Program-made: the position numbers and the translations under genes
Shown: positions 1 through 23,166 of the stretch, piece by piece
How positions within the stretch are numbered: position 1 is the first letter of the stretch
Layout: every line of letters begins with the position of its first letter
Notes under the pieces: generated by a model
What the model saw: only the letters and a program-made list of their open reading frames with translations
What the model was told of the DNA's origin: nothing
Database searches by the model: none
Virus record (IMG/VR): IMGVR_UViG_2630968876_000001
Coordinates: 64,001 to 87,166 of that record
Source of the DNA: a virus
Lineage: Duplodnaviria; Heunggongvirae; Uroviricota; Caudoviricetes
DNA length: 23,166 bases
Direction: 5' to 3' (one strand)

Positions 1-49
1 CTGGCCTGCGGGCAGGTAGTGCCTGCGCATAAAAAATAAGGAACATTAA

Positions 50-442
50 ATGAAAAACCTTTTTGGAAACGTTGTCCCGATGAGTGGTCTGCCTGTCGAC
101 AAAACCGTGCTGGCGTCGTCCGGCAAATCCGGCGTGCAGCTGCTGGACTGCGGCGAAGAGTTTCAGGGCCGTTATGAGGTGGTTTCTCAGGGCGTGCTGG
201 TGGCCTGCACCGACAATTACGCGAAAGCGAGTGATTACTACTTTAAAGAGAGCGCACGCATCAGCGCTGAAAGCCAGGCCAGCTATAACGCTAAGGTCAG
301 AGAGGCAGAGTCAGCAGGGCTGAGCGGGTATCGCGTGCGGGATTATGCCAATGACCGCATAACGCTTAGTGACGCGCTGGCGCAGCAGAACACACCGCGC
401 GGCATCCCGGCAGAGTTTCTGCCCGCTCACAATCCAATGTGA
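50..442 (+). CDS. Hypothetical protein (130 aa)
   Basis: ATG preceded by an AAGGA RBS and followed by an intrinsic terminator. No family recognised. Confidence 0.7.
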   Translation: MKNLFGNVVPMSGLPVDKTVLASSGKSGVQLLDCGEEFQGRYEVVSQGVLVACTDNYAKASDYYFKESARISAESQASYNAKVREAESAGLSGYRVRDYANDRITLSDALAQQNTPRGIPAEFLPAHNPM

Positions 443-454
443 CGCACCACGAAC

Positions 455-489
455 AAAAAGAACCCCGCACAGAGCGGGGTTTTTTGTTT
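455..489. terminator. Bidirectional rho-independent terminator
   Basis: AACCCCGC-ACAGA-GCGGGGTT stem (461-481) with an A-tract before and a T-tract after, between convergent ORFs. Confidence 0.85.
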
Positions 490-3392
490 CAGAGCACGGC
501 AATTATGTCGTCTGCCGTTTTGCGCGTATCGCCCTTACAGGACACGGATCGGCGTGCGGCCAGCGGCATGATCCTGAAGCCGTTACGCGTGTACAAATCC
601 ACGACTGACGGCGCGCTGCTGTTGGTAATGACTACCTTAGCGCCGCGCTTGCGCGCTGCCACCAGGCACTCCACCAGCCGCGTCTGATGCTCAAACGTGA
701 AGGCGTTGCCGCTGTAGGCAGTAAAGCCGTTTTCGTCCGGCATCGGCTCATAAGGCGGATCGCAGAAAATCACGTCACCTTCGCCCGCCTGGCCGATCAC
801 ATCCTCAAACCCGGTGCAGACAAACGTCATTTCTTTCTGCAGGCCAGCGAAGTGCTGCAGTTCATCCAGCGGAAAGTAGTTTGCCCCTGCCTTTTTGTTC
901 CAGCCCACGTTAAACAGGCCTTTCAGGTTATACCGGCACAGCCCGTTAAAGCAGGTGCGCATCAGCGCCAGGAACAGCGCTGCATGCCGCACCGCGTGCG
1001 CCTGGCGTCCGTTAAATTCATCGCGCATGGCCACATAGGCTTCGTTAGTGAGACAGCCCTTTTCCAGCTGGTGAGCCGTATTAATCACGGCGTCCGGGTT
1101 GCCCTGCAGCTGATTGAAGAGGTTAATCAGATCCGGGTTGATATCCCCCAGCAGGTTGCGCTTAAAGCCAGCGTTGATGAATACGGTACCGCTGCCAACA
1201 AACGGCTCAATCAGGCGCTTCCCGGCTGGCATTACCGCCAGTATTTCATCAAGCACGGAGTGTTTGCCGCCCGCCCATTTCAGGAACGACCGCGGGTACT
1301 TATCCTCTGCAACCTTTCGCGCCGGCGCACGCTTTTTCTTTGCCGCGGGCGCTTCACGGACGTAGGCTACGCCGTGACGGTCAGCAGCAGTAAGGCAGGG
1401 CGCTATGTCGATCATCGGCTCAGTAGCGTTACCGCCGCTGCCCGGAGCGCGGCCTATCCAGTTGCCCGGAATCCCGTAAATCGTGCCATCCGTATCAGCG
1501 CTATTTTTTGTCGGTGCTTCCGGCGGCGTGGTTGTGGCCACCAGCATGATCTGATTGGCAATGCGATCGCCAATCCAGCGCATAACCGGTACCGCCATAG
1601 AGTTACCAATCGCTTTATAACGCGGACCATCAGCCGCCAGGCGGTGCGCCTCTTCTTCCGGCATATCAGGGTGCGTCAGGCGCAGGTAAGCCAGTTCGTC
1701 AGCAGCAAGCGCGTTGCGTTTCTTCTCCGGTATCAGTGTCCAGCCATCCGGGAAGCCCTGCAGGCGCTCACATTCTTTAGGCGTCAGGCGCCGGACTTCG
1801 CAGCGGGTGACAACAGCGGGATAGCCCTGTCCGGGCTTTCCGCCGCCTGTGGACAGTGCGCCCGTTATCTGTCCGTCGCCGTTGAGCAGGCGGACTTCAC
1901 CACGGGTGTTTTCAGCAAACGCTGCATGCTCCTCACAGCGGGCAACACATGGCGCTGCATCACCTTTGCCCGTTTCGCCGGATTCAGCGTTAAGCGTGTG
2001 GCACAGTTCGCCCATGTCACCGCGCCCGTTCCTGCCTATACGGGGCTGAAAAGCATAAGCTATAGCGTCAGCACAGGATCGACTGTCCAGGGTAAAGCCT
2101 ACTCCTTCCTGCCAGCCTTTACCGCCTGGGCCGGCGTTGTCACTACGCCCTATTTGTGCGTGTTGCAGGCAGTAAGTAATTACTGGTGACTCGTCGGCGC
2201 CCGCCTGACTCTGGGTGCATCCGGCAGCATCTGACGCTGGGTATACATCCTTAATCGCACCCTGCCTGCGGTCTTTAGAAGAGAAGGCAACAACGGGAGT
2301 GCCGCGCCCGGTACCATCTTCTGAGGCATCATGCCCCTCAGCTGTCAGGGTGTGGCTCACTTCGCCCGTGGCGCTCTGTACTGCAAACGTCTCTACGTCA
2401 AAATCATTACGCTGCCCTTTAGCCGTCAGGCATGCTGCCACGTCCAGCGCACCTGAGCAGTTACCGCCGCCAAAGGCAACAGGATCAGCAACAAGCCCAG
2501 CGCCGCGCTGACTGAAAACTTCCTGATTGCTTGTGCCAATTCCGCCCGTATTAAATGACTGATTCAGGGTAGGGTGAGGGTTATCTGGATTGTCCCAGTG
2601 GCTACCGACTTTAATGCCTGATGCAAAAGTGGCGGAAGCTGCCTGCCCCGGTTTTCGGCTCGGCGGAGAATCCCGGCGCATGCCGTCGAACTCAAGAAGT
2701 ATTTCTGCGGGATCAACATCGTTTCGAGCACTTGCGACAACGAAGATACGACGGCGGCGTTGGGCCACTCCGAAGAATTGGGCATCAAGGAGCCGCCAGG
2801 CAAGCTGCCGCTGCGGTCCGTAAATACAACCAGACTTCGGCCACTTCGCCACATGCTCACCGCCGCTGCTTCCTTTTTCGGGGTCTTTTTTCCATCGCCA
2901 GAACTCGTTACTTTTGCCGCGTTCAGGTCTTGGGCCTGGTTCAAATGCTTCATTTTCGCCAGCCATTCCGGCAAGGAAGAATCCAAAGGCGTTGTCAGGT
3001 GTGCTGAGACTTCCTGGCACGTTTTCCCACAAGTGGACGGCAGGCTGCTCGCCGTTTTCAATTCGTTTTTCATCAATGGCGTTCGCTAAATCTACATAAG
3101 AAAGGGTGAGCTGACCGCGCGGGTCGTCGAGGCTTTTACGGAGCCCGGCGATAGAAAACGCCTGGCAGGGGGTGCCGCCAACCATGACGGCCGGCGCCGG
3201 AATAGAACCGGCGCGCACGCCGGCCGCAATTTTTGTCATGTCGCCCAGGTTCGGCACGTCCGGGTAACGGTGAGCCAGCACGGCTGCAGGAAACTTTTCT
3301 ATCTCCGCAAACCATGCGGCTGTCCATCCCAGCCCGTCCCATGCCACGCTGGCCGCTTCAATGCCCGAACAAACGGAGCCGTAATCAATCAT
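489..3392 (-). CDS. dmt: Bifunctional DNA methyltransferase: N-terminal C5-cytosine MTase fused to a C-terminal Dam-type N6-adenine MTase (P1 Dmt-like)
   Basis: C5 motifs: GSVCSGIEAAS (I), GGTPCQ (IV), WENVPG (VI), QRRRRIFVV (VIII), RRLTPKECERLQGFPD (IX), YKAIGNSMAV (X). Dam domain at about 489-1300: FLKWAGGK, IEPFVGSG, DINPDLIN, FCDPPY. Confidence 0.92.
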   Translation of the reverse strand: MIDYGSVCSGIEAASVAWDGLGWTAAWFAEIEKFPAAVLAHRYPDVPNLGDMTKIAAGVRAGSIPAPAVMVGGTPCQAFSIAGLRKSLDDPRGQLTLSYVDLANAIDEKRIENGEQPAVHLWENVPGSLSTPDNAFGFFLAGMAGENEAFEPGPRPERGKSNEFWRWKKDPEKGSSGGEHVAKWPKSGCIYGPQRQLAWRLLDAQFFGVAQRRRRIFVVASARNDVDPAEILLEFDGMRRDSPPSRKPGQAASATFASGIKVGSHWDNPDNPHPTLNQSFNTGGIGTSNQEVFSQRGAGLVADPVAFGGGNCSGALDVAACLTAKGQRNDFDVETFAVQSATGEVSHTLTAEGHDASEDGTGRGTPVVAFSSKDRRQGAIKDVYPASDAAGCTQSQAGADESPVITYCLQHAQIGRSDNAGPGGKGWQEGVGFTLDSRSCADAIAYAFQPRIGRNGRGDMGELCHTLNAESGETGKGDAAPCVARCEEHAAFAENTRGEVRLLNGDGQITGALSTGGGKPGQGYPAVVTRCEVRRLTPKECERLQGFPDGWTLIPEKKRNALAADELAYLRLTHPDMPEEEAHRLAADGPRYKAIGNSMAVPVMRWIGDRIANQIMLVATTTPPEAPTKNSADTDGTIYGIPGNWIGRAPGSGGNATEPMIDIAPCLTAADRHGVAYVREAPAAKKKRAPARKVAEDKYPRSFLKWAGGKHSVLDEILAVMPAGKRLIEPFVGSGTVFINAGFKRNLLGDINPDLINLFNQLQGNPDAVINTAHQLEKGCLTNEAYVAMRDEFNGRQAHAVRHAALFLALMRTCFNGLCRYNLKGLFNVGWNKKAGANYFPLDELQHFAGLQKEMTFVCTGFEDVIGQAGEGDVIFCDPPYEPMPDENGFTAYSGNAFTFEHQTRLVECLVAARKRGAKVVITNSSAPSVVDLYTRNGFRIMPLAARRSVSCKGDTRKTADDIIAVL

Positions 3393-4198
3393 GCAAATGC
3401 CTCGACGGTTGAGTAGTTAGAGTTGATCCACTCACTGACAGAAGGCGGAGTGACTTTTTCGATTGCTGCTTTGAGGATCGAACAGCGGCCTCTTAAAACG
3501 AGGCGCTTAATTTCCTGCTCAGAGAGTCCGCGGCAGTAGTCAGCCGACTCAATAGCTGCAGTGATATCAGGGTATTTTTCGCGGCTTTTAGGGATGTTGC
3601 AGGCAAGGTTGGTGCTGTCGGCTGTATCGAGGGGATAGTTACCCAGCACACGCCCGTCCAGCATACGCAGGCCGTGCACCTTCGTTGTAAACCGGCGCTT
3701 AACGTAGATAGCCTCAAATGCCTCTTTCATGCGGGCATGCCACAGCTTTGTACGGATAACAGCGTACTGGCCGGACGATCCGAAACAGACGCGTGGCCAT
3801 TCGCTGCAGAGCTCTACCAGCCGCTCAATACTTTCGTGGAGGTGCCAGACCGGCGCCGCCTTATCACGCAGGTGTAATGGCATTTCAGCAATCAGCTGGT
3901 CGTTATCTGCTTCGCCACCTTCGATCACGTCAGGAATTACAAAAAACTTCAGTTTGGGATCGGCGTAAAAGGTTTCTACCCGGCGATAAAAATCACTCCA
4001 GTTAATCTGCAGGCCGCTTTTCCAGGCGGAGAACGCGCCATTATCGAAGCCGACAGAATCCGCGTGTTCAAAGCTGGCTTTTAGCTGGTCCATACGCGCG
4101 AATGAGACAAACGCGCCAGCGCCTGCAACAGCGAGCTGGTGGATCTCACCGGCACAACCCCAGACAGGCGTGCCGTGATAGTGAGCAACAGCCGTCAT
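3389..4198 (-). CDS. Phage protein with a predicted tRNA-guanine transglycosylase (TGT)/DpdA-like TIM-barrel fold
   Basis: Motifs FDNGAFSAWK, IPDVI, PVWH, CFGSS, VHGLR and ADSTN occur in the order expected for TGT-family barrels. 4-bp ATGA overlaps with both rdgC and dmt. Fold assignment is inference. Confidence 0.6.
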   Translation of the reverse strand: MTAVAHYHGTPVWGCAGEIHQLAVAGAGAFVSFARMDQLKASFEHADSVGFDNGAFSAWKSGLQINWSDFYRRVETFYADPKLKFFVIPDVIEGGEADNDQLIAEMPLHLRDKAAPVWHLHESIERLVELCSEWPRVCFGSSGQYAVIRTKLWHARMKEAFEAIYVKRRFTTKVHGLRMLDGRVLGNYPLDTADSTNLACNIPKSREKYPDITAAIESADYCRGLSEQEIKRLVLRGRCSILKAAIEKVTPPSVSEWINSNYSTVEAFA

Positions 4199-5103
4199 CG
4201 CTTCGCCTCACCGCCCAGCGCATCCACCAGCCCGGAGAAGAAAGCAGAAAACTCGGACGTGAACAGCATAAAATCAGCCAGCATGCGTGCGCGCTGATCC
4301 TCACGGTCAATGTCGTCGTTCTGCTCAGTGAGCATGTCGGCATACTTAATGCCCTTGATGCTCAAATCGTCCGCCACACGGCAGAAAATGCGCTCCTGCC
4401 AGTCAAGGCTCAGGTGCGTGACTACTTTCCCGGCCTCAATATGCGCGCGCACTTCATCGCTGATTAGATCCTGCTTTTTACAGCGGATTTTGCCGCCTTC
4501 TTCCAGAATCGCCGCAAGTCCGGCCTCGTCGCCCAGCATAAAGCCCGCCGGTAGGTCGCCGGAGCGCAGCCATTCAGTCAGCGTGAGCTCGACAGGCTCC
4601 TCAGCCATCAGCGGCACAACCGGCAGCGAGCCGATAGTTTTGCGCAGCATGGCGAGCATGTCCTCTGCCGCTTTGGCGCTGGCCGCGTCAACGTAGATGC
4701 GGCTGTTCACGCTGTCGATCCACAGATAAGCCTGCGTGCGGCGGGTGAAAGCGCGCGGCAGCAGCGTGTGAAGGGCTTCATCCTTCAGGGAAACACGTTC
4801 GCTGCGACGTACCTTGCGCGCCTCTTCCTGCTCAATTTTCGCCACGCGATCGGCCACAAACTCGTTAAGCGTGGCGGCGGGCATGATCTTGCTTTCGGTC
4901 TGACAGCACAGCAGGTACTGCCCGTTTTCAGCCAGCAGTAACTCTTCTGAGGTAACGTTGATCCAGCCTGATTTAGCCATGTCCTGCGCGGCACAGGGAG
5001 TAAACGCCATCGTCTGCAGCTGCTGCGCCAGTTCTTCCGCGTCTAACGGAATATCCCGGCTCAGGCTGTAGACCATGATGTTTTTGAAGAAGGGAGATTT
5101 CAT
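4195..5103 (-). CDS. rdgC: Recombination-associated protein RdgC (P1 HrdC homolog)
   Basis: FFKNIMVYSL, ESKIMPA, ALHTLLPRAF, LRKTIGSLPVVP, GKVVTHLSLDW, ADFMLF and LVDALGGE match RdgC. ATG at 5103 preferred over TTG at 5127. Confidence 0.93.
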   Translation of the reverse strand: MKSPFFKNIMVYSLSRDIPLDAEELAQQLQTMAFTPCAAQDMAKSGWINVTSEELLLAENGQYLLCCQTESKIMPAATLNEFVADRVAKIEQEEARKVRRSERVSLKDEALHTLLPRAFTRRTQAYLWIDSVNSRIYVDAASAKAAEDMLAMLRKTIGSLPVVPLMAEEPVELTLTEWLRSGDLPAGFMLGDEAGLAAILEEGGKIRCKKQDLISDEVRAHIEAGKVVTHLSLDWQERIFCRVADDLSIKGIKYADMLTEQNDDIDREDQRARMLADFMLFTSEFSAFFSGLVDALGGEAKR

Positions 5104-5131
5104 GCGGCTATGTCTCTTAGATAACAATAAC

Positions 5132-5158
5132 CGCCATTCTAAATTAATGTTTTAGAAT
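5132..5158. promoter_or_regulatory. Putative repressor operator (inverted repeat ATTCTAAA-N7-TTTAGAAT) upstream of the rdgC-dmt operon
   Basis: ATTCTAAA at 5136-5143 and TTTAGAAT at 5151-5158. The motif recurs at 12171, 15062 and 17292. Confidence 0.6.
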
Positions 5159-5169
5159 TACACTTAAAA

Positions 5170-5778
5170 TCACTGACTGAACTCAAACTGAGGCGCTTTA
5201 GCGCTGAAGGTATCGCCTGAATCAAACACGGTTTTCCCGCCTGCTTTGACCTTCACATTACCGCCCACGTCGATAACCAGATCACCCGGCCCCAGCATGT
5301 ATATCTGCCCGCTTTCATTCATGCCTATGCGTGAACCACTGGCCGTGTTGGTGATTTCATACCCGCCACCAGCAGACCGGATCTCCAGCAGATTATTGCG
5401 GTGGGAGACAAAATCATCCGTTGCGCTCAGGGCAGGGCGCGCCGGTGCGCCTTCAACGGCTGGTGGCTCGTAGGCGCTGCCCTGTCCGGAGGCTTCAGGT
5501 GCCACACTCGGCACACCGCCTGGCGCTGATTGTGCCGCACCGGTGATAAGCGGCCGGCGCGTGTCCGGGCGCCCGCGCGCGTCGGTATACGGGAACTCTA
5601 CCCACACTTCATCCCCCGTTTTGCAGGGAACGAACGCGTTGCCTATCGGCAGCTGGTATTCAGCCCAGGGCAGCGTCTCCGCTTCGACGTCCGCCCATTG
5701 CGGCGTCAGGCGGATCTGCGCGCGCATGTGTCCTGCCGGGTCTTTGGTGGCCGTGATTACGGCGCGTTGCTTACTCAC
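5170..5778 (-). CDS. gp5: Baseplate spike/hub protein, P1 gp5-like (OB-fold gpV type)
   Basis: DPAGHMRAQIR, LPWAE, GDEVWVEFPY and APEASGQG match P1 gp5 as recalled. C-terminal beta-helix-like repeats. Confidence 0.85.
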   Translation of the reverse strand: MSKQRAVITATKDPAGHMRAQIRLTPQWADVEAETLPWAEYQLPIGNAFVPCKTGDEVWVEFPYTDARGRPDTRRPLITGAAQSAPGGVPSVAPEASGQGSAYEPPAVEGAPARPALSATDDFVSHRNNLLEIRSAGGGYEITNTASGSRIGMNESGQIYMLGPGDLVIDVGGNVKVKAGGKTVFDSGDTFSAKAPQFEFSQ

Positions 5779-6767
5779 TGGTTGGGTACTCCTAAAATCA
5801 TGCGCGTGGTGTAGCCGATGCGATCCTCATGATGAATAGCCGCGGTAACGATAAAGTTTTTCGGCAGCGTCTCGTCAGTCTGGTTTTCCGGGTCATAGCG
5901 GTGGATCTGTACGCCTATCACCATGCCAGCGGTAATGTCCGCGTTGCCGCTGACCTCAATATCCAGCTTTGGAATAAGCACGCGCCCCATATTGGTGAGC
6001 GTGGCCACGTCGGCATCAGAGATATATTTAACCGGCTTGGATTTATCGCCCACGGCAATGTAGCCATCAGTCATGGAGTAACCCACAAACTGATAATCAG
6101 CGCTGCTGGTGGCGGCGGCGTCCTGGTTGATATGGCTCAGCTTGCTTATCGTGTATTCCGCTTTCGGGTTATTGGCCTCATAGACAACCGCCGGTTTCGT
6201 GCCAATGAGTTTGCCTATCTCCTTCATACAGAACATGCCGCGGGCGCACCACACCAGCGCGCCGTGATCTTCCGCCATCTGTCGCAGAACGCCGGACGGC
6301 TTCTCACTCATATTCAGGTGATAGGTCATCGCTTTTTTGAACGCGTCAGCCTCGATCGTCAGTGTGCCGGCGAACTCTTTCATGACGTCGCCAGGCTGAC
6401 GATCGGCGTACAGGCGCACGCGGGCTGAGGGCGTTTTCAGACGCTTCAGGTCGGCTGATACGGCGATAATGCGCACCACGTCGCCGCTGGCCGGCGCGGA
6501 CGTAACGAAAAACGTCTCACGGTACGCGCCGCGCTTCCCGGTCGGATCGCCCAGTTCCGCCACCAGCGTTGCGCCGTAGCGGGCGCCCATTTCGTCCATC
6601 AGCTTGCCTTCCGGATCGTGCGCCTCCAGCACCAGCAGCGGGGCAGTAAGGGCGGTTTTCTCAATGTAGAGCGCCGACGTTATCCAGCTGCGCGGCAGTT
6701 CTTTGTCATTGATGATCACCGACTGCAGGAAGTACTGCATGGGCTTGTTCTTCTGCTCTGCTGCCAT
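5775..6767 (-). CDS. gp6: Tail/baseplate protein, P1 gp6-like
   Basis: FLQSV, YHLNMSEKPSGVL, YEANNP, PKLDIEVSGNA and HHEDR resemble P1 gp6. Syntenic position. Confidence 0.8.
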   Translation of the reverse strand: MAAEQKNKPMQYFLQSVIINDKELPRSWITSALYIEKTALTAPLLVLEAHDPEGKLMDEMGARYGATLVAELGDPTGKRGAYRETFFVTSAPASGDVVRIIAVSADLKRLKTPSARVRLYADRQPGDVMKEFAGTLTIEADAFKKAMTYHLNMSEKPSGVLRQMAEDHGALVWCARGMFCMKEIGKLIGTKPAVVYEANNPKAEYTISKLSHINQDAAATSSADYQFVGYSMTDGYIAVGDKSKPVKYISDADVATLTNMGRVLIPKLDIEVSGNADITAGMVIGVQIHRYDPENQTDETLPKNFIVTAAIHHEDRIGYTTRMILGVPNQ

Positions 6768-6770
6768 CCG

Positions 6771-7544
6771 TTATGCCCCCGCCGGCGCAAGCTGCGTGTC
6801 GTGGCGCACGCTGCGCGCCGTGACTTCGTATGCCGTCAGCACGTCCACCATGACGATCATCGACGTCTGGCAGGCGTAGATGCGCTCCTGAGTGAACGGC
6901 GGCGACATATCGCTGTACATGATGGATTTTGCGTCCTGAATGCTGCAGTTGAGCTCAACAGGCCAGCCAGCCAGCTTGTCATGCGCCATAAAGCGGGTGG
7001 AAAGACGGGAGCGGAAGTTAGCTGCCAGCGTATTGCACATCAGCGACAGCGTATCTTTGTCGCCGGCAATCAGCGTGATGGTGTAGTTCAGCGAGGCCTG
7101 CGCGGCTTCGATCTCCGCCAGCGGCTTATCATCCTGCGCAGACGCGATCACATCTGCGTAGTTGCGGCGGTCAATCTCATGATCGTTGTTATCGTAGGTG
7201 ATATCGAACCCGCGGGAGAGGTTGATAACCGGCAGCGCGTCGCGGTTGAGGTTCGGCATATCTTCCTGCTTTACGCTGTGGCGTCCGGCGCCTGCCTGGC
7301 GGACGGCGCGCAGAAACTCCAGCACGTCATCAAACTTGCCGACGAATATCCGATCCTCCGGTTTGCGCGCCAGGAAGGCGGCGTAGCGCGCTTCATGCGG
7401 GCGCGGTGCGACAATGACAGCACCGCGGAACACGTCATTCAGCGCCTTTGCAATGGCGGCATCAGCAGCGGTAAAGCCCGTACTCTGCATCTGGCCGGTG
7501 CGCGTGGTGTCCCATTCGCGGGTGCGGGCGAGTAATTGTTTCAT
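6771..7544 (-). CDS. gp24: Baseplate/tail protein, P1 gp24-like
   Basis: FVGKFDDVLEFLRAVR, NRDALPVINLSR, LSLMCN and IQDAK resemble P1 gp24. Syntenic position. Confidence 0.8.
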   Translation of the reverse strand: MKQLLARTREWDTTRTGQMQSTGFTAADAAIAKALNDVFRGAVIVAPRPHEARYAAFLARKPEDRIFVGKFDDVLEFLRAVRQAGAGRHSVKQEDMPNLNRDALPVINLSRGFDITYDNNDHEIDRRNYADVIASAQDDKPLAEIEAAQASLNYTITLIAGDKDTLSLMCNTLAANFRSRLSTRFMAHDKLAGWPVELNCSIQDAKSIMYSDMSPPFTQERIYACQTSMIVMVDVLTAYEVTARSVRHDTQLAPAGA

Positions 7545-8326
7545 TCGATACGTCCGTTGCTGGTGGTGTCAAAGTTGCGGGCGGGAATGCAGTAGTAGAG
7601 CGATCCGACGTTCTGCGTGCCGAAGCCGTAAATGCGGTGGACGTACCACCAGCGGCGCGCCAGGGTGCCGCTGGCCATCTCTTCGTTCCACTCAAGAATT
7701 GAGCCAACCGGCACGCCTTCTGCAGCAATGCGCAGGATCAGCACGTCGTCGGTTAAGCCGTCCTGCTCGTCGCCGGCATCGAGCACCTGGAAACTCTCGC
7801 GCTCGTCCGGGCAGTCCAGCACCGTGACAATGGCCGGATCGGCATCCTGATAGCTCAGCGTGCGCTGGTTATTGTTCAGTTCGGTAAACGCGGGTTGTTC
7901 AAAGCCGGTTTCGTCGTCCACCTCGCCCACGTCGCGCATATCTGGCAGGTACAGCAGCGCCTGAAACGCGCTGTAGTCGCTCTCTATTGCCTTAACCCAG
8001 TCGCGGCGGACCATGTTGTTGAAGGGGGCGTGACCTTTGAAGCGGGGCTTAATCGCCGTGCTCTGCTCGCGTGCCGCCAGGGCATCCGGCAGTGGGGCGC
8101 TTAGCGGGTCATAATCTTCACTGCTGCTGCTGTCAGGGTCATCAGCACCGCCAGTGGCAGCGCCATCGGGTGAGGCGGCGGCGGATTCACCAGACGCTTC
8201 CAGATCGGTTGCAGTGCTGCTGCTGTCCGGCACATCTTCTGCAGGCGCGGTCTGCTCTGTTTCACTGCGGGTTTCCTCGCTGGTGGAAGGGGGCGTGTCA
8301 TTAAGAAATTCGTCGTAGCGTCCCAT
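7541..8326 (-). CDS. gp7: Tail stability protein, P1 gp7-like, with an acidic low-complexity N-terminus
   Basis: GHAPFNNMVRRDW, LDCPDE, VPVGSILEW, WYVHRIYGFG and GSLYYCIP resemble P1 gp7. Confidence 0.8.
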   Translation of the reverse strand: MGRYDEFLNDTPPSTSEETRSETEQTAPAEDVPDSSSTATDLEASGESAAASPDGAATGGADDPDSSSSEDYDPLSAPLPDALAAREQSTAIKPRFKGHAPFNNMVRRDWVKAIESDYSAFQALLYLPDMRDVGEVDDETGFEQPAFTELNNNQRTLSYQDADPAIVTVLDCPDERESFQVLDAGDEQDGLTDDVLILRIAAEGVPVGSILEWNEEMASGTLARRWWYVHRIYGFGTQNVGSLYYCIPARNFDTTSNGRIE

Positions 8327-9540
8327 TACTGATTACCTGCTTTTGTCTGGTTCTTTGCGTAGTCGATAAACATTTTTTCCGCCTGCGCGCGCGGCGTGCC
8401 GCTCAGCACCAGGGCATCAATGAATGTCTGGCGCTGGATCTTCGCCTGGTCAGCCAGCTGCTGACGCAGCAGCGCATTTTTCGCCTTTTCGTCCGCCAGC
8501 TGCGCCTGCTTTTTCGCCGCGCGGGCGCGCTCCGTGGCGGTAACCTTTTTGGCGCGGGTCAGCTGGCCGCGCAGCTTGTCGATCCGGCCATCGTCGTTGC
8601 TCAGCCGCTTCGCCAGCGCGCCCATGCGCTTCTGGTATTTCTCATGCTCGCGCTTTACGGCGGCGGCGTTGGTCTGCGAGTTGCGGTTGCGGTTGAACTT
8701 GGCCTTGTCGGCGTCGGTGAAGTGCTCAGTGGTTTTGCGCGGATCGTCGCCGTAGGCGTTGTTGCCGGCGCTTTTGAGCATCGCCTGGCCGATCCGTACC
8801 TGCCATGAGGCGGACTGCAGGCGGGTGAAAGCGTGAATGACGTGCTTACAGGCCACGCCTTTCAGGTTCGGGTTTTTCTCTTTCGGGTAGGCGTACTCTT
8901 TTGGCGGGGCAAGGGCGAAGTTGCCCGCCGTGGCAATGTAGCGGTACCAGTACTGGTGACGGCCACAATCGCAATCAAAAGAGACGCGGCCAGCGCAGAG
9001 TCGCTTGGCAATTTTGGCGCTGTCTTTGCCATCCGTGACCTCCTCAATGAGCTGATCCCACTCCTCAAAGCGGAACTTCACGCGGTGATGTTTATCAACC
9101 GATACGGCGGACGCCTCCACACTTACCGTGAGCACGTTGTGTTTGAGCGTGGTGGGCGTGGCGCGCTTAATACCGGAACCGTCATCCACGCGGTTATTGG
9201 CGCGCTTAATGTCGATCTGCTGACTGCCCGCCACCAGCTGCGCATACGTGATCCCCGCAACAGCCGCGTTGAACTGCTGGCGTGCGCCGGCGCGGTTTTT
9301 CTCAAACCATTTAAGATCCTCTCTGGTGTAGAAGGTGCCGGACTTCTTTTTGCCCAGGGCAATAATGTCGTCGAGCGCCTTGTTCTTCAGGGTGAGAGGG
9401 TTAAGCGTGCGGTGCGCAATGCGGCGCGAACGCCGGCGGTCTTTGTCTATCTGGTCGAAAACGCGTGAGAACTCTTTCGAGGAGAGCCCGGCGGTGTCGT
9501 AGCGCCCGGATTCGGTGCGGGCAAACGGAGTATCAGCCAC
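8326..9540 (-). CDS. gp25: Tail-associated protein, P1 gp25-like (SWIM-like Cys/His motif)
   Basis: GITYAQLVA, IDIKRANN, RVSFDCDCGRHQYWYRY, PPKEYAYPK and GVACKHV match P1 gp25. Confidence 0.85.
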   Translation of the reverse strand: MADTPFARTESGRYDTAGLSSKEFSRVFDQIDKDRRRSRRIAHRTLNPLTLKNKALDDIIALGKKKSGTFYTREDLKWFEKNRAGARQQFNAAVAGITYAQLVAGSQQIDIKRANNRVDDGSGIKRATPTTLKHNVLTVSVEASAVSVDKHHRVKFRFEEWDQLIEEVTDGKDSAKIAKRLCAGRVSFDCDCGRHQYWYRYIATAGNFALAPPKEYAYPKEKNPNLKGVACKHVIHAFTRLQSASWQVRIGQAMLKSAGNNAYGDDPRKTTEHFTDADKAKFNRNRNSQTNAAAVKREHEKYQKRMGALAKRLSNDDGRIDKLRGQLTRAKKVTATERARAAKKQAQLADEKAKNALLRQQLADQAKIQRQTFIDALVLSGTPRAQAEKMFIDYAKNQTKAGNQ

Positions 9541-9865
9541 TGATTAACTCCGGCTTGCCGCCCGCGTATTCGCGCATGCGGTTACGCAGCCATGCCATAT
9601 CCGGCAGGGAAAGCGTCTGGCCGGCGGGCAGCGGTTCCATCTCTGACTCAATCCCGCACAGCAGCCGGAAAATCCAGCGCAAATCCGCGTTGCCCTCATA
9701 GGCGCGGTATGCCGCCAGGTCAGCGCGGAATATCTCGTCGAGACGGATGGTGTAGTCCTGATTCTCTTCGTGAAAAGAGGCGGAACGCTTTATAACTTCC
9801 TGGTGAAAGAGGCTGCGCAGCACCACATCCTCAATGGAGCGATCGTCGAGGCGGTTATAACTCAC
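9533..9865 (-). CDS. gp26: Baseplate protein, P1 gp26-like
   Basis: RLDDRSI, RADLAAYRAY, LRWIF and LSLPDMAWLR resemble P1 gp26. Syntenic position. Confidence 0.75.
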   Translation of the reverse strand: MSYNRLDDRSIEDVVLRSLFHQEVIKRSASFHEENQDYTIRLDEIFRADLAAYRAYEGNADLRWIFRLLCGIESEMEPLPAGQTLSLPDMAWLRNRMREYAGGKPELISG

Positions 9866-10515
9866 AGAATCCGCTCCTCGTCGCTGATGCGCATCCCGGC
9901 CAGCGTCTCCGGCACGGCCTCAGCGGCTTTGATTTTCTCGTAGCCGACAAGGCGCTTAAACGCATCCATGACGGACGGCTTTTCCTCTGCTGCAGCGGCG
10001 CTCATGGCGTTAACGTAGTCCGCTGACGCCACGTTGTTATAGCCCACGGCAAAGCAGCACAGGATGGTGAGCACATGCTCCGGGCGTATATCGCGCCAGT
10101 TGATGCGGTACACCTCCTCGCCGCTGGCGTTGTACTCCACCTCCACGATGGAATCGGGGATCTCAAAAGCGCCTTTGTTCTCTTTAGGCAGCGCGAGATT
10201 TTCCTGCAGCATGAGCTCGTTGTAACGCTCAATACCGATCAGCACCGCCGCGCGGCCATCGCTGCCTTTTGCTTTGAGAGAAACGTGATTGCCGCCCACG
10301 ACGCCGGACACCTTGCCCGTGGCTTCATCCACCAGCACCTTAAAGCCCTGCGCGCGCAGCGTTTCAATGTAGGGCGTGAGTTTGGCTACCTGCGCCCGCA
10401 TGCCCTTTGGCAGCGGCTGCGGCTTTGACATAACCAGCGTGTGATCTTCGTAAATGGCGGTGATAGCCATTGGCTGACTGGTTGAGAGACTGATTACTGC
10501 GATTTTCTGTTTCAC
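9862..10515 (-). CDS. Putative morphogenetic protein (P1 Pmg-like), first gene of the structural block
   Basis: GTG start. INWRDIRPEHVLTILCCFAVGYNNVASADYV resembles a P1 pmg product, but the exact pmg letter is not certain. Overlaps gp26 by 4 bp. Confidence 0.7.
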   Translation of the reverse strand: MKQKIAVISLSTSQPMAITAIYEDHTLVMSKPQPLPKGMRAQVAKLTPYIETLRAQGFKVLVDEATGKVSGVVGGNHVSLKAKGSDGRAAVLIGIERYNELMLQENLALPKENKGAFEIPDSIVEVEYNASGEEVYRINWRDIRPEHVLTILCCFAVGYNNVASADYVNAMSAAAAEEKPSVMDAFKRLVGYEKIKAAEAVPETLAGMRISDEERIL

Positions 10516-10700
10516 GTCTGTACCCCTGAAAAGGCGAAAGGCCGCATATAGCGGCCTCTCTGGCTTTTAACGTTCCCAACCGCGCGTTGCAGATTAGGTA
10601 AGTTGTCAAAAATTCCATCAGGGAACCGCTAACAGCTTGGGGCGACTTTAAGCGGTTTGTAATTTGCGGTGTTACAGGTCAAGCAGTTTTTTTAGAAAAT

Positions 10701-10729
10701 AAAAAAGGCCGCTGATTAGCGACCTTTTG
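10701..10729 (-). terminator. Rho-independent terminator downstream of higA
   Basis: AAAAAGGCCGCT-GATT-AGCGACCTTTTT stem with one mismatch. T-rich tail on the minus strand. Confidence 0.75.
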
Positions 10730-10742
10730 ATATTGGAGTGCG

Positions 10743-11036
10743 TTATCGAACAGATAAGGCTTTAATCACGTTAACCGGATCGTGTTCTATCGCTCGAAGC
10801 AGCGCCTGAGCAGGGCCGGTTGGTTTACGGCGTCCTTGTTCCCAGTTTTTTAACGTGTCCACGCTTACAGATATAAGTGTTGCAAAGCCGGACTGCGAAA
10901 GCCCGGTTTTGTCGCGTAGTTGTTTGATGCTTGACTGATTGACCTCAGTCACGCGGGAAGGCTCCGCAGAGCCTTCGATAATTTCGTTCATTTGCCCCAT
11001 GCTGGCAGTAAGGCGACTAAACAGTTTCTGATCCAT
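10743..11036 (-). CDS. higA: HigA-type antitoxin (C-terminal Cro/C1 HTH)
   Basis: LRDKTGLSQSGFATLISVSVDTLKNWEQGRRKPTGPA. The ATG at 11036 overlaps the toxin stop (TAATG). Confidence 0.88.
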   Translation of the reverse strand: MDQKLFSRLTASMGQMNEIIEGSAEPSRVTEVNQSSIKQLRDKTGLSQSGFATLISVSVDTLKNWEQGRRKPTGPAQALLRAIEHDPVNVIKALSVR

Positions 11037-11353
11037 TACCAACTCTCATTCATTTTGCGGAGAATTTTCTTCTCGTCTGGCGTCAGGTCGTCTTTAATGC
11101 CTTTGGCATACATCAGAATCAGTCTGATCTGATCGGCAGCGGAGACGTGATAGTAAATCACTCTGACACCCCCTCGTTTACCTTTGCCTTTTGACGGAAC
11201 AGCCCATCTTATTTTTCTTAACCCGCCTGATTGCTGAATCACATCACCTGACGTTGGATTATCAGCAAGGTGTTGCTGAAAGTCTTTGTATTCATCGTCA
11301 GTCAGTAACTCCTTAACATCTTCCGTAAAAATCGGAGTCTCAATAAATATCAT
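11036..11353 (-). CDS. higB: HigB-2/RelE-family toxin
   Basis: IFIETPIF, GDVIQQSGGLRKIRW, KGKGKRGGVRVIYY and LMYAK. Toxin-first gene order. ATG at 11353 preferred. Confidence 0.9.
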   Translation of the reverse strand: MIFIETPIFTEDVKELLTDDEYKDFQQHLADNPTSGDVIQQSGGLRKIRWAVPSKGKGKRGGVRVIYYHVSAADQIRLILMYAKGIKDDLTPDEKKILRKMNESW

Positions 11354-11384
11354 AGCTGTACGCCACTGGCTTATCAATGAGGGT

Positions 11385-11425
11385 AGTTTACAAGATTGCA
11401 GCTATACGTCAATGGCGTATAGCTG
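11385..11425 (-). promoter_or_regulatory. higBA promoter with an overlapping palindromic operator
   Basis: Minus strand TTGACG (11407-11412), 16 bp, TAAACT (11385-11390). Perfect 10-bp inverted repeat CAGCTATACG-N7-CGTATAGCTG at 11399-11425. Confidence 0.7.
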
Positions 11426-11443
11426 TATATGATTGATTGTCGT

Positions 11444-12160
11444 CTAAGCCCCGATAGCATTAGGGTTTAGGAGATGCCCGATGCCTGCCAGACTGTAAGC
11501 CTTTGCCATTAACTGCATTTCCAATCCGTTATGCCTGGCGAACTCTGCCTTGCCTCCTGTTATGCCGTCCGCGTGTACCGGCACCAGCCAGGGAAACTCT
11601 GCGCGGACGTGTGCTGGCGCGGCGTGCTGGTGATGATGATCGCAAAGGGGGATCTGCAACAGGTGTGCGCCGGGTTTAGTGCGACCGTCAATGTGATGCA
11701 GGCTGATTAGCGGTGATTCCTTCCCGTGCTGCAGGCAGGCAATGCAGGGTAGCTTGCCTAACGCATCCATAACCACGCGCTCTGCTGTCGTGGGCGCTCG
11801 CCCTTTAAGCCCTTTTCCTGACGCGCTGGCGCGCGTTTGCGGCTTCGCTGTTATCCGTGCAGGCTTTTTCTCTTTCAGGCGCTCAGAAGCGCTTACAGCG
11901 CGTTTTTCTGCTTTGGCTTTTTGCTCTGCTTTCCACTCCGGGGAGCTGCGACGTTCAATCTGCCTGGCAAGCATTCTGCTGGCGCTGGCCTGCTGCTTAT
12001 CGTACTGCTGCTGGCGGTACTCCGGATCGGCCTGCTTTGCCGCCTGCCTTTCACGCTGTCGCTGCTGCATTCTGGCCTGCTTTGCCGCCTGCCTTTCACG
12101 CTGTCGCTGCTGCATTCTGGCCTGCTTTTCCCGTGCTGCCTGATACTGTGACGCTTCCAT
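11444..12160 (-). CDS. ref: Recombination enhancement function Ref (RecA-dependent HNH-type nuclease)
   Basis: GLKGRAPT, LPCIAC, SLHHIDGRT, PLCDHHHQHAAP and PWLVPVHADG closely match P1 Ref. Basic N-terminal extension. Confidence 0.92.
   Translation of the reverse strand: MEASQYQAAREKQARMQQRQRERQAAKQARMQQRQRERQAAKQADPEYRQQQYDKQQASASRMLARQIERRSSPEWKAEQKAKAEKRAVSASERLKEKKPARITAKPQTRASASGKGLKGRAPTTAERVVMDALGKLPCIACLQHGKESPLISLHHIDGRTKPGAHLLQIPLCDHHHQHAAPAHVRAEFPWLVPVHADGITGGKAEFARHNGLEMQLMAKAYSLAGIGHLLNPNAIGA
12029..12128. repeat. In-frame 45-bp tandem repeat in ref (2 full copies plus 10 bp)
   Basis: Identical units at 12029-12073 and 12074-12118, encoding KQARMQQRQRERQAA twice. Confidence 0.95.
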
Positions 12161-12169
12161 AGCACACCC

Positions 12170-12194
12170 AATTCTAAATATATTATTTAGAATT
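12170..12194. promoter_or_regulatory. Putative repressor operator, perfect inverted repeat 10 bp upstream of the ref start
   Basis: AATTCTAAATA-TAT-TATTTAGAATT. Same ATTCTAAA-N7-TTTAGAAT geometry as 5136-5158. Confidence 0.65.
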
Positions 12195-12417
12195 GTTGAT
12201 CGTCTGCAAGGCGCTGTAAAGCAATATGAAATTGTCCAGTGGGAGATTTAAGATTTCTGCGGGCAGGCAACCAGCGTGCTTGTACGTCGCTTACAGCTGC
12301 GATCTACAGTTCATGTGTGCCACGGGGGATATGGTAAGAAAAGCGCAGCAGAACGTCGCTGAGGCGGTGATACAGGCGATTGGCAATGAGATGTGAGAGC
12401 GGCATAGGGTGCTGAAG

Positions 12418-12703
12418 TGTGGATAACTGCTTAGCCTTATGAGTTATCCACTTATCAACTGGATAGATCCAAATAAATATCCAAATAGAACCTAATAGAT
12501 CCTAAAAGATCCAGGTGCTCGAAAACCCAGTGCTGGCAAGGCCTGCAGAGGAGTTACGATGTTTGTAAACATGATAAAAGTGTTTATAAACATGATAAAA
12601 GTGTTTGCTTGCATGATAAAAGTGTTTATAAACATGCTAGACGATGTTTGTAAACATGATGGCTTGGCCATGAGCTGTGATTAACCTTTTTGGGTGTGGA
12701 TAG
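12418..12703 (+). other. P1 oriR-like replication origin
   Basis: DnaA boxes TGTGGATAA (12418-12426, perfect), TTATCCACT (12444-12452) and TGTGGATAG (12695-12703). Five AGATCC-like units at 12465, 12477, 12487, 12497 and 12507, three with GATC. Followed by five iterons. Confidence 0.88.
12560..12662 (+). repeat. Five origin iterons (incC-like), 21-22 bp period
   Basis: Units related to TGTTTATAAACATGATAAAAG start at 12560, 12581, 12602, 12623 and 12645. Confidence 0.92.
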
Positions 12704-12710
12704 GTGAAAA

Positions 12711-13595
12711 ATGGAAAGCGAAAACAGTGAGTTATTGTTAGTGGATGTACTGGCTGAAAGTAAAAGTGGTGACAAACTTATCCCCACCCATAGCAGCACA
12801 ATCCAGCCTGTAGCTTTAATGCGATTAGGGCTATTTGTTCCAACGTTAAAGCGTAAAGGTGCAGATGTAGACGGTATCGTAATTGACGTGTCAAACGAAC
12901 TTTCTCAGCTGGAGATCGCTAAAGCGGAAGGTTATCAGACCATTAAGATTACTGGACCACGCCTGTCTATGGAGACCGATTTTAAAGTATGGGTCGCTGT
13001 GATCCTGTCGTTTTCCAAGTATGGCTTGTCCAGTAACACTATAGAGCTGCCATTCTCGGAATTTGCCAGTATGGCCGGATATCCTGACAACCTAAAAAAT
13101 CATGTGTTGCGGGAAAAGATTTCTGAATCATTGGTGCGGTTGAGGCGTACTGCCATCGACCTTTCGACCAAAGATCGGAAGAAATTCAATGTTACTGGCT
13201 TACTCCAGATGGGTAAGTGGGACGTTGAAAAAGATGTGATTCGCCTACAGGCCGATGAATCCCTATGGGAACTGTACCGTTATGACAATCAAGTGCTTTT
13301 GCAGATGCTACTGCTCCGTAAATTGTCCGGCAAAGGCACTGCACAAGCACTGTACACGTTTATTCATAGCCTGCCTGAAAAGCCATTGCCGCTCTCATTT
13401 GAGCGTATCAAGCGGCGTTTAATGCTTACGTCATCTGATGGGCAGCAGAACAGAACCATTAAGAAGGCAATCGACGATTTGATCGAAGCAGGTTACCTGG
13501 ATGCGTCGGTCATCAAAAAGAACAAAGAATGGCATGTTTGCATTCATGCTCGGAAGAAGATTGGAACTGACCCTTCGATGCTGACGGAAGAATAA
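12711..13595 (+). CDS. repA: Replication initiator RepA (P1/IncFIB RepA family)
   Basis: TIQPVALMRLGLFVP, SQLEIAKAEGY, IKITGPRL, FSKYGLSSNTI, ADESLWELY, LPEKPLPLSFERI and QNRTIKKAI match P1 RepA. Confidence 0.95.
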   Translation: MESENSELLLVDVLAESKSGDKLIPTHSSTIQPVALMRLGLFVPTLKRKGADVDGIVIDVSNELSQLEIAKAEGYQTIKITGPRLSMETDFKVWVAVILSFSKYGLSSNTIELPFSEFASMAGYPDNLKNHVLREKISESLVRLRRTAIDLSTKDRKKFNVTGLLQMGKWDVEKDVIRLQADESLWELYRYDNQVLLQMLLLRKLSGKGTAQALYTFIHSLPEKPLPLSFERIKRRLMLTSSDGQQNRTIKKAIDDLIEAGYLDASVIKKNKEWHVCIHARKKIGTDPSMLTEE

Positions 13596-13599
13596 AACG

Positions 13600-14417
13600 A
13601 TGTTTGCAAACATGATGCAGCGAAGCAAAAGTGTTTGTAAACATGCCGGGAATGTTTGCAAACATGATAGCCACCAGCATTCCGCCGGAAAGTGTTTGTA
13701 AACATGGCAGGCAGTGACTGACGCGATGAAAATAACAGCAAATCTGGCATTTTCTAACGTGCCATCATGATTGCAAACATCTTCACCGGATAACTCCAGC
13801 CCGGCTGGCATGTTTGCAAACATTTTTACCGCTGTTCGGGATCTCCATCATGTTTATAAACATTGTGACCTAATTGTAGTAATCGTGCTGGTGGCGCAGA
13901 ACGTTGGCCACGATGTTTGCAAACATGACAACCACCAGTATTCCGCCAGAAAGTGTTTATAAACATGATGGACGCTGCTCACGCTCAATACATTGCCCTG
14001 GCGCAATTGGACTGGCACGTTTGTTAGCATGTTTATAAACACTTTTCAGCCTGACACCCGATCCCATCATGTTTGTAAACACTGTTAGTCTATTCATGGC
14101 AGCGGCTGATGCCTGCCATGAAACCAGCAACACAGCTGCGATTGGCCGTTTAGACATGAGGGCAATTACTACATAGTGCCCTTGGGCTAATACTGGCGCG
14201 GCTGGTGGTGCAGAACGCTGGCAACGATGTTTGCAAACATGACAGCCACCAGCATTTCGCCAGAAAGTGTTTATAAACATGCTGAGCATGTTTGCAAACA
14301 TGATGGAGCCTGCTTACGCACGATACATCGCCCTGGCACAACTGACCCGGCACGCTCTCCAGCATGTTTATAAACATTTTTCAGCCTGGTACCCGATCCC
14401 ATCATGTTTATAAACAC
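13600..14417. repeat. Downstream iteron array (incA-like copy-number control locus), 16 copies in mixed orientation
   Basis: TGTTT(G/A)(C/T)AAACA-type cores at 13600, 13631, 13652, 13692, 13766, 13809, 13849, 13913, 13953, 14028, 14068, 14227, 14267, 14287, 14363 and 14403. Confidence 0.9.
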
Positions 14418-14555
14418 TATTAGTCTATTCATGGCAACGGCTGACGCCTGCCATGAAACCAGCAACATTAGGTGTTGTAGCCAGATAAATGCACGGCACT
14501 TCGACCATAACGCCAAAACCTATCTTAGCGGCATGCCATTACCAGAAGAGGTTAC

Positions 14556-14771
14556 ATGAAAACCATTGATAGCAGCACTGCACACGCAGCATGGGACGCT
14601 ACGATCGATACTGCGCTGAATGAGCCAGTAAAGATAACCCGGCAGGGGGAAAGCGTTGTAATGGTGTCCGGGAGCCTCTATGAGACGCTGCAGCAGCTGC
14701 TACTGGAAAAAGATATGGAGTATCTGCTGGAACGTCACGCAGGCACCTTTAAAGCGCTGGCTGACAGATAG
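14556..14771 (+). CDS. phd: Phd-family antitoxin with no adjacent doc
   Basis: GAGG RBS. EPVKITRQG, VMVS and the C-terminal LERHAGTFKALADR align with P1 Phd. Followed directly by a terminator. Confidence 0.8.
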   Translation: MKTIDSSTAHAAWDATIDTALNEPVKITRQGESVVMVSGSLYETLQQLLLEKDMEYLLERHAGTFKALADR

Positions 14772-14793
14772 AGCCTGCGCTGGCCACCAGCTT

Positions 14794-14820
14794 AAAAAAG
14801 CCGCATTTAGCGGCTTTTTT
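14794..14820. terminator. Bidirectional rho-independent terminator
   Basis: AAAAAAGCCGC-ATTTA-GCGGCTTTTTT. Confidence 0.9.
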
Positions 14821-14827
14821 GTTGGGC

Positions 14828-15049
14828 TCAGGATATGGTTTTAAACAGTGGATAGAGCATGACATTAGAATTAACTGCTTTTCCTCTGTCGTCATATGAC
14901 ACCCACTGCTTTTTCTCAAATACAATGTGATAGTCACCGCGATCAATGCGTAATGGCTGCTCTTTCATGCGTGAATCCCGGAATCCTTTTGCTCTCCAGT
15001 ACCCGCGCCACTTATCCAATTCAATCTTCTTTAAGCCCAAACAAATCAT
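14828..15049 (-). CDS. Hypothetical protein (73 aa)
   Basis: ORF ending at the bidirectional terminator, with a copy of the operator motif just upstream. No family recognised. Confidence 0.5.
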   Translation of the reverse strand: MICLGLKKIELDKWRGYWRAKGFRDSRMKEQPLRIDRGDYHIVFEKKQWVSYDDRGKAVNSNVMLYPLFKTIS

Positions 15050-15061
15050 CAGAAAAATCTT

Positions 15062-15078
15062 ATTAATTTAGAATGGCG
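15062..15078. promoter_or_regulatory. Copy of the putative repressor operator
   Basis: ATTAATTTAGAATGGCG is the exact 17-bp reverse complement of 5132-5148. Confidence 0.55.
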
Positions 15079-15131
15079 CGCATTCTCGCCTGAAATCATC
15101 CACTGGTCAATTCCCGGCGCTTAATCTTATA

Positions 15132-15147
15132 CTGTATTTTTATACAG
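15132..15147 (+). promoter_or_regulatory. LexA (SOS) box
   Basis: CTGTATTTTTATACAG fits CTGT-N8-ACAG and lies immediately upstream of the umuD RBS (AGGAGG). Confidence 0.9.
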
Positions 15148-15162
15148 GCAAAGGAGGTGGAT

Positions 15163-15606
15163 ATGATGCGATTAGAACTAATAGCCAAACCGGCACACAC
15201 CGCGCCACGACAGGCGTATTTACAGTTTCTGGAGAAGGTGGCAGCAGGTTTTCCGTCGCCGGCAATAGGCTACGAAGATACGCCGCTGGATCTGAATGAG
15301 TACTGCGTCCGGGCTAAAACGGCGACTTATTTTGTCCGCTGCCAGGGCGAGTCGATGATTGATGCCGGTATTTTTGATGGCGATTTGCTGGTGGTGGACA
15401 AGTCGCGCACGGCAGCAGACGGACAGATCGTGATTGCCTCAGTGGACGGGGAATTTACGGTAAAAAAGCTGCAGCTGAAGCCGGAGCCGATGCTGCTGGC
15501 GATGAACCCGCGCTATAAGCCGATCCCGATTGAGCCGGAGTCACTGGAAATATGGGGCGTGGTCACTTACGTGATCCACAGTACTGACAATGTTTCTTCA
15601 CAGTGA
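15163..15606 (+). CDS. umuD: DNA polymerase V subunit UmuD (S24 peptidase)
   Basis: VAAGFPSPA cleavage site, GESM catalytic Ser, FTVKKL catalytic Lys. Start is 15163 or 15166. Confidence 0.95.
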   Translation: MMRLELIAKPAHTAPRQAYLQFLEKVAAGFPSPAIGYEDTPLDLNEYCVRAKTATYFVRCQGESMIDAGIFDGDLLVVDKSRTAADGQIVIASVDGEFTVKKLQLKPEPMLLAMNPRYKPIPIEPESLEIWGVVTYVIHSTDNVSSQ

Positions 15607-16855
15607 CGTTAACGCGTTCTACGTGTCCGCCGAGCTGGCATTCAGACCGGACCTGTACGGGCGCCCGGTGGTGGTGGCGACGAACAATGACGGGTGCATA
15701 GCCGCGCTGAACAAAGAGGCGAAAAACGCCGGACTGAAGCGGGGCGATCCGCTGTTTAAAATCCGCGACACAATCCGGCGCTATGGCGTGGTGGTATTCA
15801 GCAGCAACTACACGCTGTACGACGCATTCAGTAAGCGCTTTCATTCCATTGTGGGTGAGCATGTTCCTAACCTGGAAGCATACTCAATCGACGAGGTATT
15901 TGGCTCTCTGGATGGCATGTCGAAGCTGGTGGACTATCAGGCGTTTGGAGAGGAGATCCGCCGGACCGTCATCCAGCACACCACGATGAAGTGTGGCGTG
16001 GGGATAGCGGAAACCAAGACGCTCTGTAAGGTTGCCACGCACGCAGCAAAGACCTGGCCGAAAACAGGCGGCGTGGTGGTGCTGACCGACCCGGCACGGC
16101 GTGACAAGCTGCTGTCGCTGCTGGACGTTTCCGAAACGTGGGGAGTAGGGAGCCGGATAGCCGCCAGGCTGCGCATGATGAACATCAGGACGATGCTCGA
16201 CCTTGCCCGCGCTGACACAACCACGATCCGCAAAACGTTTAATGTGATGCTGGAGCGCACGGTAAGAGAGCTGCGCGGCGAACGCTGCTTTGAGCTCGAA
16301 GAGAACCCGCCCACGAAGCAGCAGATTGTGGTGAGCCGGTCCTTTGGCAAACGCCTCACCAGCCTGGACGAAGTGAGCAACGCAGTTTGCTTCTTTGCCA
16401 CCAGCGCCGGCGAAAAGCTGCGCCGTGAAAAGCAGTATTGCCGGAATATCACGGTATTCATCCAGACCAGCAAACACGATCCGAACTACCCGTATTACTC
16501 GCGCGGCGCCAGCCATTCGTTTACCACGGCCACACAGGACACGCGCGATCTGATTGATGCCGCCGTTCGCGGCCTGCGGGCTATCTGGCGCGATGGCTAC
16601 CAGTATGCAAAGGCAGGCGTGATGCTGGGGGAGTTTTGCGGCTCAGAGCAGCAGTTAAACCTGTTTGATGACGCGCCGCCGCGACCCGGCAGCGATAAGC
16701 TGATGGCTGTCATGGACAAACTGAACAGCTATCAGCGCGGCACGCTGTTTCTGGCAGGGCAGGGCGTGAATCCGGCTTACCAGATGAAACGCGAAATGCT
16801 CTCACCGCGCTACCTCACGCGATGGGAAGAACTGCCAGTCGTGAAACTAAAATAG
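15590..16855 (+). CDS. umuC: DNA polymerase V catalytic subunit UmuC (Y-family)
   Basis: DVNAFY, NNDGC, FSSNY, YSIDE, SRSFG, KAGVML and MKREMLSPRYLTRW. Confidence 0.96.
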   Translation: MFLHSDVNAFYVSAELAFRPDLYGRPVVVATNNDGCIAALNKEAKNAGLKRGDPLFKIRDTIRRYGVVVFSSNYTLYDAFSKRFHSIVGEHVPNLEAYSIDEVFGSLDGMSKLVDYQAFGEEIRRTVIQHTTMKCGVGIAETKTLCKVATHAAKTWPKTGGVVVLTDPARRDKLLSLLDVSETWGVGSRIAARLRMMNIRTMLDLARADTTTIRKTFNVMLERTVRELRGERCFELEENPPTKQQIVVSRSFGKRLTSLDEVSNAVCFFATSAGEKLRREKQYCRNITVFIQTSKHDPNYPYYSRGASHSFTTATQDTRDLIDAAVRGLRAIWRDGYQYAKAGVMLGEFCGSEQQLNLFDDAPPRPGSDKLMAVMDKLNSYQRGTLFLAGQGVNPAYQMKREMLSPRYLTRWEELPVVKLK

Positions 16856-16948
16856 CCGGGATTAATCCCTGGAATTACAGTAATTTAGGTTAAGTGTATT
16901 CAGCCATTATGTTATTCCGATTTATTTGCTGAAAGAGCCGATCAAATG

Positions 16949-16977
16949 TTGATCACCTTTTAGAATGTGCATACAAT
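16949..16977 (+). promoter_or_regulatory. Putative sigma70 promoter with an operator half-site in the spacer
   Basis: TTGATC (16949-16954), 17 bp, TACAAT (16972-16977). TTTAGAAT at 16959-16966. Confidence 0.5.
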
Positions 16978-17040
16978 CAGAAAAAACTGAAAACGTACAT
17001 TTTGAGTGCGTTAATTTTCCGGACAGGGAGTTTTACGGAT

Positions 17041-17178
17041 ATGGCTGATATTTTATACACTGCGATGATGGGCTTTTATGCGCTGCTGGCGCTGACTTCT
17101 TCTGTAGTTATGTGCCGATTACCCGGCATGATCAAAGCATTTGATGCCGAAGTAGCAAAAAATAACCTGTCTGCCTGA
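17041..17178 (+). CDS. Small predicted single-pass membrane protein (45 aa, not in the ORF track)
   Basis: MADILYTAMMGFYALLALTSSVVMCRLPGMIKAFDAEVAKNNLSA. GGGAG lies about 10 nt upstream and a promoter further upstream. Confidence 0.5.
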   Translation: MADILYTAMMGFYALLALTSSVVMCRLPGMIKAFDAEVAKNNLSA

Positions 17179-17291
17179 TCACCGCTTTACACATCGCGTA
17201 ACCCCTCATTTTTCTCATTCCCGGCTGGCTACACGTTGCGCCAGCCGGAAATGACGCCTCATTTCGTCAAAAAACAACACTAATAAACAAA

Positions 17292-17304
17292 ATTAATTTA
17301 GAAT
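17292..17304. promoter_or_regulatory. Copy of the putative repressor operator
   Basis: ATTAATTTAGAAT, identical to the 13-mers at 5136-5148 (reverse complement) and 15062-15074, upstream of the 17319 operon. Confidence 0.55.
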
Positions 17305-17318
17305 CCACATTACTAATT

Positions 17319-17531
17319 ATGAAATTGACCAGTGGATTGCAGAACTTGACCAGTAAAAGTACCTCTCCTGCTTTAAACCAGCCGGCGCTTATCGGGGCCA
17401 TCATGTCAGAAATTGGCAATCAGCAACCGGGTGCCACCATCAGCGCCGCACAGTTCAAAGCGATCGCTAAAGCCGCTAACAAAGTTATTGACGCTTTCAA
17501 ACCTCAAGTGAATGAACAGGCTGATGAATAA
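17319..17531 (+). CDS. Hypothetical protein
   Basis: First ORF of a co-oriented cluster. Start uncertain because no clear RBS was seen. Confidence 0.5.
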   Translation: MKLTSGLQNLTSKSTSPALNQPALIGAIMSEIGNQQPGATISAAQFKAIAKAANKVIDAFKPQVNEQADE

Positions 17532-17577
17532 TGATCATAGCGCTGGTGTCCGATTTAAGCGCATGGAGGGTATGTAG

Positions 17578-17844
17578 ATGCCGGTAAGCAGAGCACAGCT
17601 ATTTACTCTGCGCAGAATGCGCAACGGAACCCGCTACATGATGCGGGGCGACAAGGGCTATGGCATTGAAGTTCGCTATGACGTTGCGACCGGGAACCGT
17701 GATGATGTTAGTTGCCGCAGTCTCGCACCGCTGATGCGCAGCGGGCTTATCCGCTTCAAGACCAAACCCACAGACATGACACGCTACTACGAAGTGGAGC
17801 TAACTCCGCAAGGTGTTACAGCAGCAAAAGGAAATATACAGTGA
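17578..17844 (+). CDS. Hypothetical protein, possibly winged-helix-like
   Basis: GGAGG RBS. The C-terminal VELTPQG motif is typical of wHTH wings. GTGA overlap with the next gene. Confidence 0.7.
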   Translation: MPVSRAQLFTLRRMRNGTRYMMRGDKGYGIEVRYDVATGNRDDVSCRSLAPLMRSGLIRFKTKPTDMTRYYEVELTPQGVTAAKGNIQ

Positions 17845-18758
17845 GCCTGCCTAATTTAAACCCATCAGCGCGGGAGCCGCTCGTGGTGAGCTTTTCAGGT
17901 GGCCAGTCGTCGGCGTTTATGTGTGACTTTCTGATACAGAACTATGCGGACGTGTTCGACTTTCACTTTGTCTTTGCTAATACAGGCCGGGAGCATCCTG
18001 AGACGCTCATATTTGCCGACAAGGTGGATAAGCTGTTTGGCCTTAACCTGATATGGCTGGAGGGAGTTACCAGCCCCGTACACGGCACTGGCATGACTTA
18101 CAGGGTTGTAACGTTTGAGACAGCAGCACGCAATGGCGAACCGTTTGAGCAGTTCATCAGCGTGGAGGGTATTCCTAACGTTTCCCGCCAGAAGTGTAGC
18201 GACTACCTGAAAACGCAAACTATCCGCTCATGGATGCGTGCTAACGGGCTTGCCCGCCGTGGCTGGTCTGCTAAAACGGCTATCGGTATGCGTGCTGACG
18301 AGCCGCAGCGGGCGGACATGGATAAAGCCTCAACCAAACGTTACAACCTGGTTTATCCGCTTTGCCACTGGGGCGGATTCACCAAGCGCGACGTTAACGA
18401 CTTCTGGGATGACATGCCATTTAAGCTGAACATTCCGCCGCACTATGGCAACTGCCTTACCTGCTTTAAAAAGAGCGACGCCAAGCTGTTTCTTATCGCC
18501 CACGAACACCCTGAATGGTTCTCATGGAACAACGATATGGAGAAGCGCTTTGGCAGGGTTAAAGCGGCTGAGGGGCATAGCTGGTGGCGCAGGAAGCGAG
18601 GCACCGATCAGCTGATGGAAGAGGCCGGACTGCATGACCACCAGCGCCTTATCTATCTGACTAAAACCGACCCTGACGACGGCGACGGTTGCACCTCTTC
18701 GTGCGATGCCTTCCAGAACGTCGTAGAAGATGAATTTGAAGAGGAGGGCGCAGTATGA
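17841..18758 (+). CDS. PAPS-reductase-like adenine nucleotide alpha-hydrolase family protein with Cys clusters
   Basis: PP-loop SFSGGQSS, FANTGREHPET, CSDYLK, IGMRADE, YPL, NCLTCF and C-terminal CTSSC. GTG start at 17841 inferred from the overlap. Confidence 0.8.
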   Translation: MSLPNLNPSAREPLVVSFSGGQSSAFMCDFLIQNYADVFDFHFVFANTGREHPETLIFADKVDKLFGLNLIWLEGVTSPVHGTGMTYRVVTFETAARNGEPFEQFISVEGIPNVSRQKCSDYLKTQTIRSWMRANGLARRGWSAKTAIGMRADEPQRADMDKASTKRYNLVYPLCHWGGFTKRDVNDFWDDMPFKLNIPPHYGNCLTCFKKSDAKLFLIAHEHPEWFSWNNDMEKRFGRVKAAEGHSWWRRKRGTDQLMEEAGLHDHQRLIYLTKTDPDDGDGCTSSCDAFQNVVEDEFEEEGAV

Positions 18759-19060
18759 GCCAGGCAGTAAAACATTACCCGATGCCGGTTGTGCCGGCGG
18801 AGCTGGTGGAGCCTTTAATCCGCTTTCTGTCCGACCGTGAGGAGCGTATCGAGTTTCCACCTCATATGTTTTCAATACTAAACGCTTTGGGGGAGGAGAT
18901 CGCGCTGGCCGCACTGACTGCAAAGCCTGCCGGGTACACGATTGTTACCGGAGCAGGTAACACATTATTCAGGAAGCACAGGCCAAGACTTCGTGTAACC
19001 AACGAAGCCCCCGTGCCGGTTTATACCGCTCCACCAGCGTCAGTGAGTAACGGGCAATGA
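18755..19060 (+). CDS. Hypothetical protein (101 aa)
   Basis: GAGGAGG RBS. ATGA overlaps on both sides. Confidence 0.7.
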   Translation: MSQAVKHYPMPVVPAELVEPLIRFLSDREERIEFPPHMFSILNALGEEIALAALTAKPAGYTIVTGAGNTLFRKHRPRLRVTNEAPVPVYTAPPASVSNGQ

Positions 19061-19413
19061 ACCTGCGTAAATTCTTTCGCCTGAAAGCGCCCTGCGCAAA
19101 TTGCCCGTTTTTAAAAGTGGGTGGCATAGAGCTGAACACCGGACGGCTGGAGGGGATCAAAGCTAACCTTCTGCGCGATGATTTCAGTTCGTTCTACTGC
19201 CACAAAACCACGCATCTGACAGGCGAGGAAGATGACCAGGACGGCGAACAGGGTTACACCGCGTCCGGCAGAGAGGCACACTGCGCCGGTGCAGCCGCCT
19301 TTCTGCTTTCCCGCGGCCGTCAGAACATCGCCATGCGCCTGGCGTTTGCTGAAGAAGTAATGAAGCCCGCTGATTTTGAACCGGCAATCGCCATAATCGA
19401 CACGCACGACTGA
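19057..19413 (+). CDS. Cys/His-rich putative metal-binding protein
   Basis: PCANCPF, FYCHKT and HCAGA. Translationally coupled to the upstream ORF. Confidence 0.7.
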   Translation: MNLRKFFRLKAPCANCPFLKVGGIELNTGRLEGIKANLLRDDFSSFYCHKTTHLTGEEDDQDGEQGYTASGREAHCAGAAAFLLSRGRQNIAMRLAFAEEVMKPADFEPAIAIIDTHD

Positions 19414-19423
19414 GGACACCACC

Positions 19424-19723
19424 ATGATTACCGATCGTATCACCGACGATGAACTTAAATTGTTCGCGGCAGAGCCTAAAAACAACCTGGCGCTGATGCC
19501 TAATCACGCCATGACGCAGAAGATGGCCGCAGAGCTGCTGGCGCTGCGACACGCTGCCGCTGAGCTGGTGGAGATAACACGGGCAGGGCTGGAATATATC
19601 GACGCGATCCCGGCGGACATAGCCAGTAAGTTTGAGGCAATGCCGGGGTTTAGCCGTGACTGGGCGGAGGACACTATCAGTGAGGCCAGACAGCTACTGC
19701 TTACCGGACAGCCACGCGATTAA
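19424..19723 (+). CDS. Phage hypothetical protein (ead/ea22-like MAAELLALR motif)
   Basis: GAGGA RBS. The motif is common in lambdoid early-region proteins. Confidence 0.65.
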   Translation: MITDRITDDELKLFAAEPKNNLALMPNHAMTQKMAAELLALRHAAAELVEITRAGLEYIDAIPADIASKFEAMPGFSRDWAEDTISEARQLLLTGQPRD

Positions 19724-19800
19724 ATGGCCTGCTGCCATGCTCAAAAAAGCCTAATATGCTTTACCAGAGCCACAGCAAGCGAATCATTAAGGGCGATTTT

Positions 19801-19998
19801 ATGAAAGTGACTGTCAATATTGATGATGAACTGTATGCGCAGGCGCTGGAGCTGGGTAAACCGGGCATGGGCGAAGCAGATATTCTGAATGAGGCATTAA
19901 AGACGTTTATCCGGGTGCAGGCGGCTAAAAAGCTGTCGGAGCTTGGCGGTGCCGCGCCGGATATGGCGAGCATTCAGCGCCATCAGCACCGCGATTAG
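19801..19998 (+). CDS. vapB: VapB-family (RHH-type) antitoxin with no adjacent vapC
   Basis: MKVTVNIDDELYAQALEL, NEALKTFIRVQAAKKLSELGG: the typical short VapB signature. ATG at 19801. Confidence 0.75.
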   Translation: MKVTVNIDDELYAQALELGKPGMGEADILNEALKTFIRVQAAKKLSELGGAAPDMASIQRHQHRD

Positions 19999-20136
19999 TC
20001 AGCCTTTAGTTATATCTTTTTGCGCTTCCCGGCGCGTGCTGGCTTCGATTTCTTTGCGGAGTTCAGCTGCGCGGGCTTTAACGCGAGCGCGACGTTCCGG
20101 GGTGAGCCTGTCCATTAATTCTTTCAGCGTTGCCAT
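19999..20136 (-). CDS. Mini-protein (45 aa) matching the N-terminus of HigA/XRE-type antitoxins, HTH absent (not in the ORF track)
   Basis: MATLKELMDRLTPERRARVKARAAELRKEIEASTRREAQKDITKG. GGTGG RBS. Its stop abuts the vapB stop. Confidence 0.6.
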   Translation of the reverse strand: MATLKELMDRLTPERRARVKARAAELRKEIEASTRREAQKDITKG

Positions 20137-20162
20137 GTTAAACCACCATCAAAATTGTGCTT

Positions 20163-20345
20163 TCAGTGATCAGCGAGCGGAGCGTCTAAATCTACTTCCA
20201 CACCAGCAGCTAACGCCTTAACTCTTTCCCAGTAAAGTACAGATACCGGGATAATGTTCTCTGGATATGTACTGATATCATGTCCAAGATAAGCCAGAAA
20301 CTGTGCTTCGTATTCAGGAGGCAGGGTGTTTTTCAGTATGGTCAT
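20163..20345 (-). CDS. Mini-protein (60 aa) matching the C-terminal half of PrlF/SohA antitoxins, AbrB-like domain absent
   Basis: FLAYLGHDISTYPE...KALAAGVEVDLDAPLAD parallels E. coli PrlF FLRFLDADIQNNPQ...KKLVAGMDVNIDDEIGD (recalled). GGAG RBS 5 nt before the ATG. Confidence 0.7.
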   Translation of the reverse strand: MTILKNTLPPEYEAQFLAYLGHDISTYPENIIPVSVLYWERVKALAAGVEVDLDAPLADH

Positions 20346-20361
20346 GATTTCTCCATATCAT

Positions 20362-20919
20362 TCATGAGTGCGTCAGGTGACGACGCTCAATCAATCTGGT
20401 GGCAATAGATTCCACTTCTGCAAAGTCCTTTGAGATACTGGCTCTTAGCGCCAGATTCCACTTACTGAGTATGCGGGCATTAACAGCCAACTCACTTCCC
20501 GCCTTAATCCGTCCGTTATCCGCCAGCCATTCAGCCACATCAGCCCAGTCCCACAGCGGCAACTGATTTTTGATGCGCTGTACCGGAGAAGGGAAGCCGC
20601 CTTTACCACGCGCGCCGTCTTTGAGCAGGCTGATTGCCTGGCGGGACATTTCAGTACTGGCAGCTATGTCACTGAGTCCGACAAGAGCGGAATCAACAGA
20701 ACTGACTATAGCGCCGATCCGGGCTGATTCAATGTGATCTACGGCAGACGCGATGGCAATATCCAGCGATTCAGCCTCGCGGTCAAACTCCAGGTAAACC
20801 GATTTGCCATAGGCACAGATAATCGCATCGCTGCAGCCGTTCGTAAAAAGCGCATCCTCAAGACCTGGAGTGTCATATGACACGCCTGAAAGCGTCAAAG
20901 CAAAGTTATAGAGCGGCAT
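20362..20919 (-). CDS. HicB-like N-terminal domain plus AlpA-like HTH (putative antitoxin), no upstream toxin
   Basis: N-terminal LEDALFTNGCSDA...LEFDREAESL. HTH LVGLSDIA...MSRQAI...FPSP...LWDWADVAEWL. This family normally follows a HicA-like gene (recalled, not verified). Confidence 0.6.
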   Translation of the reverse strand: MPLYNFALTLSGVSYDTPGLEDALFTNGCSDAIICAYGKSVYLEFDREAESLDIAIASAVDHIESARIGAIVSSVDSALVGLSDIAASTEMSRQAISLLKDGARGKGGFPSPVQRIKNQLPLWDWADVAEWLADNGRIKAGSELAVNARILSKWNLALRASISKDFAEVESIATRLIERRHLTHS

Positions 20920-21031
20920 ATTCACCCATTGTTGTACGACCGGAGGTACGGTAATCCGGTATCTTTCGGTCTACCTTATTAACTATGTTGTCAGCCGTCA
21001 ACGGTGATTGTGACTGAAACCGTTATGCAGA

Positions 21032-21091
21032 TATAACTAAATACAAAATATTATCACTAAAGCGTTGTATGTATAACTAAATATGGTTATA
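21032..21091 (+). promoter_or_regulatory. Putative autoregulatory operator for the RelE/HTH pair
   Basis: Direct repeat TATAACTAAATA at 21032 and 21072. Inverted repeat TATAAC-N8-GTTATA at 21072-21091. Confidence 0.45.
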
Positions 21092-21141
21092 TTGGTTTTG
21101 CAGTTGGTTGTACTTGTTCTTTAACAGCATGGAGAGGGAAG

Positions 21142-21417
21142 ATGCCAGAAGTAAATTGGTCCAAAAAGGCATCCAAACAGCTCGACAGGCTACCTCAGAG
21201 AGACGCTGATAACGTTGAAGATGTAGTGGAGGAGCTTGCAAAGTGGCCTGACATTCCTCACCTGACAGTTGAAAAGCTGACAGATGACAAAGAGAAGCGT
21301 ATGAAGCTGGTTGTCGGCAACTATCGTGTTTTCTGGAAAGTTGTAAAGGGTCAGCCAATAGTGATAGATATTCTGGAAGTGATACGCAGAACATCGACCA
21401 CTTATAAAAAGCGCTAA
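21142..21417 (+). CDS. RelE/HigB-family toxin
   Basis: VNWSKKASKQL, VGNYRVFW and VIRRTSTTY. GAGGG RBS. Confidence 0.8.
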   Translation: MPEVNWSKKASKQLDRLPQRDADNVEDVVEELAKWPDIPHLTVEKLTDDKEKRMKLVVGNYRVFWKVVKGQPIVIDILEVIRRTSTTYKKR

Positions 21418-21570
21418 CAGGACGGCGGGGAAACCCGCCTTACTGACCTCTCCGCATGTTCCGGAACAGGGGTGATTATTCGCTGTGAGACATAAAAAAA
21501 TAGGCAATGCGGCTTTCCCGCTCGCAGATTGATGCTGGCGGGATAAGCCCACCTAAAGGAGTATTTGATC

Positions 21571-21945
21571 ATGAGCACAATACAATATCTGACTGACGCA
21601 ACCGGCAAACGCACCAGTGCAGTTATCCCTATTGAACTGTTTGAACGACTGATGGCCGAAAGCAATCTTGATGAAGCCTTTGAATCCGTGCCTTACACGC
21701 CAGGCCCTGATGATGATGAAACCATTCCTCATGATGTGCTTAAAATCAGACGCAGACAGTCGGTGCCGTTGCACGTTGCCTGGCGCCTGTATCGCGGTTT
21801 ATCACAGGAAGAAGTGGCGCGTGAGCTGGGTATTACTCAGGCTGGCGTATCAAACATGGAGTCGCGCAAAAAGCCTCAAAAGCAGACTCTGGAAAAACTG
21901 GCCGCGCTGTATGAGTGCAGGCCTACACAGCTTTATATTGACTGA
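21571..21945 (+). CDS. HigA-like antitoxin with a C-terminal XRE HTH
   Basis: AWRLYRGLSQEEVARELGITQAGVSNME and PQKQTLEKLA. AAGGAG RBS. Start is 21565 or 21571. Confidence 0.82.
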   Translation: MSTIQYLTDATGKRTSAVIPIELFERLMAESNLDEAFESVPYTPGPDDDETIPHDVLKIRRRQSVPLHVAWRLYRGLSQEEVARELGITQAGVSNMESRKKPQKQTLEKLAALYECRPTQLYID

Positions 21946-22004
21946 CCACCAGCTTAGCGGCTGGTGGCCGGTATTGTTATTTCAGCAATACAGAACGGTA
22001 GAGA

Positions 22005-22448
22005 ATGGAAATCAGGATTAAATGCCCGCACTGCGGATCAGGGAGCGTCAAAAAGAGCAGGGCGGTCTATGAGCAGGGAACCTCAAAGACGCGCAGCGTG
22101 AGTCATACGGGCTGGATCTCAAATCGGGGATCGGGCGGCAGCAGGCGGCAGGGCAAATCAACGCGCCAGTCAGTAGCCGCATCGCGTAACGCGCCTGCTG
22201 GCCGTAAACTGGAAGGCATCGTATTTACCGGCGCATTCTTCCTGTTTACCTGGCTGGCTCTCTGCGTGCAGGGAACAACGCTGCAGTCATCGCTGGCGGC
22301 GGGCGCTGCGCTCTCCATAGTGGTTACAGTGCTGGTGGCATACCTGAACCGGCATAACCGGCGCAGAGCGCTTGAGGACTACGAAAGGCAGTGGTATTGC
22401 AGCAAATGCGGCGACACTTTTTTACGTGATCACGGCGCTGGCGCATAA
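22005..22448 (+). CDS. Hypothetical membrane protein with a split Zn-ribbon (CPHC...CSKC) around two TM helices
   Basis: Two CxxC motifs at the termini and two hydrophobic segments. Confidence 0.7.
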   Translation: MEIRIKCPHCGSGSVKKSRAVYEQGTSKTRSVSHTGWISNRGSGGSRRQGKSTRQSVAASRNAPAGRKLEGIVFTGAFFLFTWLALCVQGTTLQSSLAAGAALSIVVTVLVAYLNRHNRRRALEDYERQWYCSKCGDTFLRDHGAGA

Positions 22449-22549
22449 CATCCGCTAAGGTAACAAGCCAATAGCCCGCAACCCTTCTGCCGCATGGCTT
22501 CAGGCCTGTCAGCTATACTTAATGGACAGGCTCAACAAAGGAGTAAGCG

Positions 22550-22756
22550 ATGAAATGTCCGACATGCGGTGCAGAGGCTTTTGTTTATGACACACGCGAC
22601 GTCCAGCTGAATACGGGCAACCCGGATGACATTGTAGAGGATGTGAAAGGGAGTCATTGCCTGGCCTGCGGAGAGGTGATCGTGGATATGTCAGAGGCCG
22701 ATTCATTCATGAGGAAGGTCAGCGCGCTGGAAGCTGCAGCGGCACACAATCATTGA
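22550..22756 (+). CDS. MqsA/YgiT-type Zn-finger mini-protein (68 aa), HTH absent, no mqsR
   Basis: MKCPTC...HCLACGE...EADSFMRKV parallels E. coli MqsA MKCPVC...YCVHCEE...ESDAFMAQV. AAGGAG RBS and a terminator follows. Confidence 0.8.
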   Translation: MKCPTCGAEAFVYDTRDVQLNTGNPDDIVEDVKGSHCLACGEVIVDMSEADSFMRKVSALEAAAAHNH

Positions 22757-22762
22757 CCCAAC

Positions 22763-22786
22763 AGCCCGCATCGAGCGGGCTTTTTT
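22763..22786 (+). terminator. Rho-independent terminator
   Basis: AGCCCGC-ATCGA-GCGGGCT followed by a T-run. Confidence 0.85.
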
Positions 22787-22813
22787 CTGCACACTTCCGG
22801 AAGGGCTATCCGA

Positions 22814-23161
22814 TTACAGCCCCACCAGCGTGATATGTTTCTTTACCGCCAGCGCGTCATAGAGCGCCTTAGCCAGGCTTGCAGGCTCCACGTAGCCCGC
22901 TCCTGACTGCACCCCATCCGGATCGGCCCAGAACGACTTTATGCGCAGCATGGTATGTATGCCGCTCACGCGCTCCAGTTCCAGTACCGCCAGCGTCCGG
23001 TGACCCGTCCTGCCGTCCGTCTGCGTGGCGTCCATCTCGATGACGGCAGCGCCGGGTGCCGTGCTGTTATAAATAACGTGACAGCGCGCGCCGTTGGATA
23101 ATTTCATGTAACTGCTGTACTGATTCTGCACTGTAGGATGCGGGTATAATAAACATCTCAA
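22814..23161 (-). CDS. Hypothetical protein (start uncertain: ATG at 23107 or near the window edge)
   Basis: ORF converging on the terminator. No family recognised. Confidence 0.55.
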   Translation of the reverse strand: MRCLLYPHPTVQNQYSSYMKLSNGARCHVIYNSTAPGAAVIEMDATQTDGRTGHRTLAVLELERVSGIHTMLRIKSFWADPDGVQSGAGYVEPASLAKALYDALAVKKHITLVGL

Positions 23162-23166
23162 TTCCC

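What the first reader, a model, noticed from the sequence alone, without database searches (positions are those of the whole stretch)
19801..20919. Cassette of four unrelated antitoxin-like genes with no toxin: candidate antitoxin-decoy (anti-TA defence) system
Seen in sequence: four tightly packed ORFs. VapB-like is on the + strand and converges on a minus-strand run of HicB-like+HTH, PrlF C-terminal half and HigA-type N-terminus, with gaps of 16, 26 and 0 bp. No PIN/VapC, HicA, YhaV or RelE/Gp49 ORF lies among them. Two more orphans (Phd, MqsA Zn-finger) occur elsewhere in the window, giving six from six families. Established: many type II TA systems act as anti-phage defences, and phages can carry antitoxin-like inhibitors such as T4 Dmd and orphan DarG-like proteins. 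Inference: this phage-plasmid carries a multi-family panel of toxin-neutralising modules, either to disarm host TA/abortive-infection systems or to cancel addiction by competing plasmids. Three of the six lack the DNA-binding domain yet have good RBSs and start codons, which fits function better than random decay.
Basis: partly seen in the sequence, partly recalled or inferred. Interest (0 to 1): 0.85.

Follow-up and report, generated by a model that had tools for sequence, protein, structure and literature searches.

The report
Toxin-less antitoxin panel on phage-plasmid
A P1-like plasmid-prophage of Pantoea carries a conserved block of four antitoxin-type genes (six on the whole replicon) whose matching toxins are missing; three are trimmed to just the toxin-gripping part yet mostly kept by selection, which fits an untested shield against toxin-antitoxin systems of rival plasmids or the host.

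Summary
Window 19801-20919 carries four packed ORFs:
- a full-length VapB;
- a 45-aa protein that is the N-terminal toxin-binding segment of Gp49/HigB-partnered HigA antitoxins;
- a 60-aa PrlF C-terminal half;
- a 185-aa ferredoxin-like plus winged-HTH protein. In relatives this gene follows a 74-aa HicA-fold gene that is absent here.

Orphan Phd and a Zn-ribbon-only MqsA were also confirmed. The only toxin on the 87-kb replicon is an adjacent RelE/ParE, which has its own HTH antitoxin.

The 1.13-kb block recurs as a unit at 86% identity in a sister lineage.
- dN/dS is 0.13-0.29 for three of the four genes.
- The 45-aa gene is clearly selected (pN 0.13 vs pS 0.66).
- PrlF-C is ambiguous (0.56-1.36).

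Sister phage-plasmids carry complete hicA-like, vapBC and phd-doc pairs at the same hotspot. Conjugative and Pantoea plasmids carry prlF-yhaV.

My best reading (about 0.5) is a toxin-neutralising panel that leans towards anti-addiction against rival plasmids. No binding, rescue or expression was shown.

The idea is not new: anti-addiction modules, DarG-like phage orphans and leading-region orphan antitoxins are already described. The multi-family, domain-minimised and conserved form is a new variant. Earlier scan notes called truncated HigA genes in D6-like phage-plasmids decay; here selection argues otherwise.

The parts
19801..19998 (+). Full-length VapB-type antitoxin gene (65 aa) with no vapC partner. 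It converges on the minus-strand operon with a 0-bp gap.
   Evidence: PF09957 E 1.2e-7, above the cut-off. PGAP name. It is 65% identical to a VapB paired with a PIN VapC on E. coli contigs of 77-122 kb and 64% identical (36 aa) to a sister phage-plasmid VapB; the related contig pairs such a VapB with a PIN gene. dN/dS is 0.20-0.29.
19999..20136 (-). 'Mini-HigA' (45 aa): the N-terminal toxin-binding segment of a Gp49/HigB-partnered HigA antitoxin, without the HTH. It is the last gene of the minus-strand operon.
   Evidence: tblastn matches to the N-termini of 99-131-aa HTH antitoxin ORFs that lie behind Gp49-like toxin ORFs. The family is 41-55 aa long in all locus variants. For codons 1-31, pN is 0.13 and pS 0.66, P about 3e-4. 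A GGTGG RBS is read.
20163..20345 (-). PrlF C-terminal half (60 aa), lacking the AbrB-type DNA-binding domain.
   Evidence: PF15937 positions 54-98 of 99, E 1.5e-8. Short homologues of 58-60 aa at 74-85% identity. 64% identical to the PrlF of the prlF-yhaV pair on pECL_B. dN/dS is about 0.33 in the C-terminal half and 0.8-1.7 in the N-terminal half. A GGAGA RBS is read.
20362..20919 (-). First gene of the operon (185 aa): ferredoxin-like N-domain, excisionase/MerR-type winged HTH and two long helices. It is the antitoxin-position partner of a HicA-fold toxin that is missing here.
   Evidence: AF2 model pLDDT 95.6. VIA Z is 6.3-6.9 to excisionases and Z 6.5-6.8 to ferredoxin-like domains. phrog_2620. 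A 74-84-aa gene lies upstream in all four relatives inspected among about 350 plasmid matches. dN/dS is 0.10-0.15.
20920..21141 (.). Divergent intergenic region that should hold the operon promoter. It has three TATAACTAAA repeats at 20-bp spacing (21032-21081) and an imperfect inverted repeat. No HicA-like gene is present.
   Evidence: repeats. tblastn of the 74-84-aa toxins against the replicon found nothing.
21142..21417 (+). RelE/ParE-family toxin, the only toxin gene on the replicon. It is adjacent to the block but not part of the conserved unit.
   Evidence: PF05016 28.5 bits. phrog_1213. It lies outside the homology block shared with L010.
21571..21945 (+). HTH_3 antitoxin of the RelE/ParE toxin (PGAP start).
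   Evidence: PF01381 E 6e-11, with a weak RelB-like N-terminus. PGAP annotation.
22550..22756 (+). MqsA N-terminal Zn-ribbon domain alone (68 aa), with its own RBS and terminator.
   Evidence: PF15731 positions 1-61 of 131, E 9e-13. Terminator at 22763-22781. A sister plasmid carries a 67-aa version at only 32% identity. Pantoea soli has a 58-aa orphan version.
14556..14771 (+). Orphan Phd antitoxin (71 aa) followed by a hairpin-plus-T-run that reads as an intrinsic terminator; no doc.
   Evidence: 59% identical to the L010 Phd, which is paired with Doc/Fic. PF02604 E 3.6e-4, below the cut-off. No Fic or doc on the replicon.

Best explanation
The block is a conserved accessory module of a P1/D6-like Pantoea phage-plasmid. 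It sits in a swap-prone hotspot downstream of repA-phd-umuDC.

It consists of a three-gene operon and a convergent gene:
- The operon is a winged-HTH antitoxin-type protein, then PrlF-C, then mini-HigA. The first gene probably autoregulates the promoter, so the two DNA-binding-less passengers ride on its control.
- The convergent gene is a full-length VapB.

All four descend from type II toxin-antitoxin modules whose toxins are no longer on the replicon. The most likely function is to supply free toxin-binding proteins that neutralise cognate toxins made by other elements. The first candidates are the addiction toxins of competing sibling phage-plasmids and conjugative plasmids, which would allow take-over without post-segregational killing. 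Host TA or abortive-infection toxins are the second.

Shown here: gene structure, family origin, absence of toxins, conservation as a unit, purifying selection on three of the four genes, and complete cognate pairs in rival elements.

Inferred: the operon structure and autoregulation, toxin binding, and the biological target.
For: (1) Toxin-less replicon.
- Six-frame Pfam searches found no PIN, HicA, Fic/Doc, Gp49 or PemK.
- tblastn with VapC, Doc, Gp49, YhaV, MqsR, PemK-like and HicA-like proteins found nothing.
- PGAP names only one toxin, the RelE/ParE.

(2) Unit conservation. Window 19789-20920 matches L010/L011/L012 at 86% identity, with unrelated flanks.

(3) Selection.
- 185-aa gene: dN/dS 0.10-0.15, with dS 0.5-1.5.
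- VapB: 0.20-0.29.
- Mini-HigA, codons 1-31: pN 0.13 against pS 0.66, P about 3e-4.
- Lengths are kept at 41-55 aa and 58-60 aa across the four locus variants.

(4) The parts retained are the toxin-binding ones.
- In the solved S. pneumoniae HigBA complex, the HigA N-terminal beta1-alpha1-alpha2 forms the HigB interface (PMC7984235).
- PrlF-C keeps the C-terminal motif. In lineage B the last 19 residues are identical to those of the pECL_B PrlF that is paired with YhaV.
- MqsA keeps only the Zn domain.

(5) Cognate complete pairs exist in competitors.
- HicA-fold 74-aa gene plus a 183-aa gene in L019, L021 and L066. The structural top four of 48,161 chains are HicA toxins, Z 4.6-5.4.
- vapBC in a sister contig.
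- phd-doc in L010.
- prlF-yhaV on conjugative and Pantoea plasmids.

(6) Precedent. Orphan antitoxins are enriched in plasmid leading-region anti-defence islands, with umuD used as a landmark (PMC11541004). DarG-like orphans in phages have been validated (PMC11825919).
Against:
- PrlF-C has dN/dS 0.56-1.36. Between the window and L010 it has nine nonsynonymous and no purely synonymous codon changes. This could be relaxed constraint.
- The orphans are only 59-88% identical to the paired antitoxins of sister plasmids, and type II antitoxins are usually specific.
- In S. pneumoniae, HigA alpha1/alpha2-mimicking peptides disrupted HigBA and released active toxin. A fragment could therefore activate a toxin rather than neutralise it.
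- The zero-base junction between the VapB and mini-HigA stop codons, with no terminator, looks like a recombination scar.
- Earlier scan notes judged truncated HigA genes in D6-like phage-plasmids to be decay.
Confidence: 0.5

Rival explanations
1. Erosion debris. The hotspot turns over TA cassettes, toxins are lost first because their loss is harmless, and the antitoxin genes and gene fragments are neutral leftovers with no current function.
For: - The locus is highly mosaic, with at least four variants that swap HicA-like, PemK-like, vapBC, RelE/ParE and colicin modules.
- Junctions fall at gene ends. The last codons of the 185-aa gene change where PrlF-C is inserted.
- PrlF-C dN/dS is near 1.
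- Similar truncated HigA genes in D6-like phage-plasmids were judged remnants.
- TA erosion is documented (PMC13617665).
Against: - There is significant purifying selection on mini-HigA codons 1-31 at pS 0.66.
- dN/dS is 0.10-0.29 for the 185-aa gene and VapB.
- No frameshift or stop occurs in any of 6-8 diverged copies.
- RBS and start codons are intact.
- MqsA-N-only genes at 32% and 52% identity keep the same domain limits.
- The Phd and MqsA-N genes are each followed by their own terminator-like hairpin.
Confidence: 0.15
2. A regulatory module rather than an anti-toxin one. The 185-aa excisionase-type winged-HTH protein, the VapB RHH protein and Phd act as transcription or lysogeny regulators of the phage-plasmid. 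The small passengers have unrelated roles.
For: - The 185-aa family is large: 1627 representatives at E<=1e-3. It is annotated as excisionase/transcriptional regulator (phrog_2620; SSU5 annotation).
- It survives toxin loss under strong constraint.
- An operator-like repeat array lies in the divergent promoter region.
Against: - This does not explain why the DNA-binding-less proteins keep exactly the toxin-binding segments.
- It does not explain why six different antitoxin families accumulate on one replicon.
- In most relatives inspected the 185-aa gene is tightly linked to a HicA-fold gene.
Confidence: 0.2
3. A self-contained, unrecognised module. One of the small proteins is itself a toxin or effector held in check by its neighbours, so the block is a new TA or defence system rather than a set of orphans. 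In lineage B, for example, PrlF-C and/or mini-HigA would be the antitoxin of the PemK-like protein.
For: - Mini-HigA is always the last gene behind either the winged-HTH gene or PrlF-C.
- In lineage B a 154-aa PemK/MazF-like gene has no other candidate antitoxin nearby.
- Another standalone 60-aa PrlF-C follows an unknown 198-aa gene in an unrelated genome.
Against: - Neither small protein resembles a toxin. One is a charged helix homologous to antitoxin N-termini and the other an acidic antitoxin tail.
- The window lacks the PemK-like gene.
- The block's members occur separately in other variants.
Confidence: 0.1

Closest known systems
Anti-addiction modules (chromosomal ccd of Erwinia chrysanthemi protecting against F-plasmid CcdB; Saavedra De Bast et al. 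2008, as cited in PMC12548467 and PMC13617665)
   Same: Antitoxin activity held by one replicon neutralises the addiction toxin of another, so loss or displacement of the rival is not lethal.
   Different: The known case is a complete chromosomal TA pair of one family. Here there are toxin-less genes from six families on a phage-plasmid, three of them reduced to the toxin-binding part. No activity was tested.
Orphan DarG-like antitoxin counter-defence in T4-like phages (PMC11825919)
   Same: A mobile virus carries a stand-alone antitoxin homologue, without a toxin, to defeat a TA system.
   Different: That antitoxin is an enzyme that reverses DNA ADP-ribosylation, in a lytic phage. Here the genes are proteic type II binders in a temperate phage-plasmid, and there are several families together.
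Orphan antitoxins in anti-defence islands of plasmid leading regions (Samuel et al. 2024, PMC11541004)
   Same: Orphan antitoxins such as hipB sit next to a complete higA/relE-type pair, near umuD homologues, and are proposed to inhibit rival-MGE or host TA systems. The window has the same layout of umuDC, then orphans, then a RelE/ParE pair.
   Different: Those elements are conjugative and transferred as ssDNA. This replicon is non-mobilizable and P1-like. The domain-minimised forms and a conserved four-gene unit were not noted in the passages read.
Parent type II systems: hicAB, prlF-yhaV, higBA (Gp49/HTH type, e.g. PDB 6AF3 and 7EWC), vapBC, mqsRA, phd-doc
   Same: Each ORF is homologous to, or syntenic with, the antitoxin of one of these systems.
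   Different: The toxin is absent in every case. PrlF lacks its AbrB domain. HigA lacks its HTH and dimerisation strand. MqsA lacks its HTH. The 'HicB' has a ferredoxin-like rather than HicB N-domain.
T4 Dmd (antitoxin mimic against RnlA/LsoA; cited in PMC12548467)
   Same: A phage-encoded small protein binds and neutralises host TA toxins.
   Different: Dmd is not homologous to the host antitoxins. The proteins here are clear homologues or fragments of antitoxins.

Membership tests
VapB antitoxin (PF09957) of vapBC | Sequence match to the family model above the curated cut-off, over the full length | tested here: met
   31.9 bits against 23.4, model positions 1-47 of 47.
VapB antitoxin (PF09957) of vapBC | Adjacent downstream PIN-domain VapC toxin | tested here: not met
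   No PIN on the replicon. The next gene is the convergent 45-aa ORF. Relatives at 64-65% identity do have a VapC.
PrlF/SohA antitoxin (PF15937, NF007429) | N-terminal AbrB/SpoVT-type DNA-binding domain | tested here: not met
   Only model positions 54-98 of 99 are matched. NCBIfam scores 36 bits against a cut-off of 125.
PrlF/SohA antitoxin (PF15937, NF007429) | C-terminal acidic toxin-binding tail | tested here: met
   E 1.5e-8. 64% identical to the pECL_B PrlF C-terminus.
PrlF/SohA antitoxin (PF15937, NF007429) | Adjacent YhaV toxin | tested here: not met
   tblastn with five YhaV proteins found nothing. The Pfam six-frame search was uninformative because its control was silent.
HigA antitoxin of Gp49/HigB toxins (HTH_3/HTH_37) | N-terminal toxin-binding segment | tested here: met
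   43-71% identity over 24-42 residues to 29 antitoxin ORFs of 99-131 aa. The interface role comes from PDB 6AF3 as described in PMC7984235.
HigA antitoxin of Gp49/HigB toxins (HTH_3/HTH_37) | HTH DNA-binding domain and C-terminal dimerisation strand | tested here: not met
   The ORF ends at residue 45. No HTH family matched.
HigA antitoxin of Gp49/HigB toxins (HTH_3/HTH_37) | Upstream Gp49/HigB toxin | tested here: not met
   No PF05973 on the replicon. tblastn was negative.
HicB antitoxin of hicAB | HicB-type N-terminal domain (partial RNase H-like fold; this description is from my own knowledge) | tested here: not met
   The model is beta-alpha-beta-beta-alpha-beta, ferredoxin-like. No HicB appears among the Foldseek or VIA hits, and there is no Pfam HicB hit.
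HicB antitoxin of hicAB | C-terminal DNA-binding domain | tested here: met
   Excisionase/MerR-type winged HTH, residues 77-141, Z 6.3-6.9.
HicB antitoxin of hicAB | Upstream HicA toxin | tested here: not met
   Absent from the window and the replicon. Present in relatives as a 74-aa HicA-fold gene.
MqsA antitoxin (PF15731) | N-terminal Zn-ribbon plus C-terminal HTH, with MqsR upstream | tested here: not met
   Only positions 1-61 of 131 are matched. tblastn with E. coli MqsR was negative.
Anti-TA counter-defence or anti-addiction protein | Binds and neutralises a toxin encoded by another replicon | not testable with these tools
Co-expression rescue is needed.

The most novel reading that the evidence does not exclude
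Phage-plasmids maintain dedicated 'mini-antitoxins': toxin-binding segments of HigA, PrlF and MqsA stripped of their DNA-binding domains. These are expressed as passengers of an autoregulated antitoxin operon. Together with full-length orphans they form a broad-spectrum shield, which lets the element invade cells protected or addicted by several TA families at once.
Probability: 0.3. Interest if true: 0.8.

Novelty: new variant of a known kind. Interest (0 to 1): 0.58.

Why it matters
Type II TA systems act both as plasmid addiction devices and as anti-phage defences. How temperate and plasmid-like phages cope with many of them at once is largely unknown.

A conserved, selected, multi-family set of toxin-less antitoxins would give a concrete and easily testable example of proteic anti-TA counter-measures. 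That holds especially for minimal toxin-binding forms that cannot autoregulate.

It would also show how TA modules are recycled into weapons in competition between sibling mobile elements. Finally, it warns annotators that short 'truncated antitoxin' ORFs on mobile elements are not always pseudogenes.

Tried and rejected
- **Sequence and fold searches.**
  - Foldseek against PDB gave nothing at E<=1e-3 for either model. VIA-align was needed.
  - A PDB profile search with the 45-aa family gave only chance hits.
  - The Atlas gave only a weak HTH_37 lead, score 0.86.
- **Silent controls.** Six-frame Pfam searches for YhaV and MqsR are uninformative because the control genomes did not ring. I replaced them with tblastn.
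- **Missed Phd.** The six-frame PF02604 search missed the Phd gene. tblastn and a direct hmmscan found it.
- **Expression.** The runs are contigs only. One 'RNA?' run holds the region as an 8.4-kb contig, and one RNA-seq run holds a relative that lacks the three small genes. Nothing can be said about transcription.
- **False positive.** L113 is a phage structural protein that shares a short word with PrlF-C.
- **Hidden toxin.** The idea of a toxin in the 222-bp region upstream of the 185-aa gene was rejected. There is no homologue and only a 31-aa overlapping ORF.
Full report
**Context**

The window is the last 23 kb of an 87,166-bp record (G000, window = 64001-87166). It is 100% identical to plasmid pPSP-26e of Pantoea sp. 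PSNIH1 (CP009882.1). It also matches a 95.6-kb plasmid filed under Acinetobacter venetianus that carries an extra Tn3/blaTEM-1/blaCTX-M-3 insert.

The annotation shows a P1/D6-like phage-plasmid: portal, terminase, tail and baseplate genes, ddrA, an Lpa-type late activator, ParM and RepA. Earlier scan notes agree.

The cassette lies in the accessory stretch repA - phd - umuDC - PAPS-reductase-like gene - three small backbone genes - cassette - RelE/ParE pair - 147-aa gene - MqsA-N.

**Observation**

Four ORFs lie exactly as described:
- VapB-like, 19801-19998 (+), 65 aa.
- A 45-aa ORF, 19999-20136 (-).
- A 60-aa ORF, 20163-20345 (-).
- A 185-aa ORF, 20362-20919 (-). This is the PGAP ATG start; a GTG at 20925 would give 187 aa.

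The gaps are 0, 26 and 16 bp. The two small minus-strand genes have GGAGA and GGTGG Shine-Dalgarno motifs 5-6 nt before their ATG codons (read).

**Families**

*VapB.* It matches PF09957 over the whole model, above the cut-off.

*The 60-aa protein.* It matches only positions 54-98 of the 99-position PrlF model and is far below the NCBIfam equivalog cut-off. It is therefore the C-terminal half without the AbrB-type domain.

*The 45-aa protein.*
- It has no Pfam, PHROG or PDB match.
- A pattern scan of 185,579 genomes found 29 loci whose 99-131-aa ORFs share its first 29-38 residues, including an identical MATLKELM start.
- Two of these ORFs were scanned and carry HTH_3/HTH_37.
- Their nearest solved relatives are M. 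tuberculosis HigA2/HigA3 and S. pneumoniae HigA.
- A Gp49-like toxin ORF ends just before the antitoxin start in every locus where one was sought (19 distinct sequences). The two scanned match Gp49 (PF05973).
- In the S. pneumoniae HigBA structure, the HigA N-terminal beta1-alpha1-alpha2 forms the interface with HigB, and the HTH lies further downstream (PMC7984235).

*The 185-aa protein.*
- It has no Pfam family.
- It belongs to a large family: 1627 cluster representatives at E<=1e-3, phrog_2620.
- A high-confidence model (pLDDT 95.6) shows three parts: a ferredoxin-like beta-alpha-beta-beta-alpha-beta domain (residues 1-76), an excisionase/MerR-type winged HTH (77-141; Z 6.3-6.9 to 6HN7, 8C3T and 4J2N) and two long helices.
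- No HicB appears among the structural hits, so 'HicB-like' fails as a fold statement.
- It holds as a synteny statement. The gene matched about 350 plasmids and phages SSU5 and Cyrano. In all four relatives whose annotation was inspected (Pantoea, Citrobacter, phage Cyrano) it is preceded by a 74-84-aa gene.
- Conversely, about 30 of 46 viral loci holding the 74-aa gene show a 149-214-aa ORF directly downstream.
- That small protein has no Pfam HicA hit.
- It folds as alpha-beta-beta-beta-alpha (pLDDT 86).
- In an exhaustive comparison with 48,161 chains, its four best matches are all HicA toxins: 5YRZ_D Z 5.4 with 58 of 58 residues aligned, then 6G26, 1WHZ and 4P78.
- It is absent from this replicon.

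**Toxins on the replicon**

- Six-frame Pfam searches found no PIN, HicA, Fic/Doc, Gp49 or PemK domain. They found one ParE/RelE domain, at window 21142-21417.
- The YhaV and MqsR family searches were uninformative because their controls were silent.
- I therefore fetched real YhaV, MqsR, VapC, Doc, Gp49 and PemK-like proteins from relatives and ran tblastn against the whole replicon. There was no hit.
- The RelE/ParE gene is followed by its own HTH_3 antitoxin. It lies outside the conserved block.

The two further orphans were also found:
- **Phd**, 14556-14771, is 59% identical to a sister plasmid's Phd that is paired with Doc. A hairpin followed by a T-run, which reads as an intrinsic terminator, lies just downstream.
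- **MqsA-N**, 22550-22756, has only its Zn-ribbon (model positions 1-61 of 131), with its own RBS and terminator.

**Conservation and locus variants**

Relatives of the small proteins led to sister P1-like elements on 83-95-kb contigs.

| Variant | Loci | Gene order |
|---|---|---|
| A | window, L010-L012, L112 | 185-aa gene, PrlF-C, mini-HigA, convergent VapB |
| B | L013-L018 | PemK/MazF-like 154-aa gene, PrlF-C (58 aa), mini-HigA (41 or 55 aa) |
| C | L019, L020, L066 | HicA-like 74 aa, 183-aa gene, mini-HigA (46 aa) |
| D | L021-L023 | As C, followed by a colicin and its immunity gene. One contig has a complete vapBC pair divergent from the 183-aa gene and lacks the HicA-like gene. |

The window aligns to L010 over exactly 19789-20920 at 86% identity, with unrelated flanks. 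The four genes therefore travel as a unit.

Identity within the unit is mosaic: 78% in the 185-aa gene and 93-95% in the three small genes.

**Selection**

| Gene | Result |
|---|---|
| 185-aa gene | dN/dS 0.10-0.15, dS 0.5-1.5 |
| VapB | 0.20-0.29, against both an orphan and a VapC-paired relative |
| Mini-HigA, codons 1-31 | pN 0.13 vs pS 0.66 (window vs L016), binomial P about 3e-4; similar in other pairs; the tail after residue 31 is free to vary |
| PrlF-C, whole gene | 1.36 against L010 (nine nonsynonymous, no purely synonymous codon changes); 0.56-0.70 against variant B |
| PrlF-C, by half | About 0.33 in the C-terminal 32 codons; 0.8-1.7 in the N-terminal 26 codons |

- The mini-HigA result is the key argument against the pseudogene reading. 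Earlier scan notes gave that reading for truncated HigA genes in D6-like phage-plasmids.
- PrlF-C is the weak member. With 58 codons, relaxed constraint and diversifying selection cannot be told apart.
- MqsA-N of the window and of L011 share only 32% identity, yet both stop at the end of the Zn domain. Pantoea soli has a 58-aa orphan version.
- Another standalone 60-aa PrlF-C exists in an unrelated genome.

**Where the cognate toxins are**

- The HicA-fold toxin, VapC and Doc are found complete at the same hotspot of sister phage-plasmids.
- The closest full-length PrlF is 64% identical over the retained part. It sits with YhaV on the conjugative plasmid pECL_B of Enterobacter cloacae, next to another lone vapB gene.
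- Closely similar PrlF genes are annotated on 84-90-kb Citrobacter and Enterobacter plasmids, though their neighbours were not inspected.
- A 219-kb Pantoea ananatis plasmid carries a prlF-yhaV pair whose PrlF is 50% identical.
- The last 19 residues of variant-B PrlF-C are identical to those of the pECL_B PrlF.

The predicted targets are thus mostly plasmid-borne, in elements that would compete for the same hosts.

**Interpretation**

The data support a functional, toxin-less panel rather than debris. The most economical mechanism is toxin sequestration in trans.

I favour the anti-addiction version, meaning protection from post-segregational killing when a rival plasmid is displaced. Disarming host abortive-infection TA systems is the second option.

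I infer that the three minus-strand genes form one operon. The spacers are 16 and 26 bp, each gene has an RBS, and no terminator was predicted on the coding (minus) strand between them. The winged-HTH protein would then supply the autoregulated promoter that the DNA-binding-less passengers cannot provide. An array of three TATAACTAAA repeats at 20-bp spacing in the divergent promoter region is a candidate operator.

One caveat comes from the literature. HigA alpha1/alpha2-mimicking peptides released active HigB from its complex, so a fragment could in principle activate a toxin rather than silence it.

**Novelty**

The idea has clear precedents:
- anti-addiction modules (cited in PMC12548467 and PMC13617665);
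- a validated DarG-like orphan antitoxin in T4-like phages (PMC11825919);
- orphan antitoxins noted beside complete higA/relE pairs and umuD in plasmid leading-region anti-defence islands, with the same two functions proposed (PMC11541004).

What I did not find described is a conserved multi-family unit in a phage-plasmid that includes selected, domain-minimised antitoxins. I class it as a new variant of a known kind, of moderate to good interest. Every prediction is testable with simple co-expression assays.

Noticed in passing
window 21286 (inside the RelE/ParE toxin gene 21142-21417): In one public run (X1) an otherwise identical 8.4-kb contig leaves the window sequence at 21286. It continues with letters that look like a Tn3-family terminal inverted repeat (this identification is from memory). 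In that variant the replicon's only toxin gene appears to be interrupted.
   Followed up: no
window 21032-21092: Three direct repeats of TATAACTAAA lie at exactly 20-bp spacing, with an imperfect inverted repeat, between the 185-aa operon and the RelE/ParE operon. This is operator-like. It is unknown which repressor would bind it.
   Followed up: partly
L013-L018 (e.g. L016:3296-3760): Sister phage-plasmids replace the HicA-like and winged-HTH pair with a 154-aa PemK/MazF-like protein (phrog_15698). This protein has no canonical antitoxin. PrlF-C and mini-HigA downstream are the only candidates, which suggests a possible toxin-first module of a new composition.
   Followed up: partly
L021-L023 (e.g. 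L021:4415-6315): In another sister lineage the same hotspot carries a colicin A-type pore-forming bacteriocin and its immunity gene, directly after mini-HigA. The hotspot therefore collects inter-strain conflict genes in general.
   Followed up: no
L019:300-476 and L053:3429-3602: A 58-aa RelB/DinJ-type protein, apparently only the RHH part, recurs as a lone gene in sister elements. In L053 it lies just downstream of another orphan VapB. This is a truncation of the opposite kind: the DNA-binding part is kept.
   Followed up: no
CP060164.1 (L001, L003, L004): The same phage-plasmid is 100% identical over the 4-kb region compared and carries a Tn3/TEM-1/ISEc9-CTX-M-3 insert. It is deposited as a plasmid of Acinetobacter venetianus from oil, which is an unexpected host for a Pantoea P1-like element. 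It may be a contaminant or mis-assignment.
   Followed up: no
L114 (pECL_B, record 4105-5504): On the conjugative plasmid pECL_B a lone AbrB-type vapB gene sits directly upstream of prlF-yhaV, among DUF1380 and DUF4942 genes. This is another orphan antitoxin beside a complete pair.
   Followed up: no
window 17712-18758: A PAPS-reductase-domain gene lies with three small backbone genes between umuDC and the cassette. In sister elements a SAM-methyltransferase occupies this place. The genes may be DNA-modification or anti-restriction cargo.
   Followed up: no
L062:1489-2331: A standalone 60-aa PrlF C-terminal protein follows an unannotated 198-aa protein with no Pfam family, in an unrelated bacterial genome. 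This may be another toxin-first pair.
   Followed up: partly
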